Source: a virus
Direction: 5' to 3' (one strand)
IMG/VR virus record: IMGVR_UViG_3300046170_000301
DNA length: 64,000 nt
Shown: one piece after another, positions 1 to 64,000 of the stretch
Layout: each line of letters starts with the position of its first letter
How positions within the stretch are numbered: position 1 is the stretch's first letter
The notes under the pieces: model-generated
Database searches by the model: none
The model's input: only the letters and a program-made list of their open reading frames with translations
What the model was told of the DNA's origin: nothing
Made by a program: the position numbers and the translations under genes

Positions 1-743
1 TTAGATTCAATCTGCGGAACACCGACCCATGCATAATCTTGAAACTGCTGGTCAGATGCAGTTCCAAATGGAAGAGGATTATCTCTAATAATAGATTGAG
101 TTCTTCTTACACAAGTAAAGTTATCACCAAGCGCATCATTTCTAGACTCATAATAATATCCATCAAATTTATCAAAAATACCATACTTTTTAATAGCAGG
201 GTTTCTTACAGCAACATTACCATATCCTTGATTAGTATTATAGATTGTATAAGGAGCACGATTTAGTTTAACCCCAAATGTAGCAGCAGAAACACGTCCA
301 GGTTGATAACGGAAAAATCTTTTTGATGTAAGAATAGAATAATTATCTGCTGGTGCTTCAATCATAGCACCTGCTTCTTCAGCAATGTGGGTTAGGCCCC
401 AGTCTTGGTCTCCACCATAATTATTGTAAAGTTCATACAAACTACCATTATCTTGATACTGCTCAAGAGAAGTAAACTGCTCTGGGAATGAAGTCCACTC
501 AGTTGGGTTTACATCATAAGTGTTAACGTCAGCAAAAATACCAAGTGCTACCTCAGAACGAGGTATTCCAAGTAGTGATAATGCTACTTCGGATTGTTGT
601 TTATTCTGTTCTTCAACAGGAATAGGTGATTGGTCACTGGCAACAACAACTGGAACAGAATTAGCAGATGTTTGTTGACCAGGAGGGACTGGGGCGGTTC
701 TTCCGACAACAACAACTGCTGAATTATTATTTACACCTGCCAT
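1..743 (-). CDS. Virion structural / fibre-associated protein, 5' part only (runs off left edge)
   Basis: ATG at 743 with AGGAG SD; reads MAGVNNNSAVVVVGRTAPVPPGQQ...SKRFFRYQPGRVSAATFG with no stop seen; TATAAATA late promoter upstream; absent from ORF track because it is truncated. Confidence 0.75.
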   Translation of the reverse strand, partial: MAGVNNNSAVVVVGRTAPVPPGQQTSANSVPVVVASDQSPIPVEEQNKQQSEVALSLLGIPRSEVALGIFADVNTYDVNPTEWTSFPEQFTSLEQYQDNGSLYELYNNYGGDQDWGLTHIAEEAGAMIEAPADNYSILTSKRFFRYQPGRVSAATFGVKLNRAPYTIYNTNQGYGNVAVRNPAIKKYGIFDKFDGYYYESRNDALGDNFTCVRRTQSIIRDNPLPFGTASDQQFQDYAWVGVPQIES

Positions 744-800
744 TTTTTACTCCTAATGTGCTTTAATTGCGTAGCAACTTGTATGGTTATTTCTTTAATA

Positions 801-808
801 TATTTATA
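801..808 (-). promoter_or_regulatory. T4-type late promoter TATAAATA
   Basis: Exact gp55 consensus upstream of the structural gene. Confidence 0.75.
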
Positions 809-809
809 A

Positions 810-3578
810 TTAAGAGACTACCGAGAACACTCCTTTAGCAATAAGGAATCTTTCTCTTAGTTGAATATATCCAGTTCCTTTTGTTGGTGTTGCTCCCACT
901 CCAGTAATAGTAGTGGCAGTTAAATTACCAGATGAAGACTCTTCTAGATAAGGAAGCAATACAAGTTTATTTTGAGCACCCGCTTGCTTTTCTTTAATTC
1001 TCCAAACATCAACATTAGATGATGGGCTGAATGAGTGTGCAACTAGTTTGATATAATCATCAACAGCAACTGCATCAAATGTTGCAGCATTACTTACAAC
1101 AACAGTGTATTCTCCAGAAGAATATGTTCCAATTCCAAGAACATTATTAATATCGTTACCGATATCTTTATACTCAATGCCAGTTGCTTGGTAAACGTTA
1201 TATGTATTTTGAGTTGGTGCCGATATCAAAGTACTATTTGCTGCGGGCATTCTAAATCTAATCTGCCCAATAGTAATGTCATCAACTGGGTCCAAATTAC
1301 TATCAACTGGATTGACATATGTAAATACATCCCCACCAGCACCAGTAAGAATAGGACTAGCAAAGTCTACGGTTTCTGTTCCTCCAGATACAGTTGCTTC
1401 ATACACATTGAATCTTAGAGTAACATCACTCAAATCTTTTCCAACTCCAAATTCAATATATTGATACACAGGGGTTTCATTATCAACTCCATACTTAACG
1501 GAGATATTTACCCCATCATAGTCACTATCATACAAATCAGGAACAGCAATGTATTCATCAGAAGGACCTAGTATAAGATTATTCAATACACTTGTATTGA
1601 CAGAACCATAAATTTTAATTCCAGAACCACAGTTTCTTACAATACAACCATTAATAGCAAGAACTTTTCCCGTAGTAAAGTCTAATGCTCCTGGATAATT
1701 CTGGAATACTGATGCATTTACTTTAGTATTCTCACAATCTGTCATCAATACACAGTCAGTCTCATATCTTTCTGTTTCTGCACCATTAATAAAGTTACAG
1801 TTTTCAATAGAAAAATTAACAGACCCTTCTGCAAACAAAGCAGGACCAGAACTATTTCTTATTTTAACATTTTGTAATTTAACAAACTCGCTATTAGGCA
1901 ATCCAATTAAAGCGTTATTTGTTTCTAATCCCAAATCACTAAAGTCATATAATATTTCACCAGTAGCATTACCATCAAGTGTAATATCACCTAAAGTAAA
2001 ATTGTTTAGTGTCCAAGTAGATGAAGCATTTTCAAAATTATATGTCTTAGAGATAAACATAGCATTACGAAGACCAGATCTCTCAACAGAACTAATGTTT
2101 GTTGTTGTCCAGTATTGCTTTTTAAATATTGTAGCATCTGCTAATCCACGTAAAGTAAATCCATTTAGTAACTCAATAGTGTCAATTAAATACAAACCAC
2201 CAGGCATAATTAAGAAGTTTTTGCCAGAACTAGCAGCGGCATCTATTGCAGTTTGAATAGGAACAGTATCATCATGAACAATGCTAATATCATTATTTAA
2301 ATCTCCTTGAAGACCAGGAATATCAATCCAAAAAGAACCTTCACCACCATTAATATTCCTGATAGCACCAGTTGCCCATCCTCTTTTAGAATCCGATGGA
2401 GGATTTACTGGCATATGAACAGTATTGCTTGAGTATTCTCCCTTAGAATTTCTATTTGTCCATGAAGTTACATCATACTCACCATAATCCTGCCAGTTTG
2501 CATTCAATGTGTCTGATGTAAACTCTTTTGGTCCAAGAACTGCAATAAGTTTAAATGGCGTTTGGTCTGTTCCAATATTTGTGATGGCATTTTGAGCACT
2601 TACTTCTGCATCTGCTCCAGAAAACTCTGCTCGGTAAACAAGAATACCATTTCCTCTCACTCTTGTTAAGTTTAACACATTATAATTTGCTTCATTTATC
2701 TCGTTGGATGAAAGATTTTCTACAACGTCTGGATAAACAACAAACTCACTAACATCACCATTGTCTAGTGTGTAGTGAGCGAAAGCATATGCATAAAAAG
2801 AATGGGGAGTTTTTCCATCGTTAAATAAAACAGATTCAAATGAAGCAGTAATGGTTTGAGACCCAATAACAGGAGCACTTGGAAGGTCTTGTAATGGTGT
2901 CAAACTAGCACCAAAGATTTTTACATAATGATTAGCAGCAAAGTTAGAAATGTCTAATCTATTTTGTAAAACAACTTTCAAATAAGTATTAGAACCATCA
3001 ACTTGATACGAACTAGAAGAAACTTCATACTCATCGCCATCACCAGAAGCACCAAATTGTTCAGCAACACCGAAGTCTGTTTCTACTGGAAGCAACATAT
3101 TATAGTATGTTGTTCCATCATTAGTAAACTGCCATCTTTGTGATGCTTCACTCCATTTTAAAACTGTATCATCTTCATCACCACGATTAACAATAATGTT
3201 TGCATCATCTGTTGGAGGACCAACAACATCATTATTAAGTTTAATCTCGTTAGAACCAACCCCAAGATTACTAAGTCCAATGCTCGTTCCGTTTACCCGC
3301 AAGGAACCATTAATAACTACATCTCTTGATGCTGTAATGTCTCTAAAAGTAACATCAGAAGTAGTAGAAATCTGTTGCGGCAATCCTGCCCATTGAAGTC
3401 CAGTGCCAGTTGAGGTTAGGTATTGGCCAGATGTTCCAACACCAATACCATCACCGCTAGTATCTAATGGACCAAGTATTGTTAATACTTTACCAGTACT
3501 AATTTTAAGTCCTTTAATAGCTTCAACCTGACCATCATTGTCTAGGTTAGTTATTCTATCAGTTTTTACGAGAGACAT
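810..3578 (-). CDS. Tail fibre/spike protein with right-handed beta-helix (pectate-lyase-like) region
   Basis: 922 aa; DDTVPIQTAID...PGGLY motif followed by beta-helix repeats (VKLQNVKIRNS, FSIENCNF, INGCIVRNCG); late promoter upstream. Confidence 0.65.
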   Translation of the reverse strand: MSLVKTDRITNLDNDGQVEAIKGLKISTGKVLTILGPLDTSGDGIGVGTSGQYLTSTGTGLQWAGLPQQISTTSDVTFRDITASRDVVINGSLRVNGTSIGLSNLGVGSNEIKLNNDVVGPPTDDANIIVNRGDEDDTVLKWSEASQRWQFTNDGTTYYNMLLPVETDFGVAEQFGASGDGDEYEVSSSSYQVDGSNTYLKVVLQNRLDISNFAANHYVKIFGASLTPLQDLPSAPVIGSQTITASFESVLFNDGKTPHSFYAYAFAHYTLDNGDVSEFVVYPDVVENLSSNEINEANYNVLNLTRVRGNGILVYRAEFSGADAEVSAQNAITNIGTDQTPFKLIAVLGPKEFTSDTLNANWQDYGEYDVTSWTNRNSKGEYSSNTVHMPVNPPSDSKRGWATGAIRNINGGEGSFWIDIPGLQGDLNNDISIVHDDTVPIQTAIDAAASSGKNFLIMPGGLYLIDTIELLNGFTLRGLADATIFKKQYWTTTNISSVERSGLRNAMFISKTYNFENASSTWTLNNFTLGDITLDGNATGEILYDFSDLGLETNNALIGLPNSEFVKLQNVKIRNSSGPALFAEGSVNFSIENCNFINGAETERYETDCVLMTDCENTKVNASVFQNYPGALDFTTGKVLAINGCIVRNCGSGIKIYGSVNTSVLNNLILGPSDEYIAVPDLYDSDYDGVNISVKYGVDNETPVYQYIEFGVGKDLSDVTLRFNVYEATVSGGTETVDFASPILTGAGGDVFTYVNPVDSNLDPVDDITIGQIRFRMPAANSTLISAPTQNTYNVYQATGIEYKDIGNDINNVLGIGTYSSGEYTVVVSNAATFDAVAVDDYIKLVAHSFSPSSNVDVWRIKEKQAGAQNKLVLLPYLEESSSGNLTATTITGVGATPTKGTGYIQLRERFLIAKGVFSVVS

Positions 3579-3614
3579 TCTGCTATACGAGCACTAGATT
3601 TCCTTTTATGCATG

Positions 3615-3622
3615 TATTTATA
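3615..3622 (-). promoter_or_regulatory. T4-type late promoter TATAAATA
   Basis: Exact consensus upstream of the 922-aa gene. Confidence 0.75.
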
Positions 3623-3627
3623 TCATT

Positions 3628-3650
3628 AAAAAACCCTCCCGAAGGAGGGT
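3628..3650 (-). terminator. Rho-independent terminator after hli
   Basis: ACCCTCC-TTCG-GGAGGGT stem-loop plus T-tract. Confidence 0.85.
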
Positions 3651-3656
3651 AAAATA

Positions 3657-3773
3657 TCAAAGAACTCCAGGAATTAGTTGCCCAGTAGTAAGATAAGTTC
3701 CAACGGCAATAACAAAGCCAAGCATTGCCAAGCGTCCGTTGAGAATTTCTACACGATCGTTGAATCCAAACAT
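3657..3773 (-). CDS. hli: High-light inducible protein (chlorophyll a/b-binding family)
   Basis: Manual translation MFGFNDRVEILNGRLAMLGFVIAVGTYLTTGQLIPGVL has the ExxNGRxAMxG motif; strong AAGGAGG SD. Confidence 0.95.
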   Translation of the reverse strand: MFGFNDRVEILNGRLAMLGFVIAVGTYLTTGQLIPGVL

Positions 3774-3796
3774 TTGAGTTTCCTCCTTAAGGTAAA

Positions 3797-4627
3797 TTAG
3801 AATTTGAAGCCAAGACCAACAGTACCAACAGGTGAATACTGTCCGTCGTTGTTTTGATTGACGCTGTTATTTTGGAAAGGGAGCTTCACGTTAGCAAAAC
3901 CAACAAAGGAATCACTAAGGCGAGCTTCACTTCCAATCATAGCATAACCACCAGTGTTCTCACCATACATATTGTAAGAATTGTTAGGAGCACCGATAGC
4001 ACCGCCAACACCAACACCAGCGTTCACGTTCCAGGTAGCAACTGTGGAACCACCCTCAAGGGTCTTACGAGACAGAGGGTAATCAAAAGTCACAGCACCA
4101 CCCAGAAGGGTTTGGTTGTTGTCGTTGAAGGTCAGTTCGGGACGAAGGGAGATGGCGGCGTTGTTGTCCCACTGATACACACGGGCACGACCAACAATGG
4201 TAGCACCAGCAGTGTAATCTCCACCAACAGAGTCGTCGGAATAACCAGTGAAACCAAGACCAACGTAGTTACCAATCTGATAGTTACGACGTTGATCATC
4301 AACCTCAAGAGCAGTCAACCTCGGACCATATTCAGAACGAAGAGCAGCAGCAAGAGCGGCATCAGCAACAGTATAAAACTCAACAATGTTGGAGAGACAA
4401 TGATTAGTAAGTGCGGCCATTTGAGCACGAGTGGCTGGTTCTCCTGGACGGAAGGTTCCATCAAGAAACCCTTCAGCACAACCATAACGCTCCTTAAGGT
4501 TCAGGATCGCTTGATATGCCCAGTTAGTAGGCTGGACATCAGGAAACTGTACCTGTGGCGTTGCCATGGCAGGAGCAGCAAATGAAGTGGCAGCAACAGC
4601 ACCAGCAACAATAGAACGAAGTTTCAT
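3797..4627 (-). CDS. SLH-domain outer-membrane beta-barrel protein (cyanobacterial Som-porin-like N-terminus)
   Basis: Signal peptide, FPDVQPTNWAYQAI..YGC..G..DGTFRP...TRAQMAA SLH motif, amphipathic strands, C-terminal GLGFKF. Confidence 0.85.
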   Translation of the reverse strand: MKLRSIVAGAVAATSFAAPAMATPQVQFPDVQPTNWAYQAILNLKERYGCAEGFLDGTFRPGEPATRAQMAALTNHCLSNIVEFYTVADAALAAALRSEYGPRLTALEVDDQRRNYQIGNYVGLGFTGYSDDSVGGDYTAGATIVGRARVYQWDNNAAISLRPELTFNDNNQTLLGGAVTFDYPLSRKTLEGGSTVATWNVNAGVGVGGAIGAPNNSYNMYGENTGGYAMIGSEARLSDSFVGFANVKLPFQNNSVNQNNDGQYSPVGTVGLGFKF

Positions 4628-4696
4628 AGTTTAAGTAAAAATAACTACAAGGTTTATTTAGTGTTCTCCATTACATTTTCGTAATGTTTTGGAGAA

Positions 4697-4767
4697 AGCG
4701 AGTGACGGGGATCGAACCCGTGACAAGAGCTTGGAAGGCTCGCATGTTACCGCTACACCACACTCGC
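4697..4767 (-). tRNA. tRNA-Gly(TCC)
   Basis: Cloverleaf GCGAGTG...CT-TCC-AA...GGTTCGATCCC...CACTCGC. Confidence 0.95.
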
Positions 4768-4799
4768 AAGGGTGTGAGGGCGTTACTCCTCCATATAGT

Positions 4800-5054
4800 T
4801 TATCCGAAACTGATGACATCTTCAGATATGGGGGAAATATTATCTGTCATATAAAAATCGTAAAGTGTTCCTCCAGTATTAAAATCAGTTGTTGTGCTAA
4901 TTTTAATATCACCAACACTGGCAAGATTGTTACGTGAACGAACTTTGTTATATAAATCAAACAAATCAGTAATTACATCATCGTAACCAGCATCAAGAGC
5001 TTCAATAAGAACACGACGAATGAAATCTACAGAGCTTGATTGTTCTTGTGTCAT
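4800..5054 (-). CDS. Hypothetical early protein
   Basis: ORF; start moved to ATG 5054 because a consensus promoter lies at 5079-5107. Confidence 0.65.
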   Translation of the reverse strand: MTQEQSSSVDFIRRVLIEALDAGYDDVITDLFDLYNKVRSRNNLASVGDIKISTTTDFNTGGTLYDFYMTDNISPISEDVISFG

Positions 5055-5078
5055 AGTGTTTTTTGAAAGGACCTTCAA

Positions 5079-5107
5079 ATTATAGCAGTTGAAGCGTGTG
5101 CTGTCAA
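5079..5107 (-). promoter_or_regulatory. Sigma70-type early promoter
   Basis: TTGACA-N17-TATAAT with extended -10 TG. Confidence 0.85.
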
Positions 5108-5112
5108 CTAAG

Positions 5113-5184
5113 TCGGAGCATTTGGAATCGAACCAAAATCGCCAGTTCCCAAAACTGGAATGTTGACCATTATACTATGCCCCG
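5113..5184 (-). tRNA. tRNA-Pro(TGG)
   Basis: CGGGGCA...CCAGT-TTTGGGA-ACTGG...GGTTCGATTCC...TGCTCCG. Confidence 0.93.
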
Positions 5185-5294
5185 TTTCGATGTATGAACA
5201 TGATACCATAGATAGGAACCATGATCAAGAGAAATGCCAATAAACCAACGAATATTGGCATTTCCATTAAATTGGCAATTAAATTAGTAATCAT
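5175..5294 (-). CDS. Small single-pass membrane protein (39 aa)
   Basis: MITNLIANLMEMPIFVGLLAFLLIMVPIYGIMFIHRNGA; ATGA overlap with upstream stop. Confidence 0.6.
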   Translation of the reverse strand: MITNLIANLMEMPIFVGLLAFLLIMVPIYGIMFIHRNGA

Positions 5295-5542
5295 CTCACC
5301 TCAAAATCTAATCTACGAACCTTTCTTTTACGACGGTTCTCCTGAAACTCCATATCTTGTTTATTCAAGAGTTGGGGGGTCGTCTTCTGTCGGGGGTTTG
5401 ATATAATTTCCACTAAGGATAAGTTCTTGGCGCTTATGTTTGTACCACGGATGCTCGTAAGGTTGTCGCATTGGCAACTTCTCATCTGTGATGGGTGCTC
5501 CTCTAATTGCTTCCCGCAATTCTTGCATCTGATTATTAACAT
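5291..5542 (-). CDS. Small Cys-rich (putative Zn-binding) protein
   Basis: CKNC...CQC motif, AAGGA SD. Confidence 0.75.
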   Translation of the reverse strand: MLIIRCKNCGKQLEEHPSQMRSCQCDNLTSIRGTNISAKNLSLVEIISNPRQKTTPQLLNKQDMEFQENRRKRKVRRLDFEVR

Positions 5543-5642
5543 CTATAATCATCCTTTTAATATCTTCCAATTTTTCATGAATATCTTGATGATGAAACCG
5601 TAGAGGTTTCTGAATCAATTTGTTTAATTTCTTTTTCTTCAT
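5361..5642 (-). CDS. Hypothetical protein overlapping the Cys-rich gene in another frame
   Basis: MKKKKLNKLIQKPLRFHHQDIHE...; the longer track ORF extends into a tRNA-like element, so ATG 5642 is preferred. Confidence 0.5.
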   Translation of the reverse strand: MKKKKLNKLIQKPLRFHHQDIHEKLEDIKRMIIDVNNQMQELREAIRGAPITDEKLPMRQPYEHPWYKHKRQELILSGNYIKPPTEDDPPTLE

Positions 5643-5659
5643 ATTATTTATATGGATAA

Positions 5660-5733
5660 TGGGAGATACTGGATTTGAACCTAAGACTTCTTGGTTCATA
5701 GCCAAGCACTCTGTACAACTGAGTTAAGAGAGT
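5660..5733 (-). pseudogene. Chimeric pseudo-tRNA (Arg-ACG-like 5' body with ATG anticodon, unrelated Val-like 3' end)
   Basis: D and anticodon arms pair (CTTGG-CTATGAA-CCAAG); T-stem (TTAGG/CCAGT) and acceptor (ACTCTCT/ATCTCCC) do not. Confidence 0.7.
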
Positions 5734-5740
5734 ATTAATT

Positions 5741-5815
5741 TGGCGAAGGGTGAGAGATTTGAACTCCCATCGCAAGGTTTTGGAGACCTGCATCTTACCA
5801 TTAGAATAACCCAAC
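5741..5815 (-). tRNA. tRNA-Trp(CCA) with encoded CCA; two U-U mismatches in acceptor stem
   Basis: GTTGGGT...AGGT-CTCCAAA-ACCT...GGGAGTTCAAATCTCTC-ACCCTTC-GCCA. Confidence 0.8.
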
Positions 5816-5824
5816 AAAATTTAT

Positions 5825-5885
5825 AGTGGGAGTGTGGAGTCGAATCAACGAAGGTTTTACCCTCACGGTTTAGCAAAACCTTGAT
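5825..5885 (-). pseudogene. Decayed tRNA-Ser(GCT) remnant
   Basis: GGTT-TTGCTAA-ACC anticodon arm, long variable arm GAGGGT-AAA-ACCTTC, TTCGACT loop; no 5' half. Confidence 0.5.
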
Positions 5886-5942
5886 AGGAACTAGCATTAT
5901 AGAAAATTATAGGGAGTGGAATTTACTCCCTTCTAAGTATTA

Positions 5943-6581
5943 CTAGGCAGCAAAACCAACCTTTGTTTTTATAATAGTTCTATTTGACTTAAACAAGGAA
6001 ATACCCGTTGGCTTACCGTAGTTTTTAACAGTTTTAAGCCTATCTTCGTTGGAATAAAAATCTCTTCGTATTCTTTTTGATTTATCAATAATCAACTCAA
6101 TAACATCACTTATAGGGCAACTTCCTATAACAGTTGAATATAAAATAGTTTTACCTTCATCATAGAAAGCAAAAAGTTGATCCAATTGTTCCAAAAACTT
6201 TACTGTTGATTTTTGATTGTATGAGGTTCCCATATATTGATGAATTAAATTCAAATAATAATCCACACAAACAGCGTGAATACTCCTCAAGGATAGATCA
6301 AGGCTTCCATCAGATCTTGTGTAGTAATAAACTTTAGCAATACCATTTCTTCGAGTATAAAGATCTTTTGAAATAAAAGGGGACTGTTCTTCTGGAAAAG
6401 ACATCCATAGATGATCCAAGCGGGTACTAGGACATTCGTTAAGTGGCTTATCCATTTTAAATTCTTTGATGGAAACATTCATCAAACAAAGATGATGCTC
6501 ATCTTCACGCTTACGCCATTCTGATAGATGCCCCTGAAAAAGAACCTGCTTACCTTCAAATGGAACTAATTGGCTTCTCAT
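5943..6581 (-). CDS. Hypothetical protein inserted in tRNA cluster
   Basis: 212-aa ORF followed by AGGGAGT/ACTCCCT hairpin (5911-5931); no family recognised. Confidence 0.7.
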   Translation of the reverse strand: MRSQLVPFEGKQVLFQGHLSEWRKREDEHHLCLMNVSIKEFKMDKPLNECPSTRLDHLWMSFPEEQSPFISKDLYTRRNGIAKVYYYTRSDGSLDLSLRSIHAVCVDYYLNLIHQYMGTSYNQKSTVKFLEQLDQLFAFYDEGKTILYSTVIGSCPISDVIELIIDKSKRIRRDFYSNEDRLKTVKNYGKPTGISLFKSNRTIIKTKVGFAA

Positions 6582-6645
6582 AATATAGTATCAATTATTA
6601 TTAATAAGAGTAACAATTTACCCGTATGTTACTTGGAACAACCAA

Positions 6646-6717
6646 CAGGCGTACCTGGACTCGAACCAGGAATAAGGGTTTAGAAGACCCGTGTGATATC
6701 CGTTTCACCATACGCCC
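6646..6717 (-). tRNA. tRNA-Arg(TCT)
   Basis: GGGCGTA...GGGT-CTTCTAA-ACCC...CCTGGTTCGAGTCCAGG-TACGCCT. Confidence 0.95.
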
Positions 6718-6805
6718 ATAAGAGTCTTCCCTGTTTGAGCATCGTTGAGAGGCTTGGGAGAGGTAGGACTTACACTAAGTTTGGACCTCCGTTGCTAATG
6801 AAGTT

Positions 6806-6834
6806 ATTATATCACTCCTTGGGACAATCGTCAA
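6806..6834 (-). promoter_or_regulatory. Sigma70-type promoter driving the tRNA cluster
   Basis: TTGACG-N17-TATAAT. Confidence 0.8.
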
Positions 6835-7246
6835 CCCAGGTAGCACAGAGTCTCATTGGTCCTCCAAGTAGTCCAGCATCACCACTTTGATTTTCTGGTT
6901 TTGCTTCTTCTTCAACATATCTTGGTTGATATCTTTTGTTGTCTTCCTCAATTATTCTATCATACTCTGGGGTTACTTTGTCAATAGATTTATCAACTTC
7001 CATTTCAATTTTAGAATCTAGTGCCTTTTCAGTATGTTCTTTTGGTATCACATATTGAAGATTAAAGTGTTGAACAATAGCACTGTAAATTTTTAATAGT
7101 TCTTTCTCATCTATTTTTAACCAACCAGAAATACTTGCAACAAGAAATAATAAGATTGAAGAAATTATCAATCCTTTAAATTTTTTTCCACTTAAGATTG
7201 GAAGAATTTTAAATTTTCCATCTTTGACTTCAAATAATTTAAACAT
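6812..7246 (-). CDS. Membrane-anchored hypothetical protein in lysis region
   Basis: One TM segment (GLIISSILLFLVASISGWL) then a helical charged domain. Confidence 0.7.
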   Translation of the reverse strand: MFKLFEVKDGKFKILPILSGKKFKGLIISSILLFLVASISGWLKIDEKELLKIYSAIVQHFNLQYVIPKEHTEKALDSKIEMEVDKSIDKVTPEYDRIIEEDNKRYQPRYVEEEAKPENQSGDAGLLGGPMRLCATWVDDCPKE

Positions 7247-7532
7247 CGTTTTCTTTGTAAAATTTTTCTATTGCATCATCTACAATTTGTTTATAATCAA
7301 TCTGTTTTTTATCTCTCAATTTCTTAGTATCAAAAGTTAAAGTTGGTGTTATCGAATTATCTTCTTCGACAGTTACCTTTAAACCAAAAATATTTTTCTT
7401 TAGTTGAATATTTAATGTATTTACACTCTCTAAAGATACCTCTACCTTATCATTTTCTGCTTTTATGAATCCAGATTTTGCCAAAATATCAACAACGTCC
7501 TTTTCGGATTCTGGAAAATTATCGATTGACAT
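7239..7532 (-). CDS. Hypothetical protein
   Basis: 97-aa ORF overlapping the next gene. Confidence 0.65.
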   Translation of the reverse strand: MSIDNFPESEKDVVDILAKSGFIKAENDKVEVSLESVNTLNIQLKKNIFGLKVTVEEDNSITPTLTFDTKKLRDKKQIDYKQIVDDAIEKFYKENDV

Positions 7533-7581
7533 AAAAAAAGAGAAGATTTTCCTCCTCTATTTATTCTACTATTTAATTATT

Positions 7582-7944
7582 TCAAACTCTTGAATAACAA
7601 ACTCTTACATGTCCTTGAGATGGAATTGCAATAGAAGAGAATGCACCGTAAGAAAGATCAAGATCTCTACCACCAACATATGGACCTCGGTCATTCACAC
7701 GAACAATCACAGATTTACCATTAGATTGATTTGTCACTCGTAGTTTAGTTCCAAAAGGAAACCAACGATGTGCTACAGAATTACCGTAGGCATTGTAGGT
7801 TTCTCCATTAGCAGTTGTCCTACCGTGGTATCCATCACCAATACCATAATGTGAAGCAGTAGTGCATCCGCTGGACGCTTTTGCTTCTGGAGTTGCCAGT
7901 CCCAAAGAAGCAACAGCAAAAAGAATAGATGAAAATAGGCGCAT
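7582..7944 (-). CDS. rlpA: RlpA-like lytic transglycosylase (DPBB domain), secreted
   Basis: ASHYG..YHGRTTANGE..AHR..PFGT.LRVTN..V.VRVNDRGPY..R.LDLS; signal peptide from ATG 7944. Confidence 0.9.
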   Translation of the reverse strand: MRLFSSILFAVASLGLATPEAKASSGCTTASHYGIGDGYHGRTTANGETYNAYGNSVAHRWFPFGTKLRVTNQSNGKSVIVRVNDRGPYVGGRDLDLSYGAFSSIAIPSQGHVRVCYSRV

Positions 7945-8058
7945 TAAAATTAAATTGAACTCGACATCCTCCAAGTGTGCTGGAGGATACCCAACATAAC
8001 ATGGGTTGAGCAGGTTGTCAAGGGGTCAATCTAAATACTTTTAAATCGCCACAATACA

Positions 8059-8211
8059 ATGTATCATATTAACAAAGATGACATCATCAATTTAGTTAGA
8101 GCTTGTGAAAGGTATCAAGAGTCATCAAGTTCAGAATATATGTGGGAGAAGTATCAAAAATTAATAAAAAAATTAAATATCTATTACGAACAGAACTACG
8201 ACCAGAACTAA
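8059..8211 (+). CDS. Small hypothetical protein (50 aa), convergent with lysozyme
   Basis: MYHINKDDIINLVRACERYQESSSSEYMWEKYQKLIKKLNIYYEQNYDQN; CTAAATA late-like box upstream. Confidence 0.6.
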   Translation: MYHINKDDIINLVRACERYQESSSSEYMWEKYQKLIKKLNIYYEQNYDQN

Positions 8212-8666
8212 CTTCTCCAAAGTTTTCCTTCTGCTTTACGTCTCCTAAGTAAACCAGCTTCTACTTTACTACCAGGATTTCTATACATCTCAAGAACTTT
8301 TGGAACATCATTCCAGTTACGTTTTTTTAATGTCCTCGTAATTGTATTGAAACCAGAAGAACCATAGAAGTTAGCACCAAGATTATAAGCAAAACTTAGT
8401 AGTGCTCCACGCTGATTCATATTCATCTCATTCCAGTATGGAATCTTTGTTAGTGGTGGAAGGAACTCTTTCGTAATTTGATTAATTAGAAGAGAATCAG
8501 CAACACTCTGGGATATTTGCTGGTCAAGTGTAAATGGTTTGCCATTGTAATCTCTTATGCTACCCCATCCATTAGTAATAGGAAGACCACCAGAAAGAGG
8601 GTCTGGATATGCTTTTAGATGGCAACCTTCAAACTCTTTAATTAACTCTACTCCTTTTTCTGGCAC
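8208..8666 (-). CDS. Lysozyme/endolysin (GH24), probably translated as the C-terminal domain of a frameshift fusion
   Basis: LIKEFEG..LKAYPD...T.GWG, ALLSFAYNLG, GLLRRRKAE; GTG start lacks an SD. Confidence 0.9.
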   Translation of the reverse strand: MPEKGVELIKEFEGCHLKAYPDPLSGGLPITNGWGSIRDYNGKPFTLDQQISQSVADSLLINQITKEFLPPLTKIPYWNEMNMNQRGALLSFAYNLGANFYGSSGFNTITRTLKKRNWNDVPKVLEMYRNPGSKVEAGLLRRRKAEGKLWRS

Positions 8667-8724
8667 CTCATATTTACTAGTAGGAGTAGAGTTTGTTACT
8701 TTTTTGCTTCAAAGGTTCTCCCCC
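8644..8724 (-). promoter_or_regulatory. Putative -1 programmed ribosomal frameshift signal
   Basis: GGGGGAG, 12 nt, A_AAA_AAG (8705-8699), TAA, perfect 12-bp stem starting 5 nt downstream. Confidence 0.75.
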
Positions 8725-9394
8725 ATCCTGACGTAGGACCTTCTGGAGTCCACCTACGAGCCAGTTCTGAACGTTTGTAGATGGTACCCTTGCCGTTGTA
8801 TACCGAGCTTGTGTAGGCGTCGTTGAGGGAGCCGTAGGGGTCGTTGACGACGTAATCACCCGATAGGGTCTTTCCTATGACCACAACCATGTGCCCACCT
8901 GTAGGATTAGCAAGAGTGCCACGATGAAGTATCCCAATAACCACTGGTCTTCGCTTAGAAAGTTCACGATCAAGGTCATTAAAGCTAAGATGATAATGAA
9001 AGCTTGATTTAATTCCATAAGAATTTAACACTCTCGTCTGTACTAAATGGTTTGCAGTGTCACCAATAGAGAACACTTTTCTGATGTAAGCATCATCTCC
9101 TTTCTTACCAAGCAATGTGCCAGGTTTAAAATATTCAAGACACATAGCACAAGCAGAACTATTACAAGTTCTATTGGCATCTCTATAATTATCTGTCTGT
9201 GGATAATATGGAACGTTGAGAACAAGGTCTGCTGGTTTTGCCAACGGTGTTCTATATGTTTTAACCCAATCTGCTTCATCATAAAGAAGTTCTGGTTTCA
9301 ATACAGAAATTTCAGAAGCAAGTTTTGCTACTGCTTCTAAATGTTTCGGATTATTCTCGTCAAAATATTTGAAAAAATTCTTGAAGTCAATCAT
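8696..9394 (-). CDS. Peptidase C39-like (papain-fold) cell-wall protein
   Basis: LNVPYYPQTDN...TCNSSACAM, GGHMVVVIG, VNDPYG catalytic Q/C/H/D motifs. Confidence 0.85.
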   Translation of the reverse strand: MIDFKNFFKYFDENNPKHLEAVAKLASEISVLKPELLYDEADWVKTYRTPLAKPADLVLNVPYYPQTDNYRDANRTCNSSACAMCLEYFKPGTLLGKKGDDAYIRKVFSIGDTANHLVQTRVLNSYGIKSSFHYHLSFNDLDRELSKRRPVVIGILHRGTLANPTGGHMVVVIGKTLSGDYVVNDPYGSLNDAYTSSVYNGKGTIYKRSELARRWTPEGPTSGWGRTFEAKK

Positions 9395-9734
9395 TGTTGT
9401 CTCCGTATAGGTTTATAAAATACTCGGCATCTACTACAACTAAAGGTTTTTCACCATTCTTTTTGATGACAACTATTGGCTCGTAGTTACCTTTATTGGC
9501 AACTGCCTGTTTGTATGCTTCCCAGATATTTAGTTTTTGTGTATTTTTGCACTCGATTGAATGTGGGAAGGATTTTCTGGCAGCCCGAGCCATTATAATA
9601 TCTTCACCACCAGCTCCCATAGACCTCGATTCAATGTCTTCTGGGTGAATATTAAGATGTTCTATTAATTTATTTCTAACCCACTGCTGTAATCTTCTAC
9701 CCTTATTTTTAGCCGAGCTTGGTTTAATTGGCAT
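9387..9734 (-). CDS. PD-(D/E)XK Holliday-junction-resolvase-like nuclease
   Basis: SAKNKGRRLQQW...GEDI...SIECKN...AYKQA. Confidence 0.7.
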   Translation of the reverse strand: MPIKPSSAKNKGRRLQQWVRNKLIEHLNIHPEDIESRSMGAGGEDIIMARAARKSFPHSIECKNTQKLNIWEAYKQAVANKGNYEPIVVIKKNGEKPLVVVDAEYFINLYGDNND

Positions 9735-9762
9735 CAGTATCCTCCATTATAATCCAACCCCT

Positions 9763-10905
9763 TTAAAGTTTAAATTGTGAAAATTGATTAGATTTCATAT
9801 CTTGCTTTAGACCACCAATTACATATGTTTCTTGCTCCGTTTCTTGTGGAGCAACTTGAAGACCCTTGGAGTTCAACCAGTGCTCAGTCCAAGGAAGTGG
9901 ATTACTATTAGCAGGAACATCAAAGATTGGTTTCAATCCAATAGCTTTGAGACGACGATTGGCAATCCACTCTACATATTTACCTAATAATTTGTCATTA
10001 AGACCAATCATACTTCCATTCTTTGAAGAGGTATTTTGCCCATTGTTTCTCTTCATCAACTGTCTTCTTAAACATTCTGATTGTATTCTCTCTTTCCTTC
10101 TTCTGCGATCTGTTTCATCTCTGGATCATCGCCTTCATTCCATTTGTTCAATATCTGTTGTGTCACAACTACATGCTGGTTCTCATCCCGACTGATGAGG
10201 GATATGATTTTAGCAGATCCTTCCATGAGTTTGAGTTCACCGAATGCAAATGAGCACGCAAATGACACATAGAATCGTATTCCTTCCAGAATATTGACAT
10301 TGGCGATTGCCCTATAGAGTTTCCGTTTGAGTTCATGTCTGTCATAAGTTCCCTGTTGGATGTCCTTCCACTGCATATTTCCACAGATTACCAGAATCGT
10401 ACTCGTGAGCATCGTTCACAAAATCATCATATGATGATGTTACACTTTCTGCACGTTCTAATATTTTCTCGTCTTTTAAAATTGTATCGAATACTTCGGC
10501 TGGATCTGAGTAAACATTCTTGATGATGTATGTGTATGAACGACTATGGATCATCTCCATAAATTGCCAGACGTTCATGCACGCTTCCAACTCTGGAAGA
10601 GAACAATATGGTGCGAATGCCATACCAGGCGCCCTACCTTGAACAGAGTCTAACATGATCTGATATTTCAGATTTGAAGTAAAGATGTGCTTCTGTTCTG
10701 CTGTTAAGTTCTGATAATCAGAACGGTCTTTCTGTAGGGAAACTTCCTCTGGTCTCCAGAAATAGCCTAATTGTTGTTGAGTTAATTTCTCGAACACTGG
10801 ATATTTAGACCCATCGTATCTTTGAACTCCTAAAGGTTGTCCAAAAAACATGGGTTGTTTCTTTGTTTCTACTTCTTTTGTATTAAAAACAGTCAGACCT
10901 GACAC
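9763..10905 (-). CDS. nrdB: Ribonucleotide reductase class Ia beta subunit (three apparent single-base insertions)
   Basis: [38 protein letters not shown] motifs spread over 3 track ORFs. Confidence 0.93.
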
Positions 10906-10919
10906 GTTATTCTCCGTTG

Positions 10920-13208
10920 CTAAATTTTACAGGATTCACAATCATCTTCTTGTTCGACAGAACAATCTTCTAATAATTTATTTAAACTTTCTTTGACATC
11001 AACCTCATCAGTTTTGAGGTCATTTGTGTTTTGATAGTAGGATGTTTTCCAACCGTATTTGTATGTAGTTAAAAAATCATTTGCCATCACCGACACTGGA
11101 ACTTCATTGTCAGGGTAGTTCTCTGGATTGTAACTCCAGTTACCAGATATAGGCCTGATCAAAGAATTTTTGCATCACAGATATAATTTTAATATATCCT
11201 TCATTATCTTTCATATCCCAAAGAATTGTATAGTTATTCTTTAGATGTCCGTAGGAGGGAACAATCTGTTTAAGAGGCCCTTTCTTTGATTTTTAACGGA
11301 CAAGTAGTCTCTAGGTGGTTCAATTCCGTTTGTTGCGTTTGACACAATGGAACTGCTCTCCGAAGGCATTTGTGCGGACAGAGTGCTGTGCCTGAGTCCG
11401 TGTTCCAAGATAGATGACCTAAGACTATTCCAATCATAGTTGAGTTTGTTTGGTACGATCTCATCTACTTCAGTCTTGTAAGTATCAATCGGTAATATAC
11501 CACCAGAATATTTTGTACGATTAAAATATTCACACTTACCTTTTTCTTTTGCAAGTTGATTAGATGACTTTAACAGATAATATTGAAATGCTTCAGTAAG
11601 ATCATGAGTCAATTGCCATGCAGATGAATCACCATAGTGTTCTCCGTTCTTTGCCAAGTAGTGTGCAAGACCTATAAAACCAATACCAAGAGATCTTCTT
11701 TTTTTAGTTGAATTCTCTGCGGCCTTTACTGGATATCCCTGATAGTCAATTAACTCCTCCAGGCCCCTTACAGATAGGTCACAGAGGTCTTCTAATTCCT
11801 CTAGTCTATTAATCTTTCCAACATTAATTGCGGATAAAATACAGAGAGCGATCTCTCCATCAGGGTCATCAATGTGTGAGATTGGTTTTGTGGGTAAAGT
11901 AATTTCTTGACAAAGATTACTCATGCTCACTTTATCTATAAAAGATGAATGTGAGTTGCAATGATCAATATTCATCAGATAAAGACGACCAGTTTCTGCA
12001 CGTTCCTTAAGAATGTTTAAGATTAATTCTTGAGCATCTACTTGTGACTTAGGAACTGATTCATCTAACTCATATTGAGTGTATAGTTCATCAAAAGATT
12101 CCGTACCAAAACTATCATAAAGCCCTGGCACATCATGAGGAGAAAAAAGTGTGATCTTCTCGTTTGTAATAAACCTCTCATAAAATAATTTACTCAATTG
12201 AATACTATAGTCTAGTTTCCTTACACGATTATCTTCTGTTCCTTTATTGTTCTTGAGTACAATTATGTCTTCTATTTCTTTGTGCCAGATTGGGAAGTGG
12301 ACAGTCGCTGATCCACCTCTAATGCCGTTCTGAGTGCAACATCTGACAGTACTTTCAAACTTTTTGAGGAAAGGTACAACGCCTGTGTGCTGTACTTCTC
12401 CACCCCTGATTTTACTGTTGATGCCACGGATGCGGCCTGCGTTGATACCGATACCCGCCCTTTGTGCAACATATTTGCCGATAGCCATATCAGAACTAAA
12501 GATGCTATCGAGGGTGTCATCAGAATCAACAAGAACACAGCTAGCAAATTGTCTAAGAGGAGTTCGTACCCCGCCCATGATAGGCGTGGGGATGTTGATT
12601 CGGTGTTTCGAGATTGCTTGGTAGTATCTGGTGACATAATCGAGTCTTGTTTCTTGTGGATATTCTGCAAATATAGTCATCGCAATCACAAGATACATGA
12701 ACTGAGGAGTTTCATAAACTTGCCCAGAACTTCTATCTTGCACAAGATATTTATCAACTACTTGTCTGAAGTCCAGCATATGTAAATAGATAATCCCTGA
12801 TCATGGTCAATGAAGCATTAATTTTGCATTCTTCATCTGAATATTTACAAGATTCATATCATAAACATCTAGAATCATGATATAGCAGCAATGCATCAAA
12901 ACATGTTGGCAGTTCCTTTCCTCCAAATGTCATATACTTTTACGAATAGAGAATAAAAGTAATCTTGCTGCAACAAATTGATAGTTAGGATGGTCAAGTG
13001 AAATAAGGTCGCTTGCTGAACGAATAAGAATCTCTTGGATTTCTTCTGTTGTAATACCGTCATAAAACTGAATACCAGAATTCATTTCTACTTGAGAAGC
13101 AGAAACTCCACCAATACCTTCACATGCTTCGTCTACCATTTTGTGGATTTTGTCAAGATTTAGCGGTTCAACGGCACCGCTTCTCTTTTTTACGTTGATA
13201 CTGCTCAT
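10920..13208 (-). CDS. nrdA: Ribonucleotide reductase class Ia alpha subunit (several apparent indels, garbled 12780-12930)
   Basis: ATP-cone VKKR, QFASCVL, SNLCQEI, MPSESSS, KTSYY, C-terminal CESCKI. Confidence 0.93.
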
Positions 13209-14200
13209 ACTTTTTTCCATTCGATTAACTTTAACTTTGCTTCTAATCCTTGATAAGTATTGTATTTTACCACACTTTGAACATCGTGTCCAGATAAAAC
13301 CATGTCGTTGACATCTTTATCTGTTATAGAACTTGGCCATATCACTACTGGATAACCTTTGTCGATTGTCTTTGATATTTTATCAACGATTTCTCGGTTT
13401 CTTGGTTCGTTATCAAATACGAATGTAAATTGATAATTGAAAGTGCTAAGGTCAACATCGCTACCGCACATAGCAATACTGTTCCTAATGAACATGGAGT
13501 CAAAGGGTCCTTCGGTAACATAAATCTGTTTCTCCAAATCAACTCTATCCCAACCAAACACTTTTTGTTTGGCATCATCTAACATGACACTGATGTATCT
13601 TAGCTTTGCTTTAGGGGCAAGTGAACGTCCTTGATATCCGAACATCTTACCATCTTTATCCCTCATTGGGATTATAATACGAGGACTATCTTTCCTCAAA
13701 GTATCAAATACTTTCTTTTGAGAATTAGTCCACTCTTTAAATTTAGGACAATAGAAAAAGTAATCTAACTCTTTAATTTTTCTTGATTCTAAGTATTGTC
13801 TGGCTGGGTGAGAAGTATTTAGATTTGATATTGATTCCAAGTTTACATCTCTTTTTGTTTTAACAAAAACAGGTGGTTTGAAATTGAAATCTGGATTCTT
13901 TGTTTGTGTTCCTTTGCCAGTCAGACCTTCTTTGTATCTTTCCAACACATACTGGTCATGAAGATGTGGACAATTATCCTTCAAGAAATTGGTAAATGTC
14001 CTTCCAACTCCACAGTTATGGCATTTGAAAACAAAGTCATTTTTTATCTTAAACAGATATCCCCGAGTTTTATCTTTTCTTTTTTTACTGTCTCCACAAT
14101 ATGGACACCTGAAATTATAAAGGGAATCTTTTTTTCTTGAGAATTTTAGTAATTGAGGTGATATAAGATTGATGTATTTAACATCAATGTAACTCATCAT
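13205..14200 (-). CDS. g61: DNA primase (T4 gp61)
   Basis: CPYCGDS..CHNCG zinc finger; TOPRIM EGPFDS, FDNEPRN, KDVND. Confidence 0.95.
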   Translation of the reverse strand: MMSYIDVKYINLISPQLLKFSRKKDSLYNFRCPYCGDSKKRKDKTRGYLFKIKNDFVFKCHNCGVGRTFTNFLKDNCPHLHDQYVLERYKEGLTGKGTQTKNPDFNFKPPVFVKTKRDVNLESISNLNTSHPARQYLESRKIKELDYFFYCPKFKEWTNSQKKVFDTLRKDSPRIIIPMRDKDGKMFGYQGRSLAPKAKLRYISVMLDDAKQKVFGWDRVDLEKQIYVTEGPFDSMFIRNSIAMCGSDVDLSTFNYQFTFVFDNEPRNREIVDKISKTIDKGYPVVIWPSSITDKDVNDMVLSGHDVQSVVKYNTYQGLEAKLKLIEWKKV

Positions 14201-14607
14201 CTAGTCTGTTCAATACGTTCCTCTATGGTAACACCCCTGTCGCCTACTGTCAATAGGTCTCCGAAGAACTGTGCTGAACCGATGATGAAGATGGCCGCCG
14301 AGGCAATGCCAATGGTCATCCAGCGAAAGTTATAAAACTCTCCCATCTTTTCTTCAAGAGATTTAATCTTTTCTTTTATATCTTTAATATATTCAAGAAG
14401 ACCTTCATCTGATTTATTACATTGGTCTATTCTTTCTTCATGTTTAGCAAGAATAGCAGCAATATTATTGTTGGTTTCACTGATTTTATTTACAGCATTA
14501 TCCAACTTATCCAACATCTCCCTTGAAAGTTCTTCGTATATCTCAACTCTTTGAGCAAGAAGTTCAAAAGATTTATCCATTTCAGATTTTACTGCTTTAC
14601 CAAACAT
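14197..14607 (-). CDS. Coiled-coil protein with C-terminal TM helix
   Basis: Heptad pattern then WMTIGIASAAIFIIG; contains an internal TTGACA-N17-TACCAT promoter ahead of primase. Confidence 0.7.
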   Translation of the reverse strand: MFGKAVKSEMDKSFELLAQRVEIYEELSREMLDKLDNAVNKISETNNNIAAILAKHEERIDQCNKSDEGLLEYIKDIKEKIKSLEEKMGEFYNFRWMTIGIASAAIFIIGSAQFFGDLLTVGDRGVTIEERIEQTR

Positions 14608-14626
14608 TTATTTTCCTCGTAAGTTC

Positions 14627-15346
14627 TCAAACATTACGAACTGAAAAATCAAGAACTTGCTGGAAAGTAGCAGCATCCTTGTTTAACATATAACGGAACC
14701 TATCTTTATTATCATCATTCAATTGAGAATAAGCAGCAGCAATTCTTTTTGCTGAAAAGTTGTCGAGGTTCTGTTGTGTTCCATCACCAAAAGTAATCTT
14801 AGCAAAGTTTGCTTCTCCTCTTGGGTCAAGTTCAGATGTAGCAACTTGTAGTGCTACTTCAAGAGCATCAACTCCAGTGTTTTCGTTAATCATGTCACCC
14901 TCCATTTCGTAAGAATTTTTTAGTGATGCTTTTTTCTGTTGTTCGGATGCTTTCTTTTTAAAATCAGCAAGACGAGCTTTCATTAAAGTATCCATCTCTT
15001 TAGTCTTGTCCTGCATTTTTGCTTTAGCTTCATCTCTTTTTTTCTGAAGCTCTTTAGACCTCTTGAGCTTTTTTTGTTGCCCAATAGATTTTTGTGCTCT
15101 CTCGGTTTCTGAAGGAGCAGCTTCTAGAATTTGTTTGTCTAGTTCTTCTTTCATTTTTTTACGTCTGGAAATACGAGAGAGTAGATTTTTTGCCCCCTTT
15201 GTTCTGCCGTCAATATAATCTTTATTATTTTTTTTATATTTACGACGCTGTTTTGTATTAACAAATACAAATGCTGGTGGAAGTGCAAGTCCACTTCCAT
15301 CACCTGCTATCATTTCTTTTAAATTAGATTCAGTTTCTTTAGACAT
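14627..15346 (-). CDS. Hypothetical charged protein
   Basis: 239-aa ORF within the operon. Confidence 0.7.
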   Translation of the reverse strand: MSKETESNLKEMIAGDGSGLALPPAFVFVNTKQRRKYKKNNKDYIDGRTKGAKNLLSRISRRKKMKEELDKQILEAAPSETERAQKSIGQQKKLKRSKELQKKRDEAKAKMQDKTKEMDTLMKARLADFKKKASEQQKKASLKNSYEMEGDMINENTGVDALEVALQVATSELDPRGEANFAKITFGDGTQQNLDNFSAKRIAAAYSQLNDDNKDRFRYMLNKDAATFQQVLDFSVRNV

Positions 15347-15675
15347 TCTTCATCAATTTGGTTGTTTAAAGCCGAGGGCAATCTATCGAGAAATAATAAA
15401 AATGCTTTCAAAACTGGCCAATAGTTAGACTCTATTTTGAAAAATAAAAGAGGTGTGGTAGCTTCATCAAATACATTATATAATAATATAATATGATTCA
15501 AAATAAGATTCACCTTCAATTCACCTTGGGTTTCATAACGACGAAATAATCTTTTAATGTATTTAAAAGTATTTAGGTCTTCTTGAAAGTCATCATATGT
15601 TACGCAAGTAGGGTTATCATAATTTTTCATAGCGAAAAGAACCCAATTGTCCTTGTTCAATTCATCAAAATTCAT
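15319..15675 (-). CDS. Conserved T4-like hypothetical protein
   Basis: FAMKNYDNP.C...F.EDL..FKYIKRL...LILNHII motif typical of T4-like phages. Confidence 0.75.
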   Translation of the reverse strand: MNFDELNKDNWVLFAMKNYDNPTCVTYDDFQEDLNTFKYIKRLFRRYETQGELKVNLILNHIILLYNVFDEATTPLLFFKIESNYWPVLKAFLLFLDRLPSALNNQIDEECLKKLNLI

Positions 15676-15681
15676 TGATTA

Positions 15682-16272
15682 TCAAGCAACGGTCACAGTC
15701 AATATTGCTACATCAGAAATAACTTCTGGAGCACCAGCAGTTGAGGTAAGTTTGACACGATACTTTCTACCGTCATCATCAGTAGTTAATCCAGTAAGAG
15801 ATAGGGAAGCAGTTGTTTCTCCAGAAATAGTTTTCCAACGAGTTCCTGTTGCTTTCTGTGATTGCCACTGATAAACAATATCTCCAAGGTCAGGGTCATC
15901 AGCAGCAGTTACAGAGAATGTAACGGCTCCAACAGCATCATCCGTTGCTTGGTCTGTAGGTTGAACAGTAATATTAATTACAGAGGTTGCATCTGCTGCT
16001 ATAGCATCATCATCTTGAGTTTCCTGAGCATTAGGCTCTGGGTCTGCAATGATTATTAGATGCTCTGCTTTATGTCTGGTATGTCCTTCACAATCTGTAT
16101 AAGTGTAATAAGACCACCATCCAGGAGCATTAAGACCACGCTCTTTATTCTCTTCAAGAGCTGCTTCTGTATTGTCAATAAAGACAATTGTTTTTGATTG
16201 AGATGATTCAACTACACCACGTCCAGCTTTAGTTACGTTAGTGTTTGAGTCATCTTTCCCGTATAGAGACAT
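15682..16272 (-). CDS. Virion protein with C-terminal Ig-like domain
   Basis: ITVQP..VTFSVTA..YQWQ..LSLTGL..DDG.KYRV; TATAAATA at 16308-16315. Confidence 0.75.
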   Translation of the reverse strand: MSLYGKDDSNTNVTKAGRGVVESSQSKTIVFIDNTEAALEENKERGLNAPGWWSYYTYTDCEGHTRHKAEHLIIIADPEPNAQETQDDDAIAADATSVINITVQPTDQATDDAVGAVTFSVTAADDPDLGDIVYQWQSQKATGTRWKTISGETTASLSLTGLTTDDDGRKYRVKLTSTAGAPEVISDVAILTVTVA

Positions 16273-16342
16273 TCAACCTCTCCAAAAATTTACTTTTTAC
16301 CTACAAATATTTATAAAAATAGGGGAGTTTCCTCCCCGTAAA

Positions 16343-16510
16343 TTATCTCTTCTTTTTTACTTTACTTACTAATGCTCTCAAAAAACTTCTAACGACTTGA
16401 AAAACACCCTTTTCTTTCAACCATGGAATGTAAGACAATGCTTCGGATATTGCCCATAAAGCAGCAAATACAATTGCGGCTCCATGAGAAATCAAAAAGC
16501 ACTCAATCAT
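16343..16510 (-). CDS. Small holin-like membrane protein (55 aa)
   Basis: MIECFLISHGAAIVFAALWAISEALSYIPWLKEKGVFQVVRSFLRALVSKVKKKR; TM segment plus basic tail; hairpin downstream. Confidence 0.55.
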   Translation of the reverse strand: MIECFLISHGAAIVFAALWAISEALSYIPWLKEKGVFQVVRSFLRALVSKVKKKR

Positions 16511-16686
16511 TTCTCAGAGCAGTTTTTGAGAAGAGCAACTCTTACGCTAGTTGAAATGAGGTCATCGATATCATTATCGGTTGTCTGAACATAGCGGTCA
16601 AGAAGGTCAACTACGAGAAGCTTGGTGTTGCAAGAGTTGAGGAATTTAAAAAGAATTGGTCTAAAAAGTTGTACTAAATTGTCCAT
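16507..16686 (-). CDS. Small hypothetical protein (59 aa)
   Basis: MDNLVQLFRPILF...TDNDIDD...; AAGGAG SD; ATGA coupling. Confidence 0.7.
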   Translation of the reverse strand: MDNLVQLFRPILFKFLNSCNTKLLVVDLLDRYVQTTDNDIDDLISTSVRVALLKNCSEK

Positions 16687-16834
16687 AATTTATTCTCCTT
16701 AAGGTAAGTTGGTCGTGGGTTTCCCTAATCTATTTATGTAAATTGGGGTCTTTCAACTGAGGAGACATTGTTTTAGATTGTCCCTTCATTGCTTTCTTAA
16801 GATACTTTCTTGTTTTCTTTTTATTTTCCATATC

Positions 16835-16917
16835 GTCAGGACCACCGTCTTCTAATTTAGGCATCACCTCAACGGTAGGTTCTGACTTCTTTACTTTTTT
16901 TCCTCTTCAATCTCCTT
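16835..16917 (-). promoter_or_regulatory. Putative -1 programmed ribosomal frameshift signal
   Basis: AAGGAG, 11 nt, A_AAA_AAG (16900-16894), TAA, 13-bp interrupted stem starting 7 nt downstream. Confidence 0.7.
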
Positions 16918-17772
16918 ACGAAGTTCTGCTTCCTCTTTCATTTTTTTCTTCTTAGAAATAATCTTGGAAACTTTCTTACGACGATTTAGAAGATACTTAT
17001 CGGACTTATCGTGGTCACCATCATTGTCAATATCCTTATCTTCTTTCCCTACTGGGTCAAGTGCTTCATTGGTCTTTTTCTTTTCTGGAAGACCTTTATG
17101 CTTAGTAGAAGCAAACTTCTCTGCTTCCTTTCCAGTCATTGACTTAGCAGCTTTATCAACTTCTTTAGAACCACCTCTCATTTCGCCTTTCTTTTTAGCG
17201 TGAACCATTCCCATGAAGCGTTGTTGTGCTTTACTTACTGACTTCTCTTGAAGTTCTTCGCCATCATGCTCGACTTCATCACCAGCTTTCACACAGTTAT
17301 CAACTCTCTTACCACCTTTTATCTTGGTTCCCATTTGCTTGTATCCTTTCCAACAAGCTTTACCATCTAAACCTTTCTTCTTGTCTGCTTCAAATACATA
17401 AGTGAAACCATCAAGTTCAAACTCGTAGGTTTCTTTCTTCATATCCTTATCTTTCTTCTCACAGCGGGAGCACCCCTTCCCGCCGCAGTAAGAGCAGGTA
17501 TCACACGACTCCTTCGTAACCAGTTTCGTGGTGTCCTTAATCTCTGCTCCGTGTGATTGTTTAATACCAGAACCAGTCCGTAAATCAACAGCAGGGTCAG
17601 GAGATGAAGCGTTTGCTTTTGGGTCTTTTTTGGAAGTGTCATCTTGCTTCTTTTTAGACTTGTCTAGCGTAGGAATACCCTCTTCGCCTAAACGTTTTAC
17701 AGTTCCTTCAATGAGTGCTTTTGAGAACTCGTCATTATAATGAACAGAGTTTACTGGTTTCTGTTTTTCCAT
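16891..17772 (-). CDS. Lys/Glu-rich modular protein, putative internal head protein; -1 frame extends it to 16730
   Basis: Modules [38 protein letters not shown] separated by Glu-ending linkers. Confidence 0.75.
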
Positions 17773-17798
17773 TATTGTTAATAATACTTTTGCTTTTT

Positions 17799-18020
17799 CT
17801 ATTTAGTATTATTAACATTTATCTCACGTAAATCAGTTACCCAGGCACGAAACATTTCTCCCTTTTCTGTAACGGCAATTACATAGTTAACACCAGGACG
17901 AATAATCTTTCCCTTTTGTTTTGTGTTAACATCTAAAACAACATCGCCTTCTTGAAATATTTCTTTTCTAATATATCTTTCTTTAGTTGCTTCCTTTCTG
18001 AATTGCCTGAAATCTTTCAT
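17799..18020 (-). CDS. Small SH3/KOW-like protein
   Basis: [26 protein letters not shown]; resembles the C-terminal domain of cyanophage cytidylyltransferase-like proteins (recall). Confidence 0.6.
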
Positions 18021-18052
18021 TAACCTTATTTTAATATAAGGTATTTATTCAA

Positions 18053-18139
18053 CGGAGAGTAGGCGAATCGAACGCCTAAGGGCTTTAACACCTCGACGCT
18101 TTTCAAGAGCGTTTCCGTCGCCAATCGGATTGTCCCTCT
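18053..18139 (-). tRNA. tRNA-Ser(TGA), acceptor stem with two mismatches
   Basis: ACGCT-CTTGAAA-AGCGT arm, long variable arm, AGGCG-TTCGATT-CGCCT; 5' AGAGGGA vs 3' ACTCTCC. Confidence 0.8.
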
Positions 18140-18526
18140 TTATAATTTATCTCTATATGGTTCATATTTTTTACCAAGAGATAGAGTAGATTTAGATTGA
18201 ACTTCTGTAGTTGGAATAAAATATATATCTCCTAACTCAGTTACTACAAGTAAATAATCACAGGAATTATTATCAAATTTGTGAATTGTATTGCCAGAAC
18301 GATTAGCTCTAATAGACCTAAGTTGGACACAATAGTTAGAATTTTGCAAGGTCCTTGTAGATTTTACTTGAACTTTTTTTAAATTGCCATCAACTTCACA
18401 AACTAAATCATAACTTTGATTATCAACCAAAGGAACTGAAACATTATAACCTTTTTTAGTTAGAAAAGCAATAGCGTAAGATAATCCTACAGTTCCTTGA
18501 GATACTGGAGTGAGATTGGCGAACAT
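18140..18526 (-). CDS. PD-(D/E)XK homing endonuclease (I-Ssp6803I / PDDEXK_5-like), free-standing
   Basis: G..G...AI..L.K.GY.VS.P..DNQ.YDLV.E....KKVQVKS...DYL.V...Y.IP. Confidence 0.8.
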   Translation of the reverse strand: MFANLTPVSQGTVGLSYAIAFLTKKGYNVSVPLVDNQSYDLVCEVDGNLKKVQVKSTRTLQNSNYCVQLRSIRANRSGNTIHKFDNNSCDYLLVVTELGDIYFIPTTEVQSKSTLSLGKKYEPYRDKL

Positions 18527-18531
18527 ATAAT

Positions 18532-18563
18532 ACCTGTATATTATACAGTTTATTTATACAGGT
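18532..18563 (-). promoter_or_regulatory. Late promoter TATAAATA embedded in a hairpin that covers the endonuclease SD
   Basis: ACCTGTATA...TATACAGGT 9-bp stem; promoter 18558-18551; AGGT SD 5 nt before ATG 18526. Confidence 0.75.
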
Positions 18564-18589
18564 TCCGTCGCCAATCGGCTTGACTCTCC
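18558..18589 (-). pseudogene. Orphan 5' half of tRNA-Ser
   Basis: GGAGAGTCAAGCCGATTGGCGACGGAACCTGT, 23/27 identical to the 5' end of the downstream tRNA. Confidence 0.8.
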
Positions 18590-18615
18590 AAAAAATGGAG
18601 CAATGCTTCAACGTA

Positions 18616-18936
18616 TTATTTATTTTTTATGTCTTTAACTTGTTTAGAACTCCAAACAGCAAAAGCAATGACTGCAAAATAAAATAAATAATCGTCAATC
18701 ATTACTAGAAAAAAAAATAAAGAACCACCATAACGAATGTATTCTGGAACTGGAAGTTTTTTAAAAAACCAACGAATTTGTTTTTCAAATACAAAATACA
18801 ATAGTGCTAATGCTGTTACTACAAATTCACTATAAGGAACAACAAAATACAATGAGATAATTACAAAGATTGTGAAGTAATGTCTCTCTGGTATTTTTGA
18901 AATTAAAGAGACATACTTCTTAATTAATTTTTTCAA
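18616..18936 (-). CDS. Multi-pass membrane protein
   Basis: 106 aa, long hydrophobic stretches. Confidence 0.65.
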   Translation of the reverse strand: MKKLIKKYVSLISKIPERHYFTIFVIISLYFVVPYSEFVVTALALLYFVFEKQIRWFFKKLPVPEYIRYGGSLFFFLVMIDDYLFYFAVIAFAVWSSKQVKDIKNK

Positions 18937-19347
18937 TTAACGGTCATCCTTCGCACGATTCTCGGAATAGTATACATCAAAATCACCACCAGGATAGCGC
19001 TTCATAAGTTTTTTAACATTACCTTCAATGACTTCATCAAAAGAAACATTAAGAGCAACACACGCTTGAGCAACATACCACATCACATCACCAAGTTCAA
19101 TAATAAGGTGTTCCCGATTATCATCATTCCAAGGCTTACCCTGAAAAATCATTTTCTTGATAATCTCAAGAAACTCTCCACCTTCAGCATTGATACCAAC
19201 ACCAGCAGTAAGAAGACGTTCAATGTTAGCACCTTTACCGTCAAGTTCTACCATCCTATCAGACAGTGCTACGAAATCTTTAGAGGCATCACTAGTCACA
19301 GCATCAACGAACTCTTGATACCGTTCAAAATCTACATGTTCTGTCAT
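18937..19347 (-). CDS. mazG: MazG-type nucleotide pyrophosphohydrolase
   Basis: GINAEGGEFLEIIKK, ELGDVMWY, N..KL..RYP. Confidence 0.92.
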   Translation of the reverse strand: MTEHVDFERYQEFVDAVTSDASKDFVALSDRMVELDGKGANIERLLTAGVGINAEGGEFLEIIKKMIFQGKPWNDDNREHLIIELGDVMWYVAQACVALNVSFDEVIEGNVKKLMKRYPGGDFDVYYSENRAKDDR

Positions 19348-19349
19348 AG

Positions 19350-20744
19350 TTAGATAATAAATTGGGAAAATTTGTTTAATCGTTTTTGCCTTTCGGAAAC
19401 TTCCTCCAGGACTTCAAAGGTTTCTTCTGGTGCTTCTGTAACCAATTCAGCACCTTCCGAATCCTCTACATTATACAGCTTCATCTTTGCCCTGTCAATG
19501 CCCACAGTAAATCTCTTGTGGAAGATGGTATCGTTATATCGGTTCTTGAGCTGTTTGACCATGATACGACCAGACTGTTCAAGTTCCTCAGTAGCGATAA
19601 GAGCAAACATAAAGTCAGCAGTAGCGGGAAGACCAAAAGACTCAGAAGTGTCGGTAAGGTCAACGTCACTATTGCCAAAACCACTCCTAGTTGTTTGAGT
19701 TGCTGAAACAATAGGAATGTCGTTTTCAACAGCAAGACCTCTAAGTTCTTCAGCAATTGCTTTAACATAGCTGTAGGAGTTTACAACGTGACCTTTGTAT
19801 CTAGAAGAAGCACAGATGTTTAGATAATCAATAAAGATAATATCTGGTCTAAAATCTTTCTTCAAACTAAGGTCACTCAGCAATGCTTTAAAATGTTCAG
19901 CATGTGCTGCTGCCGTTGGATACTCTTTGATGATAAGTTTACCTTGAGTTTTCCTACCAATCTCTTTAACTCTTGAAGTAAAGATTGTTTCTGGAATTGA
20001 ATTAATATCTTTAATATTAACATTAAGAAGATTAGCATCAATCCTTTCAGCAATCTTTTCTTCCGACATCTCAAGTGTAATGTAAAGAACATTTTTTCCT
20101 TGAGATATACAAAAAGCAGCACAATGACACATGAAAAGAGATTTGCCAACACCAGTTCCAGCAAGAGCAACATTAAGAGTTTTGTTTGGCAAACCACCTT
20201 TAGTAATCAAATTAAACTTTTCCAAATCAAATGGAATCTTTGATTCTTCTTTGTGGTAATACTCGTAACGTTGTTCTACATTATCAACATAATCGTGACC
20301 TATGTATTCATCGAACGATACTGCCAGGGCCTCTTGTAATATCGAGGGGATAGCACCTCTCGATATTTTTTCATCGCCTTCTCCATCTGCGATTTTGATA
20401 GATTGGAGTAGGGCATTATAGATTGCTCTGTCTTTACACCACTTCTCTGTGCTGTTAACAAGCCAATCTTTGTCAATCCACTCTTCAGTGAACTCTTGGA
20501 TTTTCTTAGCGCCTTCTTTATATACGTCTTCAGTAAGGTCATTTCTTTCTTGTAAAGATAAAATCAAAACTTCCTTTGTTGGAAGTTTATCGTATTTTGT
20601 AGAGAAGTCCTGTATTTCTTCGTACAGGACTCGTTCGGTATAATCCTGAAAATATTCAGGTTTAAGAAAAGGAACTACCTTTCTATAATATTCCTCATTA
20701 CATAAAAGATTTCTAAGTATTGTTGTTTCAATCTTCTCCTTCAT
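19350..20744 (-). CDS. g41: Replicative DnaB-like helicase (gp41)
   Basis: [30 protein letters not shown]. Confidence 0.95.
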
Positions 20745-21760
20745 CTACTGCTCCGTAAAGAAATTCTCTTTTTACTTGTTTTTCTAACTGATTCACAATA
20801 TCTTCAGTAAAATATTTTTCAGGATTTTTTAGGATTTCTTTGCCGTAAATCTTTTTACCATCAACTTCATACCTTCCCGCGGCGACTTTCCATATCTTAG
20901 CACGTTCTGCCAGTTCCAGCAACCCATAATACTTCTCAAGTCCACGGGTGTCGAAGAACAATCTGACTTCTGCTTTGGAACCTTCACGGGTCAAACGGGA
21001 CTTCTTCGCCTCACATTTAATAATGTTTCCGACCAAATCGGTTCCGTCCTTTTCTTTCTTTTTAGATAAGAAGATAATAGTGGAAGCAGAATACTTAAGA
21101 CCACTACCACCACCCATTTCTTTTGTAGGGTGATAAGCGCCGATGACATCATAGGTGTGGTTGGTAACAATCATAGGTATGTTAGCTTTACCAAGTTTCA
21201 ACGTCAAGATTCTGAAAACAGATTTAACAAGTTGAGCTTTAGTCATGTCACGAACGTTTTTATCATTAGAAGCATCTTCAACTTCTTTGTTCGTAGCAAG
21301 CATACCAAGGGAATCGAGAACAAACATAAGAGGTTTTCTTTCCTCTTTTGGTGTCTCCATATACTTATCTATAATACGAACTGATTGTGTTCTGAACTCT
21401 TCAATCGTAGCAACTGGAAAGATAATCATTCGTTTTGAATCAATGCCACGACTTTCAATCATCTTCTTACTGATGGCAGATTCAGTTTCAAAATAAATTA
21501 CTCCCCCCCTCTGGATTAGCATTGAGGAAGCTACGAACAACACTAAGACAGAAAAAAGTTTTACCAGTTCCAGATTCTCCAGCGAGAGCTGTGATTTTAT
21601 TGGATGGAATTCCACCATACAAACTACCACTAACGATAGCATTGAACATATAACTTCCAGTATCAACAAAAGATTCCACATCTCCAGCAGAAATGCCATC
21701 AGATACGAACGAGGCAAACTCATTTTTACTCTCTTTAATTACTTGTGATAGAAATTCCAT
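20728..21760 (-). CDS. uvsX: RecA-like recombinase UvsX (frameshift in a G7 run at about 21503-21509)
   Basis: [25 protein letters not shown]; removing one G restores the frame. Confidence 0.92.
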
Positions 21761-21765
21761 AGTTG

Positions 21766-24258
21766 TTATAAGAAACTTAATATTGATATTTTTTTCTCGA
21801 TATCCCATCCGATACATTCTAAGACATTTTTGAGTGGGCCATAAAATGACTTCTCAAACTGTGTCTTATAGTCCACATACTTATCGAGTTTGAATTCTTT
21901 TGGCAATGTGCCGAAGAATGAGATTACATTCTCTTGGAATGGATTAGGGGTTTTGAGGTAGATAAACTTAATTTTCTCTCCTTCTTGGATAAGAGCGTAC
22001 TTATGAGTAAGTCCAAGACCCCGAATGTAGTAATTATACAGTAATGCACCTCGGACATGAATAGGTGTGCCCTTCTGATAAATGTATGTATTACTTTTAT
22101 ACTTGTCGAGACAATTAACACCTCTGGGGAAAGAAATATCCAAGTAATCTTGGAGTTTAGTTTCTTCTCTAACTTTACCAATGTATTCAATCACATCTTC
22201 GTTTGTCTGATTGATAATAATTGTATAAGCTTCAAGAAGTTTGTTCTTAAAAAATGCTGGAGTAGATGACCTTGCCGTTTCCATACCACAGATTTTCATC
22301 TTTGGTTCGTGGTAACGAACTCCTTCGCTATCCCAGACATTCAATATATATCTCTTCTTGGCAGTCCAAATACCTTTTGAAGCAATATTCTCTCGCTTCA
22401 TTTTCATCTTTTGGTCATAAGCATTGACATAATCTGCCAGTTCTTGGTAGGACTTTTCAATATAGTTCTCGATTTCAGATGAACATATCTTGTCAAGAAA
22501 GTTAACAATTTTTTCTTCTGTTACATCTTTACCACCAAAAATTTTATCTACAAGAGGACCAAGATTGAGATACAATGAATCTGTATCGGAAGCAACAACA
22601 TAATCTGTATCACCAGTTTTAAGTATGTTATTAATATACTTATTCATCTTATTAGCAATCCATCGAATAGAAAGCTGACCAGATGTTGTAATTGCTTCAG
22701 CAATTTCTAACTTATAGTATCGAAAATGCTCATTGCCAATAGCACCATAAGCTGAGTTGAGTTGAATCTTTCTTGCCATCTGAATATTATTACAGCGAGC
22801 AATCTCTTTCTTCAACTCTGTTGTTGGGGTTTCTTCATACTGCTTCTTGGCAGCAATCATTTTCTTTTTGTATACCACACGTTCTTTATAGATTTTTTCC
22901 ATCAACTTAGGAAGAAATCCTTGCTTAGTGGTATCATAAAATGTTCCATTAGCACAAAGAGTTTGACCACGAAGGTCTGAAAGGTTTTCTTTTTTATTAA
23001 GAAGCCTCTCAATATTTGCTGATGGATGTTTGTGGTCAAGCAACGTCTCGGGTGAGAGATTGTATTGCATGATTAAATGTGGGTATAGGGAGTTCAAATC
23101 AAAAGATACTACCCAATTATACATACCAGGAATAGGTTCTTTTACATATGCTCCAGAATATTTGTTATCTTTACGACTTTCTTTCTTGGGTGGAATAGCG
23201 ATTTTTTGTTTTGCCAGATAGACGTAAATGATATTATCCCACATACGCACCTGAGAATAAACATCTTCATAGTTTACCTTAGCGTCGTATGCCATAGTGA
23301 TGGCAAGTTCAATAAGTTTCATCTTGTCATCTAACTGGTCAACCAATCGAACGTCGATAATATTATATTCTACAAATTTCTGCCAATCATTTGTATAGAA
23401 ATCTTTAAATGTATCATGCTCGCTATGGTCCAATTTCTGTGACCCAAGTTCAACAAAAGCAATATGATCCAAACGATATGATTCTTGATTTGTGTAAGTA
23501 AACTTACGATACAATTCAAGATAATCCAAGATGGCAATACCCATAATGTCATAAGCAATATTCTTACGACCTTTGATATAGATTTCTCTGCTGAGAATTT
23601 TCTTCCATGGAGATAGCATTTCTGCTTCTTTAGTTCCAATCACTCTTTCAATACGCCGAAAAATATAAGGCATATCGAATAGTTGAACGTTCCATCCAGT
23701 AATAACATCAGGGAAGTTTTCCATCCACCAGTGAATGAAAGCTTTGAGCATTCCAATCTCTGTGTTGAAGTGCATGTAATGAACATCATCATGTTTGTTA
23801 TCAAACGGACGAGTTCCAAAAACAGTGATAGTGTTCATGTAACTATCCTTGACGCTGATAAGAAGGATTTCCTGGTCGGCAGATTCGATATCAGGAAATC
23901 CATTCTCAGCACCAGTTTCAATATCAAGAGTAAAAATTCTGATTTTGTTTTTATCAAACTTGATTTCATCTTCAGGATACTCTTCAAAAATATACTGACT
24001 CGGATATCTGGTTTGACCACAGATTTCAAAATCTTCTAACTCTCCATGCTCTTCAACAGCTTTTTTGGCATCACGAATTGTTCCCTGTTTTACTGGACGA
24101 ACATATCTACCATCAAGTGTTTTCCAATCAGTTGATTTTGCCGAAGGCAAATACAGTGTAGGATTAAATTTAACTTTGTCTTTAAAAGGAAGACCATTTT
24201 CGTAACCACGAACAAGAACGTTTTTTCCAGATTGTTCAACACTTGTGTAAAACTTCAT
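21766..24258 (-). CDS. g43: Family B DNA polymerase (gp43)
   Basis: [32 protein letters not shown]. Confidence 0.97.
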
Positions 24259-24539
24259 TCGTCAATTTCAATAAATTCATCATCAGGTTCTTGCTCTTCA
24301 TTGATAAGTGTCGTGTATTGAGCAAGAATAAAAGTATTAGGTTCGGCAATAACACTAATGTTTGCTGACCTAACTATAAGTTCCTTATCAGAAGAGTGCT
24401 CTGGGAAAGGACCCATACAGGTCCCTTCAATCTCATGTGGATATTTTAGCACACAGTCTGGTTCTCCAAACTCGGCATCTGGGATTTCTTCAACGTCCGA
24501 AATTAACCAGTGCCCATCAAACTTAATCAGTTTTATCAT
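24255..24539 (-). CDS. Conserved hypothetical protein (Sm-like)
   Basis: GEPDCVLKYP motif; coupled to g43. Confidence 0.7.
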   Translation of the reverse strand: MIKLIKFDGHWLISDVEEIPDAEFGEPDCVLKYPHEIEGTCMGPFPEHSSDKELIVRSANISVIAEPNTFILAQYTTLINEEQEPDDEFIEIDE

Positions 24540-24916
24540 ACTACTTCTGGGTTAACTACTTTGTCAATTTCTTCTTGTTGTTGTTTGACATTTTCTGTTT
24601 CGTTTGCCTGCTTTACTTGCTCAACCTTTGCAACATATGCTTGATCAAGTCCAGCATCTGGAGTTCCAATAGCAACAAAAGAATCGTAGGGAATCCTAAA
24701 TTGAGAATCAATTGCATAAGGACACCAGCGACTGAACTTTACTTGAAGGTCTTGTTGTGGGTTATCCTGATTGTTTAGTTGAACAAGTTCCAAAACATAG
24801 GGGTGAATCATGACTAGACATACGCCTTTCTTGTCTTCACCTTCTCCATCATAAGCTTCTTTGAGTTCGCAAATAATCTGTTCTCCAGATTTTAGAATTA
24901 CAATAGACGAGTTCAT
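24536..24916 (-). CDS. Conserved hypothetical protein (Sm-like)
   Basis: Start reassigned to MNSSIVILKSGEQII with GGAGG SD. Confidence 0.75.
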   Translation of the reverse strand: MNSSIVILKSGEQIICELKEAYDGEGEDKKGVCLVMIHPYVLELVQLNNQDNPQQDLQVKFSRWCPYAIDSQFRIPYDSFVAIGTPDAGLDQAYVAKVEQVKQANETENVKQQQEEIDKVVNPEVV

Positions 24917-24947
24917 AAATCCTCCAATGGGTTTTTCTAGTATAGCA

Positions 24948-25010
24948 CAAAAAAGAAAAGGGGGCAAGTGCTGATTCTGACCAGCACTGCCCCAGCGGCG
25001 ACGATACAAT
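24948..25010 (-). ncRNA. Candidate late small RNA / long terminator hairpin
   Basis: ATAAATA box, leader ATCGTCGCCGC, stem GGGGCAGTGCTGG/TCAGCACTTGCCCC, T-tract. Confidence 0.5.
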
Positions 25011-25018
25011 TATATTTA

Positions 25019-25450
25019 TTATTCAGTCAGAAGCATAGATGATGTAATTTCATATAGTTTTTTACGTTGATGTTCTGGAATTACCTTATCCAGTTTAATA
25101 GTTAAAAGTCCATCCTCAAAGTTTATAGAGGATACTCTAAGCTCTTCTCCCAGTTGGAAGGTGCGGGAGAAAGACCGCTTGGATAATCCTTGATGGATGT
25201 AGCTTCTTTCAGTATTTGGTTTCGTAATTTTGCTGGTAACTGAGAGAACGTTTTGTTCTGTAGATACTTCAATCTCATCCTTTTTAAATCCTGCCAAAGC
25301 AATTTCAATTGTGTAGTTACCATCTTTATCTTTAAATGTATTGTAAGGTGGATAATTGACGTTGTGTCCAGTCATAGAATCCAACCTGTTGAATACATCA
25401 TCAAGACCAAGAGCAAATGGTTCATATGATTTGAAAGTGGTTGTCCACAT
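25019..25450 (-). CDS. hsp20: Small heat-shock protein Hsp20
   Basis: NYPPYN, IEIALAGF, H.G.S.RSF.R.F, DGLL.I. Confidence 0.93.
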   Translation of the reverse strand: MWTTTFKSYEPFALGLDDVFNRLDSMTGHNVNYPPYNTFKDKDGNYTIEIALAGFKKDEIEVSTEQNVLSVTSKITKPNTERSYIHQGLSKRSFSRTFQLGEELRVSSINFEDGLLTIKLDKVIPEHQRKKLYEITSSMLLTE

Positions 25451-25552
25451 AATTTTTTTCCTTTTAAAGCGAGTGTATTGTATGAACCCCGAAGGCATTC
25501 ATACAATAATTATAACACTTTTAAGAAAAAACGGGAGTGTGGACTCCCGTAA

Positions 25553-25681
25553 TCATTGTTCGGTCATTAACACAGTGTATCCTTGATTACGATACCAGTC
25601 GAGATGTTTTTTGCCCCAGAGTATTTCTTTCCAGACAGTCTCTTTCTGTGGTGTTAAAAATTGAACTTTAATTTTTTTCAT
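25553..25681 (-). CDS. Small hypothetical protein (42 aa)
   Basis: MKKIKVQFLTPQKETVWKEILWGKKHLDWYRNQGYTVLMTEQ; ATGA overlap with regA; followed by terminator 25526-25550. Confidence 0.6.
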   Translation of the reverse strand: MKKIKVQFLTPQKETVWKEILWGKKHLDWYRNQGYTVLMTEQ

Positions 25682-26103
25682 GCCTCAGTTTTTTTTCTTC
25701 CAATGTTATATTTACTTTCAAGATTCCACTCATCTTTTTCTTTGAAAGAAAGAACCTTGATTTGATTTAAAGGAGCAACATCTTCAATCTTTTCTTCATC
25801 CACAACTGTGATGAGACCCCAGTCATAAAGAAGTCGAGTGATTCTATTTCTTCTTTGAACATCATTGAGGGAAAGATTGGTTCTCTTACCATCAAGAGCA
25901 AATAGTTCTTTGAAATGAACAATGTAATATCTACCTTGTTTATGAAGAATGTGACAAGATTGATAAAGCTTTCGTTCCTTTCGTGATGCCACACCAATTC
26001 TTGTTAGAGTCTCACGAACTTTTAAAAAATCATCAGGTTGAGTTAAAGAAACTTCAACCATATCAGAAGGTTGCCAATTAATTTCAGGGTTTTCCATTGT
26101 CAT
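25678..26103 (-). CDS. regA: Translational repressor RegA
   Basis: DFLKVRETLTRIG, LYQSCHILHKQG, HFKEL. Confidence 0.96.
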   Translation of the reverse strand: MTMENPEINWQPSDMVEVSLTQPDDFLKVRETLTRIGVASRKERKLYQSCHILHKQGRYYIVHFKELFALDGKRTNLSLNDVQRRNRITRLLYDWGLITVVDEEKIEDVAPLNQIKVLSFKEKDEWNLESKYNIGRKKTEA

Positions 26104-26489
26104 TTGTTATGTCCACCTTTATTTAACATTTTTTTTATATTTTCCAAATCACCATTCGTAAGGATTCTCAAGGCGGCTACAGCTTTATTGTGGTTGAAAC
26201 CATAATATTCTTTTACCAACTCAAGATTCTCAAGGGATTGTTTTTTTATCCAAGGAGAAAATCTCTTTCTCGGAGTCAAATTATTTATATAAAAATCATA
26301 TTGCATTTTCTTGTCAAGGTGCCCATTTTTATTCATCTCATTGGCATACAGAATAGTGTCAATAAAAGATGAGAAACACTTATTAACAATAAAAGGTGGA
26401 TATGCTTTAGTTGCTTCAGCATCACCATCCAAAAGATTTTTCTTTGATTGGTTAATGCTGAAAAGATAATCTTTCAGTTCTGGTTTCAT
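26100..26489 (-). CDS. g62: Clamp loader small subunit (gp62)
   Basis: YPPFIVN..ANEMN..QYDF..RKRF; synteny. Confidence 0.92.
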   Translation of the reverse strand: MKPELKDYLFSINQSKKNLLDGDAEATKAYPPFIVNKCFSSFIDTILYANEMNKNGHLDKKMQYDFYINNLTPRKRFSPWIKKQSLENLELVKEYYGFNHNKAVAALRILTNGDLENIKKMLNKGGHNK

Positions 26490-26689
26490 AATGTTTTGAT
26501 TGGTCCTACAATTCCTTTTCCTGATTGATTGAGACGATATATTTCAGTTCTACCATTTTTAGTGGTAACAATAATCTCATCTCCTTGAAGCATAGCAGTT
26601 TCTACATTGTTCCCAAAAGTTTGAATAACTCCTTGAGACGCTGTAAATAATTGTGCTTTGCCATTCTTGGCACGAACAAATGTTCCCAT
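26486..26689 (-). CDS. Hypothetical protein
   Basis: 67-aa ORF coupled to g62. Confidence 0.65.
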   Translation of the reverse strand: MGTFVRAKNGKAQLFTASQGVIQTFGNNVETAMLQGDEIIVTTKNGRTEIYRLNQSGKGIVGPIKTL

Positions 26690-26713
26690 TTTGGTAGTCT
26701 AATAGTTTCTTAG

Positions 26714-26878
26714 TTATCTATAATCAGCTGGATGATATTTTAAATATTCAAGAAATGTCATTTTTATTTCTTTATTTGTCATACCACAATGCTCAGCTGC
26801 TTTTGGTAGATTCATTGTAGCACGAAACAAACCTTCGTTTGCTTCCTTGACATTTTCTGGTGTTGTTTTTTTCTTCAT
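26714..26878 (-). CDS. Small putative HTH protein (54 aa)
   Basis: MKKKTTPENVKEANEGLFRATMNLPKAAEHCGMTNKEIKMTF...; ATGA overlap. Confidence 0.65.
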   Translation of the reverse strand: MKKKTTPENVKEANEGLFRATMNLPKAAEHCGMTNKEIKMTFLEYLKYHPADYR

Positions 26879-27267
26879 AGATATCTAACTTCATCAATGT
26901 ATCCAGCAGTTATTCCCGAGTTAATCATTGCTTCCGAATAACTTCCTAGTTTTGGTGGGACAGAAAAGTAAATAACATAATAAGAATCTGGTTGAAGATA
27001 TTTAAGAAGTGCTCCATTGCACAAAGCTTTTTTTACATTATCAGTTCTTTCTGCTCCTGGTCGCTTTTTATTTCCCGGCTTACCACCTTTTGCTTCGATA
27101 TATTCTATTCTATATGGATAGTCTGCTATAAAATCAAGCTCAATACCAAGTTTTTTTATGCAATAATCTTTTCCAATTATAATACCATTTTTACTTTTAA
27201 CATCAAGTTCTACTAAGTTTTCAAACTCATCTCCAGATTTTTTACTTTCAGATTGAAAATTAATCAT
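26875..27267 (-). CDS. PD-(D/E)XK-family nuclease
   Basis: SGDEFE...ELDFIA...YIEAKGG. Confidence 0.7.
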   Translation of the reverse strand: MINFQSESKKSGDEFENLVELDVKSKNGIIIGKDYCIKKLGIELDFIADYPYRIEYIEAKGGKPGNKKRPGAERTDNVKKALCNGALLKYLQPDSYYVIYFSVPPKLGSYSEAMINSGITAGYIDEVRYL

Positions 27268-28214
27268 TTGAATTCACATCCCATCATAATTTCAGTAAGA
27301 CAAGCAAGCAGATTAATCTCTTGGTCAGCAACAAAAGAAATCTGATATTGATAACGAGCAATAATCATAATAGCTTCTGGAATAGATGGGGACTTTAGAT
27401 TTTCATAAAGAACATCATAAATTTTTCTCATCACGATATTAGGGTCATTATCAATATTTTCCACAACCCATTTCTTGACCATAGTAAACTCTTTGTTTTT
27501 CAAAGACCTCACCAAATCATCAAGATTAACATCAGCGATATCAACAAGAATACCAGCATCAATCTTTCCAACTGCAGCATGGCGTTGAGTTTCATTAATC
27601 AACCTACGCCAATCTGGATAGTAACGTTTGATAAGTTTGATTAGAACTTTGTCGTTATACTCTACAGAGTTTTCATCCAGGATTTTTTTAAGGCGGAAAA
27701 AGAATTTTGCCTGTAGTTTATCGGACTCCTCATGTTTAACTCTAAAGTCAATGACTGTACAACGAGAATGTAAGGGGTCAATAATTTTGTTGGGAAAATT
27801 ACAGGTAAAAATAAACCTACAGTTGCTGTGAAACTCCTCTACAGCACTCCTGAGCGAGAGCTGGACATCATGGGTGGTGTTGTCTGCTTCGTCGATGATA
27901 ACGACCTTGTGGGCTGCATCAGCGGTCAATGAGACGGTCGTAGCGAACTGCCTGGCCCTGTTCCGAACTGTATCCAGAAAACGTCCCTCATCAGAACCGT
28001 TGATGACGATATAAGATGCTCCAATCTCATCACACAATGCTTTAGCAACAGTTGTTTTGCCAACACCAGCAGACCCACAAAGCAAAAGATTAGGGATTTC
28101 CTTTTGTGTAATGAATCCCTTGAAAGAGTTTTTAATTGTCGAAGGAAGAATACAATCCTCGATAGTGTGAGGACGGTATTCTTCTGTCCATAGATACTTT
28201 TTATTTTCCATCAA
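27264..28214 (-). CDS. g44: Clamp loader large subunit (gp44)
   Basis: W.E.YRP, GVGKTT, IDEAD, SRC. Confidence 0.95.
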   Translation of the reverse strand: MMENKKYLWTEEYRPHTIEDCILPSTIKNSFKGFITQKEIPNLLLCGSAGVGKTTVAKALCDEIGASYIVINGSDEGRFLDTVRNRARQFATTVSLTADAAHKVVIIDEADNTTHDVQLSLRSAVEEFHSNCRFIFTCNFPNKIIDPLHSRCTVIDFRVKHEESDKLQAKFFFRLKKILDENSVEYNDKVLIKLIKRYYPDWRRLINETQRHAAVGKIDAGILVDIADVNLDDLVRSLKNKEFTMVKKWVVENIDNDPNIVMRKIYDVLYENLKSPSIPEAIMIIARYQYQISFVADQEINLLACLTEIMMGCEFK

Positions 28215-28882
28215 GGTTCACAAGCAATATAGTAAGTCAAATCGAGTTTGGTGTGTTTCCATTCAGTAATAAGTTTACTGGAAATCTTCACCATATAATC
28301 CCCAGGAAGAAGACGGATATTGTCCATCTTCATGTACACTTCATGGTTTCCTGTAGTAGTTGCTGAGCATAACTGTGAGTATACATTGCTGGTTTCGTTT
28401 TCTTTATCACACAAGTTCAAGGAAACTTTATCTTCTTCTGAGTTAATCCTCAAATCTGGGATTTCATATACGGAACGAGCTTTAAGAAGAGCAGTCAAAT
28501 CTTGCTGTGTAAAAGAAAACTCCATATCAGCACCAAGAAAATTAACTTGTTTTTCTGGTGCTGCTTTAAGAGTAATCTCTGGACTTGAAAAATAGTATCG
28601 TGCTGTTTTGTTTCTGCTTCGGATGTTTACATAAGTTTCGTTATCAAACTCAAGAACTGGGTCATCAAACAAAGAAAGACCAGCAAGAAACTGATTCAAA
28701 TCATAGATACCAAATTTTCTGGGGAAAGTTTCTTGACATTGATATTGAGCAATAGCACTTTCCCCTACGCTAATTGTGCTTAGTTGATTTCCCTCCCGAA
28801 TCAAAATTGAACTGTTAATGGTAGCGAAGTTCTTCAGAACCATCATTGTTTGCTGTGAAATAATAACCTTAGTCATAATCAA
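28211..28882 (-). CDS. g45: Sliding clamp (gp45)
   Basis: LKNFATINSSI, FGIYDLNQFL, YYIACE. Confidence 0.95.
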   Translation of the reverse strand: MIMTKVIISQQTMMVLKNFATINSSILIREGNQLSTISVGESAIAQYQCQETFPRKFGIYDLNQFLAGLSLFDDPVLEFDNETYVNIRSRNKTARYYFSSPEITLKAAPEKQVNFLGADMEFSFTQQDLTALLKARSVYEIPDLRINSEEDKVSLNLCDKENETSNVYSQLCSATTTGNHEVYMKMDNIRLLPGDYMVKISSKLITEWKHTKLDLTYYIACEP

Positions 28883-29166
28883 GAATAGTGTTTGTCAGAA
28901 TGAAGAAGAAGCATGGTGTAATGCATTGCTTTAAATAAATCCATTTTGTTTTTTCCATTCTTTTGACCGTACCTATCTCCATACTTAACAAGATTTACTT
29001 GGCAAAAATCTGGTGCCCTTCCTTTGGAGATGGCAAGGTCAATTGTTTGGATGTCAGCAGAACCTTCTTCTGTTCCACAATAATGACTTTTGTATGTACT
29101 CTTCAGATATTCTATAAACTCATCAAGAATTTCACCCTCATTGTATTTCCATTTAAACTCTTCCAT
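28879..29166 (-). CDS. DUF3310-like protein
   Basis: TY..HY, IQTID, N..KY..RYG.K, DL.KA.HY. Confidence 0.7.
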   Translation of the reverse strand: MEEFKWKYNEGEILDEFIEYLKSTYKSHYCGTEEGSADIQTIDLAISKGRAPDFCQVNLVKYGDRYGQKNGKNKMDLFKAMHYTMLLLHSDKHYS

Positions 29167-29333
29167 CAACCCTCCATAACAAACTTCAAGTCATCATAAT
29201 AGCACTCATTCATGTTGCCGTCAAGGTCTCGGACAGTAAGTTTTTGACCCTTTCCATCAATAATTCTAACGGTGTTGCCGTTCCGAAGAACAGCAACATT
29301 TCCGTTGTAACTATGATACTCAGTTTTCTTCAT
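29166..29333 (-). CDS. Small hypothetical protein (55 aa)
   Basis: MKKTEYHSYNGNVAVLRNGNTVRIIDGKGQKLTVRDLDG...; fills the gap, overlaps both neighbours. Confidence 0.6.
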   Translation of the reverse strand: MKKTEYHSYNGNVAVLRNGNTVRIIDGKGQKLTVRDLDGNMNECYYDDLKFVMEG

Positions 29334-30426
29334 CAGACTCTACAGAATTAGCATCGACTTTTCCATACAAGTCAAGGAAAGCACTCTTGGTTTCGTCATC
29401 AAAACGATTTACACAAACTTTAAGTGCTTTCATTTTGTTACCGAAGATAGAGTAAGCACGAATGATGTGGGTAAGACGACGAGTAGAGATGACTTCATCA
29501 ATACCACCTTCATCAAAAGTTCGTCGAATCTGATTTGCCCAGAAAGCAAGACGCTCACAGAACTCTTCATTATGGCAATCAAGTTTCTTAGAAAGCTTCT
29601 CAAGAATCTTCTGCTCAGTTTTAGGAGTAGGATAATCTTGCTCAAAAGTCAAAGCAAAACGCTCAAGGAATGCTTCGTTCAAAACATTGGTGCCGATAAA
29701 TCGACCATCATCAGAACCTTTACCTTTGGTGTTTGCTGTAGCAATCACAGTAAAACCATCTGCTGGTTGAATACATTTACCAGTTTTCTTCAGGAACACA
29801 CCCTTACCTTCAAGAATAGATTGAAGACAAAGGATTTTGTTTGAAGCAAGGTCAATCTCATCAAGGAGAAGAACAGCACCTCGCTCAAGTGCTTCAATCA
29901 CAGGACCGTTGTGCCAAACAGTATCGCCATTGATAAGACGGAAACCACCAATCAAATCATCTTCATCAGTTTCGATGGTGATATTAACACGAATGAGTTC
30001 ACGCTTTAGTTGAGCACAAGCTTGTTCAACACTGAAAGTTTTGCCATTGCCAGACATGCCAGTGATGAAGACAGGATAAAAAATACCAGAAGAAATAATT
30101 TTCTTAATATTAGTGAAGTTGCCAAAGCTGACGAAGTTAGCATCTTTTTCAGGAACAAGAGATTGGAAGGGAATCATAACATGCTCTACTTCTTGTTCAG
30201 CAGGTTCAGCAGAAGGAGAGTTGTAGGTGTTTTCGATTTGTTGGGCAGTAAGATTCCACTGACCACGACCAACTTTATAATCTTCAAGACGCTTGCTAAT
30301 AGTCACATAAGTGCTTTCAAATTGCTTAGAGGCGTCGATGATAGCATTGCTACCAATTTCGTTGCCATAGTATTCTTTGAGATAGTCAACGATTTCGGCG
30401 GTGGTCACGTTAAAAGAGCGAGGCAT
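29320..30426 (-). CDS. cobS: CobS-like MoxR AAA+ ATPase
   Basis: GMSGNGKT, LLDEID, ATANTKG, AFLERF, STRRL. Confidence 0.9.
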   Translation of the reverse strand: MPRSFNVTTAEIVDYLKEYYGNEIGSNAIIDASKQFESTYVTISKRLEDYKVGRGQWNLTAQQIENTYNSPSAEPAEQEVEHVMIPFQSLVPEKDANFVSFGNFTNIKKIISSGIFYPVFITGMSGNGKTFSVEQACAQLKRELIRVNITIETDEDDLIGGFRLINGDTVWHNGPVIEALERGAVLLLDEIDLASNKILCLQSILEGKGVFLKKTGKCIQPADGFTVIATANTKGKGSDDGRFIGTNVLNEAFLERFALTFEQDYPTPKTEQKILEKLSKKLDCHNEEFCERLAFWANQIRRTFDEGGIDEVISTRRLTHIIRAYSIFGNKMKALKVCVNRFDDETKSAFLDLYGKVDANSVESDEEN

Positions 30427-30453
30427 GATGTAAAAGTCCTTTGGAACTATTTA

Positions 30454-30509
30454 AGTATAGAGTGTTTGAGGGAGAAATCTCCCCCGAGTGGACAGTTTTG
30501 AAACTGTCA
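30454..30509 (-). promoter_or_regulatory. Phage-type promoter: palindrome TGACAGTT-N4-AACTGTCC 30 nt upstream of TATACT
   Basis: Inverted repeat; related copy at 32687-32743. Confidence 0.6.
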
Positions 30510-32663
30510 GGAGATGAGAGAAGCAAAAGAAGACAAAACCTTTTTATTGGTTTTCTTGTTTTTCAGCATAGAGCGAAATGCTTTGCCAATATCTGCTGGT
30601 GTGGCATCTTCTTTAACTTGAAATTCTGTAGAAACCTCAAGGTTATTACTGGCAAGGAAGTAAAGAGCATCGTAAGCAGTATCAGTAAATTCAAAAGATT
30701 TATCTTTAGAGAAAATTTTAAAACATTCTGGATTACATTCTCTATAATAACTTTTATAAAAAGACCTGAAATCATGATTACTTCCAATACGGAATCCAAT
30801 AATATTAACATCTGGATTACGGTCTTTGAGATTATCAAGAAGAATATAAGTTGGGAAATTATTGAGATAGTTATAACTAAAAGACCGATAAACTTTCCCA
30901 GTTTTCCTGTCACGAAGACGTTCTTTATTCGAAATTTTCTTAATACAATAGGAACCATAAGTTTCATTATATGTTGTGTTGTAAGCTGACATATTGGATT
31001 CTCCATCAGTCAAAATAACAACATTGGTTTTTTGAATCTTGTTCTTGTTTTTGAACTCAGGAATGACGGAGTTCAACACAACAATAGTATCATTAAGAGG
31101 AGTTCCACTCAAGTCAACTCCATGGGGAGAACAAAGATGACCATCACCAGCATTGGCACAACGCCAGAGGTTTAGCATGGATTCTTCAAACTTACTATTG
31201 TTAACTCTACTAGTAACAAAATTAAGCAAAGAGAAATGATTGGAAATTTTATAAATAAACTCCTTCTCTTCATGACATAAATGATCACCATTATAACTAT
31301 AATTCCACTCATTAGTGAAAGCATAAACTTCAAATGGGATTTGAGTTTTACGACAGAACCAGCAAAGATTCATCAACTGCTTCACTGTGGCAACAAGGTT
31401 TAGTGCCATAGAACCAGACCAGTCGAGAATAAAAATCATGCCATGATTCTTACCTTCAGGAACAACAGCAACTTTACGAAACAAATCTTCGTTATACTTG
31501 TAAGTATGAAGTTTTGAGGTATCAAGAACGCCTGTCTTATTCAACATAATACGTTGATAAGCATCAGCAGATTTTTTACTCTCAAACTCTTTTACAAGAT
31601 AGTTGACTTCTTTCTGTGATTCTTTTTTGAACTTTTTATATTCTTCATCAACCATAGTCAAACTTCCAGTATTAAAATAATTTGTATAGAATGTGGTGAT
31701 GTGTTTTGTGAGTCTATTGTTATCAACAATAACTTTAGAAGTGTCTACATCTGGAAGTTCAATATAAACATCATCAGATTGTAACTTATCAACCAAAGTT
31801 TTAGACATCTGATTAAAGTTACTTTGAGTTTTAGAAACTCCTTCACCTTTCAAATCGCCACCAATGGGCAATCCATCATTACCAGATTCATCTTGACCAG
31901 AAGGTTCTGCTTCTTCATCATATCCAGAAGTTCTTTCGCCTCCACCTTCTTCGCTTTTGTTTTCAGAAGTGCTTTCGCCTTCACCTTCTTCGCTTTTGTT
32001 TTCAGAATTGCTTTTCTGCTCACTGGTAGGTTGACTATCAGATTCAACACTATCTCCACTACCATATTGCTCCTGAGTTTGAACATCAGAAGGAATCTCA
32101 GCAGAATCTTTCTTGTGCTCTTTAATGTAATTACAAATCTGCTTACAGATTTCAATCACATCTTCAAAAGTTTCACACACATCAATCAGTTCAATGAAGT
32201 GCTTCTCATCTTCACTAAAAGGAATATCAGAATACAAACCAATTTTGTAGAACAGATTGATACGGTCAATCAAAGACATAGTAGAGATGTCAGTTTCTTT
32301 TATGCCAAAGAAATCATCACGATTAAGTTCTTGATAACCAGTAAAGAATGTCTTTGCCAAACCAGGAAACTTACGCTTCATAAGTTTCTCGATACGAGCA
32401 TCTTCAATAACGTTAATAAAATCTTTCGGGATATTACTACTAAAGATTTCTTCCCAACCATCAACGGGAGTATAAAGAGCATGACCAACTTCATGACCCA
32501 CAAGAAGGTCATAGACATTGACAGATGCTCGCTCCCAGTTTGGAAGCGTAAGCACACGACGCTTCACATCAAAGGATGCCGTGGAAACTTTCTTGTGCTC
32601 AATAATAAGGTTCTCAGTAGCAAGAAGACGGGCGAGTGTGCCTTTGATTTCTTTGTAAGACAT
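30507..32663 (-). CDS. HExxH metallopeptidase-like / vWA (CobT-like) protein
   Basis: GHEVGHAL, N..EDARIE, acidic linker, MIDAS DWSGS, GTPL, LTDGE. Confidence 0.85.
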   Translation of the reverse strand: MSYKEIKGTLARLLATENLIIEHKKVSTASFDVKRRVLTLPNWERASVNVYDLLVGHEVGHALYTPVDGWEEIFSSNIPKDFINVIEDARIEKLMKRKFPGLAKTFFTGYQELNRDDFFGIKETDISTMSLIDRINLFYKIGLYSDIPFSEDEKHFIELIDVCETFEDVIEICKQICNYIKEHKKDSAEIPSDVQTQEQYGSGDSVESDSQPTSEQKSNSENKSEEGEGESTSENKSEEGGGERTSGYDEEAEPSGQDESGNDGLPIGGDLKGEGVSKTQSNFNQMSKTLVDKLQSDDVYIELPDVDTSKVIVDNNRLTKHITTFYTNYFNTGSLTMVDEEYKKFKKESQKEVNYLVKEFESKKSADAYQRIMLNKTGVLDTSKLHTYKYNEDLFRKVAVVPEGKNHGMIFILDWSGSMALNLVATVKQLMNLCWFCRKTQIPFEVYAFTNEWNYSYNGDHLCHEEKEFIYKISNHFSLLNFVTSRVNNSKFEESMLNLWRCANAGDGHLCSPHGVDLSGTPLNDTIVVLNSVIPEFKNKNKIQKTNVVILTDGESNMSAYNTTYNETYGSYCIKKISNKERLRDRKTGKVYRSFSYNYLNNFPTYILLDNLKDRNPDVNIIGFRIGSNHDFRSFYKSYYRECNPECFKIFSKDKSFEFTDTAYDALYFLASNNLEVSTEFQVKEDATPADIGKAFRSMLKNKKTNKKVLSSFASLIS

Positions 32664-32686
32664 CGATGTTTTGTTTAACTGAAGTC

Positions 32687-32743
32687 AGTATACACAAAAA
32701 AAGAGGGGCACCAAGACCCCTCAGTCCACTTCTGAAAGTGCCA
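32687..32743 (-). promoter_or_regulatory. Second palindrome-type promoter overlapping the g46 terminator
   Basis: TGGCACTT-N4-AAGTGGAC 31 nt upstream of TATACT; GAGGGG/CCCCTC + T-tract in between. Confidence 0.55.
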
Positions 32744-34451
32744 CACGAGGCACACTGAAGTTCTTTATCTTTTCAAATCGTATAGTTTTATCAAACTTAT
32801 CAGACATACCCTCTTTATGTGAGATAACAAATACATTTGTATTAGTATCAAAGTTTTTTAGTATCCACCCAAGTTCGGTACTACCGTTAGCATCTAAAGA
32901 CCCATCAAATATTTCATCTAAAATGAGTAGGTTAGTATCCACGCTATTCTTAAGTTTAGCAACAGAACGCCAAGTAAGCAACAGAGCGATGTCAATACGA
33001 GCTTTCTCTCCCTCACTGAAAGATTCATAACTGAAGATATCTCTATGTCTTGATTTGATTGTTTCTTCAAAGTTTTCATTTAATGTAAAGTTTACATAAA
33101 AGTCCATGTTCTGTAGATAATCATTAATTAAAGTATTCATCACTGGCAAATACTTTTTAATGATTCTGGTTTTGATACCATTGTCTTTAAGAAGTTTAGA
33201 AGCAACAAATAAACAGTCACGTTCTTCTTTGACAACTGCCATATCTTTTTTCAATCTTTCTAACTCAGCATTCATCTCTTGAAGTTTTTCTTTCTCTTGA
33301 GATGAATTAGAGTTATTGTTCTGAAGTTCTTCTATCTCTTTCTGTAAAGCAGAAGATTCTTTTTGGTATCGTGAGATTTGAAACTGTTCGATTGATATCT
33401 CATTTAATATAGTTTTAATATCATTAGAGATTCTTACAAATTTTTTTTCTCTTGATTCTTCTTGATTTATTGTTTCATCAAGTTCCTCCATACCTTTACG
33501 AAGTTCTTTGATTGAACTCATGATTTCATCGACTTTAGCATCTCTTAGAGATTCTGTGATGTCCTGTGTGCAGGTTGGGCAAGTGGTATTCTTGACAAAA
33601 AACTGATGTTGATTTTTGTGGTTAGAAAACTTCTGTTGTATTTTTCCTTTGAGGTTTGTTAACTTTTTAATCTTCTCAGTAGCAGAAGAGTATTGTTCTA
33701 TTTCACTATTAAATTTTTGATGTTTTTCTAAAAGTCCGTAACGGATTTTATCTGATTCTGATTCTTGTTCCCACAACTCATTTAGTTTTACTTTCTTTTC
33801 TTTGATATCATTTTCAGTTCTGCTCTCGATATCTTTGATGAATGACTCCTGCATGTTTATCTTTTCAGCATACATATCCAATTGATAATCACGGTCTTTA
33901 ATATCATCATTAGCAAACTTTAACTTTTCCTTAAGATTTGAGTTCATCACAGAAAAGATTTGGATATCAAGAATGTCCTCAATAATTTCTCTACGTTGTG
34001 CTAACGGCAATCTCATGAATGGAACAAACGTAGATGAACCAAGAACCACAATCTGTGTAAATGATTTGTAATTCATCTTCAGAATATTCTGCTCAAGAAA
34101 CAGTTGGTATTCTGAAGTAGATGAGTTCTGGTCTAATAGTTCGTCATTCTGATAGATTTCAAATATTCCTGGTTTGATTCCACGTCTGATTAAAAAATTA
34201 TTCTTACCAATATCAAACTCAACTTCTGTTACACAATCTTTTTCGTTTATACTATTAACCAACATTGGTTTGTTGATTTTACGAAATGGTTTACCAAATA
34301 AACTAAACGTCAAAGCATCAAGCACTGTGCTTTTTCCTGCTCCATTAGCACCAATAATCAGATTTGTTTTATTTTCTGTTAGATTAATTTCTGTGAATAC
34401 GTTGCCAGTAGAAAGTAGATTACGCCATCGAATCTTGTTAAAGGTAATCAT
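32721..34451 (-). CDS. g46: SbcC/Rad50-like recombination ATPase (gp46)
   Basis: GANGAGKST, CPTC hook, FSEGEK, LDEIFD. Confidence 0.96.
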   Translation of the reverse strand: MITFNKIRWRNLLSTGNVFTEINLTENKTNLIIGANGAGKSTVLDALTFSLFGKPFRKINKPMLVNSINEKDCVTEVEFDIGKNNFLIRRGIKPGIFEIYQNDELLDQNSSTSEYQLFLEQNILKMNYKSFTQIVVLGSSTFVPFMRLPLAQRREIIEDILDIQIFSVMNSNLKEKLKFANDDIKDRDYQLDMYAEKINMQESFIKDIESRTENDIKEKKVKLNELWEQESESDKIRYGLLEKHQKFNSEIEQYSSATEKIKKLTNLKGKIQQKFSNHKNQHQFFVKNTTCPTCTQDITESLRDAKVDEIMSSIKELRKGMEELDETINQEESREKKFVRISNDIKTILNEISIEQFQISRYQKESSALQKEIEELQNNNSNSSQEKEKLQEMNAELERLKKDMAVVKEERDCLFVASKLLKDNGIKTRIIKKYLPVMNTLINDYLQNMDFYVNFTLNENFEETIKSRHRDIFSYESFSEGEKARIDIALLLTWRSVAKLKNSVDTNLLILDEIFDGSLDANGSTELGWILKNFDTNTNVFVISHKEGMSDKFDKTIRFEKIKNFSVPRVALSEVD

Positions 34452-34708
34452 AAATCTTGGGGTGGAATAATTAGTTCATCTGTAGAGATTATAGCATACT
34501 TTTGCTCTTTCTCTTCACATATATTAATGATGTCTTCAGCATCTATTTCGACAAGTGCCAATTCTGGTATGTCTTTTATGTTAGTTGTCATCTCATGATA
34601 TCTCATAGCATCATCCTGTTCTTCAAAAATTGGAATTACTTGGTCTCCAAAATCGTCTCTTATACAAAAAACACCGCTAACTTCTTCTGCCAGAGTGAAA
34701 ATAAACAT
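34448..34708 (-). CDS. Conserved hypothetical protein
   Basis: FEEQDDAMRY motif, between g47 and g46. Confidence 0.75.
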   Translation of the reverse strand: MFIFTLAEEVSGVFCIRDDFGDQVIPIFEEQDDAMRYHEMTTNIKDIPELALVEIDAEDIINICEEKEQKYAIISTDELIIPPQDL

Positions 34709-35754
34709 TACTTTGCTTCACAGCTTTCAATATATAGAGATTTCATAAGGTCTTTTAGAGATTTCTTATCTACGGTCATCTCTACTTCATCAATGTATTC
34801 ATTAAGCAAACTTAACGTATCCTTAATTTCGATATCATCATCGGTTTTTTTCCGATCTTCCTCCAAAAAATTTTCAATAATTTTTAAATCGTGAACTCCA
34901 GCATCATACAGTTGGTTAATTATTTTATCAAAAGCGTAGTAATCTGTTTTATTTTCTACGACAACCTTAACAAAAGTGTTTGAATACTCACTGGGATTGA
35001 TGCTGAAATTACTATCAGCATCATCATAATAAATTTTCTGGAAAATCGAGTACGGGTTTTTAACAAATTGTAACGTATTAGTAGACGGTTCATAGAGATG
35101 AAATCCTCGGGGATCTTTATAGTCGTTCCAAAACATCTCGTAAGGATTGCCGAGATAAGTGATATTACCACGACTTGATTTGTGGTGGAAGTGCCCCGAG
35201 AATACCTGTTTGAATTTAAAGAATACATCTGGATCCATACCTCCTTCGTGAAGCATACCAGGCGAAACCTCAAAACCATTTAGTTCAAGATGTCCCATTG
35301 CTATTTTAGCTCTGGTATTTTTAATGTGCTCCATTGTCTCATCATAGTTCTCATTGTTAATCCAAGGAAGCATCAAGATGAGTTCGTTATCAATCTTTAC
35401 AGTTTCTGGTTGAGCGTAAACATCGATGTTTGGATAATCTTTCAGCAATAAATCTGGAGCATTGATATCATTTGTGTTTTTATAGTATACACAATGGTTT
35501 CCAAGAATCATATGGACATGAACGCCCATATTAAAAAGGCGGTCGAAATAATAACGACGAACACGAGCCCAAACATTATAATCAATGTTCTTACGATTGT
35601 CAAAAGTATCTCCAAGGTCAATAACGGTTGATATCCCTCGTTCCTCAAGTGTCGGAAAAAATACATCATCGTAGAACTTCTTAAAATATTCCCAGAAAAT
35701 AATGCTACCTTTTCGTCCGTCCAAATGGCAATCTGTTATAAGTGCTACAGTCAT
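34708..35754 (-). CDS. g47: SbcD/Mre11-like nuclease (gp47)
   Basis: D.H, GD.FD, GNH, GHL, SGHFH. Confidence 0.95.
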   Translation of the reverse strand: MTVALITDCHLDGRKGSIIFWEYFKKFYDDVFFPTLEERGISTVIDLGDTFDNRKNIDYNVWARVRRYYFDRLFNMGVHVHMILGNHCVYYKNTNDINAPDLLLKDYPNIDVYAQPETVKIDNELILMLPWINNENYDETMEHIKNTRAKIAMGHLELNGFEVSPGMLHEGGMDPDVFFKFKQVFSGHFHHKSSRGNITYLGNPYEMFWNDYKDPRGFHLYEPSTNTLQFVKNPYSIFQKIYYDDADSNFSINPSEYSNTFVKVVVENKTDYYAFDKIINQLYDAGVHDLKIIENFLEEDRKKTDDDIEIKDTLSLLNEYIDEVEMTVDKKSLKDLMKSLYIESCEAK

Positions 35755-36245
35755 CGATTCATTTTTGTTTCAAGGTTTTCTTTAATGCTTCCCATATCAG
35801 CATACGATTGATTCATACCAACCATATCAGAACCATAGTCATCTGTGTGCATGACCTCATCAAATCCAGAACGTTCAAGTATTTTCTGTTTAATATCTAG
35901 TTGCTTTTTCTCCTTTGAGATTCTACGAAGGAAAGCAAACCAAATAATCTGAGTGAAGTAAGCAAAAGGATTCTTTGATTTATCTGGATTGAAGTTATCA
36001 ATATACTGAACACAGTTTTCAATGCCATCACTAATCATATCCTCACGAAACATGTAGTTGACAAAGTTAGGCTTGAACGAAAGATGAGTAGCAATCTTCA
36101 GAAAACAGTCCCCAATGTAATTTGGGATACGGGGACGAGGAAGGTCTTTCTTCTTCGCTATCTCTACCTCATCCTTATAAGCAATAATCGCTGCTAAGAA
36201 ATCTTTGTTATTAACATAATACTCTTTGCTCTTCGTTCGTGCCAT
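35751..36245 (-). CDS. g55: Late sigma factor (gp55)
   Basis: YVNNKDF, DMISDGIENC, NPFAYFTQI. Confidence 0.96.
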   Translation of the reverse strand: MARTKSKEYYVNNKDFLAAIIAYKDEVEIAKKKDLPRPRIPNYIGDCFLKIATHLSFKPNFVNYMFREDMISDGIENCVQYIDNFNPDKSKNPFAYFTQIIWFAFLRRISKEKKQLDIKQKILERSGFDEVMHTDDYGSDMVGMNQSYADMGSIKENLETKMNR

Positions 36246-36276
36246 AACACATTGTCTCTATATCGTAAGTGTCTGT

Positions 36277-36305
36277 ATTGTAACAAATATTTCAGGATTC
36301 GTCAA
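36277..36305 (-). promoter_or_regulatory. Sigma70-type promoter of g55
   Basis: TTGACG-N17-TACAAT. Confidence 0.75.
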
Positions 36306-36324
36306 GTGGAGGAGGGGGGGGGGG

Positions 36325-36353
36325 TTGACAAACCTCATAAAACCCAGTAGAAT
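36325..36353 (+). promoter_or_regulatory. Sigma70-type promoter pointing antisense into the uvsW operon
   Basis: TTGACA-N17-TAGAAT directly after a G11 tract. Confidence 0.65.
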
Positions 36354-36380
36354 AACTCTGTCAAGGGTTCAAGAGACATA

Positions 36381-36782
36381 TTAACTTTTATTAAATATAT
36401 CTTCAAGATATTTTTTAGTTTCCTTTACAGATCCTAAGTATCCCATTCTTCTACTGAATGACTTAGGATCTGTTTTACTTTGTTGAGGTATATTCAATTC
36501 ATTATTGATTGATTTAATATAATAACTCTCTACTCTTTTATCTAACTCTGTCATAGTAATTACTTGTTCCATTTTAATAATAAACATTTCATCATATGAA
36601 GAGTTAATCCAATCTTTTAAAATAAATCCATTTACTTTTTCTCCATGTCTTGATGTTTTAATTGTATTAACTACTTTTGGTTTATCCAGTAATAAACTAT
36701 TTTCTTCTGTTAAGTAACATACTTTAGCAATAATTTCTTCTCCAGAAATTAATTTTATTGTTGAATAAAACTCCTCTTCCAT
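36381..36782 (-). CDS. Conserved hypothetical protein (Sm-like fold)
   Basis: IKLISGEEIIAKV; C-terminal MGYLGSV..K..LE.IF. Confidence 0.75.
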   Translation of the reverse strand: MEEEFYSTIKLISGEEIIAKVCYLTEENSLLLDKPKVVNTIKTSRHGEKVNGFILKDWINSSYDEMFIIKMEQVITMTELDKRVESYYIKSINNELNIPQQSKTDPKSFSRRMGYLGSVKETKKYLEDIFNKS

Positions 36783-36785
36783 AGT

Positions 36786-38252
36786 TTACTTCCTTAAATC
36801 TATTTTTATTGTTTCATGTTTAAAGTTCTCTTCTTGATAAATTTTTATTCTTTCGTATAGATGTCTTAATGTATAATTTAATCTATTATCAGTAGAGATA
36901 TCATCAGCAATATCATAAAGAGTTGCTATATTTTTACCTTCTCCTTTTCTTAAAACTCTACCTATAGATTGTAGATTCCTTACTCTTGATTTTGATGGAG
37001 AAGCAAAGATAATGTTATGTAATTTTTTAATATTAATTCCAGTACTAAATGTTCCATAAGAAGCAATAATTACAGCATTATTTTCATTCTCAATAATACT
37101 TCTTACTTCTTCTCTTTCGTCTACATCTACAGAACCATGAACAAAAAATACTTTTCTCTCTTCACCTATGTCATTATTTATTAACTCATACAAAGGTTTG
37201 CCATGCTTTTCAACATAGTTAAACAACACAAGAGTATTACCATCAATGTCTTTTACAAGATTTTTTATTAAATTATTTCTTTTTTTATTTTGAACAATAT
37301 AATCTATTTCTGAATGATAATTTTCAAAATATTCGTAGTTATGTTTACCCAGAAGAATCTTAATTCTAAAATTTGATAGATAACCTTTTTTAATAAGGTC
37401 ATCTGTTTTAGTTACTTTTTCACAAGACCCAAATAAACCTTCAAGAACCCACTTATGAGTTTTACATCCATCAAGAGTTCCAGTAAAACCAAAACGATAC
37501 TTAGCATTATGAAGTTTAGTCATAATACCTGTTAATGATTTGGATTTAAATAGGTGTGCTTCATCACCGATAACACAGTCAATATCATCAAAGTATCTTT
37601 TTGGGAACTTGTAGATTGATTGCCAGGTTGAGATAATAACTGGTTTGTCTGTATTTTTATCTTTGCCCGAATATATGGTATGACAGTGCTGGTCGGAATC
37701 CCATCCATAATCTTTAAAATCTTTTAGCATTTGTTCAACAAGAGAAGTTGTAGGAACAATAATCAATATTTTATTTTTTGTAGCAACGTAGTATCTGACC
37801 AATGAATAAATCATTAGTGATTTACCAGACCCAGTTGGTGAGACAAATAAACCTCTATTATTTTTTAATGCTGTATATACAGTATTGTATTGATAATCTC
37901 TTGGTTGGTATTTACAAATATTATCCATGTAAACTTTTACACCACCAAGAGAAACCATTTGGTTCATCTCTTCTGGCATACCATACCAGTCATTGTTTTC
38001 ATACTCTAAAGAGTATCGTCTTTCCTGACACCACAACTTAAGATGATTAATTAGTCCTCCATATATTTCTCCAGTTCCTGGAGAATATAATCTAATAGAA
38101 CCATCCCAATACTTATAACGAGGATTTCTTTTTAAAAACTTTGCTTCTGGAACTTCAAAAGTAAAATAATCTGATAACTCATAATGGACATGAGGTTCAG
38201 CGTAAATTTTACAATAAACCTCATTCTTCTTTGATACAACAACCCGAGACAT
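36786..38252 (-). CDS. uvsW: RNA-DNA/DNA helicase UvsW
   Basis: SPTGSGKS, DEAH, TGT, QSIGR. Confidence 0.95.
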   Translation of the reverse strand: MSRVVVSKKNEVYCKIYAEPHVHYELSDYFTFEVPEAKFLKRNPRYKYWDGSIRLYSPGTGEIYGGLINHLKLWCQERRYSLEYENNDWYGMPEEMNQMVSLGGVKVYMDNICKYQPRDYQYNTVYTALKNNRGLFVSPTGSGKSLMIYSLVRYYVATKNKILIIVPTTSLVEQMLKDFKDYGWDSDQHCHTIYSGKDKNTDKPVIISTWQSIYKFPKRYFDDIDCVIGDEAHLFKSKSLTGIMTKLHNAKYRFGFTGTLDGCKTHKWVLEGLFGSCEKVTKTDDLIKKGYLSNFRIKILLGKHNYEYFENYHSEIDYIVQNKKRNNLIKNLVKDIDGNTLVLFNYVEKHGKPLYELINNDIGEERKVFFVHGSVDVDEREEVRSIIENENNAVIIASYGTFSTGINIKKLHNIIFASPSKSRVRNLQSIGRVLRKGEGKNIATLYDIADDISTDNRLNYTLRHLYERIKIYQEENFKHETIKIDLRK

Positions 38253-38728
38253 TAGACACTCCCATTAATAAACCGTTCCCACTCTATAGCGTTTCTTAAA
38301 TGATAATTTCTTTGAGAAATCATCTTCAATACGTGCTCAAGAAAATTTAATATTTGATTAACGTATTGAACTTTTGCTTCTAAATTAATGATGTCATCAT
38401 CTGATTCCAGATGAACTTTCATCATGTCATTTGTTTTTATTTTTTTACCAAAAGGTTTTTTGGCATACACTTCTCCAGGAGCTTCTCCAGCATAGTATTC
38501 TCTTTTTTCCCTTACCAGTTTTCTTAATTCAAATTCAAAAGATGTCTTGATTTGACTAATGTCTGTGTAATGGTTTAAATATTTATTGTGTTGAAACGGG
38601 ATGTCTAAAGAGATTTGAGCAAGGTCTGCTGTGTATTGTTTGTTTCTAAACTCAAAATCTATTTTAGAATCTTCGTCCCATTGGTTTCTTATTTTTGTAA
38701 ATAATAAACGAAGGTCTTCAAATTTCAT
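38252..38728 (-). CDS. uvsY: Recombination mediator UvsY
   Basis: IP..H.KYL, EYY.G, R.Y...NAIEW..F; synteny. Confidence 0.85.
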   Translation of the reverse strand: MKFEDLRLLFTKIRNQWDEDSKIDFEFRNKQYTADLAQISLDIPFQHNKYLNHYTDISQIKTSFEFELRKLVREKREYYAGEAPGEVYAKKPFGKKIKTNDMMKVHLESDDDIINLEAKVQYVNQILNFLEHVLKMISQRNYHLRNAIEWERFINGSV

Positions 38729-39234
38729 TCTTTAAAATTTTTATCACGAAACGTATACTTAGTATACTTGAAAACAACCTGTGCTGTAAAGTATTCTGGG
38801 TCTTCCACACCAGCGTCAAACTCTAGTGGTGTCAAAGAAATTGGAAAAATTCTTTCGTAATCAATGATGTGATTTGTATTAAAGTTTGAAGTTAAAATAT
38901 GTAATTGAGCATTTGAATATTGTTCTTCTACATCAGAATGCTCGTTTGCTACACCATTTTTTGTTATCCAATCATGAATAGATTTGTAGTTAATTAACTC
39001 TTCATCTACAAGAAAGGTTAGTGAAAGGTCATCATAAGAAACCCCACCACCAGGAATAATTGGATAGTTACGAAATCTTGTTGGAACTTCTGTTGATGGC
39101 ATATCAATGCCAGGAAGATTTGCTCTTTGACAAAAGAAATCTACACCACGAAAAAGTTCCAGTTCCAATTTAAACCCAACAGGAGTCAACAAGTTTCTAT
39201 TACTAAGTTGCTCTTTATACCATTCAGCAGTCAT
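38725..39234 (-). CDS. g3: Tail tube terminator / completion protein (gp3)
   Basis: N.L..VGFK, FFCQ.ANLPG, FLVDE.L.NY; synteny. Confidence 0.85.
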   Translation of the reverse strand: MTAEWYKEQLSNRNLLTPVGFKLELELFRGVDFFCQRANLPGIDMPSTEVPTRFRNYPIIPGGGVSYDDLSLTFLVDEELINYKSIHDWITKNGVANEHSDVEEQYSNAQLHILTSNFNTNHIIDYERIFPISLTPLEFDAGVEDPEYFTAQVVFKYTKYTFRDKNFKE

Positions 39235-39248
39235 GTCAACTTCCCAAG

Positions 39249-39386
39249 CTACTGGTATTTATCTTCCCCATACCAGAAGTCTTCCCAGTCCTCTTCACTA
39301 TCACTTTCATAAATTGGGCATGGCTCTTCAAACAACAATCTCATCTTGAGTTCCGTAACTCGCTCGTATAAGACGCTTAAATCCAT
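39249..39386 (-). CDS. Small acidic hypothetical protein (45 aa)
   Basis: MDLSVLYERVTELKMRLLFEEPCPIYESDSEEDWEDFWYGEDKYQ. Confidence 0.5.
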   Translation of the reverse strand: MDLSVLYERVTELKMRLLFEEPCPIYESDSEEDWEDFWYGEDKYQ

Positions 39387-39418
39387 TTTAATCTCAATAT
39401 ACCTAAAACTATATAGAC

Positions 39419-39444
39419 AAAAAAAGACCCCCTTGTAGGGGGTC
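39419..39444 (-). terminator. Rho-independent terminator after g23
   Basis: GACCCCC/GGGGGTC stem + T-tract. Confidence 0.85.
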
Positions 39445-39467
39445 CTAGACGCCTTAGAGGAGGTTGC

Positions 39468-40889
39468 TCACATAAGGTTGAGAACCTGGACTCTTCTGTA
39501 GTACATATTTGTTCCAGGAGTGAGGGTCTCATTATCTGGAGTTCCGCTGTAAAGACCGTTCGTTGTTACGAATGGGTTTGAAACCATGCCGTAGCGAGTC
39601 TTGAAACCAATCTTAGGTTGGAAGGTCTCAGGGTCGATAGAACGGAGCATCTGGAGAGGAACATATGGGCAGTAGAATACACCTGCGTCATATGGGGAAG
39701 TTCCCTTATAACCAGCAACATAATAGTGCTTGTCAGAAACGTTAGCAGAATATGGGTCAACGAAAACACGAATGCGACCGTTGATAGTTCCAACTGCTAG
39801 ATTTCCAGTGTCATCAACCTGACCGATTGAAGGACCACCAGCACCAGTTAGACCCGAAGAGTAATCAAGAACACCAGCCATCGCTAGAGCTGAAGCAACG
39901 TCAGCTGAGCAGATTAGGAAGTTGCCCTTTCCTCTACGAGTGTCTTGAGCAATGGCGTTACAGTCACGCTCAACTTGGAAGAGAAGACCTTTGAACTTCT
40001 CAACAGACCAACGACCGTTAGAGTCGATATCAAGGTCGAAGATGCCAGGATTAGCGACATTGTTCCGAGCACCAGGCTTAGCAATGGTGTATACTCTACG
40101 AACAACCTCACGGTTAATCTCAGCAAGAATCTCGCTTGAGAGAATATTTGCTAGCTCTTGCTCAGCATCAAGACCATGAATCGCCTTGAGGTCTTGAGCG
40201 AGTTCCAACGTGTACTCAGCACGTAGGGCTCTTGACTTAGCGGTTACCGAGGTCTTCTCGATGCTGAATGACATCTCACGGAAGAGATTGCCAGCTTCAC
40301 CCATCTTCTCAAGAGTCTCTCTGCTGGAACCTCTAGCAACCTCATAGGTTCCTTGAGGACTATCGTTAAGAAGAGCAGGGTTGTTGCCTTCTGAATCTCC
40401 ACCTACGCCAGCTCCAGTACGTGGGGTGTAATCACCGAGAGTATTAGAGCTACCAGCAGAGAATCCAGTATCAGGCTCGTTGAAGAGTGCCTCTTCGCCT
40501 TGCTGATCATCGTAGCGTGAACGCATAGCAAAGATAAGTCCATTAGGACCACTCATTGGCTGAACGCCACAAATGTCGTAAGCCATGAGGTTAGGCATGG
40601 AACGACGAACAAGGCTGATTAGAATTGGATCGAAACCAGCGAGTCCTGAAGCGTTGTTAGCAGCAGACGAAAGTGGAGCGCCTGAAGAACCAGCAAGTCC
40701 ACCAGAACCAGAAAGGCTGTTGATGGGTGTGGTCTCGTTAAGAATTGCTCTTTCTTCACGAAGAGCTTTTTCTTGGTTTTCCAAGAGAACAGCGGTTACA
40801 GCCTGTCTATACTTATCCTGAATCTCAGGAGCTTCTGAATGAGATAGAACAGGGGACCACTTCTCTTGGAGATGCTTAGCATTAAACAT
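39468..40889 (-). CDS. g23: Major capsid protein (gp23)
   Basis: GVQPMSGP, ELAQDLKAIHGLDAE, YCPYVPL, GFKTRYG; ATAAATA at 40927-40933. Confidence 0.98.
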   Translation of the reverse strand: MFNAKHLQEKWSPVLSHSEAPEIQDKYRQAVTAVLLENQEKALREERAILNETTPINSLSGSGGLAGSSGAPLSSAANNASGLAGFDPILISLVRRSMPNLMAYDICGVQPMSGPNGLIFAMRSRYDDQQGEEALFNEPDTGFSAGSSNTLGDYTPRTGAGVGGDSEGNNPALLNDSPQGTYEVARGSSRETLEKMGEAGNLFREMSFSIEKTSVTAKSRALRAEYTLELAQDLKAIHGLDAEQELANILSSEILAEINREVVRRVYTIAKPGARNNVANPGIFDLDIDSNGRWSVEKFKGLLFQVERDCNAIAQDTRRGKGNFLICSADVASALAMAGVLDYSSGLTGAGGPSIGQVDDTGNLAVGTINGRIRVFVDPYSANVSDKHYYVAGYKGTSPYDAGVFYCPYVPLQMLRSIDPETFQPKIGFKTRYGMVSNPFVTTNGLYSGTPDNETLTPGTNMYYRRVQVLNLM

Positions 40890-40938
40890 TTGTATCTCCT
40901 TTAAAGAAAAGTTAAGGTATTGTTAATATTTATGTGAT

Positions 40939-42081
40939 TCACTTCCAGCGTGAAATAGCATTAAGATAAGCTGCCATTGCTGGCGACATCTCTTGGTCTT
41001 CTACTGGAGTTTCATCACTTACTTCATTTTTGGTTACAGAACTTGGGAAGTATGACTCTCTTAGAGTCTTGACTTTTTCAGCAAATTTCTCTGCTGATTC
41101 AAATTCAACTCCCTCAGCTAACGAAGCAAGTTTGTCCTTTTGAGTGTCAGCAAGTCCTTCTGAAATTTGATTCAGAATAACTTCTTTGCTGCTCTCATTA
41201 AGACGAGAATTTAATTCAACGTTACGCTCAATTTGCTCATTGAGGCGTGCTTCCATCTCACAAAGTTGTTCAGACATTTCTTCGACAATATCTGTTTTCT
41301 CTTCTGGAATATTAATCCAGTGCTCTTTACAGAGACTCATGAAACCAGCAATGAAATCTTCAGTGATTTCATTTCTGATTGAACGGTCAACGCTTACTTG
41401 ATTGTCTTCTACCCACTTGTTAACAACATAGTTGATAGTGCCATTGACTTCTTCGGAAATCTCTTTTTTCATTTCTTCGATTTCCTTTTGAAGACGCTCT
41501 TCAAACTGCTCTTGGAGCTTAACAGCTTCTTCGTTAAGTTTTGACTTAACAGCGGCTTCAAAGATTGTCTTCGCTTTTTCTTTAAACTCTTCTGAAAGGT
41601 CTTCGCCTTCAGTAAGAGCAGCAACATCCGAAGAAAGGTCAAGTTCTTCGTATGAAGGCTTAATTGGATAAGTTACATCTGGACCTTCAGAAGTTCCATA
41701 AGCAACTTGAGAACCAATAGTTGGGGTAGCATTCATGCCAGTTGATTCTCCTGCTCTTTGTTGCGGATCACCAGAAACTGGTGTAACTGGAGCAGCAGCT
41801 TTAGCACCAGGATTATCCTCACCTTCATCGTTACCATCTGGTCTAGGACCACCGAGGTCAGTCCCTTGAGTTTGTTGGTAAGGAGCGACAGCTTGAGTAG
41901 TAACTTTAGGTTGGGGATCTTGGGAACCACCTCTGGTTTGGGCATCATTAACCTTGCCAGGAGCAGAACCTTGACCACCAGGAATTACAGCAGCAGTAAC
42001 TGTAGGCATTGGATCACCTTCTACGACTAATTTGCTTTCAGTTACAAACTCCTCAAACTTTTCGTTAAGCATATCTGACAT
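40939..42081 (-). CDS. g22: Prohead core scaffold (gp22)
   Basis: LSEEFKEKAKTIFEAAV, LRESYF; synteny. Confidence 0.92.
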   Translation of the reverse strand: MSDMLNEKFEEFVTESKLVVEGDPMPTVTAAVIPGGQGSAPGKVNDAQTRGGSQDPQPKVTTQAVAPYQQTQGTDLGGPRPDGNDEGEDNPGAKAAAPVTPVSGDPQQRAGESTGMNATPTIGSQVAYGTSEGPDVTYPIKPSYEELDLSSDVAALTEGEDLSEEFKEKAKTIFEAAVKSKLNEEAVKLQEQFEERLQKEIEEMKKEISEEVNGTINYVVNKWVEDNQVSVDRSIRNEITEDFIAGFMSLCKEHWINIPEEKTDIVEEMSEQLCEMEARLNEQIERNVELNSRLNESSKEVILNQISEGLADTQKDKLASLAEGVEFESAEKFAEKVKTLRESYFPSSVTKNEVSDETPVEDQEMSPAMAAYLNAISRWK

Positions 42082-42130
42082 TTGAGTTTCCCCGTGTTTC
42101 TGATAATTATTTCTATGATTATTTATTAAA

Positions 42131-42775
42131 TTAAAGATTTGAGAGAAATGACTTAAACACTTCTAACTTTCTTTCTTCCAATGCTATTTTTGTGGAGTTA
42201 TCAATATATCTTTTTGCGTATTCAATATGACACTCTTTCAAAATACCATTTTCCCAAACCCACTCTTTACCTTCCATAATGCCATTTACAAAGGCATCTG
42301 GAGCAGAAGGGTCAGCGACAATATCTGCCGCTGTGGAAAGCATGAAGTCATCTCTAACATACTTAGCACCTTCACGCTCTTCAAGTGAACCCATTCCTCT
42401 GGAAGAAACTCCAAGTTGAACACCTTCTTCTAAAAGTGACTTGGCAATTTTCCCCATCGGAGTATCAAGAACTCTTGCTTTACCCATGAAATTATTTCCA
42501 TCGGCGTAAAGTTCTGTGATTTTATGTGACACTCTATCGAGATTTACGGAAGGTCCATCTGGGTGGCCGAGTTCACCAAGAGCACGACCACTCTTTACAT
42601 ATTGCTCTACGTATCTTTCTACTTCACGGTTTAAAACACCGAATGGATAGATTCTTCCATTTCTGTTTTTTGTTTCCGATTGTAAAAAGATACCTTCGAT
42701 ATAGAGATTCTTCTTACCTCCTTTTTCTTCTACAAGAACTTTAACGTTCTCGATATTTTCTGTGATTAATTTCAT
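42131..42775 (-). CDS. g21: Prohead protease (gp21)
   Basis: NRNGRIY, GELGHP, GVSSRGMGS, DPSAPDA. Confidence 0.96.
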   Translation of the reverse strand: MKLITENIENVKVLVEEKGGKKNLYIEGIFLQSETKNRNGRIYPFGVLNREVERYVEQYVKSGRALGELGHPDGPSVNLDRVSHKITELYADGNNFMGKARVLDTPMGKIAKSLLEEGVQLGVSSRGMGSLEEREGAKYVRDDFMLSTAADIVADPSAPDAFVNGIMEGKEWVWENGILKECHIEYAKRYIDNSTKIALEERKLEVFKSFLSNL

Positions 42776-42957
42776 TCTTCTGATTGTTGACTTACTGGTT
42801 CGTCAAAAAAAGTAGAAGCAACTACTTTTTTATAATCATCTAATGTTTTTGCTGCTTGTGAATAAAGCATATCATCAATGATATCAATCGCTTCCGCTCT
42901 TTTTTTGTCGTAAAGCAAGTTAACAACATCTAGAGCTTCGGGTTCTTTTTTATCCAT
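42772..42957 (-). CDS. Small prohead core protein (gp67/68 position)
   Basis: 61 aa between g20 and g21. Confidence 0.6.
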   Translation of the reverse strand: MDKKEPEALDVVNLLYDKKRAEAIDIIDDMLYSQAAKTLDDYKKVVASTFFDEPVSQQSEE

Positions 42958-42976
42958 ATTAAGACCTATTTTTTAA

Positions 42977-44644
42977 TTATTTATTATTATTTGATGGTTT
43001 TGGTTGTTGAGACTGTATTTTTAATTGTCTTTCCATATCATCTTCCGCTTTGGCAGTTTCAATTTCTGGTGTCATAGCATCATTTTGACGGTCCATAGTA
43101 TCAAATGTTGTAGTATCAACTGGGTCCATAGTGAGACCAGCATCAATCTCTTTCTTCATTTGTCTACTAAGTTCCTTATATTCTTTCTCGGTCTGCATCA
43201 GAACTTCTTTTCTTACATACTCAACAGAGAAATACTTACCAACAAATGGGTCCATCTGTAGCATGATGTTAGTTCTTTCTCTCATCATCTCAATTTTTTT
43301 AAGTTCGTTGAAATGATTATCAAACAAAAAGTCATATTGAATATGCTCTTCCATATCATCCCAATCCTCTGGGGCAATAATACCTTTGAGGATTAGTTGT
43401 GTTTTTAGAATATCATTGAATAGTTCTGAAAATCTTTTTCTAAGACGACCAATAAATTTAGAAAACTTGAGTTCATCTCTTAGAACTTCTGTTGTCTTAC
43501 CAAGATTAAATCCTTTGTTATCGTCAGTAAGACGTGAAGGTGGTAGATTAAGTGAGTTGTAAAGTTTCTTTTTAAAATACTCAACGTCTTTTAGTTCACC
43601 GAGATTCTGCCCACCAGGAAGTGTGGTGATTTCAGTTCCTCTACCACCTTCTCTACGTGGCAACCAAAAATCTTCAAGCATACTCATATGCTTTTTGTCA
43701 TCACGAATCTCTCCAGTTTGCCCATCATAAACCAGTTTATTTCTATACCTGTTCATGACTTCACGAAGGTATTGTTCTGCTTTTACCTTAGGAAGATTAC
43801 CAACGTCGATGTAAAAAATTCTTCTTTCTGGAGCACGAGATAGTCTGTAAATAACAAGACTATCCTCAATCATTCTGAGTTGATTTAGTGCTTTGATTCC
43901 TTTGTGAAGGAAACTAATAACCATTTTCTTATTCAAATCCATCAATCCAGAATGAGCAGAAGCAATAGAATCCGCTGATATCTTTACTCCTTGTGCTGTA
44001 GAGAAATCAAAAGTAGTAGTGTTAGAAAACTTACTTGCAAATCCTTTTGGATTATAAATGTAATACTCTACGTAATCTCCCCAGTCATATTCAAGAGCAG
44101 TTCCTTTAATCGCTTCTGGTGGATTATCGTTATTCTTTTTAATTTGCTGTCTGACCTTTCTTAGTTTCAGTGGGTCAATATAGCGTAATTCTAAAATTCC
44201 TTTTTTGGGATTATCTAAATCTACTACTTTATGATAATATGTTCTTCCGTCAATATACCAACTACGAATAATTTCGTGTGATCTTTTGTCAAAGTTTAAA
44301 AGTTTTTTAATGTGCTCAAACTCTTGTCTAATTTTGGTTTTAATATTATTTCCGATATCTAAATTAGAAAGTTCAATATCAACTGGAGAATCGTTGGCAT
44401 CTGAAACTACAAACTCATTAACAATCTCATCTACAGCACTATCACACTCTGGGTGTAATGCCATATCACGATATCGTTTAATAAGTTCGTATTCGTTACG
44501 ATTGTTTCCACCATCAACATCTACATAAGTACCAAAATAGCCACCAGCAACGGTGGCTACACTATCATGTTCATTAGGGGGGACAGGAGACTGCCCCTTA
44601 AGTTCCCCCCTCTTGTTTATCATAAAACCAAACAGTTGACTCAT
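42977..44644 (-). CDS. g20: Portal protein (gp20)
   Basis: RAPERRIFYIDVGNLP, EDFWLPRREGGRGTEI. Confidence 0.98.
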   Translation of the reverse strand: MSQLFGFMINKRGELKGQSPVPPNEHDSVATVAGGYFGTYVDVDGGNNRNEYELIKRYRDMALHPECDSAVDEIVNEFVVSDANDSPVDIELSNLDIGNNIKTKIRQEFEHIKKLLNFDKRSHEIIRSWYIDGRTYYHKVVDLDNPKKGILELRYIDPLKLRKVRQQIKKNNDNPPEAIKGTALEYDWGDYVEYYIYNPKGFASKFSNTTTFDFSTAQGVKISADSIASAHSGLMDLNKKMVISFLHKGIKALNQLRMIEDSLVIYRLSRAPERRIFYIDVGNLPKVKAEQYLREVMNRYRNKLVYDGQTGEIRDDKKHMSMLEDFWLPRREGGRGTEITTLPGGQNLGELKDVEYFKKKLYNSLNLPPSRLTDDNKGFNLGKTTEVLRDELKFSKFIGRLRKRFSELFNDILKTQLILKGIIAPEDWDDMEEHIQYDFLFDNHFNELKKIEMMRERTNIMLQMDPFVGKYFSVEYVRKEVLMQTEKEYKELSRQMKKEIDAGLTMDPVDTTTFDTMDRQNDAMTPEIETAKAEDDMERQLKIQSQQPKPSNNNK

Positions 44645-44686
44645 TGTTATAACTAAGAGTATTTACTATACTCTATTTATCAAGCG

Positions 44687-45319
44687 TCAAACGTCGGCGT
44701 TAATCTCTCTTGAAGTTAGTCCGTTTCTACGGTTTGCTACTGGTTCAGTTGTCCAATATGAATACTGAAACTCAACCGAGAACTCTTCAATCTGGTCATT
44801 GCTATCATAAGAAAGGTCAATCTGTGATACGTTTGTTGGGAAAGCGTACCAAAGCTTATATGTTCTTAGAATGTTAGAGTTGGTTGGTTCAGTATTCTTC
44901 TCAAGTTGATGAACAAGAATATCAGCAGTGTAACCAGCACTGTTATCTGGAGTGATAAGGTCTGCTGTATTACCAGCATGACCGTTGATAGCTTCAGACC
45001 ATTGCTCAAATAGAGCACGAATCTTAAAGTCCTTATCGTTGATAAAGGTTGGTGACCAATTATCAAACGTTCTATCTCCAGCAATTTTTACCGTTCTTCC
45101 ACGGAAAGGAACTTCGATTACTCCAGTGCTTGAAGCAGGAAGTGCCGCTGATTTACAAAGTAAGTTTGTAATATTCTTTTCATCTTGAGATACAGCAGAT
45201 AGTGATTCTGCTCCAACTCCGCTTTGTGGAAATACGATTTCCACTTCAAACATATTAGGCTTAACGCCTTGACCTACGTTTGATAAAAATTCGCTGATTT
45301 TACTTGAAAGTGGTGCCAT
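44687..45319 (-). CDS. g19: Tail tube protein (gp19)
   Basis: KPNMFEV, VPFRGR.VK.AGDRTF, IEEF.V.FQY. Confidence 0.95.
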   Translation of the reverse strand: MAPLSSKISEFLSNVGQGVKPNMFEVEIVFPQSGVGAESLSAVSQDEKNITNLLCKSAALPASSTGVIEVPFRGRTVKIAGDRTFDNWSPTFINDKDFKIRALFEQWSEAINGHAGNTADLITPDNSAGYTADILVHQLEKNTEPTNSNILRTYKLWYAFPTNVSQIDLSYDSNDQIEEFSVEFQYSYWTTEPVANRRNGLTSREINADV

Positions 45320-45351
45320 TTGTGTTTACCTCTAATAGTTTGTGATAAAAA

Positions 45352-47316
45352 TTATCTGCCTACAACTTCACTGAAAGAAACTCCAGTCTTAGTAGCAGTA
45401 AACGTAATGGTTACATAGTTGATAGAACGAGTTGGTTTGATATAAAGTTCAGCAACAAACTCGTTACGATCAATTACTTCTGGAGTGTTATTTGATTCAT
45501 CACAAACAACAAGATAATCTATAACTCCTCTTCTTGCTTGAATCTCATTGAGATAGGAGTTAACAGCAGATGAGAAACTTGACCTTGTAGTTACATCGTT
45601 AAGTTCAAATAGAACTTGCTTACCAAGTTCTCCAACTCTCTTCTCGACATTAAGGAACAGACGACGAACATTAATTCTATCGAAAGCACTTGGAGAAGCA
45701 AGAGCAGTTTTATCACCGAAGAGGGTTACACCTGAACCAGGGAAAGAAACAATAGGATTGATTCTTAACTGATAAAGCTCATCTCTATCTGCTTTATTTG
45801 GATTGAAAGCGAGTCTAATAGCGTTTCTTAGAGAACCTCTATTAAGACCAGCTGGGGAATACCAGTCATCTAGAGTAGCAGAAGTTGCTACACAGAGACC
45901 TGCAACATCACCGTTGCAAGCAAGATAGCGGTACTTATCGTTAAAACGATCATAGAAGTACTTATATCCACTATCGAATACAGCATATGAGGTAGAAGTT
46001 AGACCATTAAAGAAGTTAATGGTATTTTCTTTTTGTTGTGTTGCACTTAGAGCACCATTAGTTCCGATTTGATTACCTTTGTGAGGAGAAACAAAAGCAA
46101 CACAATCTTTTCTTGAAACAGCAATAGAGATAACCTTAGAAGCTTTTGCTTTGGTTTCTGTTTCTAGTGCCATTGAACCACCCATGAGCACAAAATCAAC
46201 TTCCGTTTCTTCTGTGTCTAGGAATAGGTCATAAGCATCACCGACTTCAGCATTAGTGTAATCATAATTGTCTGCTCCATTGCTCAAGTCGTTTTCAGAA
46301 CTTGCTGAAAGAGCAAACATTGAACCAGACATGAAGGTGGAATCATACCCCCAATCAATTCCAGAACCAGCAGTGCTTGGGTCTACTCCAGCAGTTGGAT
46401 GTTGACCAGTAAAGACATAATTCGATTGCTCGTTAACAATCGTTCTGTAATAGGTGTTAGCACCTTCTCCACTCTTACCATCAGTCAACTTAGAAAGGTA
46501 AGTTAATCTTTCTATAATTGTGTTTGGAGCACCAGATTCTGCTCCAGTTGTATCGATAACAGCAATATGAATCTCATCATATTTGATGTTATTTGATTCG
46601 GCAAACTGAGAAGTTCCAGGACGAGGACCAATAGCAGAAAGCTTTAGACCAGTTGAACCAATCTCGGTATTTGTATACCAATCTTTTACAGAAGAAATGG
46701 CAACATCAGTAGCACCATCCTCAAGAGTATCTGAACTCGTGATTAGAGTTGTTGGGTCATCAAGAACAACAACCAATTTTTTTGAAGTTCCGTCGTAAGA
46801 AACTACAACAGCATCTTTTGTTTCAGAACCAACATTAAATGTTACTGAACCACCATCAGTTGGAGTTGTTACTGGGTCAGAAGCAAGCGTAATGATTTGG
46901 TCAGCGCCTCTATCTACTACAACTACTTTTAGTCCATTTGCCCATGTTCCAGCGGTACGAGCAACAAAAGTTTCTGAAGTTCCTGCTCCAGATTCCCATG
47001 CTATATCATTAGGAACTAAAACTCCAGAACCAGTAGAAGCGTTTAAAGAACCAGCAGTAGAAGCACGAACTATAGCTAATCTTCCACCGTATGATAGAAA
47101 CTCCGATGCTACATACCAATCTTTGGCATTACTATCTGTTGGTCTTCCGAATACATCAACCAAATCTTTTTGGGAATTGATGTTTACGATTTCTCCAATA
47201 GGACCTTTTTTAAAGGTTGAGGCAAAAGCGCCAGTGATTTGCTGTGCGCCTACAATAACAGTATTAGATAGATCACGCTCCTTTAATACAATTCCAGGTG
47301 ATACCTGACTTGCCAT
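45352..47316 (-). CDS. g18: Tail sheath protein (gp18)
   Basis: SPGIVLKERD, W.SPAG..RG, FDRINVRRLF. Confidence 0.97.
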   Translation of the reverse strand: MASQVSPGIVLKERDLSNTVIVGAQQITGAFASTFKKGPIGEIVNINSQKDLVDVFGRPTDSNAKDWYVASEFLSYGGRLAIVRASTAGSLNASTGSGVLVPNDIAWESGAGTSETFVARTAGTWANGLKVVVVDRGADQIITLASDPVTTPTDGGSVTFNVGSETKDAVVVSYDGTSKKLVVVLDDPTTLITSSDTLEDGATDVAISSVKDWYTNTEIGSTGLKLSAIGPRPGTSQFAESNNIKYDEIHIAVIDTTGAESGAPNTIIERLTYLSKLTDGKSGEGANTYYRTIVNEQSNYVFTGQHPTAGVDPSTAGSGIDWGYDSTFMSGSMFALSASSENDLSNGADNYDYTNAEVGDAYDLFLDTEETEVDFVLMGGSMALETETKAKASKVISIAVSRKDCVAFVSPHKGNQIGTNGALSATQQKENTINFFNGLTSTSYAVFDSGYKYFYDRFNDKYRYLACNGDVAGLCVATSATLDDWYSPAGLNRGSLRNAIRLAFNPNKADRDELYQLRINPIVSFPGSGVTLFGDKTALASPSAFDRINVRRLFLNVEKRVGELGKQVLFELNDVTTRSSFSSAVNSYLNEIQARRGVIDYLVVCDESNNTPEVIDRNEFVAELYIKPTRSINYVTITFTATKTGVSFSEVVGR

Positions 47317-47364
47317 TTTTTTCTCCTCTAGATATCCAAGTTAATCTAAAAATATTTATTAAAA

Positions 47365-49011
47365 TTAATAGTTCCACATGTATGAAACATCTTCTTGGGT
47401 ATCGCCATACCAGACAGTTCCATCAGTAACTATACCTTCATCTCCTTCTAGTCCAGTTACAATAAATCCAAACGGAGACATGTCCTGTTCTATTTGATTT
47501 TTTTGTTCTTCGTAAATTCTTTTACGAACGTCGTTATCTGTCATTTCTTTAAAGTAATCTTGGGTTGCCAACCACGCAAAAATTACCAGACACATAACTA
47601 AGTCGTCATGAAATCCCTCGTCAGCTTCAAACGATTGTTTCTTTTGAATAAAAGTTGTTAGTTCGTTGATAATATCGTAATCTCGGAAAAGTAGTTTGTC
47701 GTCTTCGACCATTTGCTTAAGATTAGCACATCCTTGTTTCTTAACAGTGACGCTCATCTTAACGCCTAACTGAGTTTTATTTCCAGAAAATCCTTGCCCC
47801 ACAAGTTGACCAGCACGACCTCTCATCGAGCACATTAAAACATTTGGATACTCTAAGTCATATTGTAAAATTGACGCTACTTGGTCGCCAACATCATTTA
47901 CTTCACAAAGGACATAAGCATGATTATATGCTCTTGCCACATCATTAATTATGTTAGGAAAGAGCATAGGTTTTATTTCATTGTTACGAAACTTAGCAAC
48001 TATCTGATAGGGGACAGTTGTAATATCGAATACAATAAAAGCAGAATAATCACCACCGATTCCTCTACTAACATCAGCAGTGATGATATACTCTTTATTA
48101 GATTTTGGTTCTTCGTAAACATTAAATCCTTTATTAGTTCTGATAGGAGTATCAAAAACTAATGAGCGAAGTTTTGAAGCAGCAATCAGCGTATCAACAG
48201 AACCCAAGAACTCACATTCAAATTCCTGAGTGAACTGACGCTCGGACGTGTTCTTAATTGTTTCTTCTTTCCACTTCTCATCACGCCCAGGAACTTCAGA
48301 CCAATGGACTTCAGTCCACACATAGTTGTTTCTTTTGTTTTGAGCATCAACCCACAACTTATAGAAGTGGTTCATACCATACGGGGTTGAAATGATAATA
48401 ACTTTTGTTTTTTGTCCAGAAGAAATTGTAGGATATACTGAACTGAAAAAGTCATCAGCGATATGATTTGGAACGAAAGCAAACTCGTCCAAGAAGATGA
48501 TGTTAAATGACATACCACGAACAGCAGATGCTGATGTGGACGCTGCCATAATCTTAGAACCATTTTCCAGTTCCATAGAACCTTTGTTCCAAGCAATCAC
48601 ACCTTGCTGTAACCACTTAGGAAGATTCTCGTATGCTGTCTGTAATCTTCCTAATAGGTCACGGGCAGTAGATGCTTTGTTAGCAAGAATACCAATGTTT
48701 GAATTGTCATTGAACAAAGCATAATGAAGAAGATAGGAAACAACAACAGTTGACTTTCCCGTCTGCCTCGGCAGTTTAGCAATATTAAATCTATTGTTGT
48801 GAAATTTTTCTACTAATTCTTTTTGGAACTTATACATCCTAAAAGGAATCAGACCTTCATCAACAGAAACAATTTTTACATAATTTAAAGCAAAATATAC
48901 AGGGTCTTCCTTACACTTTACATATTCTTCAATCTGCTTTTTTGTCCACTGATGTTGGACGTTTGCTTTCTTAAGTAACGGATTACCTAAGTATATCTGG
49001 TCACTTGCCAT
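47365..49011 (-). CDS. g17: Terminase large subunit (gp17)
   Basis: PRQTGKST, LDEFAF, ISTP, HDDLVM. Confidence 0.97.
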   Translation of the reverse strand: MASDQIYLGNPLLKKANVQHQWTKKQIEEYVKCKEDPVYFALNYVKIVSVDEGLIPFRMYKFQKELVEKFHNNRFNIAKLPRQTGKSTVVVSYLLHYALFNDNSNIGILANKASTARDLLGRLQTAYENLPKWLQQGVIAWNKGSMELENGSKIMAASTSASAVRGMSFNIIFLDEFAFVPNHIADDFFSSVYPTISSGQKTKVIIISTPYGMNHFYKLWVDAQNKRNNYVWTEVHWSEVPGRDEKWKEETIKNTSERQFTQEFECEFLGSVDTLIAASKLRSLVFDTPIRTNKGFNVYEEPKSNKEYIITADVSRGIGGDYSAFIVFDITTVPYQIVAKFRNNEIKPMLFPNIINDVARAYNHAYVLCEVNDVGDQVASILQYDLEYPNVLMCSMRGRAGQLVGQGFSGNKTQLGVKMSVTVKKQGCANLKQMVEDDKLLFRDYDIINELTTFIQKKQSFEADEGFHDDLVMCLVIFAWLATQDYFKEMTDNDVRKRIYEEQKNQIEQDMSPFGFIVTGLEGDEGIVTDGTVWYGDTQEDVSYMWNY

Positions 49012-49237
49012 CTGCCCTATCTAACTCCTTTTGTATTACACCCATACGGTTAAACCTTTCTTCCCAACCTTTTCCATCGGTGCTACCTTTTACTGGGTTG
49101 ATACAAGAGTCGTCTCCGAACTTATCACAAACAATTGATGCTAATTCTGTTTCATTTCCTTTTTTGTTTGTGCCAGTCCAGTAATGCTGACCATCAATCC
49201 AAGTAGCGCCGCACTTGGGACAGGTTTTAATTTCCAT
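49001..49237 (-). CDS. Small Cys-rich hypothetical protein
   Basis: CPKC..W..GQHYW...C...CINP. Confidence 0.7.
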   Translation of the reverse strand: MEIKTCPKCGATWIDGQHYWTGTNKKGNETELASIVCDKFGDDSCINPVKGSTDGKGWEERFNRMGVIQKELDRADGK

Positions 49238-49309
49238 TGTAATAATATGAAACAGTATACTATTTAGTATATACTGCTATATCCGTAACAATAATTACTA
49301 AAGTTTTGT

Positions 49310-49786
49310 TTAGCAGTTCCAAGCTCTTAGAGATTTATTAATTCTGCTATCGGGGTCGTTTGCTGTTTTTTTAGAAGTTTCTTTCTTTTTCATACCTTTC
49401 ATTCTGGCACAAAAAGATTTTCTACGAGGGTTATCTTTATCTTTTGATGGACGTTTTAAATCAGAACCAGGATTTTCTTTTTCGTATGATTTTCTTCCTT
49501 TCTCGTTAAGACCACCTTCTTTATTCTGACCAGATTTTTTTGTCCAAGCAGCACCCTCATTCACAGATTCATTCATATTACTATCCATATAATCTGCTAC
49601 CGAATCAAGATAATCAGCGGCACGAGTTAGTTTAGATTGAACCCAAGATTCAATTTGCCCTTGTCCTTGAACGTGCTTGCTTATTCTTTCAACAGCATTC
49701 ATAGAAACATCAAGTTCTCTACGAATCATATCGTATTCATCATAATACTCATTAAGTTGTTTTCTCAATTCTCTAAAAGTTTTCAT
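49310..49786 (-). CDS. Putative internal head protein (DUF6321-like C-terminus)
   Basis: MKTFRELR start with GGAGG SD; WVQSKLT..A.DYL module; GGLN.KGR..RRKSFCARM...WNC module. Confidence 0.7.
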   Translation of the reverse strand: MKTFRELRKQLNEYYDEYDMIRRELDVSMNAVERISKHVQGQGQIESWVQSKLTRAADYLDSVADYMDSNMNESVNEGAAWTKKSGQNKEGGLNEKGRKSYEKENPGSDLKRPSKDKDNPRRKSFCARMKGMKKKETSKKTANDPDSRINKSLRAWNC

Positions 49787-49791
49787 TAATA

Positions 49792-50331
49792 TCAACCTCC
49801 AACTACAGCAACTTCGTCTACATACATTTTCAAACCGTTATTCGTATCTCCTTGACCAGAAACTTTTGCTGATTTTGCCAAAGTAGCAAATCCAGTAAAA
49901 GCATCTAAACCTGAACAATCAGCACTTACTGTAATATCATTACCACTGATTGCTGTAATTTCTACGTGAGTTACTTGTGTGTTATATCCAGCAACAGAAG
50001 AACCTTGTAACTTTACATATTCACCAACTTGAAAAGGATTACTGTTTCCTTCAGCAGTTAAAACACAAGGATTTGCTGAAGTAGCAGATACAATTCGTGC
50101 TCTTTTTGGAGAACTTCCTTTTACAATAACTTCCGAACCAGATAGAACGTGACTAGCATCTGGGTCTGTGCTGGCGTCTGGATTGCCATTTATAGAAAAA
50201 TGTGCTGACCTATCAGCAGCATTTGAGATTCTATACAGACCAGTTTTGATAATGTAACCAGCACTTTGAACTGGGTCATCGGCATTATCTAACAAGTCCC
50301 CAATATGTTGAACTACTTTAAAAATTGCCAT
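49792..50331 (-). CDS. Hypothetical virion-associated protein
   Basis: 179 aa beta-rich, late box upstream. Confidence 0.65.
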   Translation of the reverse strand: MAIFKVVQHIGDLLDNADDPVQSAGYIIKTGLYRISNAADRSAHFSINGNPDASTDPDASHVLSGSEVIVKGSSPKRARIVSATSANPCVLTAEGNSNPFQVGEYVKLQGSSVAGYNTQVTHVEITAISGNDITVSADCSGLDAFTGFATLAKSAKVSGQGDTNNGLKMYVDEVAVVGG

Positions 50332-50349
50332 TACATTTACGCTTTATTT

Positions 50350-50772
50350 TTATTTATCTGTAGGCATGTTTTTGTTGACCTGCTTCAACATTTTCTGAAG
50401 GTCTGCTGTTGAACCAAAGAACATTGTATTGTTAACTGTTTGTGGAGCAGAACCTTTTGTTGGAGCATCAAGGTCTTTCATCTTTTTCTGTAAATCAATT
50501 AATTTGTCAGAAAGGTCTCCAACCTGCTTCATAGCGTTCACAGCGACCTCATACGCTCTGGGGTGTCCTGACTCCTGAGCAACCTCTAAAGCGCCCTGAA
50601 TCGCCTCCTGACCCTTTTCAATGAGGCTATAGAGTTGACCTCTGGTATACTCATAATCAGCATCAGAATGTTCTTCTTTTTCTACTGTTTTTTTCTCTTC
50701 TACTTTTTCAATAGAAGATGCTGTAATATCGATATCAAGAATATCTTCCATATTTTTTTCAAACTCATTCAT
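50350..50772 (-). CDS. g16: Terminase small subunit (gp16)
   Basis: DYEYTRG.LY, HPRAYEV, FFGSTADLQK. Confidence 0.93.
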   Translation of the reverse strand: MNEFEKNMEDILDIDITASSIEKVEEKKTVEKEEHSDADYEYTRGQLYSLIEKGQEAIQGALEVAQESGHPRAYEVAVNAMKQVGDLSDKLIDLQKKMKDLDAPTKGSAPQTVNNTMFFGSTADLQKMLKQVNKNMPTDK

Positions 50773-50776
50773 AACT

Positions 50777-51589
50777 TCAATACAATTCTATGTCTCCATT
50801 AAATCCGAAATCGTCATCTGGCATCACTAAAGCATCATCTGCTTGGTCAATAACGGTATCGTTATTTTTATCCTCAAGTGCTTTTGGTGTGTAAGTAAGT
50901 TTTGTTGCTCTTCTGCTTTCTTGTAAATCACCAATGGTTTCATAGATGATTGCTTTTCTGATAACATCAGATTGATTGAATGGACCGTAGATATATGACT
51001 TAGCATTAAATGATAGTTTCCAGTCAATCATTCTTCTTGTCATAAAACTATCATCCCATTCATCAGAATAATCAATGTTGTTTAGGACAATAGCAACATC
51101 ACGTTTTTCATCCATATCTGGAATGAAGTTAATTGTGATGTTAAAGTTTGGTTGAAAATATGGTAGAATTTGTTCAAGAATTTGTAGACCATCATCTTGA
51201 TTCTTGGCGAGAATACCCAAGTCAAAAGTCATGTTGTATGGAATAGGAACATACTGAACCTTTACTTCATTACCATTATCATCAACAATATTTCTATACT
51301 TTCTTATTGGACTGGTCTTTCTTGCTCCGTCATATCCAATAGAAGTCATTTCAAAATACATTCTTGGTAACTTCATATACTCATAAGGTCTACCAGGAGT
51401 TGGGTCTGGATTCTGTTCAATACGAGTCAAGAACTTATCCTTTGGACCATAACCAAGAGGAACTTTTTGAACTTCAAGAATATCTTTGGTTTCTGGGTCT
51501 TTTCTTTGAACCTCGATATTATTAAAAAGCGTTCCGAAACCAACAACAGTTTTTCGTATTGCTTCGTTATAAAAGTGCGTACTTAACAT
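50777..51589 (-). CDS. g15: Tail sheath stabiliser (gp15)
   Basis: FGTLFNNI, LPRM.FE, QILEQILPYFQP. Confidence 0.95.
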   Translation of the reverse strand: MLSTHFYNEAIRKTVVGFGTLFNNIEVQRKDPETKDILEVQKVPLGYGPKDKFLTRIEQNPDPTPGRPYEYMKLPRMYFEMTSIGYDGARKTSPIRKYRNIVDDNGNEVKVQYVPIPYNMTFDLGILAKNQDDGLQILEQILPYFQPNFNITINFIPDMDEKRDVAIVLNNIDYSDEWDDSFMTRRMIDWKLSFNAKSYIYGPFNQSDVIRKAIIYETIGDLQESRRATKLTYTPKALEDKNNDTVIDQADDALVMPDDDFGFNGDIELY

Positions 51590-52455
51590 TAGAAACTATC
51601 CATAAAATTGCCGTATTCACCGAATGGATTCTTCTCGCTAAAGTCAAGAATACCATCTCCTTCATCTTCAATGTATTTATTTTGGTCGTATTTGGTATTT
51701 GTATCTTCTAAGGTATCGAAGAACTCCACTTGCCATGAAGCAGTAGCACCTGATACTACTTCACCTTCTTCAAAAGTTCCGTCACGTTGAACAACAACAA
51801 GTTCTCTTGTTGTAGAATCCCAAGTCACAACATCAGCTTTAGTTCCAGTGTTAGCACCAACAACTTCTTCTTTCTCTACAAAGTCACCAGTTCCGCCCGC
51901 TGCCATGGTAAGTGTAATAGAAGCACTGAGAATATTATCAATAAGGTCAATACCATCGATACCTGTATCAATCTTCTCGTTACCGATTTCATAGATTTCT
52001 GCTGTAATCTGATAGAAATAAAGTTTTCCTAACTGGTGAAACGTTGCCTCAATTTCTACATATTTAATCTCATATAAATCTTTAGTCAAAGGGAAGAATA
52101 ATAAATCCCCTTCCAATGGTCTTAGTCCAAGATTAAAACTTCCAGATTCTTGAACCCATCGTCTTTGAGATACGGCAAACTTAATCTCATCAGTTACCTT
52201 CAATCCAAACTTAGTAATAAACTCAGCATCAGAACCAAACCCTTCTACATTCTGTAGAATCATTTCTACTTGAAACTGCTCTTCATACTTAGAGTAGATA
52301 ACATCACTTAATGTATTATCTTTCAAGATAGTTCTTGGTAGATAATAGATATCTGTTCCAAATAATTTAATTTGTTCGTCAACTAAATCCTGAACGAGGT
52401 TTTGCTCGCCAGAATAACCCCCGTAATAACTTGGAAAATAAGGACTTGTAGGCAT
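51589..52455 (-). CDS. g14: Neck protein (gp14)
   Basis: EQNLVQDL..EQIK, RP.EGDL..FP, DFSEKNPFG. Confidence 0.95.
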   Translation of the reverse strand: MPTSPYFPSYYGGYSGEQNLVQDLVDEQIKLFGTDIYYLPRTILKDNTLSDVIYSKYEEQFQVEMILQNVEGFGSDAEFITKFGLKVTDEIKFAVSQRRWVQESGSFNLGLRPLEGDLLFFPLTKDLYEIKYVEIEATFHQLGKLYFYQITAEIYEIGNEKIDTGIDGIDLIDNILSASITLTMAAGGTGDFVEKEEVVGANTGTKADVVTWDSTTRELVVVQRDGTFEEGEVVSGATASWQVEFFDTLEDTNTKYDQNKYIEDEGDGILDFSEKNPFGEYGNFMDSF

Positions 52456-52459
52456 AAGT

Positions 52460-53290
52460 TTAACCAATAGCATCCATTGGTGGTAAAGTATACTTAAGTG
52501 GCATATCTGCCTCTAATTGATTCACTTCATTTTCACCATCTTCCCAAATCTGTCTTCCATTTAACGTAATACCACCAGGAAGTTGAACGTTGTTATATTT
52601 AATTAGATTCTGTCCCCACTGTCTTTTCATAAGAGCAGTAGCATATCGTTTTACAAAACTATCATTATAAACTTGTGTCCATTCTTCTGGGTTTAAAGCA
52701 CGATGACAATCAATCAACAAATAGTTTCCTTCTTGAATCCTTGCTACATCAATATCAAGGTATAATCTATCCTGTCTTTTATTAAATCTATATTCCACCA
52801 AAGCACCAGTATTAACAATCATATCCATTGTCTCAAAATACTGGCGAATCATATAATAGTTGGTCATATCAAAGTTACCAAAAGCAAATCCTGATGAGAA
52901 TGAAAACACATCCATCAGGAAATACTGGTTACTTAAACCAAACAAATCATTACGAATCCAATTTGATGATACTCCAAATACTTTTGAAATTCCAATAACA
53001 TGGTCTGGAACTTCAATAAAATTCTTTCTATTTTCCCATGTAGCACCATCTGGGTCAGCAGTAGATGTTAACTCATCAGATTCTGTAAATCTTGTTACAT
53101 CTTCAGCAGTAATTAAATGCTTCAGATACATTCTCTCAACGCCATCATAATGCCACTCTTGATAAAACTGAATGGTAGTATCTATAATATCATCTACTTG
53201 TTCATCTGCTATATTAATTTGTAAAACAGGAGCACCAAGTTGACGCTTACAATAATCAACTAATTCCTGTCTTGTTGATGGCTTTGCCAT
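52460..53290 (-). CDS. g13: Neck protein (gp13)
   Basis: LGAPV.QIN, K.QWGQNL.KY, LPGG..LNG. Confidence 0.95.
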   Translation of the reverse strand: MAKPSTRQELVDYCKRQLGAPVLQINIADEQVDDIIDTTIQFYQEWHYDGVERMYLKHLITAEDVTRFTESDELTSTADPDGATWENRKNFIEVPDHVIGISKVFGVSSNWIRNDLFGLSNQYFLMDVFSFSSGFAFGNFDMTNYYMIRQYFETMDMIVNTGALVEYRFNKRQDRLYLDIDVARIQEGNYLLIDCHRALNPEEWTQVYNDSFVKRYATALMKRQWGQNLIKYNNVQLPGGITLNGRQIWEDGENEVNQLEADMPLKYTLPPMDAIG

Positions 53291-53303
53291 TTAATTAGAT
53301 ACT

Positions 53304-53338
53304 AAAAATCCCTACCTGTATTTATCAGATAGGGATTT
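53304..53338 (-). terminator. Terminator hairpin whose loop is the g13 late promoter
   Basis: AAATCCCTATCTG-ATAAATA-CAGGTAGGGATTT-TT. Confidence 0.65.
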
Positions 53339-53342
53339 GGGT

Positions 53343-53525
53343 TTACTCTTCTGTTGTCTCTTCTGGTTTATTTTGCTCTTCAAGAAGTCCGAGTGTCTCA
53401 AGACCACCTTGAAGTTTCAGTTTGTATTCTTTCGCTTTTTCCAGATTTGCTTCCAGATCTACAATCTGTTTTTCTGCTTGAGCAAGTTGATCTTCAAAAT
53501 TCTTTTTGAGTGCTTCAGTGTCCAT
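53343..53525 (-). CDS. Small coiled-coil protein
   Basis: 60 aa heptads; TATAAATA at 53554-53561. Confidence 0.75.
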   Translation of the reverse strand: MDTEALKKNFEDQLAQAEKQIVDLEANLEKAKEYKLKLQGGLETLGLLEEQNKPEETTEE

Positions 53526-53561
53526 GTCTCTAATATAAAATGATGTGACGAATTATTTATA

Positions 53562-53669
53562 TTAATAATTTTCAGTCATCTGCTCAAGTTTGATGTCTGA
53601 TATTCTTGCTAGAAAGTCAATCTTATCTAATTCTGTTGTTGAGAAGATTGCGAAGTTTCTTTTTTCTAA
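53562..53669 (-). pseudogene. Start-less gene remnant behind a late promoter
   Basis: Open frame LEKRNFAIFSTTELDKIDFLARISDIKLEQMTENY* directly after TATAAATA (53671-53678), no upstream ATG. Confidence 0.35.
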
Positions 53670-53780
53670 CTATTTATAGTTATATTTTAAGTAAGACCAT
53701 ATCTAGATTTGAATAGGTAGTAATTATCAGAAATTTCAGTCCGCTTTTACACGGGGCGGGTTGCCGATTAGAGTCCAGCG

Positions 53781-54017
53781 TCAGTTAAGCGTTTTTCCCC
53801 GAATAATTGCGTTCTCAAAAGGCTGAAGGTCTTCTTCGTTCCAATAATCTTTTTCGACCATCAGCTCAAGGTGCCTGACATTGCGATCGACTGTTGCTAC
53901 TTGTTCCTCGTCTAGAGAATCAAGATCCATCAACTCGTTGATCAGATTTACGCTGTCCATGGTGGCAGAGTAGTGCTGCGCAATTTCTTCAGCAGTAGGG
54001 GTGTAAACAGTAGTCAT
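53781..54017 (-). CDS. Hypothetical protein, probable fibre partner
   Basis: 78 aa, GGAG SD, same GC-richer composition as the fibre C-terminus. Confidence 0.7.
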   Translation of the reverse strand: MTTVYTPTAEEIAQHYSATMDSVNLINELMDLDSLDEEQVATVDRNVRHLELMVEKDYWNEEDLQPFENAIIRGKTLN

Positions 54018-54046
54018 AGAAAAACTCCAAAGTAAGAGGTTGGTTT

Positions 54047-56854
54047 TTAAGCGCTATTAAGCGCTGCGATTTCAGCTTGCAGATCCTTGACCATAGTGGT
54101 CAATTCTTGTACGGCATTAACCAGTACAGGAACGAGGTGCTCGCCTTTGTACTTTAAGCGCTCGGGATCTTCAACGTCAATGATGACGGGATTGTCACCC
54201 TCAAGCGCAAGGATGTCCTGTGCTTTAAAGCCATAGCGCACATCACCGTTAGGCTTTTCGGTGTTGCGATCCACCTTGAATTGATAGGCGGTTGGCTGTA
54301 ATTGATTAACAAAGTCCAGACCATAAGGAACTGGAGCGAAGTTCATCTTGTCACGCTCGTCTGATACGACAGTCCAGGCAACCTGAACATATGCGTTGGT
54401 GATAGCAGTGTGACCCAGGACAAGACGGTTGTCTTCTGTTGTGGGGTCAAACACTGGCGCATATGTTCCAGCATTGTTCAGGAAGCCGATTCCGATATTT
54501 CCAGAGCCAGTGGTGTTGTTACGGAGAGCTTCGTATCCATTAGCTGTGTTATTAACGCCAGTGGTGTTGCTACGGAGAGCACCTCTTCCAGTAGCTGTGT
54601 TGTTATCGCCAGTGGTGTTGCTATAGAGAGCTTGGTATCCATTAGCTGTGTTATTAACGCCAGTGGTGCTGCTATAGAGAGCTTGGTATCCATTAGCTGT
54701 GTTATTAACGCCAGTGGTGTTGTTAAGGAGAGCTTGGTATCCAGTAGCTGTGTTGTTATCGCCAGTGGTGTTGCTAAAGAGAGCACTTAATCCATTAGCT
54801 GTGTTGAAATTGCCAGTAGTGTTGTTACGGAGAGCACTTAATCCAGTAGCTGTGTTGTTAGAACCAGTGGTGTTGCTACGGAGAGCTTCTCTTCCAGTAG
54901 CTGTGTTGCTATTGCCAGTGGTGTTGCTATAGAGAGCTTGGTATCCATTAGCTGTGTTATTAACGCCAGTGGTGCTGTTACGGAGAGCTTGGAATCCATT
55001 AGCTATGTTGTTATCGCCAGTGGTGTTGCTATAGAGAGCTTGGTATCCATTAGCTGTGTTGAAATCGCCAGTGGTGTTTTCACGGAGAGCTAGGTATCCA
55101 GTAGCTATGTTGCTATTGCCTTCGGTGTTGCTATAGAGAGCTAGGTATCCATTAGCTGTGTTGTTATTGCCAGTGGTGTTGCTATAGAGAGCACCTATTC
55201 CAGTAGCTGTGTTGTTATTGCCTTCGGTGTTGCTATAGAGAGCATCTTTTCCAGTAGCTGTGTTGTCATCACCAGTGGTGTTGCTATAGAGAGCATCTTG
55301 TCCAGTAGCTGTGTTGTCATCACCAGTGGTGTTGCTACGGAGAGCACCTTGTCCAGTAGCTGTGTTGTCATCACCAGTGGTGTTGTTACGGAGAGCTAGG
55401 TATCCATTAGCTGTGTTGTTAGTACCAGTGGTGTTGCTACGGAGAGCACTTAATCCATTAGCTGTGTTTAAATTGCCAGTGGTGTTGTCACGGAGAGCAT
55501 AAAATCCATTAGCTGTGTTGAAATAGCCAGTGGTGTTGCTATAGAGAGCATCTCTTCCAGTAGCTGTGTTGTAATAGCCAGTGGTGTTGCTATAGAGAGC
55601 TAGGTATCCATTAGCTGTGTTCTCACTGCCAGTGGTGTTGCTATAGAGAGCTTGGTATCCAGTAGCTATGTTGCTATTGCCAGTGGTGTTGCTAAAGAGA
55701 GCTTGGTATCCATTAGCTGTGTTATTAACGCCAGTGGTGTTGCTATAGAGAGCTTGGTATCCATTAGCTGTGTTATTAACGCCAGTGGTGTTGCTATAGA
55801 GAGCTTGGTATCCATTAGCTGTGTTGTAATCGCCAGTGGTGTTGTTACGGAGAGCACCTCTTCCAGTAGCTGTGTTGTTATCGCCAGTGGTGTTGCTAAA
55901 GAGAGCTTGGTGTCCATTAGCTGTGTTGTAATTGCCAGTGGTGTTGCTAAAGAGAGCTCTTGATCCATTAGCTGTGTTGCTATTGCCAGTGGTGTTGCTA
56001 TAGAGAGCATCTTGTCCAGTAGCTGTGTTTAAATTGCCAGTGGTGTTGTTACGGAGAGCACTTATTCCATTAGCTGTGTTGCTATTGCCAGTGGTGTTGC
56101 TATAGAGAGGACTTATTCCAGTAGCTGTGTTGTTATTGCCAGTGGTGTTGTTACGGAGAGCACTTATTCCATTAGCTGTGTTGTAATTGCCAGTGGTGTT
56201 GCTACGGAGAGCTTGGTATCCATTAGCTGTGTTGTAATCGCCAGTGGTGTTTTCACGGAGAGCTTGGTATCCAGTAGCTGTGTTTCTATTGCCTTCGGTG
56301 TTGCTATAGAGAGCTAGGTATCCATTAGCTGTGTTGCTATCGCCAGTGGTGTTGCTATAGAGAGCATCTCTTCCAGTAGCTGTGTTGTTATCGCCAGTGG
56401 TGTTAGCAGCTAAAGTGCCAGATCCTAAAGCCGTATTTGTAGAAACACCGCCCGAGCCCAGTCCAACAGTAACTGTATTAATCAATGCGTCGCCATTGAC
56501 ATCGAGCAAGGCTTGAGGATTACTCGTCCCGATTCCCACATCGCCACTGAACGTTCCGTTGAAAGCACCAATATCACTTACATTAATATTACCTGATCCA
56601 TCACGAAGAACCAGTTTGTTTGCAGTAGCAGAAGTATCAGCATCGTTAGTAACATAGATGCTGTAATAGTTACTTCCATCATTAGTTAGTTGCCAACGAG
56701 GAGTTCCAAAGAATGCATCATTGGACTCCCTCCATTTGAGGGCAACATCAGTGCCGCTTGTTCCTCTTGCAACTGTGATAAATGCGCCCGTTGCTACACC
56801 TGTCTCGTTTAGACTTAAACCATATTGAATGTCTAATGGTTTTTTAATTGCCAT
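54047..56854 (-). CDS. Tail fibre/adhesin with beta-roll repeats and C-terminal peptidase S74 intramolecular chaperone
   Basis: VGIGTSNP fibre motif; 37 x 17-aa repeats; SDERDK...GL..V..L.P...GFKAQD...L..AVQEL coiled coil. Confidence 0.9.
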   Translation of the reverse strand: MAIKKPLDIQYGLSLNETGVATGAFITVARGTSGTDVALKWRESNDAFFGTPRWQLTNDGSNYYSIYVTNDADTSATANKLVLRDGSGNINVSDIGAFNGTFSGDVGIGTSNPQALLDVNGDALINTVTVGLGSGGVSTNTALGSGTLAANTTGDNNTATGRDALYSNTTGDSNTANGYLALYSNTEGNRNTATGYQALRENTTGDYNTANGYQALRSNTTGNYNTANGISALRNNTTGNNNTATGISPLYSNTTGNSNTANGISALRNNTTGNLNTATGQDALYSNTTGNSNTANGSRALFSNTTGNYNTANGHQALFSNTTGDNNTATGRGALRNNTTGDYNTANGYQALYSNTTGVNNTANGYQALYSNTTGVNNTANGYQALFSNTTGNSNIATGYQALYSNTTGSENTANGYLALYSNTTGYYNTATGRDALYSNTTGYFNTANGFYALRDNTTGNLNTANGLSALRSNTTGTNNTANGYLALRNNTTGDDNTATGQGALRSNTTGDDNTATGQDALYSNTTGDDNTATGKDALYSNTEGNNNTATGIGALYSNTTGNNNTANGYLALYSNTEGNSNIATGYLALRENTTGDFNTANGYQALYSNTTGDNNIANGFQALRNSTTGVNNTANGYQALYSNTTGNSNTATGREALRSNTTGSNNTATGLSALRNNTTGNFNTANGLSALFSNTTGDNNTATGYQALLNNTTGVNNTANGYQALYSSTTGVNNTANGYQALYSNTTGDNNTATGRGALRSNTTGVNNTANGYEALRNNTTGSGNIGIGFLNNAGTYAPVFDPTTEDNRLVLGHTAITNAYVQVAWTVVSDERDKMNFAPVPYGLDFVNQLQPTAYQFKVDRNTEKPNGDVRYGFKAQDILALEGDNPVIIDVEDPERLKYKGEHLVPVLVNAVQELTTMVKDLQAEIAALNSA
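54518..56404 (-). repeat. Tandem array of 37 x 51-bp units (NTTGxxNTA[N/T]GxxALxx)
   Basis: Units counted from the translation; 37 x 51 = 1887 bp matches the boundaries exactly. Confidence 0.95.
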
Positions 56855-56866
56855 TTTTTATTGCTC

Positions 56867-57322
56867 TTATGCTGTTAATGAAATTCTAGAAATTTTGGTG
56901 GTAGTGTTTGAAACTGAAGGGGATATCAATAAACGAACATTTCCAGAATCAATATCAGCGTCAATGGAAGTTACTGGTGAACTATCCGTATTTAGCGTTC
57001 CGTATTGAGTTATGTAGACTTCAGAACCATCATGCATAATAAAAACTTCAGTACTATAGAAATTGGAAGATCCCGTTTCTTGTACTTGTACTAAGTATTT
57101 AGTCGTTCTAAAGTCCGAAGCAGCAAAAGAATCTGCGACAAATTGAGCACCTGAAGTATCTACAACAAGACTTGTATCAATAGTAGATACATCATCAATA
57201 TTGACACTCTCAAGAGCAGTTGCACCAGTTAGTACCTGATAAACATCCAGACCAATAGAATTGATCTTCTGCCTTTGAATTTCAAAGGTATCTGATTTAA
57301 GTACGATTATTTGAGTCGGCAT
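56867..57322 (-). CDS. Virion structural protein (fibre-associated)
   Basis: DTFEIQRQKIN N-terminus; KYLVQV...E....HDG..VY.TQYG motif. Confidence 0.7.
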   Translation of the reverse strand: MPTQIIVLKSDTFEIQRQKINSIGLDVYQVLTGATALESVNIDDVSTIDTSLVVDTSGAQFVADSFAASDFRTTKYLVQVQETGSSNFYSTEVFIMHDGSEVYITQYGTLNTDSSPVTSIDADIDSGNVRLLISPSVSNTTTKISRISLTA

Positions 57323-57512
57323 GTCTGATCAGTTCTTTCAAGAGGCTTTTTATTTCAAAGACTTCATCCTTCAAGTTATTTATGTCATCTACAGCAGCGT
57401 TAAATTTGTTGGTAAATGATTGTTTATTGGGAGTTTCTGTGTTGATAATAGCACCAGTGGAAGGGTCACGATACAATCTCTCATGACCTTTTACTTTCAA
57501 ATAATTATTCAT
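57297..57512 (-). CDS. Conserved small protein
   Basis: KVKGH..LYRD..TGAIIN + coiled coil. Confidence 0.75.
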   Translation of the reverse strand: MNNYLKVKGHERLYRDPSTGAIINTETPNKQSFTNKFNAAVDDINNLKDEVFEIKSLLKELIRHADSNNRT

Positions 57513-60500
57513 TAGTATGAAGCAACAGCACGAATATCTTGAATCTTAGAAGCATAAACTGGGTCATCTCCTTTCATAACAATTTTAATAGCAAAGGAAC
57601 TAAACTCCGCTAAGTTTGAATCGCTATAACGAAGTTCTTGATATGATTGTTGCTTTTCAAATTGTCCTGATATTGTATTTACCTGAGATGCAATAACATC
57701 ATTATCAGAAGAACCATCACCATTAAAAGCAATCCATTCAATATCATCAAAGTTAGACTGTGATGATAGTTGTTTGGTTCTGTAATATATCTTAATATCA
57801 TCAATACTCTTCAAATTAGCAGTAATTCTCACATCAATACCAGTGCCAGGAGAATCTATAGAAATCTCTTTTGTTGTATACTTAGCAACAGCAGAAGTAT
57901 TCTTAGAATTAGTTTCTTTTGAATACTCAACGCCAGTAGTGTAGGTTAAAGATGAAATTTCATAAAAACGCAAACTATCAGTTGGTAATCCAGTAAATGA
58001 AATCAAATCGCCAACTCTAAAGATATCATTAGATTGGTCTGCTACAGTTGTTGCTCTAGTGTAACCAGTTTCTTCTGTTGTAGCAGTGTAGTTATCATTG
58101 ATTGGATTTTTATCGTTTTCAATAAACAACTCTTTTGTCTTTGGATTCCAATTTTTAATAAGTCCAGTAATTTTATTTACATAAATGATACTTGGATTTT
58201 GAATATTAGAAGCAGTAATAATTTCATCAACATTGAACGAAATTGGTTCTTCTACAACAGCAATAGAAGCACTGATGTTTGCTGTGTCGCCATCAGATAA
58301 GGTGACTTCTTCTCCAGTTAAGAATGGATTAGAACTCTTTGTTTTGACAAAGATTTGATTAGCACTAATTTTAACGATAGTTCCAAATGCACCAGAATCA
58401 CTTCCAACAACATTAGTATTCAAATAATCAAATGTTAATGAAGTGTCAATAGTAAATTTATAAATTGGGAAAAACTTAAGAACTTGATATCTCTTACCAA
58501 ATCTATTTTCAAATCCAGTAGCATTTTCAATTTTGTTTGATGTAAGTTTTACGCTAGAACATCTTAAATCAATAACTGGAGATAGATATGAACGGTCTGA
58601 ACTTAGATTTAATTTGTAAGTCAGTGACCTATCAACATTATTAATAACTTCATTGATTCTAGAAGAAATTATTTTTTGATTGGTGAAATAATGAATCTGA
58701 TTAATAAAAGTTCTTTCATAATCTTCTTCTGAATAAGAAGTGTGGTTTAAAGTTTGGGAATCAACTGGAACAATATTGGTAGTCTTGACAAAACTATCAA
58801 TGCTAGTATTAGCAACTTGTAAATATCCTACTTGAGCATAAAGTTTTTCATATTTTCTATTATAAGAAGCAAGAATATTTCTTCCACCACCAATTTGAGT
58901 AGAACTTGCTCGTGAAGGAGCTTTGATAGTGTAGTAATCTAGACCACAATCAATAACTTCAAACAAAGTATTATTCATGGATATATTAGCCAATCCACCA
59001 ACATCTTCCATAGAATTAAAGAATGTGTAGGAAGCACCATCTTCAAATCCATTGTTTCTATGGTTTATTTTAACAATAAAATTATTATTTTTGAATAGGT
59101 TTGAAGATGCATTTGAATCAGCAAAAGAGTAAGTTTCAACTGGGTCTACTGATAATTTCTCTAAACCTAAGTTTTTGTTAGTAAGAAGAAGTTCTGCTAT
59201 TCTTGCATTATCAAACTCTGCTCTATAAAGACTAAACTTGATATCTTCAAATAAGTCTTCTGTCCATGCTCCAATATTTTGGTTCTTGTAGACAGAACCT
59301 AATAGTGGTTGAGTAGTTACATTTACACTGGTAGCAATTTCTACCTCTCCAAGTCTAGATGCCCACACTTCATAACCAATAGAATCTGTCTCAATAGTCA
59401 ATGAGTATTCAGAATCATTTTGAAGATATACTGGGTACTCAAAATTAAATCTTGTAGGCGTCGTAGAAGCGGTTGTAATGCCGTCATCAACGGCGACACC
59501 CATTCTGATAGCGGGAGTATCTATTTCGATTTCTGCCCTAATAGAAGCGCCGCTAGCGCCCGATCCGATGCCTCTAACAACTACAGATGGTGAGTCTGTA
59601 TATCCAGAACCAGAAAGCACTAAAGTTGTGTCGTAAATCCTACTATCAGAGACACTAACAACACCAGTTGCATTACTTCCTCCTGGAAGTTGTGGACTTT
59701 CAATCGTGATTGAAGCAGAGTCGTACTTCTCTCCAGCAGAATCTAAAATCAACGAAGTTACTTTACCAGCATCTTTAGCAATAGTTAAAGTAAGTCCAGT
59801 TGCATTTTTGTTATTGAATAGAGTCAACGATGGAATCTCTAGAATTTCATTCTGCAAGAATGAGATGCCATTGTTATTTGATAATGCAAGAGTATAAATC
59901 TGTTCATTATTGAGTAGATATTCTCCAGAACTTGATGGAGATAACTCATTGTTAAATGAATCATATACTTTTGCTAAAGGTCCAGAAGCATTTGATTTCG
60001 ACCCTTTGATTAGTTCATTTTGTGTAATTGACAGAGACCCACTAGCATATACTCTAAGATAAGTATATGGCATTACAACTGATTCTGTTCCTGGAACAAT
60101 ATACTTGCCTGGTTTACCGCTATCTGTATTAGAAATATAAACTCTAATTGGCGCTACGTCGCTCTTTTTACTGAAGAATAAATCAACTCCAGTAACAAAT
60201 ACACCACCATCAAAGTTTTCTACTTTAAATGTTTGCGCTAGAGGATTTGGTCTTGCTTTTACATCAGTATTACTATCAATTAATTGTAGACCTTTATTTG
60301 CTTTAAAGTATGCTGGATACGTAGAAACAATAGTAGAGGGATTTTCTGGTAGAATCCCAGCCGAATAGAACTTTCTTTCTGCATAAGTTTCTACTTCTTC
60401 TATAGAAATATTAGTAGAACTAGAAGTAAATCTTACTGTTTTGATGCCAGTAGTAAAGTTTACTTCTTCTCCAGAACTGTCATAAGAAACTGTATTAACA

Positions 60501-63500
60501 TCTCCAGTCCATCTTGTATTTTCTACTGGTGGCAATCCAGATGGCATCAAAATAATTCCACTAGCACTTCCAGTTTCATCCGTAATAATTGGCGAATTGA
60601 ATGCGGTTAAAGAATTGCCAGCAATACCAGTAAATCTAGAATCTGGATTTGTCCATCTACCAACATTTCTGCCATCAATAAAAGCATATACTTGAGTTAA
60701 GGGCTTTAATCTTGAGATGGTAAACTTAATTGGAATACTTCTGCTGAATAACTGAACAGAAGATATAACGGAAGTGTTATTTACATTCTTAGATTGTGCT
60801 CCTTTTGCCAACTCATTGTTTTGAGGACTGATGTTAGAAGAACTCGCAATAGACGCTTGTTCAACAGAAGACTCAATAAGTTCAGTGTTAATGTTTGCAA
60901 AAGAGTTAATATTGTAGAAAGCTTTGTTAACACCAACCCAGTTTACTACAAAGAAGTCAAACAAACTTGAATATCCATCTTCTGGATTTGGTTTTGATAA
61001 AAAGATGGAAAACAGATTTGTATTGTTATCAGTTACAAGTGGAGATGTTGAAGTATCAAACCATTGGTCTACAGTTGGAGATAGATGTAAATCACCAACA
61101 TATTGTAATACAACAAATGGATTTGGATTAATTGTCTTGGTTGCAAAAGAGTTTCCAAGAAGTTTAGTATTTCTATAAGGTAGAGTTACAACACCATTTG
61201 TATTTGTATAACCAGCAATTTCTCTTTCATCACTTCTTGTGTAAACCTCTCTTAAATTGAAGCAATCTTCACTAACTTGTGGTCTAAGTAACGATTGTTG
61301 AGTATCAATAGAACACTTGTAATCTGGTGATTTGGAGTTTCCAACTTTATGGGACTCAAAATTATCAACAATAAATCCACTCTTAAATCTATCTAAACCA
61401 ATATCATCCTTGATTTGCATGTTTAATGCTTGTTGTTCAAGGATACTGAGAGTTGTGTAATATTCAAGACGCTCAATACGCTTTTCAAGTTTACCAATAT
61501 CTCTCATTGTATATCTACGATTGTCAACAGGAACAATCCTTACATCCTTACTAGACTTAGTATAAGCAGGAATATGTAAGTAATATAGAGCAATCGCATC
61601 ATCTAGTGGAGCTGGTTTTGATGGGTTTAGAGATGGGTTACCTTCTTTAACAATAAACTTACCATCTTTATCTAAGAAAACCCCATCAATTCTATCAAGA
61701 TATCTCTCTTCGTTAAACTTAACTGTGTAATCAATTGTTGCATCATGTGCTGGTGTGCTAGATGAAACACCACCTTCTTGAGCAAATGATAAGAAGTTAG
61801 TAGAAGAAAGAATAGATTTGTTCTGGAATCCAGCAACGATATTTGTGTTATCTGCTTTTGGTCTAAAATCAAATACATCTTTCAGTGATACAAGACCATG
61901 AACATTTGAGTTGAAATATGGAATCTCATCTGCAAATACCCCAGATTCATGTAAGTAAGAATCAACTGTACAGAAGTCACCTTGAGAATGTTCAAAATAA
62001 TCGAAACCAATAATCAACTGACCAGTTGGTTGCTCAAATCCTGGTTTCAATACAATTCTTGATACATCATAGAATGTATCTCTTTGTCCATCATCAAATG
62101 TAAATCTATTTGTAACGTCAGTTCCAGTAATCAAGTTTCCAGCACTATCTACTGCTGGTGGAGTTGACACTGTTCCTTCATACACATAACGAAGTATGTA
62201 AGCATCAGAATAAGAACTTACCTTGATTTCTCCGCTATCATAATCCTGTCCTCTTAGAGGAATCACTTTATCATTGTTTGATACGACAACAATCTTTTTG
62301 TTCTCTACAGAAGTTTTTAGTTTTGGTTTTGCTTTAGAAACTTCTAGTGTCGCAGTTAGTTTAAGTTTTGGGAAGTTAGTTGTAATATTCCCAAAGAAAT
62401 TTTGTGGGAAATTTATTTCTACGCTACCAGCAGATAAATTGCTAGTAGAGTTAACAATATTGACGTACTCTTCTTTTAAGTAAATAACATCGCCATCTTC
62501 AAACTCTGTTGAAGAATTTTTTTCTAGAACAGTAACAATAAAATTAGATTGACCGAATGAAACAAATCTTTGAGTTCCAAATGGTAATTGTGCCGCAAAA
62601 GTTACATTACCACCACTACTAGCACCAGTGATTACAAAATCTCTTCTGATATGATAAGAGATTTTAGAATCAGTGATGTCTTTCATGATTGCAGCAACTT
62701 CTTTTCCTCCTGTTGGGTATACCAATGAAGAAGATGAAGAGTTTTCTACAATAGGACGTAATCTAATAACTGTAGCATTTACTACATTATTTTGAAGAAC
62801 ACTATCTAGATAGATTCTAGATTTTTTAGGTTCCACTTGGAGTTGTAGCGTATTGAACAATAACTCTAACAAGAGTTCCATCAGCATCAGAAAACTGAAT
62901 CAAATCACCTTGTACAAGTTGCTTCGATGCATCAGAATCAAATCCATTACATTCAATAAATTTATCACCTTTTGAACCAGAGAATGTAAAGTTAGTTACC
63001 TGAACAGATTCTGTATACTCTCCTTTGTTTAATTCAATATCTGATGTAAATCTATTAGAGTTACCAGAACCATAAACAGAAAATACTGACTTAGTGTTCT
63101 GTAGGTTATATGTTAATACAACATTTTTGAATAGAACTGCATCAACTACAATATCGCCACCAGTACCAGTTATTTCTACTAGCGGTGGTTGTGAATACTC
63201 TTGCTGTAATCCATCTCTATTAGAAATTTCAATTCTAGAAACTAATGAACCTTTAAGGATTGGCTTTACTACTGAAGTATCATAAGTGATACCATCAATT
63301 TTTACATTATCTGATGCTGAATATCCACTTGCTCTTTTAGTGACAACAAAATGAGAAATGGTATTTTCAGACGCAATTCTTAGTGAATTGCCTTCTTCAT
63401 CAAAAATAGTTTCTCCAGATTCAAACTCACCAGAAAGCGTCCTAATAAAAATAATATTTCCAGTGCTGTATTTCCCACCAGACTTCCCTTCAATGACTCC

Positions 63501-64000
63501 ATAAGCACCGCTTCTAGAACCAGTGATATATTGACCAGAATCAAATCCGTCAGTAATTAAAGAATCGACTAGTATTCTTGTAAAAAATACTGGGTTAAAA
63601 TAGTTTAAAGCAAAAGTAGAGTTGTATGAATCTCTTCCATCATTTAATTTACCTTTTGATAGAACTTTATCTTTGTCAGTATTAAATCCATCACCAAGAG
63701 AAACAAATCTGAAATTTTTTGGTTTACAAATACCAATAACGGGAGTAATAGTGTTGTTATAATCAACAATAGAACCAAATGAACCTGCTAGAGTATTGCT
63801 TTTTGCAACATTTTGAGTTTCAAATACTAATCTTTCTCCATTTGTATCATCATCATTATAATTTACAAAATACAATTCAAGAATATCTTTTCTTGCAAAC
63901 AAAGTAATTTCAAAGAAGTCTGCGTTTGTATCGTCAATATTTGGTAATTTTACACTAGAAAAAGAAACTACTGTAGCGTATGTTACTGCTGGTGTTGAAC
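57512..64000 (-). CDS. Giant VrlC/DUF4815-type baseplate-associated structural protein, 5'-truncated, one apparent frameshift at about 62829
   Basis: RRYTMRDIGKLEKRIERLEYYT, DRFKSGF.VDNF, NPLAQTF motifs; frame open to the window edge; removing one C in ACCTAAAAAA joins the two track ORFs (TPSGTKKSRIYLD). Confidence 0.85.

Follow-up and report, generated by a model that had tools for sequence, protein, structure and literature searches.

Two unrelated genes in the 64-kb stretch of T4-like cyanophage DNA analyzed here (the window) end in the same recoding-type signal, an A_AAA_AAG heptamer abutted by a stop codon, and each is followed by an open −1 frame. Both sites are probably dnaX-type programmed −1 ribosomal frameshift cassettes in a 'reverse' layout. 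Ribosomes that do not slip would meet the stop right after the heptamer and release a short protein. A tRNA-Lys that moves back by one base (AAA-AAG to AAA-AAA) would instead let the ribosome continue in the −1 frame, giving a protein with a C-terminal extension. The frameshift mechanism is well known; it is unannotated at these genes in T4-like cyanophages, and we found no published record of either site.

Results

Two ORFs of the window end in a slippery heptamer

A search of the window with AAAAAAGTAA returned exactly two matches, both on the minus strand, at 8705-8696 (site 1) and 16900-16891 (site 2). The count alone is not above chance, with at least two matches in 28 of 100 shuffles. 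Both heptamers are in the shifty frame A_AAA_AAG and lie at the extreme 3' ends of their ORFs, 9394..8696 and 17772..16891. After the heptamer, the open −1 frame runs to 163 codons at site 1 and to 54 at site 2. There are five in-frame A_AAA_AAG heptamers across the 69 gene-like ORFs of the window, and they are terminal at sites 1 and 2 only. These two sites are also the only KK-stop endings among the 69 ORFs. No other ORF-terminal X_XXY_YYZ with a long −1 frame was detected in the 64-kb window, and TATAAATA was not found directly upstream of the site 1 or the site 2 gene, which the earlier note took to be late genes.

The earlier note described two terminal A_AAA_AAG-TAA sites of matching architecture, and the heptamer, the stop, an SD-like element, and a stem were found at both. 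Its view that they are not artefacts is borne out by S-PM2 and dozens of IMG/VR contigs, in which both genes have these signals. The proposed 'phage-wide' system is not supported: the window has only the two ORF-terminal sites, and no gene other than the counterparts of these two ends in the motif in the whole 196-kb genome of S-PM2.

A probable frameshift at site 2 adds a small C-terminal module to a DUF3008 protein

The 0-frame ORF at site 2 (16891-17772, minus strand) encodes a modular protein of 293 aa that is rich in Lys and Glu and contains a CWKGY...NCVK module, DUF3008, and a DxDxDG loop; this protein would be the short product. It matches phrog_4359 at positions 1-262 of 262 (E=4e-78) and PF11450 (E=7.5e-7). 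The protein has both basic and acidic character and is probably a head cargo. The heptamer (16894-16900, minus strand) is abutted by a TAA stop (16891-16893), which is TGA or TAA in relatives. The codons GAA AAA AAG are invariant in 45/45 distinct junctions; AAA-AAG makes up only 65 of the 540 Lys-Lys pairs elsewhere in the same ORFs. The −1 frame extension (16730-16894, minus strand) has 54 codons, contains the '(V/I)E(V/I)MP' module, and matches phrog_11250 (E=6e-12). The match begins at residue 3 of the extension, before the first possible start codon. The long product is predicted to have about 347 aa.

Candidate stimulatory elements flank the heptamer. The SD-like AAGGAG (16912-16917, minus strand) lies 11 nt 5' of the heptamer, and GGAG is kept in 35 of 37 distinct contexts. 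It is found 7-11 nt upstream of the heptamer in these genes, and the preceding codon ends in G though the amino acid varies. The median anti-SD duplex is −8.2 compared to a background of −2.4. An imperfect stem-loop (16835-16886, minus strand; dG −21.6, z −4.5) begins 7 nt past the heptamer. Folding begins 6-7 nt downstream in the relatives (mean z −2.7), with z < −2 in 19/26. RNAalifold alignment of the relatives gave no single consensus structure for this stem, and the S-PM2 clade folds weakly at the site.

The downstream module could also be translated by termination-reinitiation (translational coupling) without a frameshift. The module would then be a separate small protein started at a stop-overlapping GTG or TTG or at the ATG of VEVMP, and the A-rich heptamer would be mere Glu-Lys-Lys coding and start-site context. 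We consider this explanation rather unlikely. A start codon (GTG, TTG, or ATG) overlaps the stop in 29 of the 45 heptamer-type junctions, which is the classic termination-reinitiation layout. A further 29 relatives have a plain ATGA overlap and no heptamer, and therefore the module can stand alone as a protein. PHROGs lists the module as its own 54-aa family, and fused forms were absent from the top 120 homologue clusters.

The remaining 16 of the 45 junctions, those of the window and S-PM2 included, have GTA in place of GTG and thus lack a start codon overlapping the stop, which speaks against reinitiation. The codon switches between GTG and GTA in near-identical relatives (L105/L106 and L102/L108). 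A GTG start accounts for only the final G of the heptamer and not for the invariant GAA AAA, and the Lys codons vary freely in the ATGA-coupled relatives. The GGAG to GTG distance of 13-17 nt exceeds that of a ribosome-binding site and suits a −1 stimulator (PMC5009743).

The extent of the coding signal also speaks against reinitiation. Homology and third-position substitution patterns set in as early as the slip site, before any start codon. The intervening codons of the clade formed by S-PM2, S-RIM32 (L101), and L099 change mainly at −1 frame third positions; L102 and L105 do not differ from their TGA relatives in these codons and add no third-position evidence. The S-RIM32 (L101), L102, and L105 junctions lack any start codon ahead of the VEVMP Met. 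The ATG within VEVMP is found in all site 2 junctions, and because of it the start-codon test is less strict than at site 1. An MKxFKxF leader is present in 26 of the 29 downstream ORFs that have an ATG of their own, compared to 0/45 for the heptamer-type ORFs. The module is fused in frame in four relatives, which speaks against reinitiation; L088, the closest relative, has a truncated extension. These data make a programmed −1 frameshift at site 2 probable.

A very probable frameshift at site 1 links a peptidase to a lysozyme

The 0-frame ORF at site 1 (8696-9394, minus strand) encodes a 232-aa predicted cysteine peptidase of the Peptidase_C39_2-like type, which would be the short product. 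The PF13529 profile match (E=9e-12) scores 46.2 bits compared to a curated cut-off of 24. The −1 frame continuation (8208-8699, minus strand) consists of a 21-codon linker followed by a predicted GH24 phage lysozyme domain, with a PF00959 match (E=9e-20) of 71.7 bits compared to a curated cut-off of 22.3. A single family, phrog_3617, covers both halves: the peptidase aligns to positions 3-235 and the lysozyme to positions 243-405 of 405. The long product is predicted to have about 395 aa. The heptamer (8699-8705, minus strand) is abutted by a TAA stop (8696-8698) and is preceded at a distance of 12 nt by the SD-like GGGGGAG (8718-8724), which in the window gives an anti-SD duplex of −8.4 kcal/mol. 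A hairpin (8644-8693, minus strand; dG −17.4, z −3.86) begins 5 nt past the heptamer, and its 12-bp stem pairs 8693-8682 with 8655-8644.

The heptamer, the stop, and the −1 frame lysozyme are kept in S-PM2 and in 46 distinct IMG/VR junctions. Relatives use TAG, TAA, or TGA as this stop, placed directly after the heptamer or one codon on. S-PM2 has an identical gcaAAAAAGTAA, and its lysozyme is in the −1 frame without an ATG, GTG, or TTG before the catalytic EFEG. Its current annotation lists a truncated 73-aa 'putative lysin' at this position, in line with the expectation that annotation misses these sites.

The site 1 hairpin is supported by compensatory change. It begins 2-8 nt downstream of the heptamer in relatives, with a mean z of −4.5 and z < −2 in 42/46. 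The native arms pair at −18.1 kcal/mol compared to −10.6 kcal/mol for arms swapped between sequences, and there are at least five different stem sequences. In one family, a 14-bp helix is 97.9% paired with compensatory changes in five pairs, which was reached by 0 of 500 shuffles. The core SD tetramer is found upstream of the heptamer in only 7 of 44 relatives. Thus, the upstream SD that the earlier note regarded as common to both sites is a conserved feature of site 2 only. Its shared downstream stem holds at site 1, where the stem covaries; the site 2 region mostly folds, but without an alignable consensus.

An in-frame GTG at 8666, 11 codons past the slip site of the window, raises the question of whether the lysozyme is translated alone from this codon or from a non-canonical start, with peptidase and lysozyme being two enzymes. 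A few relatives (S-SRM01 and L061/L068) have an ATGA-overlapping start alongside the heptamer, so independent initiation does occur in the family, and two separate endolysin genes are annotated in some records. A separate lysozyme is nonetheless very unlikely for this site. There is no start codon, or only a TTG three codons before the catalytic Glu, in most of the 46 junctions, and S-PM2 also lacks a start before this residue. A covarying hairpin at frameshift spacing has no role in a two-enzyme model, and the hairpin is lost in L061 (z −1.2), which has its own ATG. In-frame peptidase-lysozyme fusions without the heptamer also exist (P0141 and P0131); a 14-nt deletion has removed exactly their D-x-K-K-V slip segment, and they no longer have the hairpin (z −1.7). 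These data make a programmed −1 frameshift at site 1 very probable.

Slippage of RNA polymerase and sequence errors

Transcriptional slippage would produce the same fusions if the polymerase inserted an A in the A6/A7 run and some mRNAs encoded the long protein directly. One added A gives exactly the fused frame, A+1 forms occur in assemblies (L010 and P0134/P0136/P0159), and the site 2 run is A7. We judge this highly improbable. The runs are only 6-7 A compared to the nine or more that are usual at bacterial slippage sites, and the fixed AAG end, the SD-like element, and the hairpin at 5-8 nt are ribosomal stimulators without a role in polymerase slippage.

Other genes of the window are split by frameshifts, such as nrdB in three ORFs (10905..9763), which suggests an error-prone assembly with homopolymer errors from sequencing or assembly, or else mutations that recently inactivated the genes. 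For sites 1 and 2 this is refuted, since the frame breaks at the identical heptamer in Sanger-sequenced S-PM2, in S-CAM1, Sf-CH11, and S-RIM32, and in dozens of independent metagenome contigs. The flanking sequences of the genomes that share the break are 30-60% diverged. Proteins from independent metagenomes with 96-97% identity (P0126 and P0005) have the same terminal residues. Because the signal is conserved in independent genomes, it is beyond chance or error. Judged by sequence conservation, both sites are genuine recoding-type signals with one architecture in two unrelated genes.

Discussion

Programmed −1 frameshifting would give each locus two products with a common N-terminus. The site 1 products would be two forms of a cell-wall hydrolase: the 232-aa C39-like peptidase alone and, at roughly 395 aa, the peptidase fused to the GH24 lysozyme. 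At site 2, the 293-aa modular protein would be accompanied by a form of roughly 347 aa with the '(V/I)E(V/I)MP...KKYLK' module. We infer the slippage, its efficiency, the roles of the isoforms at both loci, and the head-cargo role of the site 2 protein from the comparative evidence described above.

Where AAG is read by a single tRNA-Lys, no heptamer is more prone to shifting than A_AAA_AAG (PMC5009743). The cyanobacterial genome G058 (2.5 Mb), which may not be that of the phage's host, has 40 tRNAs, and its Lys tRNA is UUU only. A tRNA-Lys(UUU) is also present in G072, G120, and G140, and S-PM2 encodes its own tRNA-Lys(UUU). The premise that AAG is read by tRNA-Lys(UUU) is compatible with these data. 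The two cassettes might in addition form a coupled pair, in line with the co-tuning proposed in the earlier note. The hydrolase and head-cargo short/long ratios would shift together because the same tRNA-Lys(UUU) slips at the same heptamer, and they would track the supply or modification of the host tRNA-Lys, plus the phage tRNA-Lys(UUU) in S-PM2-like phages. We regard this coupling as unlikely; if true, it would be a translational sensor tying host physiology to lysis and virion content.

The closest known system is E. coli dnaX, which makes tau and gamma (PMC5009743). The cassettes share with dnaX the A_AAA_AAG heptamer, read there by a single tRNA-Lys(UUU), and would likewise give two products with a common N-terminus. 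They also share an SD-like element about 10 nt upstream (at site 2 and at site 1 of the window) and a stem-loop 5-7 nt downstream. The layout is that of the 'reversed' dnaX of some bacteria, in which the shift site is directly followed by the 0-frame stop and the longer product comes from shifting; such dnaX variants have been described (PMC5009743). Unlike dnaX, the predicted products here are a peptidoglycan hydrolase and a modular protein of a phage, the host is cyanobacterial, and the SD is not conserved at site 1.

The orfA-orfB pairs of the IS3 family (IS911 and IS150) have A_AAA_AAG close to the 3' end of the first ORF, depend on slippage for the fusion protein, and carry an SD upstream as well as a structure downstream. 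The cassettes would resemble these pairs in each of these respects, with an SD at site 2 and at site 1 of the window. The IS3-family genes encode transposases, and IS911 has a three-way junction downstream, whereas here the stop immediately adjoins the heptamer; the IS911 structure is mentioned in PMC5009743. The tail assembly chaperone pair gpG/gpGT of tailed phages is a conserved phage −1 frameshift that gives a short and a C-terminally extended protein, in that case at a fixed ratio (PMC5009743). Like the present sites, it is recognised by synteny and an open −1 frame. It differs in genes and function, its lambda heptamer is G_GGA_AAG, and the system is not known in T4-like phages. Known two-product phage lysis loci are similar in that one locus gives two polypeptides with a common domain, but they use an internal start or overlap, belong to phages of Gram-positive or mycobacterial hosts, and have no heptamer-stop-hairpin cassette.

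The capsid-targeting sequence of T4 internal proteins is MKTYQEFIAE. Relatives of the site 2 module with their own ATG begin MK(T/S)FKQ(F/L)REE, a motif resemblance only, in 26 of 29 cases (MK.[FY]..[FLIM]). The site 2-type genes are like those of the T4 internal proteins in being small, modular, Lys/Glu-rich, and next to a 'head protein' gene.

Two ORFs in the window end in a shift-prone heptamer

The window has two copies of AAAAAAGTAA, both of them on the minus strand. Taken by itself this number is no more than chance would give (28/100 shuffles), so the plain count was left out of the evidence. The site 1 copy (8705-8696, minus strand) terminates a 232-aa ORF at 9394..8696, and the site 2 copy (16900-16891, minus strand) terminates a 293-aa ORF at 17772..16891. 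In both, A_AAA_AAG stands in frame, TAA follows at once, and the -1 frame is open, for 163 codons to 8208 at site 1 and for 54 codons to a TAG at 16732-16730 at site 2. An earlier note described a Shine-Dalgarno (SD)-like element and a downstream stem flanking both heptamers, and both elements are present at both sites. Site 1 has GGGGGAG 12 nt upstream and a perfect 12-bp stem from 5 nt downstream (dG -17.4, z -3.9); site 2 has AAGGAG 11 nt upstream and an imperfect stem from 7 nt downstream (dG -21.6, z -4.5).

These two are the only ORFs in the window that end Lys-Lys-stop, and they account for 2 of the 5 in-frame A_AAA_AAG heptamers among 69 ORFs. Internal in-frame copies with no adjacent stop lie at 48937-48943 and at 15068-15074 (minus strand), in 548-aa and 239-aa ORFs. 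The surroundings of both sites are a replication and nucleotide-metabolism region that includes nrdA/B, primase-like and clamp-loader genes and hsp20. We did not detect the late-promoter motif TATAAATA directly upstream of either gene, so this leaves the earlier note's description of them as late genes unconfirmed.

Both sites are conserved in independent genomes

DNA identity between the window and S-PM2 around the two sites is only ~71%. In S-PM2, gcaAAAAAGTAAc terminates p156, the counterpart of the site 1 upstream ORF, with lysozyme in the -1 frame, and gaaAAAAAGTAAagaag terminates p145, the site 2 counterpart. Sf-CH11 and S-CAM1 carry AAAAAAGTGA at site 2. Two relatives from other metagenomes (P0126 and P0005), 96-97% identical to the two window ORFs, end at the same residues. 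This conservation in independent genomes rules out sequencing error as the explanation of either site and bears out the earlier view that they are not artefacts.

The window nrdB (9763-10905, minus strand) is split into three ORFs of 187, 114 and 98 aa, where S-PM2 has one gene of 394 aa. None of the breaks falls at a long homopolymer, and the split could reflect assembly errors or a decaying gene.

Site 1 probably joins a peptidase to a lysozyme

At site 1 the upstream ORF encodes a Peptidase_C39_2-like cysteine peptidase, and reading on in the -1 frame gives a GH24 phage lysozyme. The two-domain peptidase-lysozyme is the family norm, because a single PHROG profile, phrog_3617 (405 positions), spans both halves, with the peptidase at 3-235 and the lysozyme at 243-405. 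The 80 IMG/VR loci encoding peptidase relatives yielded 46 distinct junctions with A_AAA_AAG, a stop that is adjacent or displaced downstream by one codon, and lysozyme in the -1 frame. In most of them the stretch from the slip site to the catalytic Glu of EFEG contains no ATG, GTG or TTG; a TTG, if present, usually lies three codons upstream of that Glu.

A hairpin begins 2-8 nt past the heptamer in the site 1 relatives, with a mean z of -4.5 and z < -2 in 42/46. At least five unrelated stem sequences occur; conserved G-V-(E/D)-L codons supply the 3' arm and a variable linker supplies the 5' arm. RNAalifold returned no consensus structure for the mixed site 1 alignment. The stems fall in three registers, one codon apart, and a single-family alignment, per-sequence folds and arm-swap controls were therefore used. 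Native 5' and 3' arms pair with a mean of -18.1 kcal/mol, compared to -10.6 kcal/mol for arms swapped between sequences. The largest family shares a 14-bp helix with 97.9% pairing, and five of its pairs show compensatory changes; 0/500 shuffles match this pairing, and slid registers pair only 27-48%. The stem half of the upstream SD plus stem arrangement proposed as shared thus extends to the site 1 relatives. The SD half does not: a core SD is found in 7/44 contexts, and the codons TGG GGN AGA vary at the third base.

Other relatives organize the locus differently. S-SRM01 and loci L061 and L068 have an ATGA-overlapping start, and L061 has no hairpin (z -1.2). Certain relatives are the peptidase alone, and S-CREM1 reverses the order into a lysozyme-peptidase fusion. 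Protein clusters P0141 (12 contigs) and P0131 are true in-frame fusions that read GWGRIF-ESPTNN..., in which a 14-nt deletion removes exactly the D-x-K-K-V slip segment and the long-range hairpin is absent (z -1.7). Genetic fusion of the frames makes the Lys-Lys heptamer and the stem dispensable, a loss expected if both exist for frameshifting.

In L010 (2182-2265), P0134, P0136 and P0159, one extra A (A7) joins peptidase and lysozyme in frame, and the TAG and hairpin are retained. Possible sources of these forms are a genuine polymorphism, an error in the homopolymer or a mixed population.

Two junction types at site 2

The site 2 upstream ORF matches phrog_4359 end to end, with DUF3008 inside. 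For its -1 peptide, the match to the small family phrog_11250 begins at residue 3, upstream of any start codon. Four scans were pooled, giving 74 distinct junctions with the (V/I)E(V/I)MP module, 29 of type A and 45 of type B. Type A (L111, L113 and L190, for example) is a plain ATGA overlap with no heptamer. Its Lys codons before the stop vary (penultimate AAG in 16, AAA in 10), and the downstream ORF has an additional N-terminus of 24-26 residues that begins MK(T/S)FKQ(F/L)REE in 26/29. This leader resembles the T4 capsid-targeting sequence. Many neighbouring small ORFs at distant loci begin in the same way.

Type B, which includes the window and S-PM2, has the heptamer. Its codons -3 to -1 are GAA AAA AAG in all 45, compared to AAA-AAG at only 65/540 of the other Lys-Lys pairs in these ORFs. 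The stop is immediate in 35 and one codon later in 10, and the MKxFKxF leader occurs in none (0/45). A serious rival to frameshifting, which we consider unlikely, is termination-reinitiation at a GTG overlapping the stop. A start codon in that position (GTG, TTG or ATG) is present in 29 type B junctions and absent from 16, and GTG and GTA are exchanged between near-identical relatives (L105/L106 and L102/L108). S-RIM32 (L101), L102 and L105 have no start codon ahead of the VEVMP Met. Within the S-PM2/S-RIM32 (L101)/L099 clade, most differences from relatives in the codons before this Met fall at third positions of the -1 frame; L102 and L105 do not differ there from their TGA relatives and add nothing to the substitution-pattern evidence.

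The SD half of the proposed arrangement stands at site 2, where 35/37 contexts have an SD-like GGAG 7-11 nt upstream of the heptamer; the codon preceding GAG has G as its last base, whichever amino acid (K, Q, M, A or R) it encodes. The stem half is less clear, holding for most individual sequences and not as a shared fold. Per-sequence folds place structure 6-7 nt past the heptamer in most lineages (mean z -2.7; z < -2 in 19/26), the S-PM2 clade folds weakly, and RNAalifold returned no common structure for the site 2 alignment. Taken together, these sequence features lead us to read the type B junctions as probably joined by frameshifting.

A scan of the fetched loci found the module in frame inside a P0003-like protein in L136, L146, L210 and L215. 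A search for longer proteins containing the module found none, and no fused form was present among the top 120 homologue clusters, 118 of which end KK, KKQ or KKN. In L088 (2304-2393), the closest relative of the site 2 gene at 89%, a deletion inside the -1 extension leaves it 27 codons long; perhaps its distal part is not needed, or perhaps the contig is defective. In S-CAM1 (L007, 2091-2180) an in-frame insertion of 15 codons, NEACGCDDKPAKKGG, separates the slip site from VEIMP. A remnant of the ECGC motif seen in the leaders of stand-alone module versions is retained there.

In the window and in S-PM2 the signal is restricted to two genes

The earlier note had envisaged a phage-wide KK-stop system, and the window and the whole S-PM2 genome were examined. 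A scan of all window ORF ends for X_XXY_YYZ followed by a long -1 frame returned sites 1 and 2 as the only real cases; the remaining hits were rejected as alternative-frame ORFs within larger genes. Across the S-PM2 genome as a whole, p156 and p145, the counterparts of the two window genes, are the only ORFs that end in the motif. A general system was therefore rejected. Only two genes of either genome sequence carry the signal, so its recurrence represents the parallel use of a standard cassette by two gene families. Each of these families also has fused and ATGA-coupled relatives.

The other AAAAAAGTAG pair in the window, at 42806-42831, is an inverted pair, AAAAAAGTAG...CTACTTTTTT, inside a 61-aa ORF (42772..42957, minus strand); it reads AAA AAA GTA, and the frame is not shifty.

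Lysine tRNAs

A_AAA_AAG shifts far more readily in E. coli than related heptamers, and in roughly half of bacteria one tRNA-Lys serves both AAA and AAG (PMC5009743). S-PM2 encodes tRNA-Lys(UUU) and no CUU species. In G058, a 2.5-Mb single-contig cyanobacterial genome, 40 tRNA genes are present and tRNA-Lys(UUU) is the sole Lys isoacceptor. G058 was one of several genomes with the best matches when a sample of 201 was queried with the S-PM2 tRNA-Lys, and those matches are tRNA-Thr genes. Three further small cyanobacterial genomes have the same tRNA-Lys(UUU). These findings are compatible with efficient slippage; they do not bear on the earlier note's proposal that the two sites are co-tuned. 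No relatives of the window ORF at 24536-25009 were found, and a peroxiredoxin query matched mainly Nostocales.

Both phages carry a tRNA cluster a short way downstream of the lysin locus, at 4697-6718 in the window and at about 118.65 kb in S-PM2 (L304 1909-1983). The S-PM2 cluster includes tRNA-Lys(UUU); in the window ARAGORN finds Gly, Pro, Trp and Arg tRNAs only.

Implications

T4-like cyanophages are among the most abundant ocean viruses, and how they lyse their hosts is poorly understood. Frameshifting at site 1 would yield the peptidase alone and a peptidase-muramidase fusion in a fixed ratio, and the product could act as an endolysin or as a wall hydrolase associated with the virion. 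Modular, Lys/Glu-rich proteins are encoded at site 2, beside a 'head protein' gene. Stand-alone versions of the downstream module have the MKxFKxF leader and heptamer-type versions never do, which would fit a role as cargo inside the capsid. As a lead, the type B module could in that case enter the head only when attached to the upstream protein.

As the earlier note anticipated, standard annotation misses these sites: no annotated record examined joins the ORFs at either one. S-PM2 (NC_006820) annotates its lysozyme (116229-116717; L001 2252-2740) only as a 73-aa 'putative lysin' from an internal ATG, and the gap after p156 holds, unannotated, the GH24 domain's N-terminal half with the catalytic Glu. 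The papers searched contain no report of frameshifting in a cyanophage lysin or the site 2 gene. If our reading is correct, the only GH24 lysozyme of many such phages would be made solely as a trans-frame peptidase fusion, with RNA signals setting the ratio, the same trick would serve a second, unrelated gene, and annotation pipelines should join the ORFs at both sites. The three interchangeable architectures at each locus (in-frame fusion, ATGA coupling, and heptamer plus stop) would offer a natural experiment in the origin and decay of frameshift sites. The mechanism itself is textbook, and certain dnaX genes have a 0-frame stop right after the site and obtain their long product from the shift (PMC5009743). 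The two sites are of interest for the new classes of gene involved, for how widely they are conserved and for how readily the reading can be tested.

Follow-up and report, generated by a model that had tools for sequence, protein, structure and literature searches.

The window analysed here, the whole 64,000-nt stretch of IMG/VR record IMGVR_UViG_3300046170_000301, is that of a T4-like cyanomyovirus, and a 1.5-kb query taken at the site described below matched 153 phage records, nearly all of them Synechococcus or Prochlorococcus myoviruses. On the minus strand, the ORF list contains a gene of 293 aa (17772..16891), whose 3' end reads GAG GAA AAA AAG TAA, exactly as the first-pass annotation of this DNA had it; the frame of this gene is referred to as the zero frame. 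The encoded protein is modular, Lys/Glu-rich and mostly predicted to be disordered. It falls into phrog_4359 (E 3.7e-78), a family to which no function is assigned, and it carries a DUF3008 domain at aa 180-232 (Pfam PF11450, 29.7 bits with a cutoff of 24) and, also within the zero frame, a CWKGY...NCV module. The ESM Atlas model of the protein is mostly of low confidence (pLDDT 0.57), and the relatives found there are all viral hypothetical proteins. A PDB sequence search and NCBIfam gave no match for the 293-aa protein or for the tails presented below, and a literature search on DUF3008 found no paper. DUF3008 and DUF6321 modules were found, too, on phage NT5C, SAM-lyase and zeta-toxin-like proteins. 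The neighbouring upstream gene of 73 aa (17799-18020, minus strand) matches phrog_4808, labelled 'ribonucleotide reductase alpha subunit', and its S-PM2 homologue is annotated as NrdB. The gene is far too small for such a label, which looks like the propagated mis-annotation of a small module; the module is present in 'cytidyltransferase' proteins as well.

The 293-aa product had initially been labelled a putative internal head protein, and this label found no backing, either in a function match from protein families, PDB or NCBIfam, or in the S-PM2 homologues, which correspond to T4-GC 842/843. In the table of Sullivan et al. 2010 (PMC3037559), which integrates the virion proteomes of S-PM2, Syn9 and S-SM1, T4-GC 842/843 are given as hypothetical, with no structural mark. 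That they are missing from these old proteomes is weak evidence against their presence in the virion. Internal head proteins of the T4 type have an N-terminal targeting propeptide that ends in a site for the prohead protease (L/I-x-E). The N-terminal ~22 residues are strongly conserved among the relatives and end in A-L-I/M-E/D; the likeness to the cleavage logo of gp21, the prohead protease (PMC9026906), is one of motif resemblance only.

The last two sense codons of the gene complete a slippery heptamer, A_AAA_AAG (16900-16894, minus strand), which stands in X_XXY_YYZ phase with the 293-aa gene and is directly adjoined by the zero-frame stop TAA (16893-16891, minus strand) that ends the 293-aa form. 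In E. coli, a single tRNA-Lys(UUU) reads both AAA and AAG, which is the basis of the high shiftiness of A_AAA_AAG. No tRNA-Lys was found in the window, where tRNA-Gly, Pro, Trp and Arg are the only ones present. Across the relatives, the nine bases GAAAAAAAG were invariant in 24 of 24 aligned sequences, with variation at the flanking synonymous third positions, and not one of the 24 used other synonymous Glu-Lys-Lys codons at the junction. The run consists of exactly seven A, with G on both sides, in every relative, and it is never longer in more than 100 unique sequences. The stop that follows is TGA in 43 and TAA in 42 of the 85 unique sequences (among the matches listed). In the loci L009-L012, it comes one codon later (AAG CAG TGA); the heptamer keeps its sequence and its phase there, and an open -1 frame starts from it. 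A homopolymer miscall in the reads, which had been named at first pass as something that could undo the claim, is ruled out: the nine bases recur in 27 similarity-picked and at least 85 pattern-picked unique sequences, and the site is conserved in independent assemblies and in finished isolate genomes.

Within the 64-kb window, the 60 ORFs contain five in-phase copies of A_AAA_AAG, and two of these five form the last two codons before a TAA. The second such gene (8696-9394, minus strand; 232 aa) ends in GCA AAA AAG TAA; it shares with the site at 16900-16894 the distinction of being the only in-phase heptamers of the window directly before TAA, and differs from it in that the genes and their flanking sequences are unrelated. 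By a rough estimate, which is not a computed test, two of five abutting TAA is very unlikely to be due to chance. The remaining three copies are internal, in the minus-strand ORFs 14627-15346 (codon 93 of 239), 47365-49011 (codon 25 of 548) and 12930-13220 (codon 12 of 96); judged by eye, a slip at the first of these would end after ~4 codons. Thus, no avoidance of in-phase A_AAA_AAG was seen within the window, and since three internal sites are tolerated, the heptamer alone may be only mildly shifty in this host.

From the heptamer onwards, the -1 frame runs through 54 codons to a TAG (16894..16730, with the stop at 16732-16730; minus strand), and its translation is identical to that reported in the first-pass annotation. 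The tail matches phrog_11250 (E 6.2e-12) and holds a conserved module composed of VEVMPxIxDG and KKYxLKAxK (phrog_11250; module alignments A2 and A3). The module is under clear purifying selection among relatives in which the upstream protein is 39-89% identical to that of the window, and more than 100 unique sequences, without exception, have an open -1 frame. Tail lengths range from 27 to 95 aa, the distal modules differ widely as well, and the tail of S-PM2 contains a Pfam-significant DUF3008 domain. In L003, the closest relative (89% identical protein), the heptamer, the TAA and the VEVMP codons are kept, and a deletion of ~40 nt (L003:2311-2395) leads to an early stop, which leaves a tail of 27 aa and weakens the outer stem of the hairpin considered below (CTGAC to CTCAC). 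This truncation indicates that the distal tail is dispensable in this lineage.

Could the -1 ORF be a silent remnant, that is, an unexpressed and decaying former gene, with the heptamer kept merely as Glu-Lys-Lys codons? Both the shortened tail of L003 and the variation in tail length and distal modules would be in keeping with such decay. The selection acting on the module, the frame that stays open throughout and the synonymous Glu-Lys-Lys alternatives that are never used all speak against it, and we consider silence of this ORF highly improbable. A recent pseudogene was likewise rejected, given the selection on the module and the invariance of the site.

A profile of the VEVMP module searched against 1.84 billion representative proteins gave 23 matches, nearly all of which were short stand-alone calls; the exceptions were a duplicated release-factor-like fragment and a weak match of 957 aa. 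Most of the database representatives of the module begin at the ATG or at the GTG that overlaps the stop. An in-frame fused homologue was found neither in the search for longer proteins with the tail nor among these 1.84 billion representatives, so these searches gave no independent sign of the two parts working as one chain. The segment AVEVMPEIED of the tail (16859-16876 of the window) also occurs in a release-factor-2-like fragment, P0018, with a profile E-value near 1e-4. For a motif of 10 residues, such a match is probably due to chance, and it is odd only in that the tail starts at a stop codon.

How is the module expressed in the relatives? For an unbiased sample, IMG/VR loci were fetched by their similarity to the 293-aa protein only, and their 3' junctions were tabulated. 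Thirty-five of these loci (39-89% aa identity; S-PM2, S-CAM1 and S-RIM32 included) end in GAA AAA AAG plus TGA or TAA, and all of them have an open -1 frame of 27-95 codons, with V-K-x-x-x-V-E-V-M-P-x-I-x-D-G at its beginning. Six other loci (L013, L026-L029 and L048) have no heptamer; there, the ATG of the downstream ORF overlaps the stop (ATGA), and the ORF reads MKxFKxx-R-EECGC-...-VEVMPTINDG. No decayed or degenerate heptamer was encountered among the similarity-picked loci. According to alignment A2, the independent proteins of this ATGA clade are homologous to the -1 tails, and both types have the VEVMP module and the VAPPGKKYERMVKHIKK module in common. Since the module is a coupled gene of its own in the ATGA clade, fusion is not obligatory. 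Probably, the downstream module was once an independent ATGA-coupled small gene with an MKxFKxF...EECGC leader, as it still is in one clade, and the heptamer clade probably lost this leader together with the start, so that the module is expressed as a tail. The MKxFKxF..EE leader of the independent form resembles the sequence that targets the internal proteins of T4 to the capsid. Many small cyanophage ORFs whose start overlaps the preceding stop as ATGA or TGATG begin with MK(T/S)FK(Q/E/D)F, which has the same likeness (L013, L026-L029, L048, L043, L050, L053-L055 and L064), and a beginning of this type may identify a class of small proteins directed to the capsid.

A pattern scan for the heptamer, a stop and an ATGCC motif, with a spacing of 12-30 nt allowed, returned at least 120 IMG/VR contigs with 85 unique sequences. 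At least 85 distinct relatives thus show the pattern, S-PM2, Syn1, S-CAM1 and S-RIM32 among them, and in the matches listed the ATG is always in the -1 phase, 8, 9 or 10 codons from the heptamer. In L192 (60-514), the junction is a different one (GCA AAA AAG TAG), and a -1 ORF without a start codon combines the CWKGY...NCV module and a VEIMP module in one frame; this junction indicates that the cassette occurs at other module boundaries of this protein family. The first ~60 nt of the L192 contig look like a sequencing adaptor.

Two elements flanking the heptamer are presumed to act as stimulators. On the 5' side, the SD-like AAGGAG (16917-16912, minus strand) ends exactly 11 nt before the heptamer, which bears out the first-pass reading of this motif. 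In cassettes of the dnaX type, the SD-like stimulator lies about 10-14 nt before the heptamer. Among the matches listed, AAGGAG, AGGAG or GGAG stands at 11 nt in 59 of the 85 unique relatives; 18 of the 85, which make up the S-PM2 subgroup, have AAGGAGG at 7 nt and not at 11, and the element is missing in two of the 85.

On the 3' side, a bulged 13-bp hairpin (16886-16835, minus strand) begins 7 nt after the heptamer, within the 5-9 nt at which a stem-loop or pseudoknot is expected in cassettes of the dnaX type. Its arms, 16886-16872 and 16848-16835, pair as had been claimed, with an MFE of -21.6 kcal/mol and a z-score of -4.46, and none of 200 dinucleotide shuffles folds as well. The GTG ATG of the VEVMP motif lies in the loop of this hairpin. 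The 70 nt after the heptamer have a mean z-score of -2.9 in 87 unique sequences, compared with -0.5 in 170 control windows from the same upstream ORFs (Mann-Whitney p = 6e-27, a value that overstates independence because the sequences are related). The first paired base is located at +6 to +8 after the heptamer in 59 of the 87 unique sequences. The ATGA group has no hairpin (z -0.8 to +1.5). RNAalifold run on 24 aligned junctions produced no consensus structure; the subgroups use differing stems at one common position, and no single hairpin spans all of them. The conservation in homologues that had been put forward as a check on the claim stands for the two Lys codons of the heptamer and the stop (35 loci; in L009-L012 the stop is one codon later), whereas for the stem it holds by subgroup and fails for one shared hairpin.

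The largest subgroup, with 46 sequences in a gapless alignment (A4), was examined for covariation in a 10-bp helix between columns 14-24 and 46-55. Pairing was possible in 81.6% of the cells, compared with 29-57% when the partners were slid by 1-3 columns, a control that is somewhat flattering since the structure was derived from those same sequences. The covariation score was 0.283 versus 0.21 in shuffles, with none of 500 shuffles reaching 0.283, and both-side changes occur in five pairs. The swaps between A-U and U-A (columns 18/51) and between G-C and C-G (columns 15/54) are located at third codon positions that are synonymous in the -1 frame. Rfam had nothing near the gathering score for the downstream hairpin. 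No intrinsic terminator was found on the strand of the gene, so the hairpin is not a terminator.

The run of seven A raises the question of whether the two frames are joined at transcription rather than at translation. The RNA polymerase would then add one A within A7 in part of the mRNAs, and ordinary decoding of these would give the same extended protein. Slippage on A runs is known from Thermus dnaX and some IS elements; here, the run is invariant, and one added A would, as we reason, lead to the same frame and leave the residues at the junction practically unchanged. Runs on which a polymerase slips efficiently are, as a rule, at least 9 A or T long. The run found here falls short of this length, as it is always A7, ends in a conserved G and never extends further. 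Moreover, an SD-like element at 11 nt and a covarying hairpin 6-7 nt downstream are typical of ribosomal stimulation and have no role for a polymerase. We therefore regard transcriptional slippage as quite unlikely at this site.

Another important issue is whether the module is translated from a start codon of its own. The only canonical -1-frame starts of the junction are the GTG and ATG at 16867-16862 (minus strand), 27 and 30 nt after the heptamer, and an ORF of 45 aa beginning at this GTG is in the ORF list. Ribosomes could stop at TAA and re-initiate, or initiate, at these codons, producing a protein of 44-45 aa with no frameshift. The invariance of the ATG fits such a small gene, as do the gene callers and GenBank, which make the module a separate gene (S-PM2p143, the 54-aa ORF of S-CAM1 and the 28-aa ORF of Syn1), the starts of most database representatives and the sister clade, in which the module clearly is a separate ATGA-coupled gene. 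In addition, the loop of the hairpin contains GAGGTGAT (16870-16863, minus strand), an 8-nt complement of the 3' end of 16S rRNA that overlaps the ATG.

The codons that precede the ATG point the other way. Over the nine bases before it (V-E-V), entropy is 0-0.39 at the first and second positions of the -1 codons and 0.93-1.32 at the third, and the codons after the ATG show a similar three-base periodicity, so the stretch upstream of the supposed start is under -1-frame coding selection. Among the matches listed, ATG, GTG and TTG are all absent between the heptamer and the ATG in 16 of the 85 unique sequences, each of which has TAA, so that no start precedes the constrained codons there. Start-less junctions of this kind also appear in the 27-sequence set (S-RIM32, which is L016, and L017 and L020). 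The near-identical pairs L017/L023 and L020/L021 differ in having TAA or TGA, a change that is synonymous in the -1 frame (GTA/GTG), and this difference implies that the GTG overlapping TGA is dispensable. In the window itself, the stop is TAA; the -1 codon is therefore GTA, and no start overlaps the stop. In L195, the -1 frame stays open for 22 codons after TAA and starts with VNEEC, a homologue of the EECGC leader seen in the independent form; this stretch precedes the first codon that could serve as a start (TTG, codon 6). In the ATGA clade, V-E-V-M-P lies 25-30 residues inside the protein, which shows that the Met is conserved as a residue and not as a start.

The context of the ATG is also poorly suited to initiation. 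A start overlapping or abutting the stop, or an SD sequence 5-9 nt before the start, is absent from the window and present in the ATGA clade. Only 0-2 nt separate the SD-like GAGG from the ATG, too few for a normal SD, many relatives have GAAG (GAAGTA) in its place, and the 3' arm of the hairpin takes in the ATG in the L030 subgroup. Finally, a gene with its own start leaves the invariant in-phase heptamer and the correlated hairpin unexplained. Independent initiation near 16865, which had been named at first pass as an outcome that would overturn the frameshift, is disfavoured by the upstream coding constraint and the start-less relatives, and we judge it unlikely as the explanation of the locus; it could still coexist with frameshifting.

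Taken together, the invariant heptamer, the coding signature of the -1 frame, the start-less relatives, the covariation in the hairpin and the contrast with the ATGA group support the original prediction of a -1 frameshift with isoforms of 293 and 347 aa. Based on sequence comparison, we propose, with a probability of about 0.78, that a programmed -1 ribosomal frameshift of the dnaX type takes place at the last two codons of this late-region cyanomyovirus gene. Most ribosomes would read GAA AAA AAG and then TAA, releasing the 293-aa protein. Some would slip one base back on A_AAA_AAG as both Lys-tRNAs re-pair with AAA AAA, presumably stimulated by anti-SD pairing with AAGGAG 11 nt upstream and by the hairpin 7 nt downstream; the adjacent stop, if decoded slowly, is a possible further stimulator. 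The shifted ribosomes would go on with GTA AAG AAG and add 54 residues, yielding a minor isoform of 347 aa in addition to the major one of 293 aa. That slippage takes place in the host, how efficient it is and what two isoforms might do are what we infer from the sequences.

The closest parallel in design is the tau/gamma system of E. coli dnaX, which has the identical A_AAA_AAG, an SD-like element upstream (AGGGAG at 10 nt), a stem-loop 6-7 nt downstream and two isoforms from one gene. Unlike the shifted ribosome of dnaX, which stops almost at once and makes the shorter product, the shifted ribosome here would add a 54-aa module, and it is the zero frame that ends right after the heptamer. 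Furthermore, the protein families are unrelated, the host is a cyanobacterium, and different subgroups have different stems at one position instead of a single conserved hairpin. The gpG/gpGT pair of lambda is similar in being a phage late-gene -1 shift that is common to many phages and, by way of overlapping ORFs, yields a short form and one extended at the C terminus. It differs in that the gene studied here is no tail chaperone and does not lie between the tail tube and tape-measure genes, that its heptamer abuts the stop, and that a sister clade has the second ORF as a separate coupled gene. Genes coupled through ATGA or GTGA resemble the locus as well, since their second ORF is in the -1 frame and begins at the stop of the first gene, and one clade is truly coupled in this way; in the window, by contrast, the stop is TAA, and the first start comes 27 nt downstream, after codons under coding constraint.

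The frameshift mechanism itself is textbook knowledge. Our search of the literature on frameshifting in cyanophages, S-PM2, cyanomyoviruses and Synechococcus phages found no report of this site, and no slippage annotation for this gene was found in GenBank. The tail is annotated as a separate gene in S-PM2 (S-PM2p143, 92 aa), S-CAM1 (54 aa) and Syn1 (28 aa), and it is left unannotated in Sf-CH3. If the frameshift is real, the genomes of S-PM2, Syn1, S-CAM1, S-RIM32 and Sf-CH3 mis-annotate or omit an isoform, having an orphan gene of 28-92 aa or nothing in its place. The immediate impact is limited, as the protein belongs to a family with no assigned function. The site would also provide a well-conserved and easily testable dnaX-like frameshift in cyanobacterial hosts, in which recoding has been little studied, and the sister clade with its ordinary coupled gene offers a natural comparison for a frameshift site arising from, or decaying into, a start codon.

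Together with the site in the 8696-9394 gene, a real frameshift at the locus would suggest that cyanomyoviruses reuse one cassette to set the ratios between isoforms of late proteins. The junctions seen are of at least three kinds: that of the 293-aa gene, the L192-type junction before the CWKGY module and that of the 8696-9394 gene. It is possible, although we hold the idea only tentatively and think it rather doubtful, that A_AAA_AAG plus a stop is a general recoding device of T4-like cyanophages, placed at the module boundaries of shuffled Lys-rich late proteins and appending optional modules in sub-stoichiometric amounts. Under this broader reading, a small gene that was once independent would have had its start and its MKxFKxF leader replaced by the cassette here. 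That leader resembles the T4 capsid-targeting sequence, and if the reading is right, the frameshift would let the module ride on the upstream protein instead of relying on a targeting signal of its own.

Follow-up and report, generated by a model that had tools for sequence, protein, structure and literature searches.

A free-standing I-Ssp6803I-type endonuclease gene beside tRNA-Ser(UGA) in a T4-like cyanophage, with a half-tRNA that is probably the scar of one-sided homing

I-Ssp6803I acts as a tetramer and recognizes a 23-bp pseudo-palindrome; it has been treated as a rare, intron-borne and mainly cyanobacterial type of homing endonuclease (PMC3384342). Among better-known phage systems, the endonuclease genes of T4 have a late promoter plus a hairpin upstream, and one-sided homing in T4 leads to illegitimate repair at microhomologies (PMC2988022). 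Homologs of SegB are widely associated with tRNA genes (PMC13096335). The PDDEXK_5 domain itself has been placed among defence-linked domains in a cyanophage study (PMC12284385), and PHROGs files the PDDEXK_5 phage family under “unknown function”. We found no description in the literature of a free-standing, tRNA-linked branch of the I-Ssp6803I type. The gene analyzed here lies in a 64,000-nt stretch of viral DNA (IMG/VR record IMGVR_UViG_3300046170_000301; “the window” hereafter) from a T4-like cyanomyovirus, whose best GenBank matches are Synechococcus myoviruses at ~75% identity. Our main conclusion, which we hold to be probable, is that a free-standing homing endonuclease gene sits beside tRNA-Ser(UGA) in this phage, and that the half-tRNA and the chimeric tRNA flanking it are the scar of a one-sided, illegitimate repair of a break made by the nuclease.

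The elements that a sequence-only reading of this DNA had named, namely a tRNA-Ser 5' half, a promoter-like box, a 128-aa ORF, a tRNA-Ser(TGA) and a 16-bp direct repeat, were all recovered on the minus strand (Table 1). The two copies of the repeat are spaced 450 bp apart, and their similarity extends to 26 nt at 88% identity. The same reading had held that the locus offers no room for a group I intron, and this stands: there are 31 nt between the orphan half and the ATG of the endonuclease ORF and 0 nt between its stop codon and the tRNA, and no intron family was found by Rfam in 17900-18750 at E up to 10. An intron-encoded endonuclease of the group I kind was rejected on this ground and also because the 3' strand of the downstream anticodon stem is unable to pair with the CCTGT of the orphan half.

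Table 1. Features of the endonuclease/tRNA-Ser locus and its neighbours (positions in the window)
Feature	Position	Strand	Remarks
gp41-type helicase	19350-20744	minus	neighbour of the endonuclease/tRNA-Ser locus
MazG	18937-19347	minus	neighbour of the endonuclease/tRNA-Ser locus
106-aa membrane-like ORF, PHROG 1248 (unknown function, E 1e-47)	18616-18936	minus	between MazG and the tRNA leader
native 5' leader of resident tRNA-Ser, with terminator-like hairpin (18596-18610) and T-run	18590-18622	minus	90.8% identity to the L088 leader
orphan tRNA-Ser 5' half, 32 nt	18558-18589	minus	acceptor 5' strand GGAGAGT, D arm, anticodon-stem 5' strand CCTGT
16-bp exact direct repeat, upstream copy, D-arm region	18563-18578	minus	repeat comparison
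TATAAATA box, T4-late-promoter-like	18551-18558	minus	first T is the final base of the orphan half
palindrome/hairpin just 5' of the start codon	18534-18548	minus	kept at the same place in relatives, with a different stem sequence
endonuclease ORF, 128 aa plus stop	18140-18526	minus	I-Ssp6803I (PDDEXK_5) family, free-standing
chimeric tRNA-Ser(UGA)	18053-18139	minus	first base directly after the TAA stop of the endonuclease ORF
16-bp exact direct repeat, downstream copy, D-arm region	18113-18128	minus	repeat comparison

Several of these elements merit comment. The leader hairpin was detected on the plus strand of the same bases, and the T-run comes after it on the minus strand. The TATAAATA box is kept at the same position upstream of the endonuclease gene when relatives are aligned, and it is not enriched in the window as a whole (9 found, 5.6 expected). 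By analogy with T4, it may act as a late promoter, which would imply late expression of the endonuclease. The hairpin just before the start codon is a candidate translational control element or operator. In the window (18530-18560, minus strand), in L008, in L010 and in other relatives, this hairpin takes the form CWGT-N7-ACWG, similar to the presumed target stem-loop, in which two half-sites enclose a 7-nt loop; with seven occurrences of the pattern in the window against 4.1 expected, the likeness is only a lead. An operator role like that known for I-TevI is one possibility for the hairpin, and a relic is another.

The surroundings of the locus show further variation. The 106-aa ORF is missing in the related IMG/VR contig L088, where MazG directly precedes the tRNA leader, and a homolog lies immediately 5' of tRNA-Ser in L169; this ORF is a second indel at the MazG/tRNA-Ser junction. 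Elsewhere in the window, Rfam places an abiF RNA (RF03085) at 6725-6760 on the minus strand (41.2 bits against a cut-off of 37), adjoining a tRNA-Arg at 6645-6718. A partial tRNA match at 5667-5727 on the minus strand (29.7 bits, model positions 7-64), beside tRNA-Trp, received no ARAGORN call and is probably a pseudo-tRNA.

The protein had been read as a nuclease of the PDDEXK_5, or I-Ssp6803I, type, and profile search, sequence match and predicted fold all bear this out. The 128-aa product matches PF11645 in Pfam with 80.1 bits (cut-off 26.1; E 2.1e-22). I-Ssp6803I (PDB 2OST), its only relative of solved structure, is recovered at E 1.5e-10 from the single sequence and at E 3.9e-17 from a 22-sequence profile, and the YDL...VQVK motif aligns with the same motif in 2OST. 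Among the 22 relatives, D40 and Q53 of this catalytic motif are invariant and K55 is nearly so. An AlphaFold2 model, built from an alignment of the window protein and IMG/VR sequences only, has a pLDDT of 91.2; its top Foldseek matches are chains of 2OST (TM 0.80/0.70, rmsd 2.3 Å, 30% identity), with Hjc resolvases and restriction enzymes ranked next and far behind. Homologs at 73-86% identity occur in 15 IMG/VR contigs, and all 13 that span the whole gene encode 128 aa. Pairwise dN/dS values of 0.02-0.17 across three lineages indicate that the protein is maintained by purifying selection. Judged by sequence and by the modelled fold, the gene thus appears to be a free-standing homing endonuclease gene of the I-Ssp6803I family.

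In its close relatives, this gene has a simple and uniform setting. It is free-standing between an upstream ORF and tRNA-Ser in all 15, the order being the end of the upstream ORF, a TA(T)AAATAA box, the hairpin, the endonuclease ORF and tRNA-Ser(UGA). In 13/13 of the contigs that reach the 3' end of the gene, the TAA stop is followed without a gap by base 1 of a complete tRNA-Ser(UGA). The normal unit in T4-like cyanophages is therefore a TATAAATA box, a hairpin and an ORF whose stop abuts the first base of the tRNA. Because this unit is common to all three endonuclease lineages, the layout in the window is derived rather than ancestral; on the same evidence, we rejected an intron, a split tRNA and an ancestral intermediate between intron-borne and free-standing forms.

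The prediction that relatives without the insert would carry a single CCTGT tRNA-Ser at the same site was borne out. L088 is 90-95% identical to the window over 11910-24727. At the site, it has the MazG stop, the same leader with hairpin and T-run, and a single intact tRNA-Ser with a CCTGT/ACAGT stem, with no endonuclease gene. The phages S-PM2 and S-RIM32 likewise have a single CCTGT tRNA-Ser there and no insert. Two further, independent filled/empty pairs were found: L008/L043, whose flanks are 99% and 95.8% identical, and L012/L065, whose upstream flank is 97.6% identical; the empty member of each (L043 and L065) is again CCTGT. Thus, presence and absence of the gene are polymorphic at one site in near-identical genomes (window/L088, L008/L043, L012/L065). 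In the latter two pairs the whole tRNA differs between the members, which indicates that the gene was co-converted with its tRNA. The acceptor stem of the L088 tRNA is unlike those of both window copies, so the resident allele of the window's ancestor is a reconstruction and its history could be more complex; a later exchange between the two repeats is possible. A separate comparison concerns L010, whose cassette is flanked by an 8-bp direct repeat, and L129, which shares both flanks and the CCGCT tRNA, lacks the cassette and has exactly one copy of the repeat. The difference amounts to a clean deletion, or insertion, at short repeats.

The identity of the anticodon stem follows the gene closely. 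Occupied sites carry CCGCT/AGCGT stems, ATCGT/ACGAT in the L008 lineage, or ACGCT/AGCGT in the window, and a CCTGT/ACAGT stem was found beside the endonuclease gene in none of the close relatives whose contig includes the tRNA (15 examined). Among the matches listed for pattern-selected IMG/VR loci, the gene lies upstream of 0/79 tRNAs with a CCTGT stem and 8/111 with a CGCT stem. The proposed tie between the gene and a stem allele other than CCTGT consequently holds in every close relative with the tRNA on its contig and across the 79 CCTGT loci. The association is nevertheless statistically weak, given that the two allele classes come from the matches listed for a pattern, that many contigs are related and that there are about five independent gene-bearing contexts. 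Further, the remaining 103 of the 111 listed CGCT loci lack the gene; with the allele so common by itself, CGCT could be an ordinary polymorphism. Some of these gene-less loci retain a trace of the gene, however. In nine of them (L213, L115, L134, L151, L152, L155, L157, L181 and L186), the last 15 nt of an L010-type ORF, including the stop, stand flush against the tRNA. Such a remnant was left by loss of the gene or by a crossover within its tail, and it implies that a gene-bearing genome was the ancestor, or the source by conversion, of at least some CGCT alleles that lack the gene. A TAA flush against the tRNA is in itself no commoner in gene-less CGCT loci (6/53) than in CCTGT loci (5/50).

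Against this background, the two tRNA pieces of the window can be assigned to their sources. The final base of the orphan half is also the final base of the anticodon-stem 5' strand (tRNA position 31); the loop should begin there, and it is there that the cassette starts. It is preceded by the same leader and terminator-like hairpin as the intact tRNA of L088, and so it is not a chance match. Its GGAGAGT forms 7/7 pairs with ACTCTCC, the 3' acceptor strand of the downstream tRNA. That tRNA has an anticodon stem of the endonuclease-linked type (ACGCT/AGCGT), and its own 5' acceptor strand, AGAGGGA, makes only 5/7 pairs with ACTCTCC, with mismatches A1·C72 and A7·A66. Its 5' part matches a GGAGGGA-type donor allele that is present in L178, L197 and L219, whereas its 3' part matches the resident allele, GGAGAGT/ACTCTCC, a combination often seen with the CCTGT stem. 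These facts identify the downstream tRNA as a chimera, and the two mismatches mark it as damaged rather than designed.

The comparison with related tRNAs underlines how unusual both pieces are. Seven of seven acceptor pairs form in 214/216 related copies, the window and L113 being the two with 5/7. G1 is found in 54/56 distinct related sequences, and the downstream tRNA has A1; T11 is found in 56/56, and the orphan half has G11, which suggests decay. Default ARAGORN missed the downstream tRNA, which was called at a relaxed setting, and this is weak evidence of damage because four other relatives among the 56 distinct sequences were also missed. In Rfam, the downstream tRNA scores 37 bits on the tRNA-Sec model, below the cut-off of that model; the intact tRNAs of L088 and L008 also fall below cut-offs, which makes these scores no guide to the defect. 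A recombinant of the two copies joined at the repeat would be a fully paired tRNA that default ARAGORN accepts. The tRNA-Ser of L113 (minus strand), which lacks an endonuclease gene on its 5' side, looks like a decaying copy: it starts with A1 and shows numerous G-to-A and C-to-T changes. The scar in the window is unique among the ~80 endonuclease-family loci compared, with a flanking tRNA fragment in 0/15 close and 0/65 distant loci. When the exact junction of the scar was sought in contigs from IMG/VR and the JGI metagenomes, nothing but unrelated chance matches came up.

We propose the following route to this arrangement. The DNA that encodes an anticodon stem-loop is a natural inverted repeat. 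The endonuclease, made late in infection, would act as a symmetric oligomer that binds the pseudo-palindromic DNA encoding the anticodon stem-loop of the common CCTGT/ACAGT allele, and it would cut that allele in or near the anticodon loop. Repair of the break from a co-infecting, gene-bearing phage would copy in the gene together with a tRNA allele changed on both arms of the stem; the change from CCTGT to CCGCT indeed alters the two arms symmetrically. The acquired stem (CCGCT or ACGCT/AGCGT) would presumably be uncuttable. In the ancestor of the window, the donor would have lacked homology upstream of the cassette, as endonuclease-bearing donors have a different upstream ORF. The right end may then have recombined inside the tRNA, and the left end, for want of a related upstream flank, may have been joined illegitimately at 1-2 nt of microhomology (T or GT) with the start of the TATAAATA box. 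Such a join would produce both the scar, in which the 5' half of the resident tRNA stops at tRNA position 31, and a chimeric tRNA whose acceptor stem is mismatched. We infer the target and the cut site from the allele patterns and from one junction; cleavage itself, the position of the cut and the immunity of the new allele are likewise predictions drawn from sequence.

Other accounts of the half-tRNA deserve consideration. The sequence-only reading had envisaged an att-like strategy, in which the cassette would, by design and at every homing event, disrupt the resident tRNA and deliver a new 5' half in its place. The anatomy of the window is compatible with this, and mitochondrial mobile ORFs do bring a foreign gene terminus that displaces the native one (PMC3630166). 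The relatives speak against it, however: no tRNA fragment lies at the end of the gene away from the tRNA in any of the 15 close and 65 distant ones, L008/L043 and L012/L065 exchange the whole tRNA and leave no remnant, and the replacement in the window has a damaged acceptor stem. We therefore regard such a strategy as quite improbable and have set this part of the earlier proposal aside; the half-tRNA is best read as a one-off scar. A nuclease need not have been involved at all if illegitimate or unequal recombination, during replication of the recombination-dependent T4 type, joined a resident tRNA-Ser to a foreign endonuclease-tRNA module. Recombination is frequent in T4-like phages, the crossover on the right falls within tRNA homology, the left junction shares only 1-2 nt, and the nuclease cut is itself an inference. 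Against this account, the left junction falls precisely where stem meets loop in the allele that all empty sites carry, and an enzyme of the I-Ssp6803I type would be expected to cut in this region. This account is unlikely in our view, although it deserves more credit than an att-like strategy.

It might also be asked whether the two tRNA pieces still cooperate, either through a 450-bp deletion across the 16-bp repeat in part of the population or through joining at the RNA level. The fully paired recombinant, which default ARAGORN accepts although it misses the present downstream copy, would fit this idea. Against it, no mechanism for such joining is known, the locus has no space for an intron, and the G11 of the orphan half, at an otherwise invariant position, suggests decay; we give cooperation very little weight. 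Slighter still is the chance that two co-occurring phage variants were merged in a chimeric contig. The arrangement is indeed unique in the collections searched, but a merge through the shared repeat would yield a single hybrid tRNA and no duplication, and the junction, placed 5 nt past the repeat, brings together sequences that no variant seen has side by side. A scar of one-sided repair thus remains our preferred explanation.

The tRNA association reaches beyond the cyanophages. Among 65 distant IMG/VR relatives (L248-L313, 35-48% identity), a tRNA gene lies within 1.5 kb in 63 and within 150 nt in 60; the neighbours are mostly tRNA-Tyr and tRNA-Ser on the same strand. An excess of tRNA-Tyr(GTA) and tRNA-Ser was noted next to these PDDEXK_5 relatives, and both are tRNAs with long variable arms. 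GenBank members lie inside tRNA arrays in Vibrio Thalassavirus, Bacillus phage BCP78, a Felixounavirus and a 735-kb phage. Gene 5.3 of T7 is a remote homolog (33% identity over residues 22-120, E 6e-5), and as T7 has no tRNA genes, the link fails for the most distant members. In Synechococcus phage DSL-LC02 (L314, 847-1286), a different ORF that carries an HNH endonuclease annotation (annotated length 129 aa, with Cys and His motifs and no Pfam match at E 0.01), preceded by a TATAAATA box, lies directly upstream of, and runs into, a tRNA-Ser(UGA) of the CCTGT allele. A second nuclease type thus seems to occupy this niche.

These observations establish no new principle, in that intronless homing and tRNA-linked endonucleases were already known. 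What is new is the I-Ssp6803I-type nuclease as a free-standing, tRNA-linked phage homing gene. A free-standing branch of this type stands beside tRNA genes in many phage lineages, and its cyanophage members are tied to particular anticodon-stem alleles. One genome keeps a natural scar that predicts both the target and the approximate cut site, which provides a testable target for a compact, palindrome-reading nuclease; if read as a scar, it is also a natural example of illegitimate one-sided homing. Further, homing linked to tRNA genes suggests a reason for the mosaic nature of phage tRNA genes. More speculatively, and with somewhat less than even confidence, we suggest that the phage PDDEXK_5 proteins form a large, unannotated branch of free-standing homing enzymes that are specialised for tRNA genes and exploit the inverted repeat of the anticodon stem-loop. 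Since a tRNA stem has to change in compensatory pairs, every escape change would affect both half-sites of a symmetric enzyme, and nuclease and tRNA alleles would therefore chase each other, driving turnover of tRNA alleles in phages. On this view, the window would offer a first natural record of homing that failed on one side, with the position of the cut preserved in it, and the leader hairpin might be an autorepression operator, as in I-TevI.

The closest described enzyme is I-Ssp6803I. The window protein shares its family, fold and YDL...VQVK motif (2OST), and both are associated with tRNA genes. I-Ssp6803I is encoded in an intron of the Synechocystis tRNA-fMet gene, whereas the window gene is a free-standing phage gene with no group I intron and with Ser(UGA) as its presumed target. 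The known target of I-Ssp6803I is the anticodon region, and the allele pattern in the window points to a target of the same kind. The window gene is adjacent to the tRNA gene that it presumably targets, whereas I-Ssp6803I is encoded within its own target gene; a variant tRNA allele would confer immunity in the window, a role that the intron plays for I-Ssp6803I by splitting the site. In its genetics, the locus resembles the intronless homing of T4 SegB and its T-even counterparts, where the gene is also free-standing in the tRNA region of a T4-like phage and break repair co-converts flanking markers. SegB, however, is a GIY-YIG enzyme and that of the window is a PD-(D/E)XK enzyme, and the presumed cut site in the window is only ~30-40 nt from the gene, in the adjacent tRNA. 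The late promoter and upstream hairpin of T4 endonuclease genes (PMC2988022) are matched in layout, the promoter function in the window being putative.

Two systems resemble the scar itself. In mitochondrial mobile ORFs (Allomyces atp6; Glomus atp6, atp9, cox2 and nad3), an endonuclease gene travels with a foreign piece of its target gene, and the displaced native piece is left as a remnant next to the insert, as in the window (PMC3630166). Those ORFs affect protein genes, duplicate 3' ends and recur in the same layout; in the window, the 5' end of an RNA gene is duplicated, the event is a one-off among ~80 relatives, and the hybrid gene is damaged. One-sided homing in T4 (PMC2988022) shares with the window the one-sided homology, the microhomology junction and the gain of DNA without full homology. 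It was observed in engineered crosses with an intron, whereas the window would be a natural product of the same process, made by a free-standing gene and kept in a phage genome.
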